A stretch of DNA of 64,000 bases from Balamuthia mandrillaris (lineage: Eukaryota). A program made the translations under genes and the position numbers. The notes beneath the pieces were generated by a model. The model saw nothing but the letters and a program-made list of their open reading frames with translations. It was not told the DNA's origin and did not search any database. The DNA is taken from NCBI GenBank assembly GCA_031835245.2, contig JAVKOQ020000026.1:62001-126000 (forward strand). The letters are read 5' to 3'. Of the stretch, positions 1 to 64,000 are shown one piece after another (the first letter of the stretch is position 1; every line of letters starts with the position of its first letter).

Positions 1-170
1 AAGAGTGACTTGGAGACTCGAAGTGGGCCGAGAAGCAAGAGAGCAAAGATGACCAAAAACCCAAGTGCTTTACTTCCGCCGCGGACGCTTTTGTGTTTGT
101 GAGTAACAAAGAAAGAAATAGCGTTATCTTAATCCAAGGGTGAACGCCTGGGAAAACTTTTTAACAAACA

Positions 171-880
171 ATGAAACGGTCGCTCCCCGTCTCACACGCC
201 CTGGCCGAAAAGAAGCTTCCCGTGGTGGTTCGCATCCAACGCAAGGACGGCAGGGTGGTGCAGGACTGCGACGTCTACATCGGCCGGGCCTGCTACCGGG
301 GCGGCTGGAGCCTGCCCCAAAGCAAGTGGTACAACCCGTTCACCGCCAAGAAGTGCGGCTCGGTGGGGGGCTGCGTGCAGCGGTTCGAGGAGTATGCCAG
401 GGCGTCCCCGGAGCTAATGGGGGCTTTGGGGGAGTTGGTGGGGAAACGGCTGGGCTGTTGGTGCAAAACCACACCCTCCAAACCTTGTCATGGTAGGTTT
501 AGGCTCTTTGTCCTTCTCCTATTGCCTTCTTCGTGTTTTTGGTTTGTTTTCCTTACTTTATTTTTTTAAAAAAAAAACCAGGAGACGTGCTTGTGAAACT
601 GGTGAGAGAAATGCTGGAGGAAGCAGAAGCACCCAACCAAAAGGAAGAAGAGCAGAAGCAGGAGGGAGAGAAAACGGAAGAAGGAGAAACCCCAAAGGCG
701 AAACAGGGGCCAACAACGAAAAAGAGAAAGGTACAAGAGCATGAAGGTGCAGAAGACAAGCAAGAGACGAAAGCCCCCGCCGCAACCATCCCCAGGGGAG
801 AGAAGCAAACGAAAAGAGAGGAAAAGGAGAAGGAAAGAAGGATGAAGAAAAGATTTCAAGGAAGCACCAAGATGGAATGA
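171..880 (+). CDS. DUF4326-family protein with charged tail; 2 exons (171-492, 582-880)
   Basis: Motifs DVYIGR, SKWYNPF, L.GKRLGCWC, PCHG|DVL are joined in frame by the GT-AG intron 493-581. Confidence 0.8.
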
Positions 881-1536
881 ACTGCTGTCAGGTGACTTTT
901 TGTTGTTCTGTATTGGTTGTATTGGGGGAGACGTATTGTATTGATGCCCCGACCCGACCCGAAGCGCGACAATGAGGGTGACATCAGCCGTACCTCCCCT
1001 TTTGGAGGGCGGAACATAGGAGAAACTCCAGCGGGATCAGTGCAACGAAAACGGGCAAATCACGTCCAATTTAACCCAAGAAAAAAAAAACTTGTCCCTT
1101 CCTTGGCTACTTTGTTTTTTTTTTTTCGTTGTCGTGAAAGAAAGCAAGCAAGCATAGCAAGGCCAGCGGTAGTGGCCTTACAGGAAAGCCTTTTTTTTTT
1201 TGCTTGCTTGGCTTCTTTTTGTGATTCGGGTTGTTGTTCTCTATCTCTCTCTATCGATCTTTTTTTTTTTTCAACAAACCCCCCGCGCTTTGGTTGAATG
1301 CATTTGTACGTCGCGAACAGCCAAAGGAATCCTTAGCATCCCTCCCCCTGCGACCTATCTCTCTTTCGTCTTTTCAACCCTCACTACCGAGAGAGAGGGA
1401 GAGAGATCCAGTGTTACTCTTCTTTTTTTTTCCCCTACCTCCGTTTCGAACAACAAAAAGTCCGTCAATCTTTTCTCGTACTACCTTTTTTTTTTCTTTG
1501 CCTTCTGCCTTCTTCCTTCTTCTTTCGATCGCCGCT

Positions 1537-1859
1537 ATGAAACATCTCCCAAGAAAGCGCAAAGAATGGAAGGTCCACGAACGCTTTGCTCTTGATCAAG
1601 AAGAGCTGCTCTTAGAAAGTACTCTTCTCTCTCTCTCTCTCTCTCTCTCTCGTTCATTTAAAAAAAAGGCTCACGTGAATCAAAAAAACGAAGCGTTTGC
1701 TTGTACTCTCGGATGGCACATTCCTTCTCGCCTAGGCAACATGTTTCTTTTGGAGCATCATCTTTGCTTCTACTCCAAGATTCTGCAAAACAAGACGCAG
1801 GTTCTCTCTCGTCTATCGCCTCTCTTTCATCTCTCCCATCGCATCTCTCTTTCTCTCTT

Positions 1860-1893
<34 letters not shown>

Positions 1894-3382
1894 CTCTGTC
1901 CGTCTCTCTCCTTTCTCTTTCTCATTGTTTTTGTATAAAAGCGAAAAGTACGGTTAGAGGACATCACCGAGATTAGAAAAGTGCACGGCGGCGTTCGTGG
2001 CGGAGCTACCGGTTGGTATGGTATTAGCATTTTTGTGAAGAAGCCCCAACCTTCCGGCCCACAAGAGGAGAAGGTTTGTTTTTGCCGCTGTACTTATCCT
2101 TCCTTCTTCCTTCTTGAGGTTATGTGCTTTGGGTCCTTGCGTTCTGACCGTTTCTTGTCTCATGGGTGCAGCTTACCTTCTGGTCGTTCAAGATTCCTAG
2201 AGACAGAGTCTATGATCTTCTTATGCTTCACTGGCAAAAGAAAATGAAAGAGCTAAACAGAGAGGGCCATACCCATCACCTTCATCACGACCACCACCAT
2301 GACGACTACGAAGAGGACCAAGAAATGGAGGATGAACAAGAGGGTGAAGAGGCCGAAGATGCAGACTACGAAGGCGACCAAGACGATGATGAAGATGATG
2401 AAGAAGGAGAAGAATCCACGCCTGGAAGCGCAAGCGATGCAGAGGCTATTGACATTGAAGACGTTCTCGACATGGAACCTGCTGAGTTAGCCTACCGACA
2501 CAACAATAACGAAGGAGATGGAGAAGAGTTGGAAGAGGAAGGAGAGGGAGAGGGAGCGGGAACAGCTCTCGAAATGGACGAAGACGAATTTTTAGACTTT
2601 CTGACGGGCACCACCAGGCTCTATACTCACCTCAAAAAAGGAGCGCAGCTGATGTACGCTCTCTCCGCTGCGGATGAGTGTTGGAGCGACCTCGAAGACG
2701 AGATACAAGCTTCCTCGAGCATGGACCCAACGGAAATGTTGGAAAGCAGTCAACATACTCAACCTTATAATCCTCAGAAGCAACAAGACCACAACAACTC
2801 GAACAAACGGTTTTCAGATTACTCTATTCCGACCATTCGGGAGGAGGTATTATCAGAGCCAGAGGCGGAGACAACTTCTGCCTCATTGACATTGACACCA
2901 ACGCAATCTGTCACTCGCCCTCGCAGTCGCAGCAGAGTTGCTCCCTGGAAGAAGCGGACCTCAGGTGACAAAGTTCCAACTTCCTCCTCAGCGACGACGC
3001 TTTCCTTGTTTTCTGGCTCGGGCAAGCATCACTCCTATTTGTCGGACTCTGGAGAACAACGAAACGGAGCCTCTTCCATGAAGCTCAAGTCCACGAAGAA
3101 TGACAAGCAGCAGAACGGTAACGACTCACTTGGTGTGCTCAAGCTGACTGTATTGGAAGGAAGAAAGTTTCCGAAGAACCTCAAAGGTATAGACATCTTT
3201 TGGACGTTGTTAACCTTTTCTTGTGCTTACCATTGCTTCCTGTGATGTTTGTCCTATTAGGTCCCGTAAGTCCATTCGTGGTGGTTGAGTTTGGCGATCT
3301 TCGCAAAGAGACCAAGCCTGTGCGGCGTAACCGTACGCCGAAATGGAACAAAACATTACACATGTACGCTTTTCATCTAGAT

Positions 3383-3413
<31 letters not shown>

Positions 3414-6400
3414 GTCTGTCCCCCCTTCACTCATCACATAAACACAATCAAGACCAGTGAAGCGCTCCCTGGTAGAAGAAAAAATTACCTTTTCGGTGTT
3501 TGACTACCAAACCACGGAACGAACGGAGAAAGTACCGTCTACACCACGAAAGAGAAATTGGAACAAGTTACGAGGCAAAGGTAGAACAGCCACTATAGGC
3601 CCAAGTGGGTCTCGCAAATCTAAGACAACAGACAACGTCGTAGTTCCTAGGAATAACAATCGCAATGGTAGCAAACCTCGTCTTTTATCGTTTGGAAGGA
3701 GCAGCAGTACGCGCGACTTATGGTCAAAAAAGAGAGCACACACACTCAACAATAGCACTCGTGGCAACAGCAGCGGAGGGGAAGAGAAGAACAATATTAA
3801 CCACAAAACAAAAACTAGAACGAGAGCAAGGTCAAAAACAAGAACCGAAGGCGACAAGGAAGATATCTTCTCCGAAAGAGAAAAGGAGAAGGAGAAAGAA
3901 ACAGAACCAGAAAAAGACAACGTAACAGAAAAAGAGCACAGCGAGTCTTCGATAGAATGGGAAATTGAAGAGCGGCCCACTGCGGAAAGTACTGCTAACA
4001 ACAACAACGATGCAGAAGCTCAAGACGCAATGTCTATCATTCCACAGTTGAGCATCACTCCTTGTCCATCAGTTGAAGAAAACGACGTCGCTCAACAAGA
4101 TTCCTCTTCTTCTTTCTCCTCCTTTCTTGATGTCCCTCCTGCTTCTCCTCCCGCTGAACAAGAAACACCAGCACCTTCCACCAACGAATCCACTTCTTCT
4201 CTTTCTCCTTCTTCCTCTACTTCTTCTTTAGCTTCAGTCGAACAAGAAACTATGCCAGCTTCAACGACTAATACGACGGCCAAAACGGAAGCGGTTTTGA
4301 TTGGCTGTAGAGCTATTTCCATCTCACAGTTTCTTGCTCGCAAGGAAGGACACACCTCTGAAGAGGGCAACGTCAAACACGATCTTTGGCTTAATCTGTC
4401 CATGCTAGATGCTAAGGTTGGCTATTCATTTGCTTTTTATATAATTTGGATTGCGCCTTTTTATTTACTTACAACATAATGATAGGGGTTTTACCTGGAA
4501 AACATGGAGTTTTGTCAGATACATGTTCAAACGGAGTTTATTCCAACGCCAGAGCTGCAAGTTTTGTTCTGGCGTGAATGTGCCAAGCTGTTCGACACGG
4601 GTGGAGAAGGGCGCATCAACTATTGGGGCATCATTCATTTGTTGGATGCTCTTGGCATCAAGCTTAATCGCGAAGAAGAACTTCAACAACTGGTACAAAT
4701 CACTCTTTTTGTTCTTTCTTCTGTTCGGTTCTATCTCCCTCTCCATATTTTATTGATAGTTCTTTTTTTCTTAAAGTTTCCATCAGAAACTGTCAGTAAC
4801 TCGGAGAGCTCGCTAAGCCCAGAGGAGCTCAGCGGCTTTATGAGTAAACGAGGTAATGCAAACGAAAAAACACCACTAGAAAACAAATTTCCAACCCCTA
4901 TGCTTTTTTTTCAATTTAGGGAGGATGTTTTATATGTCCAAATGTCCTAGCTGCGGCCTGAAGCTGACTGACTATGAGCGCGACGAAACCATCTTTCACG
5001 TCACCACTTGTTCGCTTCGCCATCCCTCTGCGTTCAAAAGAACACGTTCGTTTTTTTTCCCTTATGTCAGTAGTTCTGTGTTAACTAATTTTTTGTTATT
5101 TATGAAAATCAGTGGTTCAGGGTATGATTATTGCCAGAGCACCTTTGTTGGTGCCATTCAAAGCGGGAAGAAACGGCGTTATCAAAGTTAAAGTTATGAA
5201 ATCCAATCGTGCTGACAATCGTCGGCTCTTCGTGTTAGATAGAGAGGTACACTATTTCACATCTTTGTCTCTTATTTTATTTGGTATTTTTTACCCTAAT
5301 TGCCTTCCGTTAATGGCCAATAAACGAAACAACAGACAGGAAATCTGGTGGAGGAAAAGATTCCTCCCTACATAAAGCTCGCGTTACGAATGATCTACAA
5401 TACTCGAATGACCAACAAAGCCATCAATACAGCCAAAACAAGAGCCATTCTGCGCAATATGAGCATCAACCAAGGAAGAAAGTACGACAACCCAAAAAGC
5501 AAGAAGAGCATTCGATCGTTTGTGGAATACTTTGAAATAGATATGACGGATGTGTTGGAGCCAATCGACAACTTTGAGACCTTTAATCAGTTCTTTTACC
5601 GCAAGTTGAAACCAGGTACCAGAATGATTGCTTTCCCGGATGATCCCGTATGTAGCCTTTCTCTCCTTGTTCTCTCTCTCTCTCTCTGTTGTTGGAAATT
5701 AACTTCAATGCTCAGTATGTGGCGGTATCACCAGCCGATTGCCGAGCGACCGTCTTTCAAAGCATAGACGAGTCCACCAAGATTTGGATCAAAGGGTATA
5801 CTTTCTCTTCTGTTCTTCTTCTGCTTCTGCTTCTGCTTCTCCTTCTACTTCTCCTTCTCCTTCTCCTCCTTCTCCTTCTGCTTCTCCTTCTCCTTCTCCT
5901 TCTCCTTCTCCTTCTCCTTCTCCTTCTCCTTCTCCTTCTCCTTCTCCTTCTCCTTCTCCTTCTCCTTCTCCTTCGCTTTCTTTTTTGTCTTCGTCATCAT
6001 CTTCTTCTTTTGCTTACCAACGTTTCGTGCTACTTCAACAAACAGCAAACACTTTTCCCTCTCCACTCTGCTAAAAGATGAGAACCTAGTTGAGACCTTC
6101 ACAGGAGGGTCCATAGGTATCTTCCGCTTAGCCCCTCAGGACTATCATCGCTTCCACATCCCTGTGGATGGTCGCGTGGGTCGTTCCTGGTTCGTGGATG
6201 GCAGCTATTACACTGTTAATCCGGTTGCCATCAACAGGGCCAACATCAACGTATTTGGTGACAATAAGAGAGTCATCAGCGAGCTTTTCAGCGAACAGTT
6301 TGGAGAGGTTTGCTATGTTTCTGTTGGAGCTACGTTGGTTGGTTCCATCATATTAACCACCGAAGAGGGCCAAGAAGTTCACAAGTATGTGCCTGCTTCT

Positions 6401-6994
6401 TTCCTTTCTTGTTTCTTTCTTTCTTTCTTTCCTTTATCGATTACTTGTTCTCTTGTTTTATTGTTTGTGTGTTGTATTTTGTCTGACGGATGAATCAAAA
6501 AAACAACCAAACCAAGGGGAGACGAGCATGGATACTTTGCGTTTGGAGGCAGCACCATCATCCTGCTTTTTCAAAAGGGAACCATGGAATGGGACCCAGA
6601 ACTTATCGCCAACAGCCAGAAGCCCGTTGAGACGCTCATCAAAATGGGATCTTACATCGGGCGGCATCCTGATTCTCCTTCCTCTCCGCCATCCTCTTCT
6701 TTTGCGTCCTCTTCAAATGCGCCAGTTTCTTCTCCTGCTGCTTCTTCCTCTGCATCCAGCCCACAACGCCCTTCTTCTCCTCCTCCCGCTTCTTCTTCCA
6801 CTTCTTCTCCTTCTCCTTCCCGGGCGGCTGTTTCTAATGGCGGCATCGCACCTTCCGTTCGTTCACCTTCATCATCATCGCCTTCTTCTTCTTCTTCTTC
6901 TTTGTTATCATCTTCATCTCCGAATGTGGCTGCCGTCAACGGAGGACATTCCTTACCACCTCCTTCTTCCTCCTCTGCTTCCTCCCTGAGCTAG
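1537..6994 (+). CDS. PSD2: Type II phosphatidylserine decarboxylase (Psd2-like) with N-terminal GRAM, C2 and EF-hand-like regions; multi-exon
   Basis: GRAM-like FALDQEELL..FACTL..G.MFL..HLCFYSKI; C2 strands LGVLKLTVLEG, PFVVVEFG, TPKWN, ITFSVFDY; PSD motifs FFYRKLKPG, SPADCR, FRLAPQDYHRFHIP and the GYFAFGGSTII autocleavage site. Confidence 0.85.
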
Positions 6995-7516
6995 CTCCCC
7001 CTTTTTTTGTTTTTGTTTTTGTTTTTTTTTTTGTTTGGAGGGGTTAACTTGTTTAATTCCTGTCGACATGCATTCCTGCATTCCCAACATTCCTTCATGT
7101 TGACTAATGTCGACAGAAATAAAGTCGACACAAAATATATTTTGTTTAAGTCGACACAAAATACATATTCCAACGCCGAAAGAAAAAAAAACGAGGAAAA
7201 CTGGGTGGGAAGTGGAGAGGGGCGCCCCTGCGGTTGTATTTGTTTGTCGGCAGGGAGAAGGAGGACACCACTTTCTTTCTTTTTCCTTTCCCTTCGAAGA
7301 AAAACAAAACCCCCCTTCCCCCGCGCCAAGCTTTTTTTTCCCTTCCAGGTAAACAACTACGGCTTTTTTCTTTCCCTCTGCTCCCTTTTTCTTCTTCTAT
7401 AGGACAACAAACAACCAAGCAACAAACAGAGATCGAGAGAGCTCAGCAGTGGCTAATCTGCAATCGATTCTGCCCCCTTTTTTTTTGGTGTTTTAAAAAT
7501 ATAATAGCAACAGCAA

Positions 7517-8515
7517 ATGAATCTGGGGCCGGCACTCTCTCAGGTGGTGCATCAGAACCCGCACGCCTCGCTGGCGGTGCTCTTCCTCTCGGCCTTTGCC
7601 CTCTTTGCGTTGACTGGGGAGGAAAACATTCTGATCAAGGACAAACGGCGGTTCAAACAAAAGTCGCTCTTTGGCAAACTCTTCCTCTTCTTTGGCACGC
7701 ACGACTGTTATTCTTCTTCTCTGTTGGACGACTCTTCTTCGTCCCCAGAAGACCAAGGAAGACAGGAAAGGATCTCGTCTTCTTCTGCTGCCTCTTCTAC
7801 CTCCTCCTCTCTTGCTTCTTCTCAGGATGGCTCTTCCTCTTCTGCCACGGGTGCACGCGCTTATGCGGCGCTTGACTCGCGATTGCTATCTACGTTGTTG
7901 GCCGATGAGAACATGGAGGAGTCGACGCGACACTCTTTGGCCCTCCTCATAAAAGACCTGGAACACAACCTTCACGAGGAACGGCAGGCTCGCGACCGAC
8001 TGCAGGACACCCTGCGGGTTTGGCTCTCCTCTTTGTTCTTCTAGTCCTTTCTTCTCTCTCTCTCTCTCTAAACTACAAACGATAACCTATAACTTCAAAA
8101 AAAAAAAACATAGAAAGAAGAAGCCTTACGGTTAGAAGTGGAGCAGAACTTTGAGTTGGTACAACAAGAAATGGAAAATCAACGCAAACACCTGAACGAG
8201 CGGCTGCGTCGCGAAAAAGAGTTCTCCACAAAACTAGAAAAGATGCTTGACAGCAGAGACAGACGAGTGGAGGAGTTGGAGGCAAAGCTGAAAAAGAAAG
8301 AGACGGAGGTAAGAGACCTGAAGCTTCGCATTGATGAGATGGACAACGAAATGAACGAACTCAGCGCTCAATTGGAAGAAGAAGAGGAGAAAGAAGGAAG
8401 AACAAAGTTGAATCAACATAACAACACAAATGGATTGAGCATGCATCAACACGAGAACAACAGCAACAACAGTGAAGAAGAACCACCGAAAAAACGGATC
8501 TTTACGATTATATGA
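7517..8515 (+). CDS. Coiled-coil protein with N-terminal hydrophobic/TM segment; 2 exons
   Basis: ORFs 7517-8044 and 8138-8515 separated by a CT-rich intron (~8018-8112); hydrophobic LAVLFLSAFALFALT followed by heptad-rich E/K/L sequence. Confidence 0.6.
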
Positions 8516-8699
8516 GGATAAGAAGAGTCTTCATCTTCACGCATGATGTTGATTCCTTCTTATTCCACTTCAACAAACGAACCCCACTTGAATGTATAAC
8601 TCTTCCCATTGCCTTTTGCATTATAGTTTCTTGTTCTGCTTAGAGAGTACAGGAAGAAGGAGAGAGGGAGGAACAAGAGAGAAAACGAGAGGAGGGAGG

Positions 8700-8737
<38 letters not shown>

Positions 8738-8764
8738 TGCTCAATAGCGAAGGTCGGTGTTATG

Positions 8765-9865
8765 TTAACAGTTATCCACCAGGTCACATTTAACTACGCC
8801 AGGCTTTGCATACTCGCTGCCGCTGTCGGAGGAGGCCACAGAACGAATGACCTCTTTGTCAGCATAGTAGCCCCAGGAGCCCCAAAGCCCTCCCATTTCA
8901 TGGCCAGTTTGAATGATGATGCTTTGGTTGGCCTCCAACACAAAGTTGCCTTGTCCATCAAAAGCGTCTCTCCCTCCCAGTCGACTGCAATGAGGCGGAG
9001 GGTAGAAACCGGGCACGAAGGCGAAGGAGGAGTCTCTGGCTTCTTTCCAAGCGTCCAGGGCTTTATTCCATGCAGACCACTCCAAGGAAAGCGCGCTGCT
9101 AGCACTGTCCGCTAGCCATAAACAGTCTTGCAGCGACTTGAAACGTTCCAGTTGTTGCACTTCTTCTCCTTCGGTGATGCCGAGCCTTTGGAACTTTTTC
9201 TTTGGTCTTTCCTCCTTTGTTTCATTTGCTTCGTCATCTGGGTCCACAAAGAGTACCAAAGGTTCACGCCAGTCTTTGGCAAGGAATAGGAGAGTCCCTT
9301 TAGAAGGAAGCACCTGATAGGCCCCCATGCTCTTTTGCAGGCTCTCCTCCTCGCAGAACAGGCACGCTATCACCGTGTGGCTTTCCGCTAATTTGGCCAT
9401 CTCATCGGTAACAGTCTCGTGAGGACGCGCGCCGAGGTGACTACTCCTGCCGGTGACCAGGCCAGCTGGGGCGGTGGTGATGGCAGTGACCACATCGACC
9501 TGGGTTTGGAGTAGAGTTTCGTCGACATCAGCAGCGGAGGCAGAGCGAAGAGAAGACAGGAGGAGGTTGAAGTCGCGAATGATGGGCATCATTTTCTCCT
9601 TGAAGAAGGCCCATTGTTCGTCTGCGGGGATGCGAGCCTGAAGAAAACCCTTGGGAAAGAAGAGGTAGTCACGCTCCGCACGGAGAGCGATCGCCTGTTG
9701 GACGCTAGGAACCTGCAGAGCGGCGGCCCATTCCTTGTTGACCAAACAGACTGGGGCGTATTCTCTCCAGGAGAGCGAGCGAAAGACCAGGGAAAGAACC
9801 TCCGAGGGGAGAAGAAGCGTGGAGGAGGAAGAGGATGACTTGGCGCGCTTGGTTTCTCTTTCCAT
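8765..9865 (-). CDS. F-box protein, intronless, unknown C-terminal domain
   Basis: LLPSEVLSLVFRSLSWREYAPVCLVNKEW F-box motif shortly after ATG at 9865. Confidence 0.8.
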   Translation of the reverse strand: MERETKRAKSSSSSSTLLLPSEVLSLVFRSLSWREYAPVCLVNKEWAAALQVPSVQQAIALRAERDYLFFPKGFLQARIPADEQWAFFKEKMMPIIRDFNLLLSSLRSASAADVDETLLQTQVDVVTAITTAPAGLVTGRSSHLGARPHETVTDEMAKLAESHTVIACLFCEEESLQKSMGAYQVLPSKGTLLFLAKDWREPLVLFVDPDDEANETKEERPKKKFQRLGITEGEEVQQLERFKSLQDCLWLADSASSALSLEWSAWNKALDAWKEARDSSFAFVPGFYPPPHCSRLGGRDAFDGQGNFVLEANQSIIIQTGHEMGGLWGSWGYYADKEVIRSVASSDSGSEYAKPGVVKCDLVDNC

Positions 9866-10376
9866 TCCTGCTAGCAATGTTTGCCCGCGTGTTCTCTCCC
9901 GTCACACTCTCTTTTTTTAAACCAAAAGATTTCCGGTTTGTTATAATAATGAACTAATATAGCGATTTTATTTCCTGGAAAATTGTTGTTTCTATTCGTC
10001 GAATGGCAAACGAACGAAAAGCAGAAGGCCCTCGATTCAGCGGACCAGGCCTCACTCTTTGTGCTTGCAACAAGGCCTAACCTTAAAAATACATCCCTCT
10101 GTTGTCTTCCTTTCTCTTTCTTCCCCCTCCATGTTCCTCTTCCTGCGTTACAAACATAGACTTTGCCTGATGCTATATTATTGTTTCTCGATCGAATCGT
10201 GCAAAGAACGTTTTGGAGACGAAGAACGGTCCGGTGGTGGAAGAATAAGCTGGTGGTGGACTTTGAAAAGGAATATCTTTCCACCACTTGTCGGATGATG
10301 AAGATGAAAACTGAGAGGAAGAGCTGGATGCGAAGGAGGAAAAAGAACCAACAAATAACAAAAACAAAGCGACAAC

Positions 10377-10429
<53 letters not shown>

Positions 10430-10700
10430 GAGGAAGAGGAAGAGGAAGAGGAAGAGGAAGAGGAAGAGGAAGAGGAAGAGGAAGAGGAAGCAGAAGAAGA
10501 AAAGAGAAACGGAGAAGAGAGGGAAGAGGAGAACGACAAACATAAAAAGACAAGAAGAAAGAGTTATAGCACATTTTACAAACTACAAAAATGATACATC
10601 AGCAGCAACAAAGCGAAAGGATGAACGAAGAATGAAGACCGGAGATGATGATTGTAGCTCCTCCTTAGCGAAGCATCCGGCCGATGCTTCAAGGCCCACC

Positions 10701-11423
10701 TCAACAAAGAAGGCATTTGCCGCCCTTGCTGTCCGCTCCGTCCTCTCCCTCCCGCCTGTTCGTCTTCTTCCTAAAGTCATCCAGGTGCGTCAGGATATCA
10801 AAGTAATAGAGGATGAACTCCTCCCGGTCAAACGTGTGGAAGGTGTTCAGGTTATAGTCCAAGAGGCGCATGAGGATGTACTCCTCGGGGATGCCCATGA
10901 CGAACCCCAGGCGGGCGAAGCGCTCAAAGTTGATGCGCGTGGTGATGGAGTGGCAGAGGATCTCAAAGACCTGACGGCCGTGCAGGTAGAGGAATTGGGT
11001 GGCCTGCCCAAACTCCCGGGCGGACAGCATGCTGAGAATGAGGAAGAACTCCTCAAAGGCGATGCTCCCGTTTTGGTGTTTGTCTGTGTTAGTCGTCAAT
11101 TGGCGTTAGCTTTGGGTCTTGTTGAGGGAATAAAAAAAAAAGGGCAAGACGAACGAACCAAAGATATCAAGGATCTCCAAGATCTCGTAGTCGTTGAAGT
11201 CGGTGAGCTTCCGCAAGAAGTTGATGAACTGGTTCTCGTTCATGGCGATGCGAGCGCCGTGGTCCTCCTCCTCGGCGTGGCATTTGCCCCGAAACCACGT
11301 CCGCGCGTTATCGAAGCCCTCCTCCGTGTAGAGCACCTCGAAGGGGGTCTTGGAGGAAGGAAAGCTGCCTCCCTCCGAGGTCTTGCAGAGGATCTCCCCC
11401 AACAGCTCCAAGTTCACTTTCAT
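10701..11423 (-). CDS. EF-hand protein, EFCAB9-like, with CaaX-like C-terminus; 2 exons (11423-11159, 11083-10701)
   Basis: Splicing restores the EF loop D-KHQNGSIAFEEF; NENQFINFLRKLTDF and QFLYLHGRQVFEIL resemble EFCAB9; ends KCLLC*. Confidence 0.7.
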
Positions 11424-11800
11424 CTCTTTCTTTCTTTTCTTTTTTTTATTCACCTTCTTGACCACAAAACGTTCACAATGCGTGATCCCTTTGACCACCT
11501 TTCCTGCTCTTTTAAAAAATAAGGCGCGCCCAACGAGAATCGAACCCGAGGACAAAATGGATCGAAAATAAAAAAAAAGTGTGGTGTACATTGGGAATCG
11601 AACCAGCGTTTTGTCGACAAAAATAATAGACGTGGAAGAAGAAAAGAAAAGAAAAGAAAAGCAACGATTTTGACTCCCAAGTCATCGTCGGTGAGTTCCG
11701 TAGCCTAGTCTTTTTGGGTTTCTTTCCTTCTTTTCTTTTTCTTCTTCGTCTTTCCCCCCCCCCCCTTTTTTTTTTAAAAAAAAAGAAGAGGGGGATCCGC

Positions 11801-14800
11801 ATGATGGAGGTGGAGGTGGCTACTGCTGCCACCACGGCCACCGAAACACTCAGGGTGGCCGTTGAGGACACTGCCGCTACGCTGGAAGAGAAGAAGAGAA
11901 GCGGCAAGGGCAGTGAGGGGATGATGGACGTGGTTCAATCGACGCCGAGGGAAGGGGATGGGAAAGAAGAGGAAGTGAAGGAAGCACAGGACGAAGTGTT
12001 GATCCAAGAGATTGTGCTTGAGGAAGAGGGTCTTGATGAGAATACGCCGCTGGGAGCGGACGAGGTCATCGTGGAACAAGTGGTCCAAGAGGAAACAGTG
12101 ACTACAGCGCTTCACAACGGCACCACCCATGACGACAAGGTAGAAGATCCGGAATTCGTGGAAGAGGAGGTCTTTGAGCTTGAAGAAGGGTTTGTCAGCG
12201 TTCTTCTCTCTCTCTCTCTCTCTCTCTCTTGCTCTCCTCTTTGCTTACGCTTTATTTAAAAGGGTAACTGTAAAGGACTACTTGCGCCACATTGACTGGC
12301 TGACTCGACTCAAGGTACTCCTTCTATCTCTTCTGTTCTTCTGCTTGCTTCGCGGTTTTGCTCTAGCCTTGGTCTTCTCTTTAATGCCTTGCTTTCTGTT
12401 TCGTTTATTTTGGGTTGTTTCATCGACAGCAAATAGAAAAGAAACGCATTGCAAAGCATTCGTTAACGGATGAAGATGAAGGAGAGAACAACAGACAAAC
12501 CTCAAGGAAAGGAGCTCGGGGCAGAAAGAAAAAAGAAGTTGGCAGAGAAGAAACCAACAAAAAACGAAGAAGGTCTCCCTCTCCACTTCATGTTGAAGCT
12601 CTGACAGACAGTGATAATGAAGAAGGTGAGAACAATAATAAGAAGAAAACGAATAAACGGTTAAAGAAACGAATGGAAACGAAGTTGAAGAAAAAGAAGC
12701 CGAGACAAATAGGCGAAAACGGAGAAAGAAATGGCTTATCTTCAGGAACGGAGGAAGAAGACATTCTATCTTCAGGCTCGTCTTCCTCTACCTCAGCGTC
12801 GTCAGATGAAGAAGGGTGGGAAAGAAAAGAACGACAACGACAGAAACAACAAAAAGTTCGTAGGCGAAGACTCTTCTCATCGCGTGACAGCAAAACTGGT
12901 AGCGATGATGACGACGAAAGAGGTATAAGTAAAATGAGGCTAAGAAGAAACAGAACGCAGAGAGAGGACGAGACAACGATGATGAGGCGGAAGCAACAGA
13001 GAAAGCAAAAGAAGCAAAAGAATTGGGACGCGTTGGATCGAAGCAACATGGAAAGAGAAGACTGGGATCCAGACGCTGACTGGCGCGCCATTCAAGAGGT
13101 GGAGTGGGAGAGAGACCCAAGAGAGGAGGCTGAAGCCAGAGCTGCCAGAGAACGGGTGAGAGAGGAGCCCATTGCCTATGTTCCCTCAGACACCGCCCTT
13201 CAGCCCAAACGACGACAATCCCTCTTTGGCAGAAAACTGAAAGAAAAAAAGCAACAAATCACGACACCAAGTTCAACTTCAGACTTGTCTGTGTTGCAAT
13301 CTCCACCATCGTCGTTATCTTCAACTACGACTGTGACAACGATCGAGACACTGCCGGATGCATTATCTTCATCTTTTACTACTTCCTCTTTGGGGTCCAC
13401 GGACGGAGTTGCACCAACGACAATAGGTGGAGATGATATCTATCGCCCTTCATCACCTACTTTACCTTCTTTTTCTACTGCTACTTCAAGCTTGAACGAA
13501 AGGGCAAAAGAATGGGAATCCATGGCGCAGGCTTTAGCTGCTGGAAAACAGCAACAACAAAAACAGTTACCGGTTACAAACGCTGAACGAGAAAAGGAGA
13601 GAGATGACAGAAGAGCTGTAGACGATGAGAAAGAGAGAACGAGTAGAAGCAGAAGGAGAACAAGAAGTAGAAGTTCTTCTAGTCGAAGCAGAAGCAGGAG
13701 TAGGGACCGAACGAGAAGACGGAGCCGCAGCTCTAGCAGCAGCAGAAGTCCGAGTAGCAGTAGAAGTAGAAGCTCCAGTCGCAGCAGAAGCAGAAGCAGA
13801 AGCAGAAGCAGAAGCAGAAGCATCAGCCACAGGAGAAGCACAAGAGATAGAAGCAGAAGCCGTCGCAGACACTCGCATAGCAGGAGCAGAAGCCCAAGCA
13901 GGAGCCGAAGCTATCGATACTCCCATTACGATGAAGATCGGCGGCACACCTCTGAAGAACAGAAGAGAAGTGTCGCTCCTGGTGCACAGACGCCACCACG
14001 ACCGCCATCAACTCCGCTTTCACAACAACCAACCCAAATGTTGCAATCAACTGCCGCCACCACTTCAACAACTGTGCCTCAGAGCAGCACCGCTGTTTCA
14101 TCAGCGATAAGACCATCGACGCCACCACGACCACGACGCACCTTTTCAACTGTGCCTCCTCCTTCTTCCCTTCATCAACAACAAAACCTTTCTTATCCTC
14201 TCTTTCCTCCATCTCCTCACCCTCATCCGCACCAGCTTGCACGACCCGCTGCATTGTCTTCCCCGTCTACAACAACATCAACAACAGGAACATACCCAAT
14301 TGGGTCTGTTGCTCCATCTTCCTCTCCCTCTGCTCCTTACCCTTACTATCCTCCTCCGCCTCCCTATCAACAACAACATCAACGTCATCTCTCCTCTCAA
14401 CCTGCTTCGCAATCTTTTTCATCGTCAAAACCGGCACCACTACCGCTTCCCCCTCCCAGTTTTTATTCTTCTCATCATCCTTATCCTCCTCCTCCTCCTT
14501 CTGCCCAGCCTTCTTTCCCCTCTTCTTCATCTTTCCCATATCCACCTGCTCCTTCTTCCTCCTTCCACCCTCCTCCACCACCTCCCTCTTCTTCCGCTTC
14601 CTTCCATCCTCCGCTCCCTTCTTCTTCCTCTCCAGCATCCCTCCAGCCCCCTCCACCTCCGCCCCCAGAAGAAAAAGGGCTCAAGAGCAAAGACGAACAA
14701 CGCAAGCTCTTCAAGAAATGGGCAGGCAAACAAGTGGTCGGCCGTCTCACCAAACATTACAAAGAGAAACGAATCACCAGCAAGGAGGACTTCAAGCATC

Positions 14801-15000
14801 TCTCCCGAGCCTTCACCCACAAGATCGTGCAGCAGGAAGAGCAGAAAGCGCAAGAGAAAGGAGGCGCGGCCAACATCCACAAACGATTCCAAACGAACAA
14901 CAAAATCGCCAACCAGATCAAACTGCTCGTCGACGATTACTTCACTCGCCACAAAGTCTACGTTCGAAACAATTCTTCTTCCAAAGAAGAAAAATTGTAA
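11801..15000 (+). CDS. RS- and Pro-rich nuclear protein with C-terminal SRI-like (Pol II CTD-binding; SCAF11/PHRF1-type) domain
   Basis: Long RS dipeptide tract; C-terminal FKKWAGKQVVGRLTKHYKEKRITSKEDFKHLSRAFTHKI...IKLLVDDYF. Confidence 0.7.
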
Positions 15001-15074
15001 TAAAAGAGAAAAGCAAAACGGTTCGAAAAAAAAGCATACTATTCCACTGAGCTTGCTCGCTCGCTTCACTTGAT

Positions 15075-17232
15075 TCATCCATCCACACTTTCAAAGTGGC
15101 GAATGGCATCATCGATGACGTTCCCTGTCTCCTCATCGCAAGCGTGGTAGCCCTCCGCGAACCTCTTTCTCTGCGGCTCGCTTGCTCCGCCGATGCGTTT
15201 CTTCTTGCTGCTCGCATTGACGTTCAACATCTCCGCTAATTTGCTCTGCTTCTCCTCCGTTGCGCGAATGGTCTCCGCAATCGCTTTGTTGCCGGCGACT
15301 TGCGTCAACAAGGAAGGGAGCACTTGCTGCGTTTCTCTGTCCACTCGAGCGAGTTCCGCCTCGATGGCGGCTCTTCCCTTCTCGTCACTGGTCACCACAA
15401 AGTGGTCGTGCAACTTTACTCGCTGCTCATGAAGGTCTTTCCAGTGATAGAGCAAATCTTGAATGGCAGAAGACGAGGAAGAAGAGGAGGAAGGAGAGAT
15501 AGAGAGATGGAAGCGAAGGTAAAGTATGGCGAGGAGAAAGGCTGCAAAGTAGGCGGCCACCAGGAGAAGAGGCTCCTGCAGCATGCTCGTCGTAGCAAAG
15601 GAGTAACGCACCTGGAAGGCTTGGTCGTGTTCCGCTACCACGTTACGTTTGTGGAGAATGACGACGGTGCGGCCTGCTGTGTCGAGGTACGTCTTATGGA
15701 TGGCTGTGCTTTGGTCATCAATGGAGAATGGGGTAGTCACTTCAATATCTCTGTTTTTTTTGTTTCGGTTGTTATATTTGGTTAAGAAAGTAAGAGAAGA
15801 TGATGAAGAAAACGAAGAAGGGAAATGACAACAACGAAAAGAAGAAGAAAGAAGAAAATCGTACTTGGCACCCTCAGGGAGAATGACACGAATGGTAAGA
15901 TCATCTACCACAACATCAACACCGCTGAACTTCCTTCCAAAGCCAACCTCTAATACTATCTTCCCGGTTTGCTCCTCCTTCCTCACAAACTGCTCCAATG
16001 GGAGGTCATAGCCGAGGTAGAACTTGGTCTTCCATCCTCCCGCCAATGGGAAGCGAGGCGTGATATCAAAGATGAGGTTGCCGTCCTCTACACGAACGGT
16101 GGAGGTGGAGATGTTACCAATCTCATCGCGGTAGTAGAGGTCGTGTGCCACACGAGGCAGAACAAGCCCAAACCTGTCAGCAGAGTTGGAGACAAGACTG
16201 CGGTGCATCATCACATCAAGGCGGGAATAGGGACCCTCCAACTGGGCACCCTCATTGCGGAGGGAGTCGTAGTGCTCCTCGATGTTGATGTTGCCCCAGT
16301 GAGACACTTCCACGAGTCTTGTAAGACTTGTGGCTGTTAAGAATGGCTATTCATTTGTGATATTAGCAAAAAGAAACGAAACAAAAAAAAGAAGAAAAAT
16401 GAAGCTAAGACGAGGGAAGACGAGCTCGTTTTCTCACCTGGCGAGTGGGGAAGTGGAGCCTCATGGCAGAGAAAGAGAGAGCAGGAAGATCCTGATAAGG
16501 GCCATAAGTGATGGTATCGCCCTTGACGGAGGTGGGTGGGTGCTCACTGTGGCTCTCCGTTTTGCCGCTCGGCAACTTGACTACCGTTTTTTGGCTTTGG
16601 GAGGGATAGGGAGAGAGGAAAAAGTGGCTGCCACTTTGCTCGTAGACCACCAGTTGGGGCTCGCCTTGGCTGATCTTCTCTGGGAAGGGGCGAAGCACGT
16701 GCGTGAAGACATAGAGGACGTTCAGGTTGAGAGTGCCTTTGCTCTGAAGGGGCTTAGTTAGGTGCACCTTGTGAAGGTGGTACCTGATGACAGCGAGAAG
16801 AGTTAGAACGTGTGGAATGAGGAGAAAGTGAGAAGAGCGACGAAAGAAGAGGTGAGGGAAAGCAATGAGAAGAGAAGATGAGCGAAGAATAAAAAGAAAG
16901 CGAAAGAATGCAAACCTAAGACCAGAGGCAACGTCAAGTTGTTCACCAGAGGAGGTGTCCACCACAAAGTCAACGCGAGCGTCCACGTCAGTGACACGGA
17001 TGAAGGCGAGGTGGGCCTCCGCCTCGCTCTCTACCGCCAAGTAAAAATGAGGGGCGGGCTGGCTGCCGCTGTTGCTAAGGGTGAACGTGGTATTGTGTCT
17101 CACGATGCTCGAGAGGAGGTCCACCTTCCGCTGCACGTTGCCCAGCTGCAGTTGGCCCAGGTCGTTGATGTTGGTGGCCAAAGCCAGTGCGACGAAAAAG
17201 AGACAACAAACGAGTGCGATGGCTGACTTCAT
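15075..17232 (-). CDS. RPN1: Ribophorin I (oligosaccharyltransferase subunit Ost1); multi-exon
   Basis: Signal peptide; PFPEKISQGEPQLV, TYGPY, EVSHWGNINIEEHY, YYRDEIGNISTS, PRFPLAGGWK, ILPEGA, TYLDTAGR, QEPLLLV followed by a TM helix. Confidence 0.93.
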
Positions 17233-17983
17233 TTTTGTTTTCTGGGTTGTTCTGTTTCGGAAGAACAAATCAGTCGCTGTTGATAATTTAAAAAAGATCA
17301 AAAAAAAAGTGTAGCAAAGTTTTTTTTGCGTGAAACCTTATTTTTTTCCAAAACGTGCAGCAGGAAGAGGTTGGCGACTTTTTTTTGAATAACAACGAGA
17401 AGCGATGGCGTGAGACCCCAGCTACAATCTAATCGACCACCGCACAACCCGCTGTTGTTTGAATCAATCAATCTCGTCACTCCTCTCTTCTCTCTTCTCA
17501 CAACAAAAAAAAAATATCTAAAAAACAAGAAGATGACTCCTCGTGATGTCGGCACATATTGCTGTTTGAATATTCATTGGACCACGCATTTTGAAAAACG
17601 AACTATGAATGTTCATTGGATAATTTGATCTGGACAGTGAACGATCTTTTCACTTTGATTTTCCATTGGTTGAACTGGACCCACCAATGAAAAAAGGCCT
17701 GTGAGGAATGAAACAAGAAACTAATATATAGGCGACGAGATTGAAAAAGAGGAGACTTTTCTGTTTCTCTCTCTGAAGTTTTTCACTTCATTCCTGGCCG
17801 CCTTCCTGCCTATTTAATATCCTCTTCGCCAAAAAAAAAAAAAAAACCGTTTTGTTTGTTTGTGTGACGTAGAAGTTCTACGAGCATACGAAACATCCTA
17901 AAGCCATTATAGCGTTTACAGCTATCATCGATCATTACATACTCTGTTTTTTTTAATTTTTTTTTCTCCGTCGCGTTTTACCA

Positions 17984-20900
17984 ATGGAAGAAACCATAAA
18001 CCAAGACGTCGCTCCGGTCCAACAACAACAGCAGCAGCAACCACCGATGGATCCCAAGTTAGCGTTGGTCCATTTCCTCCTCAGCAGCAAGCTCCAGGAC
18101 AAAAGCGAGCACCGCTCTCTCGCCTATTGCCAGGCCCTCTTCCAGCTCTGCCAGCAGCAGGCTCTCTTCGTGCCGGCAGCGGAAGGAGAGGGGCCAGCGG
18201 CTGCCGGCGACGAGGAGGAGTTTCTCTTGAAGACGGCCCTCTGGACGAGAACCGAGCTGAAGCTGGCTCACGTCGCTCTTTTCCTGCTGGCGGTCGATGC
18301 CGTGCTCCGTCGCCTGCACATGAATGAGAAAGGAGGAGAAGGAGAAGAACAAGGAGGAGAAGGGGAAGAAGAGGTGAAAACGGCGACGAAGAAGATGAGA
18401 AGGATGAGTGTGACGGTGAAGGAGGAGGTGCTGCGAAAGAGACGGCAGAGAGAACTTTCCTTTGTGCAGTACTTTCAGAAGATCGTGGTTTTGCCTCAAG
18501 GTACACTTTTTTTTTCCTGTTCTTTTTTTCTTTTTTCTGTTTTCTTTCAAACTCATTTTTCTCTCTCTCTCTCTCTCTTCTCTTTAACAAAAACAGATCT
18601 GCTAACCGTGTGTGACGACTTCAACGACATCGTCAGCGCCTTCATCCATGCTTCTTCTTCTTGTGCTTCTTCTTCTTCTTCTTCTTCTTCTTCTTCTTCT
18701 TCTTCTTCTTCTTCTTCTTCTTCAACAAATGGATTACGAGTGAATTGCTATCCCACATTCCTCCGAGCTGCAGTTCAACAAAAGTTTGCTAGCTTTCACG
18801 TGAAGGACCTGCTGCTCTTCAACAAGGACAAGCAGATACAGCACCAGTGCCGTCGTCGAAGGCACTTTGAACGTAAAAGAGAGGAAGCAGAGCAGAAGGC
18901 CGCCGCAAAGATGACGTTAGAAGAAGAAGAAGCAACCAAAGCAGAAGAAGAAAACAAAATGACCATTGTGGAAGAAGAAAAGAAGGAAGAAAAGGCGACG
19001 ACAACGACAACGGCGGTGAAGCTAACGAAAGAACAAAGGGAGGAGAAGAAGAAGCAAAAGAAAAGAATGCAGAGAAAGAAGATGAAGCTTAAGCTTAAGC
19101 AGAGGAAGCAGGAGGAGAAAGCGAAAGCGAGCTGCAAGGCCGTTTCGCTGAGAGTGAGCTGCGAGAATCGTCCGATGACGTTGAGCTATCTGGTGAAGAG
19201 GCTGCATTTGTCGAGTCCCGCTGAGAACGTGTTGGCTGTTTTGGGCAAGAGGTATCCTGCCACCATTCAAGAGTTTTTGAAAAGGTCGGTTTCTTTTCTT
19301 TTGTTCTTTTATACTCTCTTTCTCTCTCTCTCTCTCTCTTGCTCTCTCTCTCACACAACCAAACTTGAAACAGTGGTTTGAAAGGACCGTTTGATCCATC
19401 CAAAGCCGGACAACGTCTCAACCAGTTAAGCTTTTGGGTGACAACGGACGATGCCTCACAGACTGCCTCTTCGGATACAACAGCAACGTTACCTCTATCT
19501 TTTGTTGGAGAACAAAACAGCAACAACAAAAAGAAGAGAAAGTTCTCGGAGACGGAAAAAGAATGGCACAAGCACGTTCGACTTTATCCTAACGATGCGA
19601 AGAAAGTTATAGCTGCCATTACTAGGAGAGCAGAAGAGGAAGAAGAGGAAGAAGAACAGGGAGAAGCAGCCCCTATTTCGCCTTTTCTCTACAGCCTCGA
19701 GAACTTGTGTTCCATTGCCAAGCAAGAGCGTACGTTCTCTCCCTCCCCCCCTCTCTCTTTCTCTTTCATAATGTCATGTCCCTAAACAAACGTTACAGAT
19801 ATGAAGAGAAAGCAACTTCGAAGAGCAATCATCAACGAACGCAGAGGAACGAGGAGCGATGGCTCGGCCAGCACCTCCAGTCTTGCCCTCACCAGGCTTT
19901 TGAAAGACCTGAAAGAGCTGCAGCGGGACCCATTACCCAATTGTACCGCCTTGCCTTTGCCTAATGACATCTTCACTTGGCATGCCAATAGTATGTGCTC
20001 CTTCTTTCTTTCTTTCTGTCTTTCCTTCTTTCTTTTTCTTCTTTCTATTTTTTCTCTTCGTTTGCTTCATTCTTGCTTTCTTGTTTCGTCTTTTGTCTTT
20101 CTTCATATCTAACCTTCTTTTTTCTCTTTGCTTACCCCAGTTCGTACGGACGAGACGACTTGCTTCCATCTCATCATACGTTTTCCCCGAACGTATCCGA
20201 TGGAGCCGCCCATCGTGAAGCTCTGCACCTTCTTGCCTCATCCAAACGTCTTCCACAGCAGACAAGGAGACGTTCGTTCGCTGGCAGTCTTTGTGCAAGA
20301 GTACGCTCGCAACATGACTGCTGCTGCTGCTTCTTCATCCACAGCCACCTCTTCAACAGCACAAAAGACAGAGAGAAGACTTGAAGAAGAAGGAGATCAT
20401 TACTACGTGTGTTTGGACATGCTGGAACCACCGGATGAGGACGAGAAGACGCCCTACAGAGGGTGGAGTTCGGCCTATTCGGTACATTCGTTGCTGATGC
20501 AGCTGCAGTCTTTTCTGTTGGATGAGTCGCGTCAATGGGTACTTTCTTTCTTCTTGCTTTTCGTTCTTCTTTCTTCTGCTTTCTTCTCTTCTTCTTTTCT
20601 CCTCTTCTTCTCACTGTTAAAACCAAAACCACCAACAGGCCACTGCAAAGATGGGAGACTTCAACGATGCCGTTCGTCACGCAAAACAATTCGAGTGTGA
20701 ACAATGCGGACACAAAGGAGAATCTCCATTCGGTCATTGGCCCGCCTTCCCAACGGCTGCTCAACTCGAACAACACTCTCAACGCAAGAAGGTGGTTCGC
20801 TTTCATTCTTCCATGTTGCCTCCTTCCGCTTACGATACCACTGGTGAAAAAGAGAAGGAGAAAGAGACGGAAAAAGAGAGAAGAAGTATGAAACGAAAGA

Positions 20901-23062
20901 GAGGAGAAGAAGAGGAAGAAGAAGAGGTTGAAGAACAAGAACAAGAAAAAGCGGATCGAGGAAGAGTGGATTGGACGGAAGAGGTTCAAAAACTGATCAC
21001 GAAGAATAGGCGACTCGTGCTTCATCGCATTCTTTCTCAAAAATTGGCTCTTCCTGCTTTGGAAGTAACGGAGAATAAGAAAGAGAAGGAGAAAGAGAAG
21101 GAAAAAGAGATAGAAGAAGAGGAACATTCGTCTTATGGCAACTTTGATGGATTGCCATACGAAGTGATGATTCACATTCTTTCATTCTTGTCGGCTCGCG
21201 ACCTTCTCTCTGCTGCTTCTACTTGTCGTGCTCTGTATTCTCTTTGTGAAGGTACCTTTTTCTGCTTCTTCTTCCTCCTTCTCTTCTTCTTCATTTCTCT
21301 CTAACTCTCTTTTTTTCTTTCAGATGGTTGGCTTTGGAAAGACCTGTTTTCCATTCATCATCCAGAAAGCAAACTGACGGCTCAAAACATGGCTGAATGG
21401 AAGCTTGTCTTCGAGACGGAGCGAAACCAAATCGACAGAGACCTTTGCTGTTATGTCAACAAGACTGGACCCACCGAAGACGTTTTGGGCGTTCCTGTTG
21501 TTTACACCATTAATCCCAGGTAACCCCTTTATTCCTTCTTCTTCTTCTTCTTCTTCTTCTTCTTCTTCTTCTTCTTCTTCTTCTTCTCTCTTTACTTATT
21601 CATTCTTCTATATTTAATTGTTTGCTTTTGAAATACAGAACGAAGCAAGTGGACTATATTAGCAGCACGTTGGACATTCTCTCAGCTACAGCCTTTCATC
21701 GTTACGGCACGCGAGTAAGCGTTTGGAACGAGGACTTTAGCGATTGGCTTCCTCTCTACATCTCTGAAGAGCACTTTAGGAGAGCTTTGCCCTATTTCAA
21801 GGTTTGTGTTTCATCTCTCTTCTTTCTTCTTTCTGTCTTCATAGTTTTTTGTTAACGACGATGTTTTTATGTTTAGAAAACGATTGTGAAGCTGTGTCCA
21901 AGCTGGAACAAGCAGCCACCATCATCCACTGCTTCTTCAACGAAAGTAATGAGCAACAGAGCTTTGAAGAGAAAGTTGTGGAAAGCCAAAAGCTTGAAGA
22001 AGAGCAAAGAAGCAACTACTCAAACAACAGAAGAAAAAGTGGTTGAGATGGAAAAAGTCGATGAAGAAACAGAAAAAGAAGAGAAAGGCAAAGAGAAAGA
22101 GGAATCCACTGTTGCTTCTTCATCTGCCTCTGCTCCTGCCTCTTCTTCAACGATGGAATTGGAAGCTTCTGAGGAGAAAGAAAAAGAAGAAGAAAAAGAA
22201 AAAGAAAAAGAAAGCAAGTCTTTGGAAGTGGAAGAAGGCGGCTTCCACCCCGAAATGGTGTTGGATGTAAGTAACTTTCTTACTTTCCTTGTTGTACTCG
22301 CTATTTAACTCACTTCCTTCTGTTCTGTTTTTTGAAAAAGGTGTTGCCGAAGCTGATGATGACGATGGTGGTGTTGATCGCGGACAAAGGCACGCATGCC
22401 TCCATTCGTGCATTGCAAGGCTACGCCGCGTTTCATCGTCTGCTGATGGCGTTCTTGAAGCTCTATCCTTCTCTTCAAGAAGTGGTGGAGGAGCGCATTC
22501 GCTCTTTTTGTACGTCGGAAGAGGCTCGCCACAAGGATGTACGTCTACACTCTCTATGACATGTTTTCTTCTCGCTCCTGCTCTCGCTCTCTCTCTCTCT
22601 CTCTTGTTTTTTTTTTTTGTTCTCATTCTTCTCTGTGCTATCGCAGCAATGCCCTTCGCTTGGAAACTGGCTTCCATTGTTGACGGTGAGCGAAAAGTAC
22701 AAATGGGAAGACGTGGCGGACTGCTATCTCCGAGAGAACTTTGACCGTAATGCTCTTTGGATCTGCAAAGATGAACCACGTCTGGCCAACATAGCATTAC
22801 CTGGAGCTGAACCGGTAAGTTATTTTACTTCATTTTTTTAACTTTCTTCTTGCTTTCACTCTTTGCTTTTGTTAAAAATGTTGGCTCTACCTCTCTTTAT
22901 TATAGGATACCACTGAGATGGAACAGCTGAGAATCTCCCAAGGATGGATCTCGACAAAAGTCAGCAAACGCCTTTTAATGTTCCAGGTGTATTTCTTGGT
23001 GAACGTAAGTCTTTTTTCTTTCCTCCTCAGTTCTGTATTTGTCTTTTTGATATTGACTCTCT

Positions 23063-23108
<46 letters not shown>

Positions 23109-24121
23109 AAAGGTGGCACGACCCAAAGGAATGTCGCTGGCACAGGTGGCAAGGTACTATGACCGTTATTTGGGGGCACCGAGCTACGCCCAGCAACTGG
23201 CTCTTCAGTCGTACATCAAGCGCATTCTGGAGGTCGATTCTTGGGAGTACGTTATTCCTCTCTCCTTTCTATCTTTGCTCTCATTTTCTTACGTTGCTGC
23301 TCTTCTGTTTCATAGCGAGTTTTGGACCACAATGCACATGGAAGTGCCATCAGCGCCTCAACTCGCGCAAATGCTGCGCGATGGCGTCTGCAACTCTCTT
23401 CGAAGGGGTTATCATGCGGCTGATACCGATTGGAGCGCCATTCAAAAGAGCGGTGTCTCCAAGATCCTTCGTCAGGGAGAGTCCTACGTTGCTTCTCCTG
23501 ATCTCGACGAGGTATTGATGAAACTTGGGTGGAACTATCAAAGGCTCAACGCTGTACCTCGACGCCTCTTGCTTCGCCTACAGCGACGAAGGTAAAGAGC
23601 TGGATGTCGTTGATTTCCAACATCGTCTTGCCCTCGATAAAGCCATCGTTCATTCCGGTTCGTTCTGCTTTCTTTCTTTCTTCTCTCTTTCTTCCTTCTT
23701 CCTTCTTTCTTCTCTCTTCTCACATTATGAAACAACAGGAGATGTAATGAATGCTGCCAAGCAATCCGGAGAACACACCGTCACCATCCATCTCCACAGC
23801 CTTCCGGCCAACTGCACCTCTCTCTGGCTGGCCATCAGCGGGTGGACCACCACGCTGGCCGGCGTGGAGCACCCTTGGGTCAGCCTGACGGATCCCCGCG
23901 ATGGCTTCGAGCTCTGCCGATACTCCTTGGAGCAAACCGGAAACTACATCTCGGTGGTGATGTGCAAGTTGGCCCGAACCAAGGCGGATCCGAAGAGATG
24001 GAAGGTGGTCGCCATCGGAAAGATGGGCAACGGCAGGGTGAGCAACTACGTGCCGCTTCGTCGTGACATTGCTTCTCTTATTGAGCAAGAGAAGAAAGCA
24101 CGCGAGGCAAGGTTCATCTAA
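17984..24121 (+). CDS. Multidomain protein: TEP1/TROVE-like segment + ubiquitin-conjugating (E2) domain + CxxC-H motif + F-box + uncharacterised domain + TerD; many exons; apparent frameshift near 23540
   Basis: TLSYLVKRLHLSSPAENVLAVLGKRYP..GPFDPSKAGQRL; RLLKDLKEL, FPRTYPMEPP, HPNVF, VCLDML, GWSSAYSV; GLPYEVMIHILSFL; YLDASCF, AIVHSGD, GEHTVTIHL. Confidence 0.75.
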
Positions 24122-24199
24122 AGCAAGAGAGAGAGAGAGAGAGAGAGAGAGAGCAAAGATAAAAATGCTTTTCTTTCTTTTCTCTTTACTTTTTTGTTT

Positions 24200-25860
24200 T
24201 TAAGGGAGTAACGGTTCGATATCAGAGTCAGAAATATCAGAAGATCTGTTGTGACGATGAGTCCCAACGATGGTTTTGTGAGAGCTTCCTCCTTCACCAC
24301 CACCATGCAAACTTGTGTAGACGAACGAGGAAGAGGGAGTGGAAGAAGACGAGGAACCCGGATGAATGGCCAGAGGATCGGCTTCGGAGTAGAGGTACTC
24401 ATCCGCTGCACTTTGAGAGAAGCTGACACCGCGCGTCTTTTGGCGTTGGAACTCGTTGCTGTTCTTTCGATAGAACACGTATCTTTGAATGATGAAAAGG
24501 ATTTCAAAGAGGATGGCCTCAACAGCCAAAAGGAACTTTGGAAAGTTGCCTGTTATCTCCGCTGCGTGATCTGTTTGTTGTTTTGTTGGTTTAACAAGGG
24601 TAAAAAAAAAAAGAAAACAGAGCAAAACAAAAACGCACGTGTATCAATCGCCAACAAGATCATATGCAAAGTGGAGCAAATGCCACCACCCAAGTCCAAG
24701 AAGACATAACCCAAGCTCAACCCGGTGACCGCCTTCTGCCTGAAATGGAGCCACGCCTGAGGGGCGTATTTCAGGAAGCTGGAGGCCGTCTTGAACATGC
24801 CCAACACTGTTAATGCCATCAACCAGGAGCCCTGCGTGCCCATTGCTGGAGTGGCACCAAAGATGACGAGAGCCACCGCTGTTATGGCCATAAGCAGAAG
24901 AATGACTTTGCAGCTGAGAGAGATTTTTGTTTGGAGTGGAGTCTGCAACATGGTTAGAAAGATGAAGACTGAAAGAGATACAACAATAAAGAAAGAAGGG
25001 ACGAGAAGTAAAAGAAGAAGAGGGAGAAGAATACTTCATTGCGCCGGTAGAGAAAGATTTGAGTGAGTTGCATAAGACAGGCAAAGAAGCCGTGAATGGT
25101 GAAGATGACGTCCTGTATCCGAACTGGCACTTCCTCTCCATGATGCTTTTCTCGATACTGATATTTTAAAAATGTATATATTTGTTCGATATTTCAGTTA
25201 TTTAACTAACTGGAAGAAGGCGGAGAAAGAGGGCGCAAGAATGGAGAAAACGTGAAGGAACGAAAGAAGAGGATTTGAGAAGAGCAGAGAATCGCGAATA
25301 GGAGAAGAGAGCAAGAAGCTTCTGAAGAGAGAGAGAGAGAGAGAGAGAGAGAACGCGAACGAGAGAAGAGAAAGAACACAAGAACGACAACATGAGCAAA
25401 AGAGAACGGAGAGAACCAAAGCAGACACAACATCAAAACAACAAGCAGAAGAAGAAGGAGAAGAGAATAGTAATAACCTCACGGCGAATGTCTTCGTTCC
25501 AATACAAGTTTAAGTTGAAGACAAGGTAGCAAGCATACCCAAAAGTGTTATAACATACAAAGTCCATCGACCAACCCAACACGCTTTTGTTTTTGGGTTT
25601 TAGCATACGGATTTTTTTTAAAAAAAAAATAAATAGGACCACAAAAACGAACCTTTGATTTCTCCAATTTTTCCAGATCTACCGAAGGATGGAAAAAAAA
25701 AAAGAGAAGAGAAGAAACATTAAGGAGTAAATCTTTTTTTTTTTCTTTTTGGGAAAAAGAGAGGGAGAGAGCGAGGCCGAACCTGAGGATAGTAACAAAC
25801 TCCCCACATGCAAAAATAAGCCCAGCCAACAATCTCGATCGGGATGGCTAACCACGTCAT
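24200..25860 (-). CDS. CTNS: Cystinosin/Ers1-like PQ-loop lysosomal transporter; multi-exon
   Basis: First exon MTWLAIPIEIVGWAYFCMWGVCYYPQ; GWSMDFVCYN; KYAPQAW..GLSLGYVFLDLGGG; GNFPKFLL; C-terminal DIEPLL dileucine-type sorting motif. Confidence 0.8.
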
Positions 25861-26219
25861 CTTTGTCTCTCTTTCTTCTTCTTCTTACTGTTTTTTTTTT
25901 AAAGAAAAACCCTTAGCCCATGCAGCTTGGCTCTCGCGTAGCACCACCAAGGAGAACGAAACGAAATGAATGAATGAAAAAAAAAAGAGGGACCAGCGGA
26001 AGAGGAGGAGGAGGGAAGGCAAGGAAGAACAGTGGTGTTCTCTACTCTTTTTCCTTTCGTTCTATTTTTATTGTAGTTGATTGGAAGGGTGCACGTTTTC
26101 CGCTGAATTGCTGCTGCCTTGCTACCTTTACGCTTTAAGGTATATTTTTCGCGTCCACAAAAACAGCTTGGCTTGAGCAGCTTTGTTGCACGATAGGATG
26201 GAGGGCGAGAGAGAAGAGG

Positions 26220-26345
26220 AGAGAGCAGAGAGGAGAGAGCAGAGAGGAGAGAGCAGAGAGCAGAGAGGAGAGAGCAGAGAGCAGAGAGCAGAGAGCAGAG
26301 AGCAGAGAGCAGAGAGCAGAGAGCAGAGAGCAGAGAGCAGAGAGC
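26220..26345. repeat. (GAGAGCA)n 7-bp tandem repeat
   Basis: Directly visible; intergenic. Confidence 0.9.
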
Positions 26346-26518
26346 AAAGGAGAGAGGAGAGAAGAGGAGGAAACAACGAAGGGCGCGGATGACCAAGCAG
26401 GAGCTTTTTATATGTTATTTTCGTACAAACCATCATCTACATTCCTTCTCCTAATGCAAAAAAACAAAAAAACAAAAAGAACCAAGAAAACCCTCTTCCT
26501 TTTTGTCCTCTTATCTCC

Positions 26519-28868
26519 TCAGTAACGAATGCCAGCAATCTCAACGGCGTTGCAAGTGTTGACCAAGTTGCTAGCCAGTCCCTCCGCACAGCGCACCAGC
26601 TGCGCTTTGATGGTGGGGTCGTTCTCCGCGCTGCCGGCCTTCACCGCCGTGATGACCTTCAGCTGGACGCTCATGTTGACGACAGCGCCAGCCACGCTCA
26701 ACACCTGATCGCGGAGGATGGGGTCCTTGCACTTGCCGGCGATCTCGTTGGTGTTGCGGTTGAGGTCCTTGACGTAATCAGCGATCTTGCGGGCGCACTC
26801 GATGGCCGTCTTCTTGTCCCCTTTGTTGGCGGCCTCGGAGAGCTTGATCATCTCCTCAGCGACGCGGCGAGAGGCAGCGTAGACGCGACCCTCGGGCGTG
26901 GACTCGTCAAACTCTCCCTTGAGGTCCAGCGCGTCGTGGACCTTGTTGGCGGCGTCGATCATGGCGTCGCCGGTGGGGGCGCGAGAGGTGGGTTGGGGAG
27001 CGGGGGTGGGAGGAGCCTGACCAAACTTGCCAGGGAAGGCATTGCGCAGGTCGGCGTTGGCTTCTTTGATGTTGTTGGTGATGTCGTCCAAGCGAGCTCT
27101 TGCTGCTCTGTCTATTTTTGTTTTGTGTGTTAGAAGAGAATGGGGGGAGGGAGAAGCAGAGAACGAAAGAACAAGACGCAACACCAAGTAAGTACCTTGC
27201 GGGTTAGCAATAGCATCTTCCACTGCTCTATCAAACAAAGGCTTCAGCTCGGCCAACCTCTTCCGGATGTCCGCCAAGCGTTTCTTCCAATACTCATCCT
27301 TAACCAATCCCTCCAACTCCTCCAGAAGCTCCAGCTCTCTCTGCAAATTTCTCTTGAGATCATTGGCAGCAGCTCTGGCTCCCACTCGGTCTCCTTTGTC
27401 CAGGGCGGCGCCCAAGCGGTCGATGGAGTCATCCACGGCGGCTGCAGCGGCGCGGAGTTCTTCCCATCGTGCAACTTCCGCGATGTCGTCGGCATAACGC
27501 CTGGCTTCGTCCAGGAGCTGTTGCAGCTTTCGTAATGCGTCTTTGTCTCCGGCTAAGGCCGCCTGTTAAAGTTCATTTGGTTGAGTTTTATACATTGTTG
27601 AGGGAGGGAGAAGAAGAAAAAGTATACCTTCACCAAAGGAACGAGTTGTTGTTGGATCCTCTCCAAGTTAGAAATAGCGTTTAACAATTTCTCTTTGAGA
27701 GCGGGATCTTCGCAGGTCTCAGCGATCCTTCTAGCAGCGGCTAAAGCTCCGTTGATCATTTGTAATGCCTTGGCGGCCTCTTGGGCCAAACGTTTAGCTG
27801 CAGCGTCATCCAAACGGTTGATGCCTTCCAACAATTTGGAATGAGCGAGTTCTAACGAGGGAAAAAGAGAAAGTAACGGATACAGAGAGTAAGTATTTGA
27901 GCATCAGCACGGAAGAAAAATGGATGCGAAGAAAGAGCATACGAAGTCCAGCAGCGGCATTTACAACGTTATAGAACTCGGCAGAGCTAGGCTCGCCGAT
28001 ATCAAAGTCGAGAGCATCAAACAGGGTCTTGCAAGAAAGCTTGGCAACTTCCACAATCTCGTTCAATGCGCCAGTTACCATCTCTGCAAGTTGTCTCTGT
28101 CGTCCTTGTACTGGTTGTTTTTTTTTTTAAAGAATGTTCAGTTGAGTGGACAGAGGTGACACACCAATGAAGCACCAACCTTGAGCATCGCCAGGATACT
28201 TGAGAACTTCTCCCATGGCCCTAACAAGGTCCGAAATGCCAGTCCTAAGGATCTGTACAGCGTCAGTGAGCCTCGATTTCATGATGGGGTCCGGCAACAT
28301 TCTGATTCTGGCATTAACGAGCTTTACAAGCTCCACCGCTTTCGCTGAGATACTTTTAGCAACATCCGTCACCTGGTTGTGTTGTTGAGTAAAAACGAAG
28401 AGGAGAGGAGAGATAGAGAAACGAACAAGAGAAGATAACAACAAAGAGAATAAACAAACCTGCTGAACGCGAGTAACAACAACGCCAGTGGCGCGTACAT
28501 CCTGCTGACAGGTCTCTGCAGCCTTGATGATCTTCAGCACATCATACTTGTCGGCCAAGTGCAGCTCTTGAACGGTGCCTTGCAGCACCTCTTTGGCAGT
28601 CTGCATAAGCTGCTTCTTTGCCTGCTGGTCGAATTGGTTCTTGGAGATGCTTTGAGCGGCGTTCGTGAGTCTCGATGTCTCTGCTTTAATCTTTCCTGCT
28701 GTGTCGTTCATCTTTTTTGTTTTTTATCCCAAAAATTTTTTGGGTGAGAAGAGAGAGAGAGAGAGAGAAAGAAAGAGAAAAGAGAGAGTGAAAGAGGGAG
28801 AGCGAGGGAGACGAGACAATCAGAGCGAGAAACAGTGACAGTCACAATGAGACACTGAGAGACAGAAG

Positions 28869-28922
<54 letters not shown>

Positions 28923-29359
28923 GAGGCGGATAGAAAAGAAAGGCCAATACAGAAGACCGAAAAAAGAGGAACAAGTAGTGAAGAACAAATATACTTTGGA
29001 TTGAATGTGAGGCTCATCTCCAAACTTTCTGGCCATGTCTTCGACCACATCAATCAGGCCATTCACCGTCACACGCACGGCCTCACAACCCTTAGCCACG
29101 TTGGGCAAAACAGTGTCATTGGTTTCTGTTTGTTGGGAAAAACACATTCGCCGAACAAACCAAAAAGAAAAAAGAAAATCAGATTCTCTGATGTAACGCT
29201 TCCAAGATTTTTTTTTTTTGTTTTCGTTGAGGGAGAGAAACAAAAAAAAAACAAAACGGCACCAGCTTCAAGAGCAAACACAACGAGCTGTGACACTGCA
29301 TCGGCCACAGACTCTATGACTTTGTCCATGCCCACATTTTCCGCTTGCGGCGCTTGCAT
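26519..29359 (-). CDS. Vinculin/alpha-catenin family protein; multi-exon
   Basis: N-terminal VIESVADAVSQLVV, AKEVLQGT..LADKYDVLKIIK head motifs; Pro-rich linker; tail KCKDPILRDQVL..VQLKVITAVKA. Confidence 0.85.
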
Positions 29360-29991
29360 CGCTTCTGCTACTTTGTTTTTCTTTTTTTTTTCGGGATACC
29401 AAAAGAAAGTAATTTTTTTTTGGTAGCCGTTAGGAATTCTTGTAGACACCAACAAATATTAAATGTCGACATTCGTAGCAGGCGGTGCACGTTAGGACGA
29501 CAAAATGAGCAGGTTTGAATGTCGACAACTGTTTATCAGCTCCTGGTGACAACAAAAGGAGCAGCTTCGGAGATGGTTGTAACTCCGTAAGACAGATTTG
29601 GTAAAGTTTAATTTTTTTAAAATCTGAATTTTACCATAAAGAGTGAAAATCGCATCAGTGGCTGTTGGAGCAACAGAAAAAACGGTACCAGTGGAAAGGC
29701 AAGAAGAAGGAGGAGGCGCAGGTTTTTTGGTTCGGTCAAGTAGGATGTGGTGATGATACTCCAGGTGTTGGACAGCCATTCGCCACAAACTCGCCCTGAA
29801 TCAACAGTAACTTGTATTGAACACGACGCACAGCAACAGCAAATATCGAGCCCGAGGAGAAACGAAAGCCATAAAGCGAAACCGCGAACTGCGCTTCAAA
29901 ACTCAGACGGAGTTGTCCATTAAATCAAGATAGTTAGTAGAACCAGAAGGCCCAGAAGAGAAACAAAGATTATATAGAAGAGGAAAGACAA

Positions 29992-32900
29992 ATGGAGAAA
30001 GAGAAAGAGACCAGCAAGAAAAAAAAGTCAGGAGGAGGAAACCCGAAACCAATGCTCAGCAGAAGCAGAAGCTTGCAAAGCATGAAAGGGGCCTACCTCT
30101 TGGCCAAAAAATCTGCCGCTCCCAACAACAATGGTAATGCAACCACCTCAGCGCCGCATACATCAGCAACCACAACCCCAATCTCACCCGCGCCTGCCGT
30201 CGCCACTCCCACAACAGAAGCGCGCGGCAAGAAGAAACGCTCTGCCACCACCAAGGAGAAAAAGAAAGTGCAGAAAAAGAAAGACAAAGACAAGGACAAG
30301 GACAGCGTCCATCAAAACGTTGATGCTACTGCAACCACAGAACCACCTGAACTAAAGACTTCTTCCCCAACTAGCCCCCGAAGAAAGAAAGGCTTTGGAA
30401 GATCCCCAGATATCCAGGCAAACAACGCACTCCCGAGGGCTCACTCCCTTCAAGTTTTCAGCGGCAGCATTTCCGCACCAGAAGATGATGACGATCCTCT
30501 TCTTCAACCGAGACACTCAACCTCAGGAGGAGGCAGTCTCAAAAGCAAAGTGCCGGTGAGTCGCCCCTCGGTGGTTCCCTCTTTGACGGATTTGTCTCCC
30601 AGCAAATCCGCTTCACCAAGAACACCATCAGCAACGGCGCTGGTGAGCCCTCGCAACAGCCCTCGCCATCAACAATATTTGCCCCCTCCTCCTCAGAAAC
30701 CTCCTCCTCTAGAACTCCCTGCTTTCTCTGCCGCCAATTCAGGACCTTCACTTTCCCAAACGAAGCAACAAACGTCCCCAACGACCCCACCAACCGTTGT
30801 ACCAGGCTCTCCGACTTCGTCTCCTCGTTGTTCTCCTCGTTCTCCTCCATCTTCTGCGTTGGGGTCTTCATCTACCTCCTCTCCCCGCTCTCCTCACTCT
30901 CGTTCTGCTCATGCGAGTGACTCTCACATAAAACGAGTACCTCCTTCTCCTAAATCACGAAGCGACGAGTCGGTTCGTGGGGGAGCCGCGACTACAACCA
31001 CTAGTACTGACAACAACGATCAAGAAGTTGACTTGGTTTTCTTGCCTAGCATCTCGGCGCAAGCATTGCCCCCTCCATTGAGCCTGGCAAGCCTGGACAT
31101 ACTTCCTCCACCGTCAAGTGTTCCTCCACCATCCTCTGCTTCTCATTTATCAACGCAAGGGGGAACTGGTGGAGGAACAGGGTCACCCAGGTCGTCTTCA
31201 CCATCGTTATCTACTCCGTTATCATCTGTTTCTTCTTCTATTCCTCCATCGTCGCCGATTTCGTTTTCTCCATCAAGTGTTGCGACAAAGTCGCCAAGAG
31301 AAAGAGGAGTTTCTCTTCCGCCGGTTCTTATTCGAAACAATTCTTCAGATGTTTACCATTCTCCCCCACTTTCGCATTCCCTCCCTCACTCGTCCTCCTC
31401 TTCATCCTTGACCCCTTCCTCTTCCATTCCACCATCTTCTCCTTCCAAACGAGACCGAAAAGAAAAGAGAGAGAAGAAAGAACACCGAAAGAAGGATCGT
31501 AGCCATAGCTTAAATGTGACGTCTTTGTCTTCATCTTCGAGTTCTGGTGAAAGATCTTCTAAAAGAAAAGGAAGTGGTTCCTCTGCTTCGCCAACTGGCT
31601 CTCCTTCTCCGTTGGTATGCAGCAGGACATTGCGGAGAGGCTCCAAATCAGAAATCCACAAAGAGGCACTACCTTCTTCGTTGCTGTCCTCCTCCCCTCC
31701 GTCCTTTCCTTCTTCTCTCTCCTGTTCTGCGCTTTCTTCCTCGTCATGTGCTCCTTCGGCTTCTTCTCTTTCTTCCTCGACTAACTCCTCACCTCCGCAC
31801 ACTCCAACTCTCTCCAACTCTTCTTCTGAATCAACAACTGTTGCCGAGGAAAGAACGATAACCGAAGAAGAACATTCAGAACAAGAGGCATCATCCAAAC
31901 TGTCTTCATCCACTTCATCGCTCCCTTCTTTGTCGCCGTCTTCTTCTCCTCCAACTTCATCCTTGTCAACCTCTGGCTCTTCCATTTCAACCACAGCAGC
32001 TGCCAGCACTGCCAACATTCCCGACAAGCGCGAGCGAACTCGAAAGGAGGCCATCAACGAGATCGTCAACACGGAGCGAGACTACGTGCGAGACATGCAG
32101 CTCGTCATTCAGGTCTTTCTCGCTCCGCTCAAGGAAAAGCAGCTGATGGAGCCCCAGAAGCTATCCACCATTTTCAGCAACGTGGAGCTGCTGGTCGGCG
32201 TCAACGAGGAGATGCTCAAGAGCTTCGACAGAACAGCGCACAAGGACCAGGAGGAAATGATCGGAGATACTTTTCTTTCTGTGGTGGGTTGTCTCTTTTC
32301 TTTTTTGTTCATTATGTAGGTTTAACGTACCCTGTTTTCGATGGATGTTGCGGCAGATGCATTACTTCAAAATGTACACGGTGTATTGCTCCAACCAACC
32401 ATTGGCGCTGAAGACACTTGCGGAGATGAAGCAAACCAATCGCCCTTTTGTACAATTTTTGCAGGTTTGTTCTATACTTCTCCTATGTATCGTTTAGTCG
32501 CTACAGTTGCCTCAAAACCTGTCCGTTTGTATCTTTCTTTTTCATGACAGGAATGCATCGACAATCCAGCATGCAGAGGTCTCGACCTCTTCAGTTATCT
32601 CATCAAACCTGTCCAGCGCATATGTAAATATCCACTTCTATTGAGGGTAAGGCTTTCTCTCTCACCTTCAAAGCTTAGTATTCATAATATAAACTCTCCT
32701 TTGTTTTGTGGCAGACCTTGTTGGAGGTCACGCAGGAAACCCATAAGGACTACCGCAACCTGAAAAAGGCGGAGGAGGACATGGAGAAGCTGGTGCAATA
32801 CGTCAACGAAGGCAACCGTGAGGCTGAGAATCGCCAAAAGATTCTTGAACTCCAAAACTCTATTGATGGAGGAGACGTTAGTATATCACCCCTTGTGCCA

Positions 32901-34302
32901 GCTTCATTCTTAATGCTGATGCGGAAAAAAAAAAAACAGACTCTAGGCTTGGTTCAACCAACAAGAAGATATTTAATGGAAGAATCGTTAGACGTGTGCA
33001 AGAACGGAAAGCGAAGCAAGAGCAAGGATCTGCAGAGAAGATGTGTTCTTTTTAACGACATGCTTTTGCTTCTTAAGGTCAGAAAGGAAGGCTATATAGC
33101 TCCTGTGCAGATCGACCTCAGCAATGAACACATCAAACTGTTTGATGTTGGAGATACTGAAAGTATGTTTCTGCGTTCTTCTTCTTTCTTTATGCGTCTG
33201 ACAATGATTGGTCTTTGAACAGAGATCAAAAATGCGTTTGACTTGAAGGACGTAAAGAGAAAAAAGATGTTTACTTTCTGCTTCCCGTCTGCGCAGATGA
33301 AGAGCCAATGGCTGAAAGCAATTAAGTCCATCATTAATACTCACCAGATGAAACGTTTCATGCGTACGTTTATATGCTTGTTGCCTTTGTCTCAACGCCA
33401 CCTCTAACCACTTGAAAACAGAGGCTGAAGAACAGGCACAGCACGAAAAGGTAGAACGAGAACAATTTCAATTGTTACAACAACAGCACAATTCAGTTAC
33501 ATTCGGGGCAGCCGAAAGTAACGCAGCAAGAGCCGTCGGCTTTGCAGTATCCGACCTCAAAGATGCGAACAGCGTTCTCAAACAATCCTCCTCTTCTTCA
33601 GCTTTATCCTCATCGGCCATATCATCACAACCAGAGAACAGTTCCTCATCTGTGGAAATCCCCGATACCAGCAACAAGATTCCAGCTGCGGTGACGGTCA
33701 ATAAAAGAGCCAAGTTCCAACGCAGTATGAGTTTGAATAGCATGCAAAACATGAAAATAGAGAACACGAAGAAAGCTTCGACAACTCCAACTGGAGGAGA
33801 GGAGCAACCACAGCAACCTCCCACACCTTCGTCATCGACAAAAAGAACTCCCCGTGCACAGTATTCCCAAGACGAAATAGCTGCTGCCGCTTCATCCTCT
33901 GGCAAACACAGTTCTGTGAACAACAAACAGACAGGAGAGAAGAAAGCTCGGGTGCTTTCTCCGCGACAAGAATCTTCTCCTTCAATGTTTGCTCCAACGT
34001 CACCGAGAAATAAGAGCACGCCCCTCTCTCCAAGAGAACGTAATAGCTGCAATAGCAAAGAACGTTGCGAAAGACGGGACAGCAAAGAGGAAAGGAAACG
34101 TGCAAACAAAACGAAGGACAGCGCCAGCAAGGTGAAAGAGCAGGACCAAGAGAAGAAGTATGACAAATTAGTAGACGAGGCAGTCGGCGAAGGAGATAAA
34201 CCAGAGGAGGTGGAAGCGAGAGTAGAAGAACCAAGGGAAGAGGAAGGGAAACCTGGGGAAGCATTAACGGACCAAGACCCCATCTTGGTGAATGCTTCTT
34301 AG
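29992..34302 (+). CDS. Rho guanine-nucleotide exchange factor (DH-PH) with S/P-rich extensions; multi-exon
   Basis: EIVNTERDYVRDM, IFSNVE, FKMYTVYCSNQ, LIKPVQRICKYPLLL, VNEGNRE; PH-like VLFNDMLLL and QWLKAI. Confidence 0.9.
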
Positions 34303-34351
34303 TCTTACGATATTTTGTGTTTTTTAACTTGTACCAAAATAAAATTGTATT

Positions 34352-34580
34352 CGTGCATTCGAGTTTATTGACTAAGGCGGCGCCACGATCAAGCCGATCC
34401 ATGGGACAACGAAAATAAAGCAAAATTAGTAAAAGGAAAACAAAAAACAGAGAAACAAAAAATAACCCACCTCCGGCGTGCCTAATCACGGCTTGTCTTA
34501 CGACTCGCTATAAGCAACGGTGCCGGCACCAAAGCAACCTTACCGCCTACCGCCCCCTCACAGAGGAGGAGGAGGAGGTG
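34352..34580 (-). ncRNA. Putative Fanzor omegaRNA: scaffold ~34580-34471, predicted intron 34470-34372, guide from flank 34371-~34352
   Basis: GC-rich hairpin cluster overlapping and following the ORF stop, the position expected for TnpB/Fanzor omegaRNAs; boundaries are inferred. Confidence 0.6.
34372..34430 (+). repeat. Terminal inverted repeat, Fanzor 3' (omegaRNA) side
   Basis: CTAAGGCGGCGCCACGATCAAGCCGATCCATGGGACAACGAAAA..TTAGT aligns with the reverse complement of 36066-36126. Confidence 0.88.
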
Positions 34581-35518
34581 GTAAGTGCTTGCAACGTAAA
34601 AAAGCGGATCAAGATGTTTCGGGCGGCGTTGGCATCTCGATCGGCCTGGTAGCCACACTCGGGTTGAGGGCACCGAAAGGTCTTGTTTCCCCCCAACTGG
34701 TGGTGGACTTGGCCGCACTTGCCGCAGGTTTTGGAGGTGTATTCCTCATCGCAGAGGCAGACCGTACAGGACGGAAATTGCTGGGCCTTGTTGAGGAGCC
34801 TCTGCCTGAAGCGATAGTGGGACCAGGTCAGCATGGCTCTGGCCGTTCGCGAGCCAATGCGGCGGTGGCCTCGCCGCACCATCTGCTGGCTCCTGAACTC
34901 TGGCAGAAGGATGAGGGAGAAGTTCTTGACCAACCAAAACACGAGCTTTTTGTGGAGGTCATCCACCAGGTTGCGGATCCTCTGGCGAAGCCGAGCAGCG
35001 GCCCTTCGGAGACGGCGCCGTTGCCTGTGGTTGCCCTTGGTGCCCTTACTCTGCATGCGATCCAGGCGGTGGCACAGCTTGCCTATCTCGTTGATGTCCG
35101 CTTTGCCCCACTCGGTGACCTCCCCGCAGCCGTTGTAGGTGGTCATGAATGTGCGCACTCCTGGATCCAAGGCGATGATGCCTGCCTCTCTCCTTCGGTG
35201 CTCACGGGCTTGGCTCTCGCCCATGAGCTTCAAAGGCTGAGGCACACAGAGGTAGTAATGGCCCAGTCGAGTGTCCTTCACCAGACGAACGGCATAGAGC
35301 ACCTCCGACGGAACTTTGTAGTTCTTGTCCCTCGCTTTGATTCGCGCCTCCCCGAAGAAGAGTTGGCGGATGGACTTGCTGTGGTTCCACTCCCTGGCTT
35401 GGATGCTGAGAGACTGGCTCTTGTCCTTCCGACCACGGAACTTCATCTTGAATCCAGTCCTGCCCGCCGCCAAGCTGGTTTTCACGCCGTTGAAGAAAAA
35501 GTTCGAGGAAAATTCCAT
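34547..35518 (-). CDS. Fanzor2 (IS607-derived TnpB-like) RNA-guided endonuclease, apparently N-terminally truncated (323 aa from first in-frame ATG; frame open to ~35830)
   Basis: FKMKFRGRK, RuvC-I IIALDPGVRTF, LVDDLHKKLVFWL, ILLPEF, MLTWSHYRFRQRL, rearranged RuvC-II CDEEYTSKTC, zinc finger CGKC..CPQPEC, RuvC-III DRDANAARNI. Confidence 0.92.
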   Translation of the reverse strand: MEFSSNFFFNGVKTSLAAGRTGFKMKFRGRKDKSQSLSIQAREWNHSKSIRQLFFGEARIKARDKNYKVPSEVLYAVRLVKDTRLGHYYLCVPQPLKLMGESQAREHRRREAGIIALDPGVRTFMTTYNGCGEVTEWGKADINEIGKLCHRLDRMQSKGTKGNHRQRRRLRRAAARLRQRIRNLVDDLHKKLVFWLVKNFSLILLPEFRSQQMVRRGHRRIGSRTARAMLTWSHYRFRQRLLNKAQQFPSCTVCLCDEEYTSKTCGKCGQVHHQLGGNKTFRCPQPECGYQADRDANAARNILIRFFTLQALTTSSSSSVRGR

Positions 35519-36030
35519 TATTTCCCGCCAATGAGCATGTTTCCAGCAGCGTTGTGGAAGAGGCGCACAGAGGTTCGTGATGCTGTTCTTTTTTAAACAA
35601 AAGAAATCATTAGTGAGTGGTTGGTAACAAATTTTTTTTCCATCATCAAAAAATGTAGTGAGCGAGCAGAGAAAAAAGAACGCTACCTTTTCAATCGGAG
35701 CAGTGCCCCTGCCTGCGGCTGAACCGCTTCGGTTTCCACCTCTGCCTCCTTCCGCTGGTTTCCTCCTTGTGTAGTAGAAGCGTAGCAATGAGAAATACGG
35801 TGGTGCGTGGAGCTTCGTGGATGTGTGTGTCTGTGTGTTTACTTTTGAAAAGAAAGAAATGAAAAGAAAAGAAGAGAAGAAAAGAAAACGAGTAGCAGAA
35901 AAGTGTCAAGGCGAATGGCGAGTACCAAAAGTTTATTGGCGGCAGCAGCAGCATGAGCATCCATTCCGTACACCCCACCCCACACCCCAATCCACCACTT
36001 TGCCTTCAGAGACGTGGGAGAAGGAAGGGT

Positions 36031-36060
36031 TGTTTTGGCGGGAAACATGCTCATTGGCCC
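36031..36060 (-). promoter_or_regulatory. E2F-like site (TTTCCCGCCAA) plus CCAAT box inside the transposon 5' end; related copies at 35521-35544 and 57558-57587
   Basis: TTGGCGGGAAACATGCTCATTGGC matches the E2F consensus TTTSSCGC and CCAAT. Confidence 0.45.
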
Positions 36061-36065
36061 AAAAG

Positions 36066-36126
36066 ACTAATGTCGTGATTTCTTTTTTCGTTGTCCTTAG
36101 ATCTTATGATCTTTGCGCCGCCTTAG
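36066..36126 (-). repeat. Terminal inverted repeat, Fanzor 5' side
   Basis: Reverse complement reads CTAAGGCGGCGCAAAGATCATAAGATCTAAGGACAACGAAAA..TTAGT. Confidence 0.88.
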
Positions 36127-36470
36127 TTTATTGACCGTGTTTACTTCTCCCTATTCTCTATCACCCTTTCGTTCTTCTTCCCTTTCTGCTGCTTCACTAC
36201 TCTCCTGATGTACTCGTTTGTCGACAGTGGCTACTTCTGTATTCGCTGAAGTGGGACAAGTGACCACTGGGCAAAGCTCTTCGTTCTCCCTGTCGCCTTT
36301 CCTTTCTCTTTCAGTTAATCTGCTCTGTGCCCTCCTCCCTTTTGTTGCTCCTCCGCCTCTCTCTTTCTCTTCTCTTTGTCGTGTGATTGTTGCAACCGGA
36401 AACAAACGAAACGATATTGGTTATCATGTGTTTTCTTATGTTCAAAAGTGTATACAAGGGTAAAACAAAC

Positions 36471-37604
<1,134 letters not shown>

Positions 37605-38023
37605 CTAGCTGGTAGTGGTAGGGTTGTTTTGCTTTGTTTGTTGTTGCGATTAAAAAAAAGCAGTGTAAAAAACGTGTCTATTTATTCGACGCCAACTCCG
37701 TTTCCTGGCTCTTCCCGATAATTTTGTGCCCAACCAATAGGCTCGCGAGTTTATTCCACCATTTGCAACTCGCGCGCTACTGCGTGGTTGAAAAATTGCC
37801 AATACTGCGCGCTACTGCGAGCCCTAAAAAAGATCCTTTTTTCCTTTTTCTTGCGGTGGTGCGCCAGTTCAACGCCCACTCTCAACTTGTTAGTTATGAT
37901 ATTTTCCAGAAGCCCAGTTACTGCAGAAATGGAGCAGAATTTGGTCACGATTGCAGTATAATTTTTTTTATTTTTTAAAAAGGAAAAAAAAAAGAAAGAA
38001 AAAGTGAAAAAGAAAAGAAAAAA

Positions 38024-39101
38024 ATGTTGTTGGAAGTTTTGCCCTCTGAGCTGGTGCTGGAGATCCTGTCCTTGCTGTCCGCCAGGGAGCTGGCCCAGAG
38101 CGCGGTGGTCAGCAGGACCTGGAACGAGCTCGCCTCCTCCTCCTTCCTATGGCGCCGGCTGTGCTTGCAGAACGGGCTGAAGGAGCTGCCGAGGGACCAG
38201 GCGGTGGAGGAGTGCGACTGGCGGGAATGCTACAGGCAGCACAGCCTTTGGAAGTGGAACCCCAACTCCTGTGGCGTTACTCTTTCCTCCAACCATAAGA
38301 CCGCCTCTTTAGCTGGAAGTACGTTTCTTTTGATATTTTTTCACCCAAAATGCAAGCTAAGCTTTTTTTACAAAAAAAACAAAAGCAAGCACCAACAGAG
38401 GCTCGGTGATAACCTCCCAGGCCATCACCGTCGGCCAAAGGGTGAGCCTCTCCGTCCAGTTCACGGTCCCCTTGGAGCCCTGCGGCTGGGTCTGCGTGGG
38501 CGTGCTGCCCGCCAAAAATGTCACCTTTCGCTCGGACACGGACATTAGCTGCGTGGGATGGAGTCTCTGGTCGGACGGGAAGATGAGGCGGTGGCCGCAG
38601 CAACTGCAATCCGCGGAGACGGTGCAGGGGTATGATTTTTGTATTTCTCGTGATACTTTTCCTTTGTTTTCTTTTGACAATTCCGTTACTCTCTCTCTCT
38701 CTCTCTTTCTCTCTTTCGTCTTTTCTCGCTCTTTGTTCTTCTTAAAATCTTTGTGTTTGTCCGGACTCACCAAAATGAACAACAGACGAGACAGAGTATT
38801 AGCGTGTCTTCCCGTGTGGCGCGATGGAGATGTCATTACCCTCATAGTGGACCTCCAAGACCACACCAAAGACAATGGCTCTCTGACTTTCCTCCTCAAC
38901 GGCCAGCCCCTAAAAGGAGTAAGAGGAGAGGAAGGAATCAGCACACTGACCGACTTGCTTCATTTCGACTCCTCCTTTGTGTTCGCTGTGTCCGTTTGGA
39001 AGAGCGGAGCGATGACCATTTTGCATCCGGGCGAGGTCAACGCTGCGGTGAACAAACAAATCGAACAACGCAACGCTCACCTTGATATCCAGGATAATTA
39101 A
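38024..39101 (+). CDS. F-box protein with SPRY/B30.2-like beta domain; ~3 exons
   Basis: LPSELVLEILSLLSARELAQSAVVSRTWNELA..LWRRLC; GVTLSSNHKTA, WVCVGV, GDVITLIVDL, LTFLLNG, FAVSV. Confidence 0.8.
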
Positions 39102-39378
39102 CGACACCAATGTAAACTAAAAGAAGGGAAGGAGTAGAATAACAAATAAGGAAGAAGGAAGAAGGAAGAAGGAAGAAGGAAGAAGGAAGAAGGAAGAAGG
39201 AAGAAGGAAGAAGGAAGAAGGAAGGAAGAAGAGTGCAGAGCAGAAAGAAGACAGTGGTTTGAAGAAAACAAAATCTTTGTTTTTCGCCGCTTTGCATGAC
39301 AAAACTTGCAACAATCGCAGTAACAGAAAAGCTGCCTTAAGACCGCTTATATCTGGCTCACTCGAAGAAGCAAAGCAC

Positions 39379-40216
39379 TTAATAGTATCCAGTCTGAACG
39401 TCCTCATACTCGGGCTCAGGGAACCTGATGTTGGGGATCTCGTACTCGTAGTTCACGTCGGGCACCTTCACGTTGGGGATCTTCACGTGAGGCAACTTGA
39501 TATCAGCCATCTTGATGGTGGGCAGCTTGATCACAGGGCCGGCCACTGTGGGAATCTGGATGTTGGGCACGGCCACGTTCTCCAGCTCGAGGTCCTCCAG
39601 GGTGATTGTCTTGGCGGGGATGCTGGGGATCTCAATGGGCTCCAGGCAGATCTCAGGGAGCTTGATGGCAGGAAGCGTTATCTTGGGGAACTTGATCTCT
39701 ATGGTTGTTACAAAGTTAAGCACTACGAAGAACAAGAAGGACAAGCAGGAAGGAGAGGGAATGGGTCTCACCAGGGATGTAGATCTTGGGACCAGGGACG
39801 TTGGGGAACTCAAGGTTGCCCATGGGGATCTCAGGGAAGTACACGTCAGGGACCTTCATGTTGCCAGGGTAGATTTCGTTCATCTGGATGTCCTCCAAGA
39901 CGACGTCCTCAAAGTAGAGCTTGGGCATGGTGATGGTGTCCTCGTACTTCTCCCAGGTGATCTCAGGAGCAACAACATCATCGCCGTAGGAAACATCTCC
40001 GCCGTCATAAGACACATCCCCTCCGTCGTAGGAAACGTCGCCACCGTCGTAGGTCACGTCGCCTCCATCGTAAGAGGTGTCGCCACCGTCGTAAGTCACG
40101 TCGTCACCATCGTAGGAAACGTCTCCGCTTCCATAGTTGACGGCTCTCCTAGAGGGAGCAGCAAAGGCGGCAGACACCAGAAGTAAGCCCAATGCAATGC
40201 ACAACAAAAGTCTCAT
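39379..40216 (-). CDS. Secreted repeat protein; 2 exons (40216-39772, 39698-39379)
   Basis: Signal peptide MRLLLCIALGLLLVSAAFA; (GGDV[ST]YD)x~7; then P-x-[IV]-x-[ILVF] pentapeptide repeats; in-frame GT-AG intron. Confidence 0.8.
39985..40130 (-). repeat. 21-bp coding tandem repeat (GGDVSYD)
   Basis: CCGTCGTAGGAAACGTCGCCA-like units, about 7 copies. Confidence 0.85.
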
Positions 40217-40632
40217 TGTCAGGTAGTCCAAAAGACGGAGGTAATGTTTTTGTTTGTTTGTTAGTAGGTTGGTTGGTTGGTTGGGTTGTTGATGTGGAAA
40301 GCAAAGAAGAAAATGGAAGGCTATTTAAATAGATCAAAAGAGTGGTGGAGGTCAGCAGTTTTCTCCAAGTTTGGCGATGGGATTTCGTATATTTGTCTTC
40401 CTTGAACCGGAGGGCACTTTTTTTCATCCAGTTTCGACCTGACTTTTCGGTGTGCATTACCCAAACCACCTGGTGGTTGGTTGGCATAGTGACTGTGGCC
40501 TAGGCTCTTCCTCTCATTTCTTCTCTCTCTCTCTCTCTCACTCTTTCTCTCTCTCTCCTCTTCTCTCTCTCTCTCTCCCCTCTCTCTCCCCCCTCTCTCT
40601 CTCTCTCCTCTTTCTCTCTCTCCCTCCCTCCC

Positions 40633-40672
<40 letters not shown>

Positions 40673-40791
40673 ATCCCCAGGGAAGAACAAGGGCCTTCTT
40701 TTCTTCTTCAATAGGTATCAACAAAGTAACAGCGAGAAGAAATTCTTTCTTCTTCTTTCTTGCTTTCGCTTTCTTTTCTTTCGTTCCATTG

Positions 40792-42069
40792 TTATTGCAG
40801 CACTCTCATGTCTCGGATCCGATCTTTATCGTAGACGTCTTTGTAGGTGTCGTAAAGCTCCGTCAGCTTCTCGATGTAAAGAGCGTGCCACTTGTCCACG
40901 TCTTCTGCTGTGGGCTCTTCGATCTTTGGGACCTGCAAAGGGGCGCCGACTACCGACACGATCTCTGCTCTTTGGGGCAGCAGACCAAAGTCATAGTTGA
41001 AGATGCCACGGCCGGTGAAGAGAGGCATCGAGAAGCCGAGTCTCTTCTGGAGTTTGTCTTGCCACGTACGCAATGGCGTTCCTGCGAAGAAAAAACGAAG
41101 AGGGATGAGAAATGGAACTGAAACAGAGAGAGAGAGAGCACCAGAGGAAAGAGACGCGTTACCCGGAGCATTAGGCACCTGTGCGAACAGGTTGTTCTCT
41201 CCAAACGAGAAGACAGGCACCAGAGATGCCCCATTGCGAAGAGCCACCTTCACGAAACCCTTTCTCTTTCTTAGGGTGAGGTCGTTGGTGCCGGGATGAG
41301 CATCGAGAGCCTCCTGCGCCCCTCCAATGACGATCATGATGGAGGCTCCTTTGCCGCGAGAGAGGTTGTAGTTGCAGGACTTCCAGGAGACGTCGCAGAG
41401 GCCCATAGACAACAAGTACTCCCTGTAGATGGGCCACATGAAGTTCATTTTCAGAGTCAACAACCGCAAGTCGATTCCTTCAGATGAAGTTTGTTTGAAT
41501 GAAGTGAAAGGGATGCGTTAGTATTGAGTAGCTGCTGTTCTTCTTGTTCTTTGCTGCTGTCGTTCTTCCTCTTCCTTACCTGGAAAGACCTTGCTAAAGT
41601 CGTTGGCCTCGGTGGCAAAGTTGGTGAAGGCCCCCACGCTGATAATGCCGTGCGGGTGGTAGCAGAACAGGTAGTTCCCATCGGGATCCAGCTCCGCCGT
41701 CTTCACCAGTTTGACGGGGTAGTAGTCGCGAAAGTAGCGCCACACCTTGAGGCTTCGCATGAAGCGGAGGGGCCGCCCGCCGCGCGAGGGCGCGCTGTCC
41801 CAGTAGAAGGCCCACAGGCAGTAGGGGATGAAGAGGAACGGCAGGAAGAGGAGCAGCAGGGCGTAGGAGAGGAGGCAGAGGGGAACGGTGAAGAGCGGGG
41901 AGGTGAAGGCCCAGAAGAGCACCGCCGCGGTTTGCAAGCGTCTTTCGATCGGGATGCTGTTGTCATTTTTGTTTGTTTGTTTTTTTTTTGTTTTGTTTGA
42001 GCAATTTTTTATTGTTTGTAGAGAAGAAGGAGAAGAGCAAGGATACCTGAGAGGAGCCCAACGAACCAT
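40792..42069 (-). CDS. DGAT2: Diacylglycerol O-acyltransferase 2 (DGAT2/MGAT family); multi-exon
   Basis: WAPL..P.ERRLQT, YFRDYYP, YHPHG, IVIGGAQEAL, RKGFVKVAL..GASLVPVFSFGEN. Confidence 0.93.
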
Positions 42070-42322
42070 CTTTGGTGGAAGCGAAGAAGAAAGCAAACAA
42101 GCTTTGCCCGCCGCTTTCGATTAGCGCTACGGAAGATGTTTTGAATTTTGCACCAATCAAAAATCAAAACCTTTTATATCTAGGAATTTTCCCGCCACAG
42201 TGAATATCCGCGTCGTCACGATGTTACTCGGGCATTCCAGATATGCAGATATTTAAAATTCCTGACATTCCAAAATCTTGTCGACATAAAGATAAAGAAA
42301 AAAAAAGTTTCGATTAGATTGG

Positions 42323-42741
42323 ATGGAGGCGGGAGGAGCGACGACAACACCGCCGGTCGTTGTTGCCGGTCAGGAGGGCAGCGGCATCACGACAACCCAG
42401 AGTGGGTCCCAACAACAACAACAACATGAACACCTCGCTCCTTTGCTGCTTGTTATAAAGAAAAAAGGCAAACAGATTTCTACGGCCAGCACCTTCAGGA
42501 AGCTCAAGAGACTGAAGCAGCACCTTGCGCGGTTGGATGAGCTCAACTACGACACGCTCAAAAGAAATGTGGCCCTGCCGTTGCAGAGGTTGCCGCAAGG
42601 GAAGCGCCTCTCGTTTGGCCGCACTGTAGAACAACTGGTTTCTCTCTTACTCTTCTTCTTTGTCTCTATTCTGCTTCTCATCCTCTAAGCTATCTTTTTT
42701 GCTTCTCTTGTTCCTCTCACTGCCCTGTCTCCTATTGCTCA

Positions 42742-42785
<44 letters not shown>

Positions 42786-45700
42786 ATTCTCTCTCGCTCT
42801 CTCCCTCTCCTTTCTTTGCTTTTCTGTTTCTCTCGTTGTCTGTTGTCCACGTCTTTGGTTTTTAACGCTTTTCACAACAACGGCTGCAGCGACGGAATAT
42901 CAAAGAAATATACTTTAGCTATTATAATGCGCAGCTGGTGAGCCTCTCGAAAGACAATTTAATCTTCATGTACCAACGTTGGTAAGTTGGCCTTCGTTTT
43001 GCTTGCCTCTTTCGTCGTCTTTGTCGCCGTGTCCTTTACGTTGGCATAACCACTTTGTTTTGTTTCTTCGTAAAACAGCAAAGAGCATGATCGCAAGCTG
43101 CGCAAAGCCGAACAAAAGCAACGAGCGGCAGAGACAGCGAAACAAAACGAACAAGGACAAGGAGCGGGACAAGAACAAAAACCCAAAATAGAAGGAGAAC
43201 CAAAGCTGAAAGTCAAACCAGAGCCATCATCGCAGCCTTCTTCTTTGTCTTCAAAGCCCTCAGCGAAAGTATTGTACGTGGAAAAATTGACCAACACAGA
43301 CAACAAAAAAGAGTTTTGTCGGTTCTTGTTGGTGTGGTTGGGTCTCTGGGATAGTTTCCCTTTGAACAACAGCAACATCAACATGAATAACGGCACTCAA
43401 GCTAGCAAACAGAGTAGAAGAGGCAGGAAGAGGACATCACCTGAAGAGACTGACGGTGTGGCGAAACGTAAAAAGAGCCAGATAATCGCAGCAACTAATA
43501 ACTCTTCAACTGGTAGGTCTGCGCCTGCATCTTCTTCGTCTTCGTCATCTCCACCTTCTTCTATTTCTGCTTCATCTTCGGGTCCTTCTACTCTTCCTAC
43601 GCCTCCTGTTTCTTCTATTGTTTCTTCATCTCCAACAACATCAGCAGCGACCCTAGCTAAGACAGCTTCGGCTGCGAGTGGCGAACGCGTACCACGAAAC
43701 GACAAAGGGAAGGAAAACGAGACCGAAACAGAAAGAACAGGAAAAGCCAAAGGAGCATCACCAGCCTCTCAGCAACAACTACCACCAAACAGCGTCGCCA
43801 CAGTTCTCGCGACGTTATCCGAAAAATCCAACAAAATGGTACCTGAGATAGAAGAAGAAATAGTCGCCTTTCTAAACGGCAAAGCTTTTATGGGGAGGAA
43901 TAGCACCTCTGAGAAAAGTATCTTGATTCATGAGGAGCGCAATTGGAATCCACAGTACAACAGTTGGATGGAAGAACGCGTCTTTTTTCGCATGAACTAT
44001 CAGAGCCGTCAATGGAAATTATACCGTCATCTCAGCGAGACATCTCCTCCGAACACTGGTGCTTTGACAGCTTCCACACCATCTTCAACTCCAACTTCTT
44101 CATGTTCATCTTCATCTTCATCCTCATCTTCATCTTCATCTTCATGTTCATCTTCTTCTTCATCTTCATCTTCATCTTCATCTTCATCTTCATCTTCATC
44201 TTCATCTTCATCTTCATCTTCATCTTCATCTTCATCTTCATCTTCATCTTCATCTTCATCTTCTTCTTCATCTTCACCTTCATCTTCATCTTCATCTTCA
44301 TCTTCTTCTTCATCTTCACCTTCTTGTTCTGCTTCTTCTTCAACTCCTCCAACTTCTTCATCTTCATCTTCTGTTAATGAACAATCTACCACGCTAAAGT
44401 ATGCATTCAAACAACGCCGAGCTGTATCAAGAGAACTGGAAAAACTGGGAAGTTTGGGAAGCGAGACGCTTTCAAAACGAACTCCTTGCGAACGAATGAA
44501 TACATCAAGCAGAAGAACTTCCCGATCTGTGTCACTTCCTAAAAAGAGTACCCGCTCTTCTCGCGCTTCACCATCAAAAGAAACAACGAAGACAACAACG
44601 ACAAAGAATAACACCGGGGAGAAGGCGGAAAAAACGAGAATGGCAAAGAGAAAAGCAACATCAACCGCCGTCAAACCGGCGACCAAGAAAAGCAGACGAA
44701 GAAGCGAATCCGATGCTTCCCTCCACAAAAAAACAACAATCGAAGAAAACGAGGACGTCCTTCGAAAACAAAGAGCAAAGAAGGAGTATACCAACAACAC
44801 ACCAATCACCACTATTACCGCAACGATAGCAACATCAACAACGATCACTGCAAATCGGCCAAACACAAGCGATAGTCGCTCGAGAGGAAGATTCAGTGCT
44901 TCTGAAGTTGTACAACGAAAGCTGGTAGAGCTTACACAATGCAAAGTTGAAAAGCAAGAAAAAGAAGAAGACGAAGCACAAACAGTGGAGAATGAGAAAG
45001 AAGCGTTAGTTCAAGTAAAGGAAGAAGAAACAGACGAAAATGATAACGAAGATGAAGACGAAGGAGGAGGGGAAGAAGGAGACGAGGAAGAAGAAGGAGG
45101 AGACGGAGAAGGAGAAGAAGAACAAGAAGGACAAGAGGAGGAGGGCGTTGACACTAGCAAAATGCCACCGTTGGTTTCTATTCGACATCTCTCTGCAAAC
45201 TTACTGCCTTTCCACACCATTAAACAAGAGGCAGTTGTTCCTCCTCCTCCCTCTTCTGGAAAAAGCATGGAAGATAGCATTATCATCAGCGACTCCGAAG
45301 CAGACGATGAACCGCAACAACAGCAAAAAGAAAATGATAAAGAAACAGAAGTGAAAGCCGAAAGCGACGAAGAAGAAGAGGAAGAGAAATGTTATGATAG
45401 TGATAAAGGAGAGGTAGAACTTCAAGAAGACGAAATAGATGAAGACGATGAAGAAGAGGACGAGGAAGAAGGAGATGAAGATGAAGATGAAGAAGCTGAA
45501 GAAATGGTAGAACATGAACAACAAGAAGTCACAGGCGAGAACGACCAAGAAGAACAAGAAGACCAGTTAGAAGATTTTGAAGAGACAGCAAGTCAACAAG
45601 AGGATTGGGGCAGTCCAATCTCTTCATTACCATCTTCACCAATACTAACCACCGAAGACATTCCAACTCCACCAACTCCAACATCCAATTTAGCATCGCC

Positions 45701-46067
45701 AACATCGACAGGAGGATGGGTTGATTCTGTTACCAACGAATGTTGGGTTGTACTTGACGACGATAACGAAGAAGAAGAAGAAGAAGAAGAAGAAGAAGAA
45801 GAAGAACAAGATGAAGATGTTCAAGCTGTTAAAGATGGACTACCACGACATCAAGAAGAAGCGACAGGATATGTTGAGGTGATTGGTGATGAAGAAGGAG
45901 AGGAGTCCTTTTCGATGGATGTAGAAAGTGGAAGAGAGTCGCAGTCACAGCAACTCGACTGGTTGTTTCCCGTTCATGATGTCAGTGGACAAGCGGAGAA
46001 ACGGAAAGACGTCCACAAGGAGCAGCACACCACTAGATCAAACATCACTTTTTATCGCCGCGTGTAA
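42323..46067 (+). CDS. Orphan low-complexity acidic protein, tandem paralogue 1 of 3; 3 exons
   Basis: Exons encode FRKLKRLKQHLARLDEL, RRNIKEIY..LIFMYQRW and DNKKEFCRFLLVWLGL, shared with the two neighbouring genes. Confidence 0.7.
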
Positions 46068-46314
46068 AAAAAAAAAAACAAAGAATAGAAAACATTTGAT
46101 TACACAATCGTATAGTATGATTAATATTTTTATTAGTTGGTTTGTAACGGTATTTTTGTAGGCGGAATTCTGTGTGGGCTCTCTCTCCGTCACTTATTCT
46201 CCTCCTCCTCCTGCCATACTACGTCACCTCCCTCTCACAGCTGTCCCTTGGCTAGCACACAGAGACAGGCAGACACATAGCCCGCCCGGTGAATAAAACC
46301 AGAAAAATTTTTGA

Positions 46315-47697
46315 ATGAGAGGGACGAACGGGCATGACAGCGGGAAGGATTCCTCCTCCGCTTTCTCCCCTTGGTTGAAGAGGATCCCTGAGGAACTCCA
46401 AAGATTTCCCAGCCGCCTCTTCGAGGAGCTCAAAAGGTTGAGACATCACGTCGCCCAGTTGGATGAGTTGGAGGTGGCCACCCTGAAAGGAGTGATTGGA
46501 AAGCTGCAAAAAAAACCTACTGCAAGACATCTTAGGGTGGGACGAACAAGATACCAATTGGTACGTCTACTTTTTTTTTTTAGAGAATTAAACCATCACT
46601 CCCCTTGTTGGTCCCCTTATCTCTCTTTTTTTATTTTGGGGTTGAATCCTATCATCTGCACCAAATACTGACTTGTAGCTCCTTTGTGATGGACAGCAAC
46701 GCAACATTAAGGAAGTGTACGCGGATCACTATGCCGCCGAGTGGATGGACTTGCCGAATGTCACCATGATCTTTCTTTACCAACGATGGTATGCTGTCGA
46801 GCACCTTTTGTGAAAGTTTGAAAGAATTGTTGAATCTTAGTTGATTCTTATGTATAAACGGATAGTCTTGAATACGACGAAGAGCAGCAGCACAAGGAAG
46901 CAGGAGAAAAGGAGGATGAAAAACTAAAAGAAGAGCCACGAACCCCGAAAGAGGAAGTAGAGCCCCCTAGGGCGCTTCTGTCAGTGAAGCAGGAAAAACT
47001 CTGCAGTTCAGACAACAAAGAAGAGTTCTGTCGCTTCTTGTTGAGTTGGACTGGCCTTCCGCCTGTTCTTATCTTCCGAGGAAGAGGAAAGAAGAGGACC
47101 CATTGCCAAGGCTCACACAGAAATGTCGAAAACAGAAAGAAAAAGAGCAGAATCTCCAACCCTAACAGCTTATCATCTCCTTCTCCTGCAGGAGAGGCTT
47201 CCGTTGCTTCTTTGAGTGCTTCTGCTGTTCCTGATGCTACCTCTTCTTCTGGTGATGGTTCATCTTCCTCTTCATCACTCCTTGATTGCAGACCAGGCCC
47301 GGCTGCTGGAATCTCTAGCCCCGCTGGAAATGATGGACGGAAACGGGACAAGGGGAAGGAGAAGGAGAAGGAGAAGGAGAAGGAGAAGGAGAAGGAGAAG
47401 GAGAAGGAGAAGGAGAAGGAGGAGAAGGAGAAGGAGAAGGAGAAGGAGAAGGAGGAGAAGGAGAAGGAGAAGGAGAAGGCAAAGCAGAAGGAGCGGAGGC
47501 AGGCGGTGAAAGAGCAAGAACCCGTGGAAGAGACAAGTGAGGAATACTACCTTGACCTTGACTGTCTGGAGCAATATCCAGTGAAATTGCTGAGAACGTA
47601 TTGCCAAGAGGAAGAGCTCAACGTGCCTTCAAACGCCAGGAAATCCGAATTTATAGAAGCCATTTTAAAATACAATGAAGGGGTGCTAGAAGAAGAG

Positions 47698-47729
<32 letters not shown>

Positions 47730-49248
47730 AGAAGAAGAAGAAGAAGAAGAAGAAAAGGAGGAACAAAAAGAACAAAAAGAACCACCAGCAGCAGCTTCAT
47801 CAGCAAAGGAAGAGCAGAAAAGAAGCTGCATAGTTATAGAGTTGGAGGAAGCAGATGCAGACGAAGAGGAAGAAGAAAAAGCCGAATACGCAGATCAAGC
47901 GATAAACCAGCATGGAGTCACGAATAGAAACGAGAGCAAAAATAGGAGGGGCAAACTAGACAAGGGGGTCACACAAACACACGCCATCACATCGTTACCA
48001 AAGAACTTCTTCGAGCAGAGCAACAAACTTACCCCAGAAAAGACGGAGAGGATTATTGCCTTTATTAACGGTGAAAGGAATGTCCCCGCGAAGACGGACA
48101 AGATCTTGATCCATGAGGAGGACTTGTGGGACCCGGAGGATGAGCAGTGGATTCAAGTGCGAGTTTTTTTTGACATGACCGGGCAGGGCCGAACGATTCA
48201 CGAGTACAGCCAGCCGTTCCGTCCCCCTTCAACTGTTGCTTCAACTTCTCCTTTGGGAACTCTTTCAGCAGCTGCTCGAAAACAGAGGGCTCAACCAGCT
48301 CAAACGCAACCTAAGTCTGCTGTTCCTCTTTCTGCCTCTTCTCCATACGAAGAAGAAAAAACATCACCAGCAGGCACTGGAAAAAGAAGGTCTGGGATCC
48401 AAAAGGAGCTTGCCCTCTTACGGGAAGAACAGGCAAGGCTTCTCAGACGCGAAGCTCGCCGCAAACAGAAACGGATGCCATTACCTTTGCCGTCTCCAAG
48501 GGTGTCTTCAGGTTATGAACAAACACAAAAAGATCCAGGAGGATATGAATTGGATGCTTCACTTTCCCCTTCAACGCCTCCATCAGCAGCTGTAACCACA
48601 GGTTGCCGAAGAAGCCCAAGACTCTCACAAGGCACAATCCGAAGAGAAGGATTCGCCCAGGAACAAGCAAGACTGGAAGCTCGAGAAGAAAAGAAGAGGA
48701 CAATGAAGCGAAAAACGATGGCAACAGGCGGCAAAAAGAAGAAAGCAGACGAGCGTCATATGAAGAAACGACGAGCAACACCAACAAGATGTGATGCACA
48801 GCAAACAAAATGCGTTTGTTTTCCCTCTAAAGGAAGCGTCAGTACATCAGAAAATGCGAATGCTAAGCTTGCCGGCCTCGCTTTCTGCAAAAGGGAACCA
48901 CAAGAGGAAGGGGCTGTAGCCGACGTTGCTCCTTCTCCTTTGGTTGGATCTCAACCAGATACTGTCAGAGAGCATCCTTCCAGTTCTCATGTGCCAAAGA
49001 AGAAGAGAACGCCTGAAGATGAAGGAAGCCTGGAATGCTCCCGTGGTGCTAAAAAAAAAGAAAGGAGTACTGATAGTTGTGGCCAGAAGGAACAAGACGA
49101 AGATGAAGAAAACGATGAAACGGAGAAGGTGGATGAAACAGAGACCGAGGACTTGGGAACCCCCTATCTTCCTTACCAGCAATGGGTGGCTTCCGTGCCC
49201 AACTCCCGTTGGGTTGTTGTTGACGATGAAAACGAAGCAGACAGTTGA
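46315..49248 (+). CDS. Orphan tandem paralogue 2 of 3, with SAP/HeH-like motif
   Basis: FEELKRLRHHVAQLDEL, QRNIKEVY..MIFLYQRW, DNKEEFCRFLLSWTGL; LEQYPVKLLRTYCQEEEL..ARKSEFIEAIL. Confidence 0.7.
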
Positions 49249-49587
49249 CCCACAACAAGAACCAGAAGGAATGCGGCAACACCATTCTTCATCCCTGTGG
49301 AGTGGTCTCAAAAGTGCCGAAGATGATGAGATCTAGGACAAGGCACCAATCAAATATCAAACAATGTCGACGTTTTTTCGCTATAAGGATAAATTTGGAG
49401 ACGAATCGAATTTCTTTCGTAAAGTCAAATCTCCCCCACGTGCTACGAAACCCATGGCCATTACTGCTGCTTTTTGTCCCATAAAGGAGGTCTTTTTGTT
49501 TAATTTTAAACACAGTTCTTGAACACATAAAAACCTTGAGGCTGTTGAGGTTTTCAAAAAAATAAGAAAAAATAAAAATAAACGGCC

Positions 49588-49828
49588 ATGGCCAACCCTG
49601 CTAGCAAAGAGCAAGAGGAAGGCCTCCTCTTGTTCGAGTTACCCAACGAAGAGTTACGACGGGCCATCTTTCAGAAAATTACTCGAGTGAAAGAGGGCGT
49701 CTCACGGCTGAAACACGAAGATAAAGACACCCTGCACGATATGTTGACCAAACTGTCGCCAAAGAAACCACCAAAACGCCGTATGCAAAACAAGCGATTG
49801 GTTTGTTTCTTTTCTCGTTTTGCTCTTC

Positions 49829-49871
<43 letters not shown>

Positions 49872-51641
49872 ACTTCCCTCCTTCCCTCGAATATGGTTAT
49901 TTTCTGAACGTATGTAACCTGGCAGTGGCGCAACATTAAAGATGAGTACGCTAGGCATTATTCCTCCCAGCTGATGCTGTTGACCAAAGCGAACTTGGTG
50001 TACCTTCACGGGTGTTGGTATGTTGTCCCTTTTTGCTCCTCACATCTTGTTCTTTTTTGGTTATTCTCGTCCTTGTTCTTAGGTGTTCTTCTTGTTCATC
50101 CTCCTCTCTACTCATCCTTTTCCTCTTCATTATCTCCTTCGCCTTCTTCTCCACAACCCAGCATGGACTATGATGCGGAACGGCGGGGAAAACAAAAACA
50201 GGAAGGACCTTCGATAGATAAACTAGAAAACGTGAACGATAGCGATAATAAGGACGAGTACCGTCGCGTCTTGTTGACATGGATGGGGCTGCCAGACTTA
50301 CCATGGGACGATGCACTGCTTTCTGGAGGCTGCAAGGAGGACGACAAAGAAACTGACAAAAGCAGCAGCGGCCATGAGTCCGTAAACCAAAAGAAAATAC
50401 CAGCCAAGAAGAAGCCAACAACCTCAAGGAAACAACGAAAAGGGGAAGCACAAGCAGGAGCAGGATCACGAGCACGTGATATTGCAGAAGGTGCAAGGAA
50501 CACCTCCAAGCACAAAGCTCCTCCTCATCCCGCAGCGAACTCTGGCTATTGGCTTAGAAGAGAAATACCAGACCGCGAACAAGAACCAGAAGAAAAGGAG
50601 AAGGAAAGAGAGACCAAAGGGTCTGGTCCTTCGGCGTCGACTAGAGAGCAACCAGCCAAACGGGATTCCGGACCGGGTAGCCGCTTGCGGAAACAAATTC
50701 GAGAGCTGAACGCGGATAACGATAAGGAATTGCTACTCGAGGATAGCCGAAACCAAAAGTGCCTCCATACGCCCTCCTCATCGTCCAGATCATCTTCGCG
50801 CTCTTCCTCCATTCCTCGTTCCTCGGCTTCATCGCTGCCTTCAGGAATAGAAGAAACAAAGACGAAGGCAGCGAAACGAAAAATGGGTGACGAAGGTGAA
50901 CCACAAGCAAGGAATGGAAGAGCGACCAGAAGAAGAAAAAGCGATTCCGATGCCTCTTGCATCCGCAAAGAAGAAGCACCGAAAGACCGCCTACAAAAGA
51001 AGAAGAATAGCAACACAAGCTCGGATGAACCCAGAGCAACGTCATCGAGGCCTCGTTCATTGCCAAATGTGAACCTTGAGAGCGTGACGATGAGAGGAAG
51101 AAGGCTTAGCACATCGGAGAGTATAAATCAAAAGAACTCCGAGCTCTCTCATGACGAGACCGAGCAAGATGAAGAACAAGAAGAATATTCTACTGCGCAA
51201 GGTTACAAACAGCGTCTGGCAACTTCGTTATCGATTGGACAGTCGAAAACTTCGAATCTTCCCGTTATACAACGGCGAACAGCAAAAGTTAATCCTCGCG
51301 CATCCGGCAAGAGCATGGAAGATAGCATTGTCATCCACGACTCGGAGGATGAAGACGAACCACCAAAAGAAGGAGTACAGCAGCAAACAGCAAAGGTAAA
51401 AGTAGAGAAGCGTGACTCTAGAGATGAAGAAGAAATTTGTCCCGATAGTGCTCCAGTGGAAGAACTCCATGAAAAAGAAGATTTTGAAACAGAGGAGGAG
51501 GAAGAAGAGTATGGGAGTCAGGTTGAGGATTTTGGAAGCCCTATAGATTCTCTTCCCTCGTCACCTTTGTTACGCCCTGAACAGGAAAACAAACCTAAAT
51601 GGTACGTGCACCATTATCATGAGAACTACCAAACTGCTTAA
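49588..51641 (+). CDS. Orphan tandem paralogue 3 of 3
   Basis: IFQKITRVKEGVSRL, WRNIKDEY..LVYLHGCW, DNKDEYRRVLLTWMGL, SGKSMEDSIVIHDSE, GSPIDSLPSSP. Confidence 0.7.
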
Positions 51642-51700
51642 CACAACAACCTAAGAACGAACAATGCTTGTTACAAATGTAAATAAAAACCTGATAAATG

Positions 51701-54331
51701 TTAAGATCCCTCGGGAGAACGAGACACAGCCTTCCATTGTTCCTCGCTGATGTACTCGGCACCCTGCAGCCGCCGCAATGTCTCCAGTCCCAAACTTCTC
51801 AACTGCATTTCGTCTTCGTCCCTCTCATCGCTTTCGTGCCTGTCCTCTCCTCTTTCTCTCATCATTCTGTACCATTCAGTTGCTGGTACATAGTTGCCAT
51901 TTGACATTGGTACGGGTGTGTTGCCTTTCAGTGCAGAAGTTGTTGAAGATGAAGGCGTGGGTTGAGCTTTGTGCAAATCATCTTCGTTGGGAAGCGGAGT
52001 ATAATTCAAAGAAGGATCTTGCGGACTTGCTTTTGAACGTTGTCCTCTGTCTTGAACTTCTTCATTATGTGAGTCATCAGATGTGTCAAAGGAGCTGTCT
52101 TCGTCGGAAGCATCTACAGAAGCGGAGGACGAAACCGAAGAAGATCCTACAAAGAAAGGATGGCCCTCTTCTACTGGCTCACAAACATCAGACGCCATAA
52201 TCACACTTCCTCCTCTGCTCTCCCCTCCTTCTATCAATGAAGAAGAGGATGTCGACGAAGCCGAAGCACATGCTCGTAACCTTTGATAGTGACGCTCCAA
52301 CACTGCATAGATCTCTTCAAAAGAAGGTCTCAAGTTGGGGTCCTTGGAGAAGCACTTATTCATCAACGCTGCGAAGACTGGGTCGCAGTCCTTCGGGATA
52401 GGCAAAGATGTGCCATGTCGGCCGACGTCCAGTGCCACTGCGATGAGGTTCTGATCTCCATAAGGTCTCTTCTTCTCAATGAGCTCCCAGAGGAAGACCC
52501 CGAAGCTCCAGGCGTCGCTCTTTTGGGAGTATTCCTTGTTGAGGATGGCTTCGGGGGCCATATGAGAAACTGGACCCACTCCATTTTGGGTCACCTCTCC
52601 GCAGGTTTGGGTTAGGATTCGCGAAAGGCCTAAGTTTTGAGAGAGGCATTAGGGACATGCAAAAGAAAGGTTAACAAAACGCACCAAAGTCTGTAACCAA
52701 AGCAGTGTAAGGCGGACCCTTAAGCAACACATTCCTTGCAGCAATATCCCGATGAATCACGTTCTCGCAGTGCAAATGAAGAATGCCCAAAGCTGCATCG
52801 CTAGCAATCTTCACCACAGTGCGAAACGGAAGTTGCTTCTGTTTTACCACCAAAAAGTCGTAGACGGAGCCCAGCTCTGCAAACTCGGTCACAAGAGACA
52901 TGTAACTTCCCGTTGTAAGCGCACCAAAGAATGAAACAACATTGGGATGTCTTCCAAGTTTTCTTTTCGAACGTGCATTGTGAGTAAAGAAACAAAAGGA
53001 GCAACAAAAGTAAGACGAGATGAAATGTACTCCATCAGACTGGCCTCTCGAACAAACTCCCGATAAGCTTTCTCATCGGCGAAAGGCACGTTCAGACGTT
53101 TGATGGCGCAAGGTACGCCATGCCACAGCCCTCTGTACACAACTCCAAATGCTAAAATAGAATGGTGGCATGTTGAATGCCAGGGTAAGGAGATCGATAT
53201 GAAGGAGGACAAAAACAGAAGGGATATGATAGAAGGAAGGCGAGTGAACCTCCACTGGCAATGGGAACTGGATCTATACGAAGTTCCTCCAACTTCAACT
53301 CGGCAAACGGCAAGCTTGGCTTAGCAGACGACGACTCTGCTCTTTCTCGACGTGAAGACGCTGCAGAGGAAGAAGAGGATGAAGTACTACTGATCGTTTT
53401 GTCATTCTTCTCTTTTGTTGTTGTTCTCGATGCTCGATGATGAGTTGTGTTTTCTTGCGTCTTCTTACTGCTGCCTCTCTTCCGCGTTGGCTTACTGTTC
53501 TCGTGACCAACAGTTGACGAAGTAGAAGATGCAGTGGTTCGTCTTCTTCGTGACGATGCCGAAGCTGATGCTGATGAAACAGACAAAGAAGATGATGAAG
53601 AGGTAGCAGTAGTCTGTCTGCGTCGTCGGCTGTTTCCTCCTGCCTCGCTTTGTACCGAAGTTCGTCTCAGTCTTCGATCTTTGGATGACTTAAATTCCTT
53701 CTTTTCGTTTGCTTCTTCACCTCGTTCATGTCCTCCTTTCTCTTCTATTGCTTGACCCGCTTCTTCTTTCTGGCCTAGCTGTTGTGGCACTTGAATAGTC
53801 AAAATAAGATTATGTTCGTTACCACACGATATCTGAACCACTCTGGTCGTCGGCGAGGATTGTGAGCCATCAATGTCGATTCGAATTGGAACAAAGAGTC
53901 TTTCTCTGATGCTCTCTCCATGACCTAAACGACCGTCTTCACACCCTCCAAAAGAGTATATTTCTCCACCCTCTTTTTCAAAAGCAGGTAGAAGAAGAAA
54001 GAAAGAGAATGAGTGGCCCCGAAATTTTCCAAAGAGACGAGAGAAGGGTAGGGCTTACCAGTAAGAGCAATGCTGTGGTAGTCACCTCCAGAGACTTCCG
54101 CAACTCGAATCTTAGAGGTGGATAACACTTCCACCATTTGTGGCTCTGAATCTCCATCGCGACCTTTATGTTTATATGCCACAGATATCAGCTAACAAGA
54201 ACAAGATGCAAGAAGAAGAAGAACACCAAGAAGAAGAAGAAGAAGAAGAAGAACAAGAACAAGAACAAGAAGAAGAACAAGAAGAAGAACAAGAAGAAGA
54301 AGAAGAAGAAGAAGAAGAAGAAGAAGAAGAA

Positions 54332-54363
<32 letters not shown>

Positions 54364-55257
54364 CGAAGAACAAGAACAAAAACAACAACAAGAACAAGAA
54401 CAAGAAAAAGAACGAGAAGAAGAAGAACAAGATCAAGAAGAAGACGAAGAACAAGAAGAATATGAATGGCATTACCAAGTTGTCCTTTTACTTCTCTTGG
54501 ACTTCCTCCTGCGTTCTCTCCAAACGAATAAACCTCCGTGTCTTTATACCGTGTTAGTCTTTTTGCGGGAGAGAGCGGAAAAAAGAAACGGTACCGGTGA
54601 CAGCAAAACTATGCGCAGCACCAGCCCCAACCCTCCGCACGTAATTTTCTTTCAACGACTGCACCAAACGAGGCTCTATCACTGCAGCACCTCTCGTGTC
54701 CGTCGTTTGGTCTTTCGGATGTCCGGCACAAACATGGTTACCGCAACTATAAAGCTTTCCATTGCCTTTGTTTTTAACGTACGAAATAAATATGAGAAAA
54801 GAAACAAGAGGCAGAGAAAAAAAAATGAAGCAACGAGTACCATCCAAGAAGAGAGAATGTCTTCCTCCAACAACAAAGTCCAAAATAGGGACGTTGAAAA
54901 GGGCGACAGGTTTGGGGAGACGATCCTTCTTCTCGTAGTCTTCCGCACTCCATCCTAGCTTGTAATCGTCTTGTCTTCCCCAACTATAAACCAGTCCATT
55001 TTCTATATGTTCGAGAGAAGTGTTAACCACAAAGCAAACGAGAAGGAGAATGACGAACCAAGCAATGCTAAACTATGAGAAAAGGCAGCCCGTAGTTTAA
55101 CGACTTTGTTTGAGGGCAACATCGCGGCCAGTGTTTCAATTCTTTTGGGAAGCTCACAGAGGTCTTCTTTCTTCCCGGTGCCAAGTTCTCCTTTGCGCCC
55201 TTGTCCCCATCCATATAGTTCACCCTTTTCTATATGTTATATTTCAAAACGGATGAG

Positions 55258-55291
<34 letters not shown>

Positions 55292-56129
55292 CAGAGGGAG
55301 GGGGGGAGACCTGTGAGAACAACACCAAAGCTATGACCAGCGGCGATTTGGATGGTTCTAAACCTGTCGCTTCCTGCCAACGGGCGTGGAGAAAGGGAAC
55401 GGAGCAGCGGCTTTGAGCCCTGCAGCACTCCTTTCTTCCAACCACCGAGTTGTCCGAACCAATAGACAGACCCCATTTCTGTTCATGGGAAAGCCCCAAC
55501 AGGTACCAGTGAAAACCATGCTAAAAGTGGCGGTAAGAAATGCGAAGCGAGAATCACGCACCAGTGAGAACCATGCTAAAGGTACCCCCAGCAGCCACTT
55601 GAACGATCTTCATAGGACCCAAGCTCCGCACAAGGGTAGGCTCCCAAACAGCTCCACCCTCCACCTCACCCAATCCCAGCCGTCCTCCCAGGCCATTTCC
55701 AAAGACCATCGTCTTTGTCTCTCCCATTATCTTTTGGTTGTTCGCCGACTTTGCTCTTTTCCCACTGTCCAACACATTTGTTTCTGATGATGGTTTCGTT
55801 TTAATGTGGTGGTGGCTTCCTTTTCTTCCTTCCTCTCTTTTTGAGTCTTTGCGTGGCGATCTTTTGTGTTTTCTTTCCAGAGGAGCAGAGGAAGGAAGAA
55901 CTTTCTCGTTTTCTTCTTGTTGTTGTTTGGTTCTTCCTGCTTTACTCTTGTGTTCGTCTTCTCTTTTTGCTTCTGGTGCTGCTCTGATGCGACCCCTATT
56001 GTCTGATGATTTTGTTCCCCTCGAAGCGTGAGTCGACGGGGTTCCGGTGTTGCTTCCTGAAGCCGAGGAGGTGGTCGCGATTCTTTTGGTGTGATGATGC
56101 TGTTTGTTCCTCTTTTTCTTCTCTTCCAT
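51701..56129 (-). CDS. RCC1-repeat protein fused to a C-terminal TK/TKL protein kinase; multi-exon
   Basis: FGNGLGGRLGLG, VAAGGTFS, LVYSWG, VSGGDYHSIALT, ISCGNEHNL; kinase FGVVYRG, AIK, HRDIAARNVLL, DFG, GPVSHMAPE, SDAWSFGV. Confidence 0.88.
54207..54460. repeat. (GAA)n/(GAACAA)n microsatellite in an intron of the RCC1-kinase gene
   Basis: Directly visible. Confidence 0.85.
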
Positions 56130-56659
56130 TGCGCGTGTTACCGCCTAAAGTCTCCTCTGTTGCTGTTCTTTCTTGCCCTCTCTTTTGTGGGTGCACAGCC
56201 TGTGGCTCCACCAGCCTGCACCGATAGAGTATGATCGGGTGCCAGTTATTCCTTTTGTTGGATGTATGGATCGATCTCTGTAACCGTAAGAGCTCTGGGC
56301 AAGCTTGAGCCCCCCCCCCCATGGGGAAGCCATGGCCCTCCCTGATGCTGTGTCCACCAAGACATTGCTGGTAGCGGTGGTAGTAATGTCGGAAGTAGGG
56401 AAAACTTCCCTTCTGCTTTGTTGGTTTTGTCCTCTCTTTCTCTCTGTTTGCTGAGTGGTTCAGATGAGAGTTCACCGCCTGCAACAGAGCTGCCGGGGCG
56501 TTTTCCGCTCTTCTTTTCCGAGTTGCAGTGGAAGTAGCGGAAGCAGTGGTGCGCCCCTCTTCCTTGTGGGGCTCGACCGAGGTGGATGGCCAAACCCCCA
56601 AGAGGTAGCAAACTGTTTTCCGCACTGTGGGTAACATTCCATTTGGCCAGCTTCCAGTA

Positions 56660-57597
56660 GCGATCATCACGAAATGTGATGAGTGGAGAAACAAAGAACT
56701 CAACCTTTGCAATCGGAGCAGTGCTCCTGCCTGCGGCTGAACCGTAGAAGAGAAGAGAAGAGAAGAGAACGATGAAGAGAAGAGAAGAGAAGAGAAGAGA
56801 AGAGAAGAGAAGAGAAGAGAAGAGAAGAGAAGAGAAGAGAAGAGAAAGAGAAGAGAAGAGAAGAGAAGAGAACGATGAAGAGAAGAGAAGAGAAGAGAAG
56901 AGAAGAGAACGATGAAGAGAAGAGAAGAGAAGAGAACGATGAAGAGAACGATGAAGAGAAGAGAAGAGAAGAGAAGAGAAGAGAACGATGAAGAGAACGA
57001 TGAAGAGAACGATGAAGAGAAGAGAAGAGAAGAGAAGAGAAGAGAAGAGAACGATGAAGAGAACGATGAAGAGAACGATGAAGAAAGAGAAGAGAAGAGA
57101 AGAGAAGAGAAGAGAACGACGAAGAGAAGAGAGAAGGACGAAGAGAAGAGAAGAGAAGAGAACGACGAAGAGAAGAGAACGACGAAGAGAAGAGAAGAGA
57201 ACGACGAAGAGAACGACGAAGAGAAGAGAAGAGAAGAGAAGAGAAGAGAAGAGAAGAGAAGAGAAGAGAAGAGAAGAGAAGAGAAGAGAAGAGAAGAGAA
57301 GAGAAGAGAACGATGAAGAGAAGAGAACGATGAAGAGAAGAGAAGAGAACGATGAAGAGAACGATGAAGAGAACGATGAAGAAAAGAAAAGAAAAGAAAA
57401 GAAAAGAAAAGAAAAGAAAAGAAAAGAAAAGAAAAGAAAAGAAAAGAAAAGGAGTAGCAGAAAAGTGTCAAGGCGGTGGAGGAGCAACAAAAGCTTATTC
57501 GCTGCACTGAGAATCCATTCCATTCACTCCACCCGCCGCTTTGGGAGAATGAAGGGCTGTTTTGGCGGGAAACATGCTCATTGGCCCAAAAGACCTT
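56660..57597 (-). mobile_element. Degenerate second copy of the 5' part of the Fanzor transposon, interrupted by an expanded microsatellite
   Basis: 57558-57594 = 36031-36067 (37/37), 57452-57475 = 35890-35913 (24/24), 56710-56744 vs 35692-35726 (34/35); collinear and in the same orientation. Confidence 0.8.
56746..57450. repeat. (AGAAG)n / (GAGAACGATGAA)n / (GAAAA)n compound microsatellite
   Basis: Directly visible, ~700 bp. Confidence 0.92.
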
Positions 57598-57849
57598 GTC
57601 GTTTTCTCCGCCGAATAGGAACTGCCGAAGAGACAAGAAAGAAGTCATAAAACCACCGGCAGAGAAGAAAGAGAAGGAGGAGGAGGAAGAAGAAGAAGAG
57701 CAAGCAAGGGAGGTGGTGAGGAGGCATTGGGACAAGGAAAGAAGGGTGTGGTGGGAGCTGTTGTGTTGCAGCCAGAGCTGGTTTCATTCTTTTCTATCTT
57801 TTTTTCCTCAACACAACAACAACGAATAAAGAAAAGAGGAAAGCAACAC

Positions 57850-59844
57850 CTAAAGCTCTTGAAAAGCGGCGGTGGAGGAGACGCTCTGGAACTGCTGGGA
57901 AGCATGCATGCGCCACAGCGCCAACGCCAGCACCGTCACGGTGACCGTCAACAAGATGATCACCCCCGACATCAACACCCAAACCACCAATGTCCCCGAA
58001 AGCATGTCTTGTCTCTCTCCTTCGTGCTCTTCTCCATCGTCTTCGTCCTCTTCATCATCGTCATCATCATCTTCCTCTTCTTCATAAGGATCGTCGTCGT
58101 CGTCACTGTAGTCATACACCTTACGTAAAGCAAACGTATGTGAGTACTCCTGAATGCCTTGATGGTCGTAGAAGAAGACGTGCATCGTTCTCTCTTCCAA
58201 ATGTACTCGCATGAAGCCTGCTTTGTCCGAATGGAAGAGGGAGTGAACGGCGGCGATGCCACGTGTGGTGGCGGCGGAGCGGGGAAGTATCTTAACGCGA
58301 GAACCAGCGCCGCTGATGAAATGGTGGATACCTTCGGAGTATACGTGTTCCATGTCATGCACATGGCTTTTGTTTGGGATGCGGAGTTACAAGCGATAGA
58401 AAGAAAGAAAGAAATGAACAAACAAGAAGGAAGAAGGAAGAAGGAAGAGAGCAGAGAGTAAGAATCAAGAAGAGGTTAAGGCAAGAGATAGAAGGATGGC
58501 AGAAGGAGAAACAATACCCGCACAAATAGGCTGCCACATGATGTTTTTTGAACAAAGGCAACAAGGTGTTCTGTAGCTCCTGATAGCCTCCCTGCCTCAA
58601 CTCCGGCCATTCGTTGTTGGAAAAAATGGGATGATGTCCCACCACAATAATCCACTTTTGTTCTTCTTCTACTTCAAGGCTAGGATTGAGTCGTTCCAAT
58701 TCTCGTTTGAACCAACTCAACTGGTCCTGCCAGTGTTGCTGTTGGAGTTGGTCTTCCATCTGTTGGTTGTCTGGTTTGGTGTAGTATTCTTGGATGAATG
58801 GAGTCGTATCCAAAAATACTGTTATGTTTGTTTGTTAGTATCAACAAAATACAGACAACAGCCTGGAAACAAACTTAAAAGAAGCAGAATAAAATAAGAA
58901 GGAAAGAAAAAAGGAACAGAAGAAGAAGAAGAGGAAGAGAAAGAAGAAGAACAAGAAGCCAGAAGAAGAGCCGTACAAAAGGTGGCGTTGTGAGCAGAAG
59001 CAGAGGAAAGCGGGACCGAAAGGGTGTAATTGAAGGAAGGCATGTTCCACTTGAACACTCCTTCTCCCAGTTGTTGTTGTTGGCGATGCTGGTCGTATTG
59101 GCGCTGCGCTTCAATGCTGCCCCTGTAGTCATGGTTGCCCAATATACTGTACCACGGCTTTTGCAGAGCGGCACCCGCATAGACCTCCTCTTTGTTTGTT
59201 TGTTTTTTTTTCCAGGTGCACACATGCTTTGTCAATAAAAAAGAAAAGAAAAGAACAATAAAATAAAAACATAAAAACATAAATAAAAAATAAAAAAAAT
59301 AAAAATAATTTTAGAAACAAAAAACACAAAAAAATAATAAATAAAATAAATAAAAAACAAAAACAATAAATAATAAATAAAATAAATAAAATAAATAACA
59401 AAAGGAAATAATGAAAAAATAAACAAAAAGTAAAAGTAAAACATAAACAGTTAAAGTTAAAATAAAATAAACCAAAAGAAAAAACGCAGACGAAAAAAAA
59501 AATAATATGCAAATACCAAAGGTTTTTTGCCACTTCTCATCCTGCACGGAGACGACGCCGTCCTCGTAGAAGTTGTCGCCCACGCCGACGACGAACGAGA
59601 TGGGGTGCTCCTCCGCCACCTGCTGCATGGCCGCAGCCACGGCGCGCTGAGTGTCGGCAAAGGCGGGGTCGCGGGAGCCCAAGGCGCTGCCCCAGTCCCC
59701 AATCACAAAGAAATGAAGGCCATCGGGGGCGCCATCGACATCTGCGAAAACAAAAGAGGAAGAAGAAAAGAAGACGAGGAAGAAGAAGAGGAGGAAGGCA
59801 AGAGAGAACCGGGAGTGGTTCGTGTTGCGCGCTGGTTGCTTCAT
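57850..59844 (-). CDS. Purple/tartrate-resistant acid phosphatase (ACP5-like) with signal peptide and C-terminal TM; multi-exon
   Basis: GDWG, GDNFY, GNHD, VGHHP and G|HVH metal-binding motifs. Confidence 0.9.
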
Positions 59845-60105
59845 CTTTGTTTTTTTTCAAAACTTTTTAGAAATGGTCTCTATTGTCGACAGAAAATGCT
59901 TTTATGGTATTTTCGAGGCTAAAATAATAGGTTGGGTATAACTGGAGAGATATCTAATACTTATGACGTGGCGAAAGACCACAAAATGAGCACAAAATGT
60001 TCTCCGATTTTTAAGATGGTGACGTGGCAGTGCAGAACGAAACGACCACAAAATGACCACGACTTGATCTCATTGGAAGAAACAGAAAAAAAGAAAAGGA
60101 AAAAG

Positions 60106-61161
60106 ATGAAAACACATCAAAGAAGAGGCAGGGCTGTTTGCTTCCTGTCCCTTCTGAACGTTACGAAACGAACGTATTTTCTTATATTGTTTTTGTTGCT
60201 CTGCATGTTGTTATTGCGGGTCAATGCACAGGTTTGATTTATTTTATATTATTTGTTTATTTTATATTTATATTTGTTAATTTTTGGTTGTTTTTTTTCC
60301 TCTAATATGTCGATCTTCTTCTCGCTTCTCTGCTTCTCTGCTTCTGCCTCCCTCTCTCTCTCTCTCTCTCTCTCTTCTTCTTCTTCTTCTCTTCTTCTCG
60401 TTGGAAAAACAAAAAGGAAGCGGCACAACAACAACAACCAAACAAAGGTGGAGCACAGGAACAAGGTCCTGCGCGGCCGTCCAATGATTCATCGGTCGTG
60501 TTGCTGTTCAGCCAGGTCCTTCAGTCCCACAAACAAAGCCACCTGCTCAATCTTTCTTTCACCCCTTCCTCTCCTTCCACGCAGCCTCAGCAGCCTTTAA
60601 CTTCCTCTTCTGCTGCTTCTCTTCTTCCGCGAAACATCTCGGACTACTATCAAGGAACATGGACAAAGCTCACTTCTTCCTCCTCTTCCATTCTTTCTTC
60701 GTCGTCCCCTTCCTCGACAACAACGACAAATGAAAACAAAGAAGAACAAGAACAAGGAGTGGAAGAAGGAGAAGACAGAGAAGGAGTGAAAGAAGACGAA
60801 GGAGGAGGAGAGGGAGAAGGAGATGTTGAGAAGAGAACGGAGAAGCCCCTTCTTCCAAAAGCAGAGTTCAGCTTTGCTTCTACGGCGGTGGGCAGCCTTA
60901 TTTATCAGCTGAACGCCAAACCCTCCAACGTTTCTCACATCGATACTGTCACTGTACGTTCTGTGTGCTTTTTTCGTTTGTTTGTTATTTTGCTTTGCTT
61001 CTTGTCGTTTCTTGTCGTCTTGTTCTTTCTTTCTTGTCGTTGCTTGTCGTTTCTTGTCGTTTCTTTCTTGTCGTCTTGTTCTTTCTTTCTTGTCGTTTCT
61101 TTCTTTCTTGTCGTTTCTTTCTTTCTTGTCGTTTCTTTCTTGTCGTTTCTTTCTTGTCGTT

Positions 61162-61197
<36 letters not shown>

Positions 61198-61217
61198 GTC
61201 GTTTCTTTCTTGTCGTT

Positions 61218-61277
<60 letters not shown>

Positions 61278-63327
61278 TTGTGTATGTTTTTGTTTCTTTC
61301 ATTGTTTTATTTGTTTATCCATTCTTTGGTTCTTGCATTGTTTTTCAGGGAGAATTAGTTTTACGGAATGGCATGTGGAGCACTAATACGAACACGCGAT
61401 TCGCTCTTCAAGGCTTATACTTTTGGAAGACCGGTCACCTCTTCCTTGTTGCTAATCCTTTACAGTACTTTTGCCTCTTCTTTCTCTCTCTCTCTCCTTT
61501 TACTTCTCTGTCTCTTCTTGGCTTTCCTTTTCTCTCTTCTCATTAGCTGATCTCCTTATGTACAGGCATGCTCTTGTCCAAAACTTTTCGCTCGCTCTGA
61601 CCAACAAAACAACGATAGAAGACGTTATTTTAGCAGCAGATAGGATACCATTTCAATTCGCAAATGAGTCCCGTAGTGCCTCTGACAAACCTCGTTTGGC
61701 CGCAGGCAGTTCTTCCTCTGTTCCTTCTGCCTGTCACTTTCAGGCTGTGTTTAGACTTGAACGAGCTCGTGACGAAACCTCTCCAGTTGGTCACACTTCC
61801 AGTGATCAAGGTGCTTTAGATTTATCTTATCTTATCTTTCTTTCTTTCTTTTGACAGTAATGTTGCAAAATTATAGAGAACAAACCAAAGTTGCATTTGA
61901 AAGGCATTAGTTACAGCCCGAACTGCGAAATAGCAATCTTTTCGGATGCGAGTTCTGTTCAGTTTGAACACTATTTTCACAAAGCTAGACTTTACGTTAC
62001 GGCATTCATTCTTGTACGCTTTGTCTTTCGGCTACTTCCTGTCAGTTTTTTTTCCCTTCGTCTCACTTGATATCTACTTGCAGCTTACTTGTCTTCAAGT
62101 AATCCTTCTCATCAACCAAATGAAACAAAACCACAGTCGTGCAGTTCGTTATCCTACTCTCTCTTTATGTTCCCTCTCATTCTCTTCTTTTAACTCCTTT
62201 TGTGTTTCCACCCAAAAAACGAAGGCTCTAACAAAAGTGTCTTTGATGACTATTGGGATTCACACCGTAATGGACTCACATCTTGGTTTTATACATTTAT
62301 CAGCTGGTATAGCAGTTGGTTAGTTTTTTTTTTTTTTCCTCTTCTTTTGTACATTTCCTCTCCGCTTCCTTCCACTGATGAATCTCTTCTTTATCCTCTG
62401 ATTGATATAATATCAAGGTGCTGTCTTTGATGCATTTGCATTGGCCGCTTTTGTAAATTTTATACTATTTTCTATCTTTGAAATGCGGTATCTTGTATCA
62501 ATCCTTAAGGCACGCCATCCTGAAGAGTTTGCCCTTGGTTGGGAAGGTCGGTCCCTTTCTCCCTCTCTCCTCTTTACTCATTTACCTCTCCCGTTTTCCT
62601 TTATTCCCTTCTAACGCGTTGTTTCTCTAGCTGTAAGACGTAAAATCCGTGAGCTTTATATGCGGTTTTGTACGTGTCAAACATCTCTCTGTCTCTCTTT
62701 GTCTCTCTCTGTCTTAAACTCATTCTTTCTCACTGTCTGTACTTCCTTGATTTGTTTCTTGCTCTCGTCATAATAACAAAAAGATGGAGGACTTTTGCTT
62801 GGGTTTATCGCTATTTATTACTTCAACGGCATCTTCCTTATTTCCATGTTCATAATTTACTCGATGTGGATACCTCAAATCTACTGCAACGTCACTCAGT
62901 GCTGCAGCAACGCTTTTACTGCCAAGTTTGTCATTGGCACTAGTCTCATTCGCCTCTTCATTCCTCTCTGTACGTTTCTCGACCTCTCTCTCTCTCTCTC
63001 GCTCTCTCACAACACTTATACATGCTCTCACACTGCATGGCCTGGCGAACAGATTTCTATGCCTGTCCTTATAACTTTTTACATGTTGAACCTCGTCCTC
63101 AACTCGCTTCTTGCTTAGCGGCGTACGTTCTCTCTCTCATCTTTTTTTGGTTTCGTTTGCTAAACACAACCATAATGTCCGCAGTTATTTATTCTTTCAA
63201 GTCGTCATTCTCTTCTCACAAGACACTCTTGGCCCTCGTTGGTTTATCCCTAAAATGGTACCTTTCTCTTTCTCTTTCTCTTTCTCTTTCTCTTTCTCTT
63301 TCTCTTTCTCTTTCTCTTTTCTTTCTC

Positions 63328-63361
<34 letters not shown>

Positions 63362-63818
63362 TTCTCTTTCTCTTTCTCTTTCTCTTTCTCTTTCTCTTTC
63401 TCTTTCTCTTTCTCTTTCTCTTTCTCCTTCATTCTCCTCTTCTTCTTATCTTCTTGCCTCTCATACAAAACAAATGCAGCTGTTGCCAGCAAAATACGAC
63501 TACAAGCGAAGGGTGGAGATCGATCCAGAAATGGGAGGCAAAGTGGACTGCGTCATCTGCATGAATGCCGTTTACGTGACCGGAAGATCTCCATTCTCTG
63601 CTTCTTCCTCCTCCCTTCGCTCTCTTTTGCTGCTTCGACCAAGAAACAGTCAGCAGCAACAACCACAGAGCGAAGAACAGGAGGAGGAGAGAAGCGAGAG
63701 GGACTACGATTACATGGTCACTCCATGCAATCACGTCTTTCACTCCGAATGCTTGCTGCGGTGGATGGAGTTCAAGATGGAATGTCCCACCTGCAGAGGT
63801 CTTCTTCCTTATCCTTAA
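60106..63818 (+). CDS. Tul1/Dsc1/FLY1-like transmembrane RING-H2 E3 ligase; multi-exon
   Basis: Signal-peptide exon; YSMWIPQIYCNV, GTSLIRLFIPL, YACPYNF, QDTLGPRWFIP; DCVICM..YMVTPCNHVFHSECLLRWMEFKMECPTCR. Confidence 0.88.
60995..61280. repeat. (TTTC)n/(TTGTCGTTTC)n intronic microsatellite
   Basis: Directly visible. Confidence 0.85.
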
Positions 63819-64000
63819 AATGGGTTGAACAAAGAAAAGCAAAACCTCAAAAAGCAAAACGGATCCGAGTGAAAAGAGTGCAATCAATACGAAAGGTTAA
63901 GAAGAAGAAGTGAAGACACGCATCAAAGAAGTGCAGACATCCAACAACTGAAGAAACTCATCTGCACCATCCACCAAACGATGATCCGCTTGAGCCAGTT

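Follow-up and report, generated by a model that had tools for sequence, protein, structure and literature searches.

The 99 nt between the 3' RNA region of a Fanzor2 gene and the end of the transposable element that carries it in Balamuthia mandrillaris may be a spliceosomal intron, with the last AG of the transposon as predicted acceptor; this reading is tentative and we place it somewhat below even likelihood. The element lies in the 64,000-nucleotide stretch that we analysed as a whole (hereafter the window). A sequence-only reading of this DNA had proposed that the host spliceosome excises the terminal inverted repeat (TIR) from the RNA. The donor side of this proposal gained support, from a break and a depth step of RNA reads at the predicted site and from the host-like sequence of that site, whereas no acceptor read was obtained from any copy. 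The parts of the element to which the text refers are as follows.

34364..34371, minus strand: 3' copy of the target-site duplication (TSD), TCAATAAA, which contains AATAAA and forms the first 8 nt of the guide proposed earlier; an identical 8-mer lies outside both ends.
34372..34434, minus strand: 3' terminal inverted-repeat module, ~63 nt, imperfect, ending ...GCCGCCTTAG; recognized from an inverted 12-mer, the alignment of the two ends and a word depth of 412-780 in sequencing run X8 against 12.5 in the flank.
34547..35497, minus strand: shortened Fanzor2-type (TnpB-like) open reading frame (ORF) with part of the WED domain and with the RuvC and zinc-finger parts intact, stop codon 34547-34549; matches in Pfam, tblastn and PDB.
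35498..35547, minus strand: junction of the internal deletion, with filler; an inverted pair is present, and RNA reads with loose ends at 35498 and 35541 enter full-length sequence.
36064..36126, minus strand: 5' terminal inverted-repeat module; inverted 12-mer, alignment of the ends and RNA loose ends at 36122-36128.
36127..36134, minus strand: 5' copy of the TSD, a direct repeat.

The 12-mer CTAAGGCGGCGC occurs twice in the 64-kb window, in inverted orientation, at 34372 and 36126, and none of 100 shuffles contained two or more matches. The element ends align across ~63 nt (46 of the 83 columns of the alignment of both ends are invariant), and the perfect 8-bp direct repeat stands immediately outside both of them. 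The inverted ends together with the 8-bp duplication define the unit as a TIR element of 1,755 bp (34372-36126), and both TIR and TSD exceed chance expectation. From the 8-bp TSD, a length that is assigned to hAT elements and likewise generated by P elements, we infer that the element is hAT-like and non-autonomous. It sits in a short gap between two convergent genes, an intronless actin gene (36474-37598, minus strand; Pfam Actin, 6.9e-154) with its stop 337 nt from the element and a RhoGEF gene (plus strand, end about 34302) with its stop ~70 nt away. Since the TSD carries AATAAA 337 nt past the actin stop, the insertion may have left two copies of a poly(A) signal. A 1,781-nt contig of X8 matches 34255-34372 and departs from the window sequence precisely at the element boundary, which suggests that the X8 strain lacks the insertion and is consistent with an empty site.

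Other copies and fragments of the family were also seen. In X8, the terminal ~60 nt (34372-34431 and the matching 5' end) reach a word depth of 412-780, compared with about 76 in the Fanzor 3' region and 12.5 in the flank; hence many ORF-less copies (MITE-like or 'ghost'-like) probably share the element ends. Most X8 copies of the terminal module have A in place of C at 34400. A second, degenerate 5' fragment of the same family lies at 56488-57600 (minus strand), with DNA matches of 73-84% to 35642-35726 and 35847-36067. It encodes residues 1-51 of the database protein P0001 (C2H2-like, MASCPQCGKKF...) and is interrupted by ~700 nt of CTCTT/CATCGTT-type microsatellite; neither a nuclease part nor a TIR was found near it. 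In addition, contigs of a soil metatranscriptome (X4) are 98-100% like parts of the element within 34390-35815 (one example has 5 differences over 398 nt, 34865-35262), and in one contig the likeness to the terminal module is confined to 34390-34427, beyond which its sequence is different. The TIR-pattern scan of metagenomes returned 44 loci, none of which (0/44) shares DNA with the element; with a single weak and unrelated TnpB-like tblastn match among them, they were set aside as chance matches.

The only long ORF of the element (34547-35497 and the frame upstream of it, minus strand) encodes a TnpB/Fanzor nuclease. It matched Pfam PF07282 above the cut-off (7.5e-17) and PF01385 just below it (5.3e-7; 30.3 bits, cut-off 30.5). 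The closest of 1,292 database relatives was P0001, a protein of 554 aa named "Transposase [Balamuthia mandrillaris]", at 75% identity; the next relatives (550-590 aa) did not exceed 53%. The best solved relative was PDB 9b0l_P, "TnpB-like protein L79", which we take to be the mimivirus protein ApmFz2, a Fanzor2; it matched over the RuvC/zinc-finger half (E=4.4e-22) and was followed by Cas12f/TnpB chains. The E of the motif C-D-E-x-Y-T-S-K-T-C, just before the zinc finger, was invariant in all 8 aligned sequences (alignment A1), and the canonical LLP-E-F position was variable in the same alignment (E/K/V/A). The available text of PMC13565253 describes such a rearrangement as Fanzor-type, with the catalytic glutamate placed shortly before the zinc finger and no conservation at the canonical position. 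By its sequence, the predicted cargo protein appears to fit Fanzor2, with RuvC-like and zinc-finger (TNB) domains of the OrfB/TnpB type and the rearranged glutamate.

The N-terminal ~270 codons are absent from the window copy, and tblastn aligned residues 273-537 of P0001 at 35497-34667. Some RNA reads, with loose ends (the continuation of a read beyond its match) at 35498 and 35541, enter the missing N-terminal part, and one consensus reads RFIRSDAVDD, as in P0001. Lacking the N-terminal WED/REC parts, the window copy is a deletion derivative, which could act only with protein supplied in trans. At the deletion junction a 21-nt inverted duplicate (35527-35547 versus 36038-36058, 95% complementary) looks like filler DNA from abortive gap repair. 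The protein model of P0001 is broken as well: residues about 440-480 come from a shifted frame of a segment that is intact in the window (34800-35100), and beyond the first CxxC the C-terminal sequence runs off. The protein scan of metagenomes gave no relative of the nuclease. Viral contigs gave no match to a single-protein query or to the TIR and scaffold patterns; a profile search found 67 viral loci with nuclease relatives at 27-46% identity. In these loci the coding part alone aligns to the 3' region of the window, the 3' non-coding regions being not alignable, and their right ends were not definable from paired copies. One of two giant-virus contigs that are otherwise 94-96% identical (L048 and L049) carries 400 extra bases 8 nt past the nuclease stop (about position 3270).

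The candidate intron and its surroundings comprise the following features.

34471..34546, minus strand: 76-nt non-coding stretch from the Fanzor stop to the donor, the presumed 3' part of the RNA scaffold, as judged from the sequence.
34372..34470, minus strand: candidate spliceosomal intron of 99 nt, T-rich tract plus TIR, GT..AG; summed RNA depth about 3-5 against about 20 upstream.
34469..34470, minus strand: GT of the predicted 5' splice site, context GAG/GTGGGT; loose ends at 34471 in X12 (3 reads) and at 34469 in X13 (4 reads), and a depth step.
34372..34373, minus strand: predicted 3' splice site, which would be the last AG of the element; no other AG lies between it and the donor.
34425..34430, minus strand: ACTAAT, the branch point proposed earlier, 54 nt from the AG and within the inverted-repeat module; ATTAGT is conserved in both ends.
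34388..34392, minus strand: TTGAT, an alternative branch-point-like motif with its A 17 nt from the terminal G; a motif match from a yTnAy scan.

Read on the minus strand, the locus is ...GATTAGGCACGCCGGAG/GTGGGTTATTTTTTGTTTCTCTG...TTTTACTAATTTTGC...GGCGCCGCCTTAG/TCAATAAACTCGAATGCACG, where TCAATAAACTCGAATGCACG is the host flank past the element (34371-34352). The features on which the earlier proposal was built were all found where it had placed them, namely ...CACGCCGGAG/GTGGGTT with the GT at 34470-34469, the T-rich tract, ACTAAT at 34430-34425 and an AG-free run until ...GCCGCCTTAG, the G of which is position 34372. The 99 nt consist of 51 T, 21 G, 18 C and 9 A and hold a single AG, the terminal one. 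Nevertheless, the intron-like pattern is by itself weak and within chance, the lack of AG being explained by composition (52% T, 9% A): an AG-free interior arose in 15.5% of 20,000 composition-preserving shuffles of the segment, 309 of the 6,392 GT sites of the window (4.8%) are followed by at least 99 nt without AG, and the window holds 109 AG-free gaps of at least 95 nt. TTGAT lies nearer to the AG than ACTAAT and softens the caveat on a long branch-to-AG distance that the sequence-only reading had raised. The position of ACTAAT in a block common to both inverted ends gives another reason for its conservation. The description of the region before the donor as structured was not borne out, as the 76 nt fold no better than shuffles (z = +0.43); the stretch 34471-34600, which spans the stop codon, was the only region tested that reached z = -2.6. 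AG depletion, ACTAAT and RNA folding thus provide no independent support for an intron. The search of 34200-36300 against Rfam gave no match at E <= 1, group I introns included, and the locus is distinct from an IStron, as had been claimed.

Introns of the host served as a yardstick. The RhoGEF intron with the donor GTGGGTT at 32284, to which the sequence-only reading had pointed, is real: the translations of four exons match consecutive parts of the Pfam RhoGEF profile (positions 1-80, 83-117, 119-149 and 151-180). The six host introns in the window are 58-86 nt long with 27-47% T, and each of them has a G at +5 and CAG as its last three bases. The candidate donor GAG/GTGGGT is host-like, sharing the G at +5 with 6/6 host donors, and GTGGGT is the donor used at 32284. 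The candidate acceptor is TAG after a GC-rich, purine-containing run, compared with CAG in 6/6 host introns. With 99 nt and 52% T the segment lies outside the range of the six; the mean intron length of the species is 113 nt according to the available text of bioRxiv 10.1101/2025.02.25.640156.

The guide of Fanzor and TnpB nucleases has to be copied from DNA that lies just outside the transposon. To our knowledge, the only described route for an element with a TIR-type end is that TIR and TSD are absorbed into the RNA scaffold. The splicing proposal presupposes a conflict between a flank-derived guide and a TIR at the element end; published Fanzor RNAs contradict this premise, as far as the available text of PMC10711439 and PMC10530073 goes. 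TIRs and TSDs were predicted within the scaffold in Fanzor1 and in TIR-borne Fanzor2, with RNA extending ~15 nt past the TSD (PMC10711439), the Fanzor RNA overlaps the TIR (PMC10530073), and the 3' TSD is within the scaffold of solved structures (PMC13565253, likewise in its available part). Such scaffolds absorb TIR and TSD and splicing is therefore not required by anything known. The sequence-only reading knew of no described case, and full-text literature searches likewise found no report of spliceosomal splicing of a Fanzor/TnpB guide RNA. The published architecture, with RNA ~15 nt past the TSD (PMC10711439) and overlap with the TIR (PMC10530073), also speaks for an alternative without any splicing, which is possible with a likelihood well short of even. 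Here the T-rich tract, the TIR and the TSD would all belong to the scaffold, the guide would start past the TSD (CTCGAATGCACG...), and the break of reads at 34471 would be a module boundary at the DNA level, with expressed copies that share the Fanzor cassette up to ...GGAG and then differ, being for example IS607-type or rearranged. Position 34471, the boundary between GC-rich and T-rich sequence, would be a natural joint for modules. Against a scaffold of this kind stands the folding of the unspliced 175-nt 3' region, which is no better than that of shuffles (z = +0.68), and in our judgement an unstructured U-tract of ~60 nt is unusual for a scaffold. A 13-bp pairing of GCCGUGAUUAGGC with the TIR, present in the minimum free energy fold, was rejected as not above shuffles (p = 0.16-0.32), so that the pairing between TIR and scaffold is not significant.

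RNA evidence came from the raw reads of three RNA-seq runs (X12-X14) of a related strain, all from one study and apparently unstranded, of which 3-5% each was sampled. The runs were chosen by their species label; no sequencing run contained this exact locus, the best share of words being 0.48. They express sister copies of the element at 95-99% identity. Reads of the donor region were compared at 88% likeness and depth was summed over the three runs. Summed depth was 21.7 at 34490-34505, 19.8 at 34474-34489 and 7.4 in the donor bin; past the donor it was 2.8 at 34442-34457, 3-5 over the TIR module and 0.4 at the element end. This is a drop of about 5-7-fold at the predicted donor, and the step was present in 3/3 runs. 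Depth in X8 does not fall across the donor (75.9, 87 and 111, then 412-780 over the terminal 60 nt, with 12.5 in the host flank); from its even flank depth and high repeat depth X8 is probably DNA, the library type being not on record. Known DNA variation in the tract starts at 34433-34438, not at 34471, and does not explain the step. Furthermore, RNA covers the 5' terminal module well (about 3-10 deep in each run; 10 and 14 reads cross the boundary), in contrast to the near-identical 3' terminal module, which is depleted. Loose ends at 36122-36128 continue into varied flanks. Elsewhere in the element, at 35570-35657, 86 nt are missing from 14 RNA reads (8, 2 and 4 in the three runs), with GT..AG on the plus strand, antisense to the Fanzor gene; the skip reflects either an intron of an antisense transcript or a deletion of 86 bp in some of the copies.

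A sharp drop at 34471 would also be expected if the RNA simply ended or was processed there, by cleavage and polyadenylation or by nuclease trimming, with the junction reads as chimeras. Poly(A) sites have a GU/U-rich downstream element, and the GU/U-rich tract directly downstream of 34471 resembles one. We regard this explanation as very improbable, as the loose ends are neither poly(A) nor poly(T), no pile-up of molecule ends was seen in the read comparison of the donor region, and the 40 nt upstream of 34471 hold no AATAAA, which makes polyadenylation there unlikely.

The ends of the individual reads lie at or close to the predicted donor. In X12, the match of three reads ends exactly at 34471; their loose part, with a median length of 99 nt, includes AGs and is no poly(A) run, and its agreement of 0.81 suggests more than one partner. 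In X13, four reads end at 34469, 2 nt past the predicted donor. Five mismatches at 34484-34511 are shared by 4-5 X13 reads, probably the same reads as those ending at 34469; if so, these derive from a copy that has diverged, their continuation starts GTTTGT and holds no AG, and they may represent unspliced RNA. Two RNA partner sequences had no match within the 64-kb window and were not placeable beside any TIR end. No read from any copy places the RNA partner after the TIR-terminal AG, and exact breaks at the donor amount to only 3 reads. The joint 34471 to 34371 was absent from the sampled reads; the sampled strains appear to lack the insertion, so that GGAG/TCAATAAA is not observable in them.

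These partners bear on a further explanation, which we consider unlikely, in which the donor is real, its acceptors are any that occur in the downstream host flank, or the terminal AG only sometimes, and splicing is a read-through by-product or Introner-like event with no guide role. It draws on an X12 partner in which AAAATGG precedes GC-richer sequence, resembling the beginning of a host gene, on transcripts that cross the 5' boundary from host flanks (at least 24 reads) and on the terminal module being far commoner than the Fanzor part (word depth 412-780 versus about 76). Elements that carry splice sites are known in the form of Introners (available text of PMC9860276). On the other hand, a donor retained across copies needs a dependable acceptor, and from any branch point within the element the next AG downstream is the terminal one. 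For the intron as originally described, two variant T-rich tracts (pieces of 20 and 30 letters in X8 contigs) have no AG downstream of the junction, and ACTAAT, in the matched stretch, follows in both; one of the two pieces reaches the junction and keeps AG/GT. Against it, one X8 variant reads AG/GTCTCT, a poor donor.

The alternative without splicing gains from other features of these data. The family is rearrangement-prone, as seen in the filler deletion at 35498-35547 and in an X8 contig without 34432-34598, and the X13 reads seemingly come from a diverged copy that is unseen among the X8 contigs. The strains also differ. Window, X8 and RNA strain differ at the few host positions that were covered, and strains of the species are reported to be far apart in the available text of bioRxiv 10.1101/2025.02.25.640156. 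Strain differences and the compositional boundary at 34471 keep a DNA-level module boundary in the RNA strain a live alternative. However, the sole X8 contig over 34474-34505 (34438-34536) crosses the donor unbroken, which argues against a branch point in the DNA there in the X8 strain, and the break coincides with a strong host-type donor that had been predicted beforehand. A break 0-2 nt from a site predicted in advance, a step in three runs and a flat DNA depth together substantially raise what was a low prior for splicing. Hence, we consider the chances about evenly balanced that the GT at 34470-34469 is used as a donor. That the intron runs from this donor to the terminal AG, as originally described, is favoured by first-AG selection and is a possibility that falls short of even.

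If the locus works as an intron, transcripts of family members made by Pol II would traverse the nuclease ORF and the 76-nt region after its stop, and the spliceosome would use the donor GAG/GTGGGT together with a branch point within the inverted-repeat module, either ACTAAT or TTGAT. The terminal TTAG would be taken as acceptor by first-AG selection, the T-rich tract and TIR would be removed, and ...CACGCCGGAG would be joined to TSD and host flank. The product might either be loaded by a full-length Fanzor2 in trans, or splicing would merely strip the TIR from a 3' UTR. It is quite unlikely that removal of tract and TIR serves to fuse an IS607-derived scaffold ...CACGCCGGAG to TSD and flank as the guide. 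In connection with this spliced model, the CGG before the 5' TSD had been considered as a fit to a G-rich Fanzor2 TAM; the idea was dropped (n=2, no pattern), the second readable copy flank (X14, loose end 36128) having CA at the position where the window copy has CGG.

A guide RNA matured by the spliceosome, if true, would be a second and eukaryote-specific solution to the problem of the TIR-type end and would link RNA-guided nucleases to pre-mRNA splicing. A spliceosomal intron would then let a nuclease ride a TIR-type cut-and-paste transposon, the mirror image of bacterial IStrons, whose guide RNA is destroyed by splicing. The transfer of a scaffold of the IS607 lineage (Fanzor2) to unrelated transposons, with no need for its 3' end to evolve anew, would also find an explanation, and guide cassettes that contain an intron would suggest themselves for use with Pol II. 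The most modest reading, a 3'-UTR intron with the last AG of the transposon as its acceptor, would already be new for the Fanzor family. If the break at 34471 is instead a boundary at the DNA level, the locus is an ordinary deleted or decayed Fanzor2 element.

Among known systems, mimivirus L79/Fanzor2 (PDB 9b0l) is the best solved relative and shares the rearranged RuvC glutamate with our element. Unlike our element, L79 is a viral protein, and it presumably stems from an IS607-type element without TIRs. The closest systems are the TIR-borne Fanzors (Fanzor2* of Chloropicon and molluscs and the SfAV Fanzor1; PMC10711439) and the SpuFz1 loci with a single ORF flanked by inverted repeats and their 'ghost' loci (PMC10432273), as described in the available parts of these papers. 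As in TIR-borne Fanzors, the element is a short cut-and-paste transposon with TIRs and a TSD that has a TnpB-derived nuclease gene as its sole ORF, and a non-coding region extends from the stop to the right end. Judged from X8 depth, ORF-less copies that share the ends probably outnumber those with the ORF, as in the SpuFz1 loci, for which 42 Fz and 134 ghost loci are given (PMC10432273, available text). The available text of PMC10711439 and PMC10432273 reads TIR and TSD as scaffold and does not describe splicing, whereas in our element a T-rich, intron-like tract lies between the GC-rich region and the TIR, and RNA reads break at its GT. Like Introners (PMC9860276, available text), the element has TIRs, a TSD and many short copies, and a 3' splice site, perhaps also a branch point, would come from its terminal sequence. 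Introners are, according to the same text, removed whole from host genes, and the TSD often provides one of their splice sites; in our element both proposed sites fall within one end, and 99 nt alone would be removed while the cargo gene stays in the RNA. The likeness to IStrons, IS607 or IS605 elements with a group I intron (PMC10690162, available text), is that a nuclease of the TnpB family, a guide RNA and an intron share one end and the same RNA. IStrons are bacterial and self-splicing, and their splicing severs the scaffold from the guide and competes with guide RNA formation (PMC10690162, available text), whereas splicing of the element described here would be spliceosomal and would join the scaffold to the flank.

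Follow-up and report, generated by a model that had tools for sequence, protein, structure and literature searches.

A Fanzor2 element of about 1.75 kb in the genome of Balamuthia mandrillaris has inverted ends and a flanking direct repeat, carries a Fanzor2-type RuvC domain and is devoid of a serine recombinase. We read it, with a probability of roughly 0.6, as an internally deleted copy of an insertion-polymorphic Fanzor2 family with terminal inverted repeats (TIRs) as well as target-site duplications (TSDs), which would derive from an IS607-type element, be moved in trans by a DDE transposase and profit from restorative homing. The positions of its parts are collected in the table.

Features of the Fanzor2 element and of a related relic in the window, the whole 64-kb stretch of DNA that was analysed
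Feature	Position	Strand	Remarks
TSD copy 1	34363..34372		Exact repeat; single copy kept in the empty allele (joint 34361->36125, 11 letters fit both sides). In the 9-bp reading 34363-34371, with C34372 then an element base
TIR at the gene's 3' end	34373..34415, loosely to ~34430		Joins other flanks at 34371-34372 in X1, X3 and X9
Predicted guide-RNA region	34373..34556	-	Position by analogy to Fanzor2 loci
Fanzor2 C-terminal 316 codons	34547..35497	-	Later WED strands, RuvC I (DPG), RuvC II (rearranged E), zinc finger, RuvC III; open frame
42-nt filler replacing start codon and ~272 N-terminal codons	35499..35540	-	In-frame ATG 35518 (323-aa frame)
Family 5' leader	35541..36082	-	Contains a promoter-like stretch plus pyrimidine tracts resembling an intron; gene models from other copies and the relic match it
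TIR at the gene's 5' end	36083..36125		Other copies stop behind 36125; other interiors join before 36083/36085
TSD copy 2	36126..36135		Exact repeat
Older relic of the family's 5' half (leader and ~50 first codons)	56488..57594	-	blastn 73-84%; tblastn with P0001 residues 1-51

An earlier note on this DNA had described imperfect TIRs of about 60 bp and a perfect flanking direct repeat, inserted between the convergent 3' ends of a RhoGEF and an actin gene, and this description proved accurate. The TIRs are perfect over their first 11 bp and agree in 34 of 45 columns over 43 bp and in 46 of 62 columns over about 58 bp. At most 11 bp are repeated exactly at both ends of the element (34362-34372 = 36125-36135), which is compatible with a symmetric TSD of 10, 8 or 6 bp and also with an asymmetric one of 9 bp. 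The two converging genes end with the last frame stop of RhoGEF at 34302 and the actin stop at 36471. Nowhere else in the window does an inverted repeat of at least 11 bp abut a direct repeat of at least 8 bp within 6 kb, and none of 20 shuffled windows contains such an arrangement. A pattern search of the window recovered no more than two exact TIR starts, and its eight matches at two mismatches are at chance level; in prokaryote genomes the TIR patterns had no match. Viral contigs gave one lone TIR-pattern match per search, each lacking an inverted partner and read as chance. On the minus strand, the second TSD copy contains an AATAAA, 336 nt past the actin stop. This motif of the duplicated target (36126-36135, 34363-34372) is plausibly the poly(A) signal of the actin gene, and the duplication places a second copy of it just beyond the 3' end of the element.

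We compared the region 33600-36450 with four of 23 listed sequencing runs, three of DNA (X1, X3 and X9) and one of RNA (X21), leaving aside the small shares of X15-X20. The empty allele, which the earlier note had proposed to look for in reads, was found in all three DNA runs: it is shorter by exactly 1,763 bp, with a single copy of the repeat left. The filled allele of X1 has a depth of 27.7 and shows no differences across both junctions; as the assembly may itself derive from X1, the filled allele of this run is no independent support. The empty allele of the same run, at a depth of 14.8, lies on a more diverged haplotype, and in X9 a single contig of 1,781 nt spans the empty site. Both ends of the element were moreover found with other flanks in contigs of the runs. 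Because its ends occur with other flanks and an empty site exists, the element is a member of a multi-copy, insertion-polymorphic family; single-copy TIRs and lack of any empty site, which the earlier note had named as counter-evidence, were not what we found. An alternative in which the locus is an ordinary IS607-type Fanzor2 relic, with repeats that are due to chance or to the assembly, would suit the IS607 character of its close relatives (see below). It is refuted by the run data and retains next to no probability, since in every DNA run the empty site is shorter by precisely the element plus one repeat, the ends recur elsewhere, both filled junctions are present in contigs and the shuffled windows yielded 0 of 20.

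Single interior contigs reach depths of 148 and 126 in X3, as against 9-24 for the flank haplotypes, and of 105 and 83 in X9, as against 12.5 for the flank. In X1 the summed interior depth is about 10,000 compared to about 45 for the flank, a figure which is no copy number and which hints at a larger element family in that sample. In addition, 12 B. mandrillaris protein records, from contigs that have 12 different lengths, belong to the family of the element. The closest record is annotated as 'Transposase', and several records of the species match the shared part at 93-97% identity. The Fanzor2 family in this amoeba is real and has recently been mobile.

Some further observations concern the runs and the records. 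Derivatives of the element are numerous in X1 and X9, where they are internally deleted, nested or nearly in tandem; examples are a pair of copies separated by 18-19 bp and an end that sits within another copy at 35763. The flank haplotypes (33600-34360 and 36136-36450) differ by about 5-10% and stand at about 2:1 in depth in X1. This suggests that the genome is triploid or hybrid; it is the deeper haplotype that bears the insertion. Finally, two family records are annotated under unrelated names, one as a BRCT domain protein and the other as TFIID subunit 3-like.

The reading frame of the element carries the motifs DPG, ILLPEF, EEYTSKTC and RDANAARN, and its protein matches the Pfam families Cas12f1-like_TNB and OrfB_IS605. 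The RuvC II glutamate is rearranged: it is E251, which is invariant in our alignment (A1) and lies six residues before the zinc finger (C258). Together with the RuvC III aspartate, all three catalytic residues are retained in this copy, as is the zinc finger. DPG, the rearranged glutamate and the RuvC III aspartate have been described as the Fanzor fingerprint (PMC10711439). The best solved relative in the PDB is 9B0L (E = 4e-22; profile E = 2.5e-44), which is the mimivirus Fanzor2 ApmFz2 (PMC11832414), and among the 19 and 21 PDB matches no chain was recognisable as Fanzor1. Judged by its sequence, the protein is of the Fanzor2 type, and the view that the pattern DPG / LLP.F / E.YTS is a Fanzor/pro-Fanzor RuvC signature agrees with the motifs present and with this best match. 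The ESM Atlas gave no usable match for the protein, and a scan of viral contigs with this single protein detected no relative. Full-length proteins of the family (P0001, P0130-P0140) have a C2H2-like zinc-finger motif at their start and an acidic/lysine low-complexity tract of variable length.

The earlier note had treated the nuclease as whole. This did not hold, as the family protein P0001 aligns to the element from residue 273 onward only, and about 272 N-terminal codons are missing in this copy. The lost codons hold the N-terminal domain (NTD), the first WED strand, the HTH_OrfB_IS605 region and REC1, so that the copy, being without residues 1-272 of P0001, does not have the complete NTD-WED-REC-RuvC-ZnF architecture. 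In ApmFz2, a solved Fanzor2, it is REC and WED that read the TAM (PMC11832414). Since NTD, WED strand and REC1 are replaced by filler, the nuclease of this copy is likely dead. Part of the filler repeats, in inverted orientation, the element's own promoter-like stretch at 36038-36058 (I3, 21 nt, 95%); fillers templated in this way are a usual outcome of gap repair that was interrupted.

In four of four runs, loose ends at 35541 run into a protein start of the kind seen in P0001, and those at 35498 run into the codons directly preceding residue 273. Because these ends lead into the missing coding sequence, full-length-type junctions occur in all four. A full-length member of the family would measure about 2.5 kb, with Fanzor2 alone inside, and at that length there would be no room for a transposase or a serine recombinase. 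The N-terminal half is present in nine of the 12 family protein models. None of the 12 annotated models is intact from the start to RuvC III; the breaks may in part be assembly indels. Indels at 34689 are common among the X1 contigs.

The window contains, besides the element, the older relic of the family's 5' half, which has the leader-to-start junction as in P0001 and in which a pattern search found no TIR. Its internal (GAAGA)n/(GAAAA)n microsatellite has expanded to about 700 bp. About 360 bp separate the relic from the ATG (56129) of an RCC1-repeat gene that follows it on the same strand, and the promoter or leader of this gene may come from the relic. The promoter-like stretch 36036-36060, which contains a CCAAT and an E2F-like motif, is kept exactly in the relic, and these motifs hint at cell-cycle-timed expression.

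The origin of the nuclease gene was analysed in 158 related loci from viral and metagenome contigs. A serine-recombinase motif lies upstream in 81 of them, or in 53 of the 94 that have at least 1.5 kb upstream, and all nine recombinase-motif loci that were tested match Pfam Resolvase. The protein of the element is 45-54% identical to its recombinase-linked relatives. TIRs of at least 10 bp combined with a duplication of at least 8 bp were found in none of the 84 relatives with enough flank, where nine weak AT-rich cases of 4-6 bp were seen; conversely, the IS607-type end motif is present in 11 of 62 relatives and absent in the element. For the trees, 270 of 278 proteins cover the core and 221 were left after removal of near duplicates, while the second tree has 51 rows; both were built without P0001, which is frameshifted, and without Fanzor1, mollusc and Chloropicon sequences. 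FastTree places the protein of the element within a clade of 68 tips (support 0.97), in which 7 of 20 loci bear a recombinase, and a quick IQ-TREE tree places it in no strongly supported set.

As the close relatives sit in recombinase-bearing IS607 elements, the simplest reading is that the Fanzor2 gene likely stems from an IS607-type ancestor and then switched carrier, whereby the serine recombinase was lost. The move of the nuclease from an IS607 to a TIR/TSD carrier, as proposed in the earlier note, is thus supported by the 81 recombinase-linked loci on the one hand and the TIRs and TSD of the element on the other. A grouping with Fanzor1 or with ordinary bacterial TnpB, which would have spoken against it, was not seen: 9B0L is the best match and the protein nests among recombinase-linked loci, in trees that hold no Fanzor1.

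In every reading the element and one duplication add up to 1,763 bp, and the empty site can therefore not fix the length of the TSD. Junctions of other copies, which are one-sided and taken from the matches listed, are more informative. At the gene's 5' end they stop behind 36125 in five contigs of X3, three of X9, ten reads of X21 and one joint of X1; some lie at 36124 and 36122, and none at 36126 among the matches listed. The 8- and 6-bp readings are disfavoured, because both would make G36126 an element base. On the side of the gene's 3' end, three joints reach C34372 and four X3 contigs reach 34371, with none at 34373 among the matches listed, which fits a 9-bp duplication plus an extra terminal base, or a 10-bp duplication with a preferred last base. 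We therefore lean, by a little, towards a duplication of 9 bp, regard 10 bp as a tentative second choice and consider 8 bp improbable; 6 bp is disfavoured by the same one-sided junctions ending at 36125. Of the lengths considered in the earlier note (8, 10 or 6 bp), 10 bp, or the 9 bp it had missed, is favoured over the other two.

hAT and P elements make TSDs of 8 bp. An assignment to hAT/P on that ground, one of the two superfamilies suggested earlier, is disfavoured by the one-sided matches listed in which other copies end at 36125; the other suggestion, a MULE-like element, still fits. A duplication of 9-10 bp would point to MULE (MuDR) or AcademH rather than to hAT/P. Resolvase and DDE transposase families had no match in 146 of the 169 stop-to-stop frames of at least 125 aa in the 64-kb window, nor in the frames of the element, which bears out the reported absence of a serine-recombinase TnpA. 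Some contigs and reads have no more than the last ~42 bp in common with the element, their loose ends lying before 36083 and before 36085, which shows that the same TIR is also used by other elements.

The predicted guide-RNA region folds no better than shuffled sequences (z = +1.22) and has no match in Rfam. A covariance model from the 3' ends of 26 relatives, which contains just three base pairs, reached a best E of 2 in the element; for this model 29 of 72 loci passed the end-motif filter, L124, L128 and L140 were dropped, and L003, L117 and L133 were re-cut by eye. A hairpin forced into a pseudoknot-ready form (loop 34538-34542, end 34373-34377) lies 8.4 kcal/mol above the best fold, with the pseudoknot energy left out. 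A 13-bp helix is predicted between 34480-34492 and the TIR at 34382-34394, a weak signal that 171 of 5000 shuffles equal, and it covers that part of the TIR which differs from the opposite TIR. As to expression, about 3% of the RNA run X21 contained 194 reads from both strands, mostly of full-length-type copies, and no splice joints were listed among them. The IS607-type relatives (loci L079-L138) have a 5-nt hairpin loop that is complementary to the bases before the terminal GCG and covaries between loci, as the known pseudoknot would lead one to expect; 29 of 72 loci met the simple filter for it.

These results bear on two further alternatives. An IS607-type Fanzor2 might have landed in an existing TIR element and retained an RNA end of its own, some 105-120 nt inward of the TIR; its guide would be fixed and internal and would target those members of the TIR family that lack Fanzor. 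The stretch 34478-34500, where short hairpins and weak end-like motifs precede ~20 nt and a U-rich tract, is in line with such an end, as are two joints (in X1 and X9) that break at 34494, while other interiors share just the TIR. The model of the relatives' ends, however, matches nothing at 34478-34500, and the 27 letters after the X1 joint at 34494 differ from the element's other end, which excludes a simple empty carrier. One shared joint position among dozens is moreover expected by chance, and the best predicted helix pairs the interior with the TIR. We consider a landed IS607 element quite improbable.

Alternatively, the TIR element is real and Fanzor2 is now mere cargo (Pack-type), the family being spread by the DDE transposase alone. 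That not one of the 12 annotated models is intact, that the contigs show many internal deletions and frameshifting indels and that no guide-RNA fold could be recognised all argue for this view, and so does the length and variability of the duplication, which fits badly with a TAM that includes it (PMC13565253). It is opposed by the retention of the three catalytic residues and the zinc finger, which recent copying alone could also explain, by the full-length-type junctions in four of four runs, and by the TIR-TIR mismatch positions, which lie in the weak interior helix. On balance, Fanzor2 as cargo appears rather unlikely.

In the reading that we prefer, a deleted copy of a family that homes, a DDE transposase encoded elsewhere in the genome likely mobilises the element in trans, as judged from the anatomy of the element alone. 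Full-length members are predicted to make a guide RNA that runs from their 3' end through the TIR into the flank. Fanzor2 would then re-cut the site vacated by excision, and the element would be copied back from the sister or homologous chromosome, in keeping with the restorative-homing model (PMC13565253). The copy in the window would likely be a passive passenger which could still supply guide RNA in trans.

In the Fanzors studied so far, the TAM includes the 5' duplication and the scaffold includes the 3' one (PMC13565253). This arrangement suits short fixed duplications, and a long variable one of 9-10 bp fits it badly. With such a duplication the guide may start with the duplication itself. 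We have therefore also considered an active amoebozoan Fanzor2 family that has adapted to a transposase duplicating 9-10 bp, a reading that we find doubtful. A duplication of variable sequence would then be no fixed part of TAM or scaffold, and the guide would begin with it. Two Fanzor2s show minimal activity with guides of 7-9 nt and a plateau at 11-12 nt (PMC10432273); the filled site could be spared since its 9-10 matched bases would be near the minimum of the enzyme. Alternatively, the guide might be fixed inside the element and convert Fanzor-less relatives. If true, either arrangement would amount to a way of targeting that has not been described in Fanzor2. The family seems to have expanded strongly in one sample.

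A Fanzor2 in a TIR/TSD carrier is not unprecedented. Such elements have been published as 'Fanzor2*' for the algal species Chloropicon primus and for molluscs, where they are proposed to be intermediates between IS607-borne Fanzor2 and Fanzor1 and where two captures were described (PMC10711439); a 2026 review repeats the class (PMC13565253). The Balamuthia element resembles them in being a Fanzor2 in a cut-and-paste element with TSDs, partly degenerate TIRs and no IS607 (PMC10711439), and its TIRs and TSD are confirmed by pre- and post-insertion loci, namely the empty site in three of three DNA runs and the filled one in X1. It differs in its amoebozoan host and in the N-terminal deletion of this copy; its own duplication measures 9-10 bp. 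With IS607-type Fanzor2 (IS607EU, ACa-1/2 of Acanthamoeba and the mimivirus ApmFz2) it shares the DPG/rearranged-E RuvC and, in full-length Balamuthia copies, HTH_OrfB_IS605; unlike these, it has TIRs and a duplication and is without serine recombinase and end motif. The MuDR-like ROr-4, PBl-3 as well as MCi-4 (Bao and Jurka, PMC3627910) are likewise non-autonomous elements with TIRs, a 9-bp TSD and no internal transposase, but they carry Fanzor1 and occur in fungi. AcademH elements have TSDs of 9 or 10 bp (PMC10045372), whereas no transposase or helicase is seen in the Balamuthia element. The 'ghost' loci of Spu-1 (PMC10432273) also have ends and an RNA region without a whole Fanzor and may guide in trans; the Balamuthia copy, in contrast, keeps 316 codons and belongs to Fanzor2.

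Balamuthia is not mentioned in the available text and supplement of PMC10711439 nor in the available parts of PMC10530073 and PMC13565253, and the literature searched, with Repbase and subscription papers outside its scope, contained no report of TIR transposons from this organism. The Balamuthia genome preprint, as far as available, leaves transposable elements largely for future annotation (10.1101/2025.02.25.640156). The family is likely a further, amoebozoan capture of Fanzor2 and, based on the different host, likely separate from the algal and mollusc captures.

A further capture in Amoebozoa, for which both empty and filled alleles are in hand, supports the idea that Fanzor2 has been captured repeatedly. 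It offers a natural test of how a nuclease whose TAM normally contains the duplication copes with a duplication that is long and variable. The public assembly labels the family merely 'Transposase' or gives it unrelated names. In this amoeba the family contributes to insertion polymorphism.
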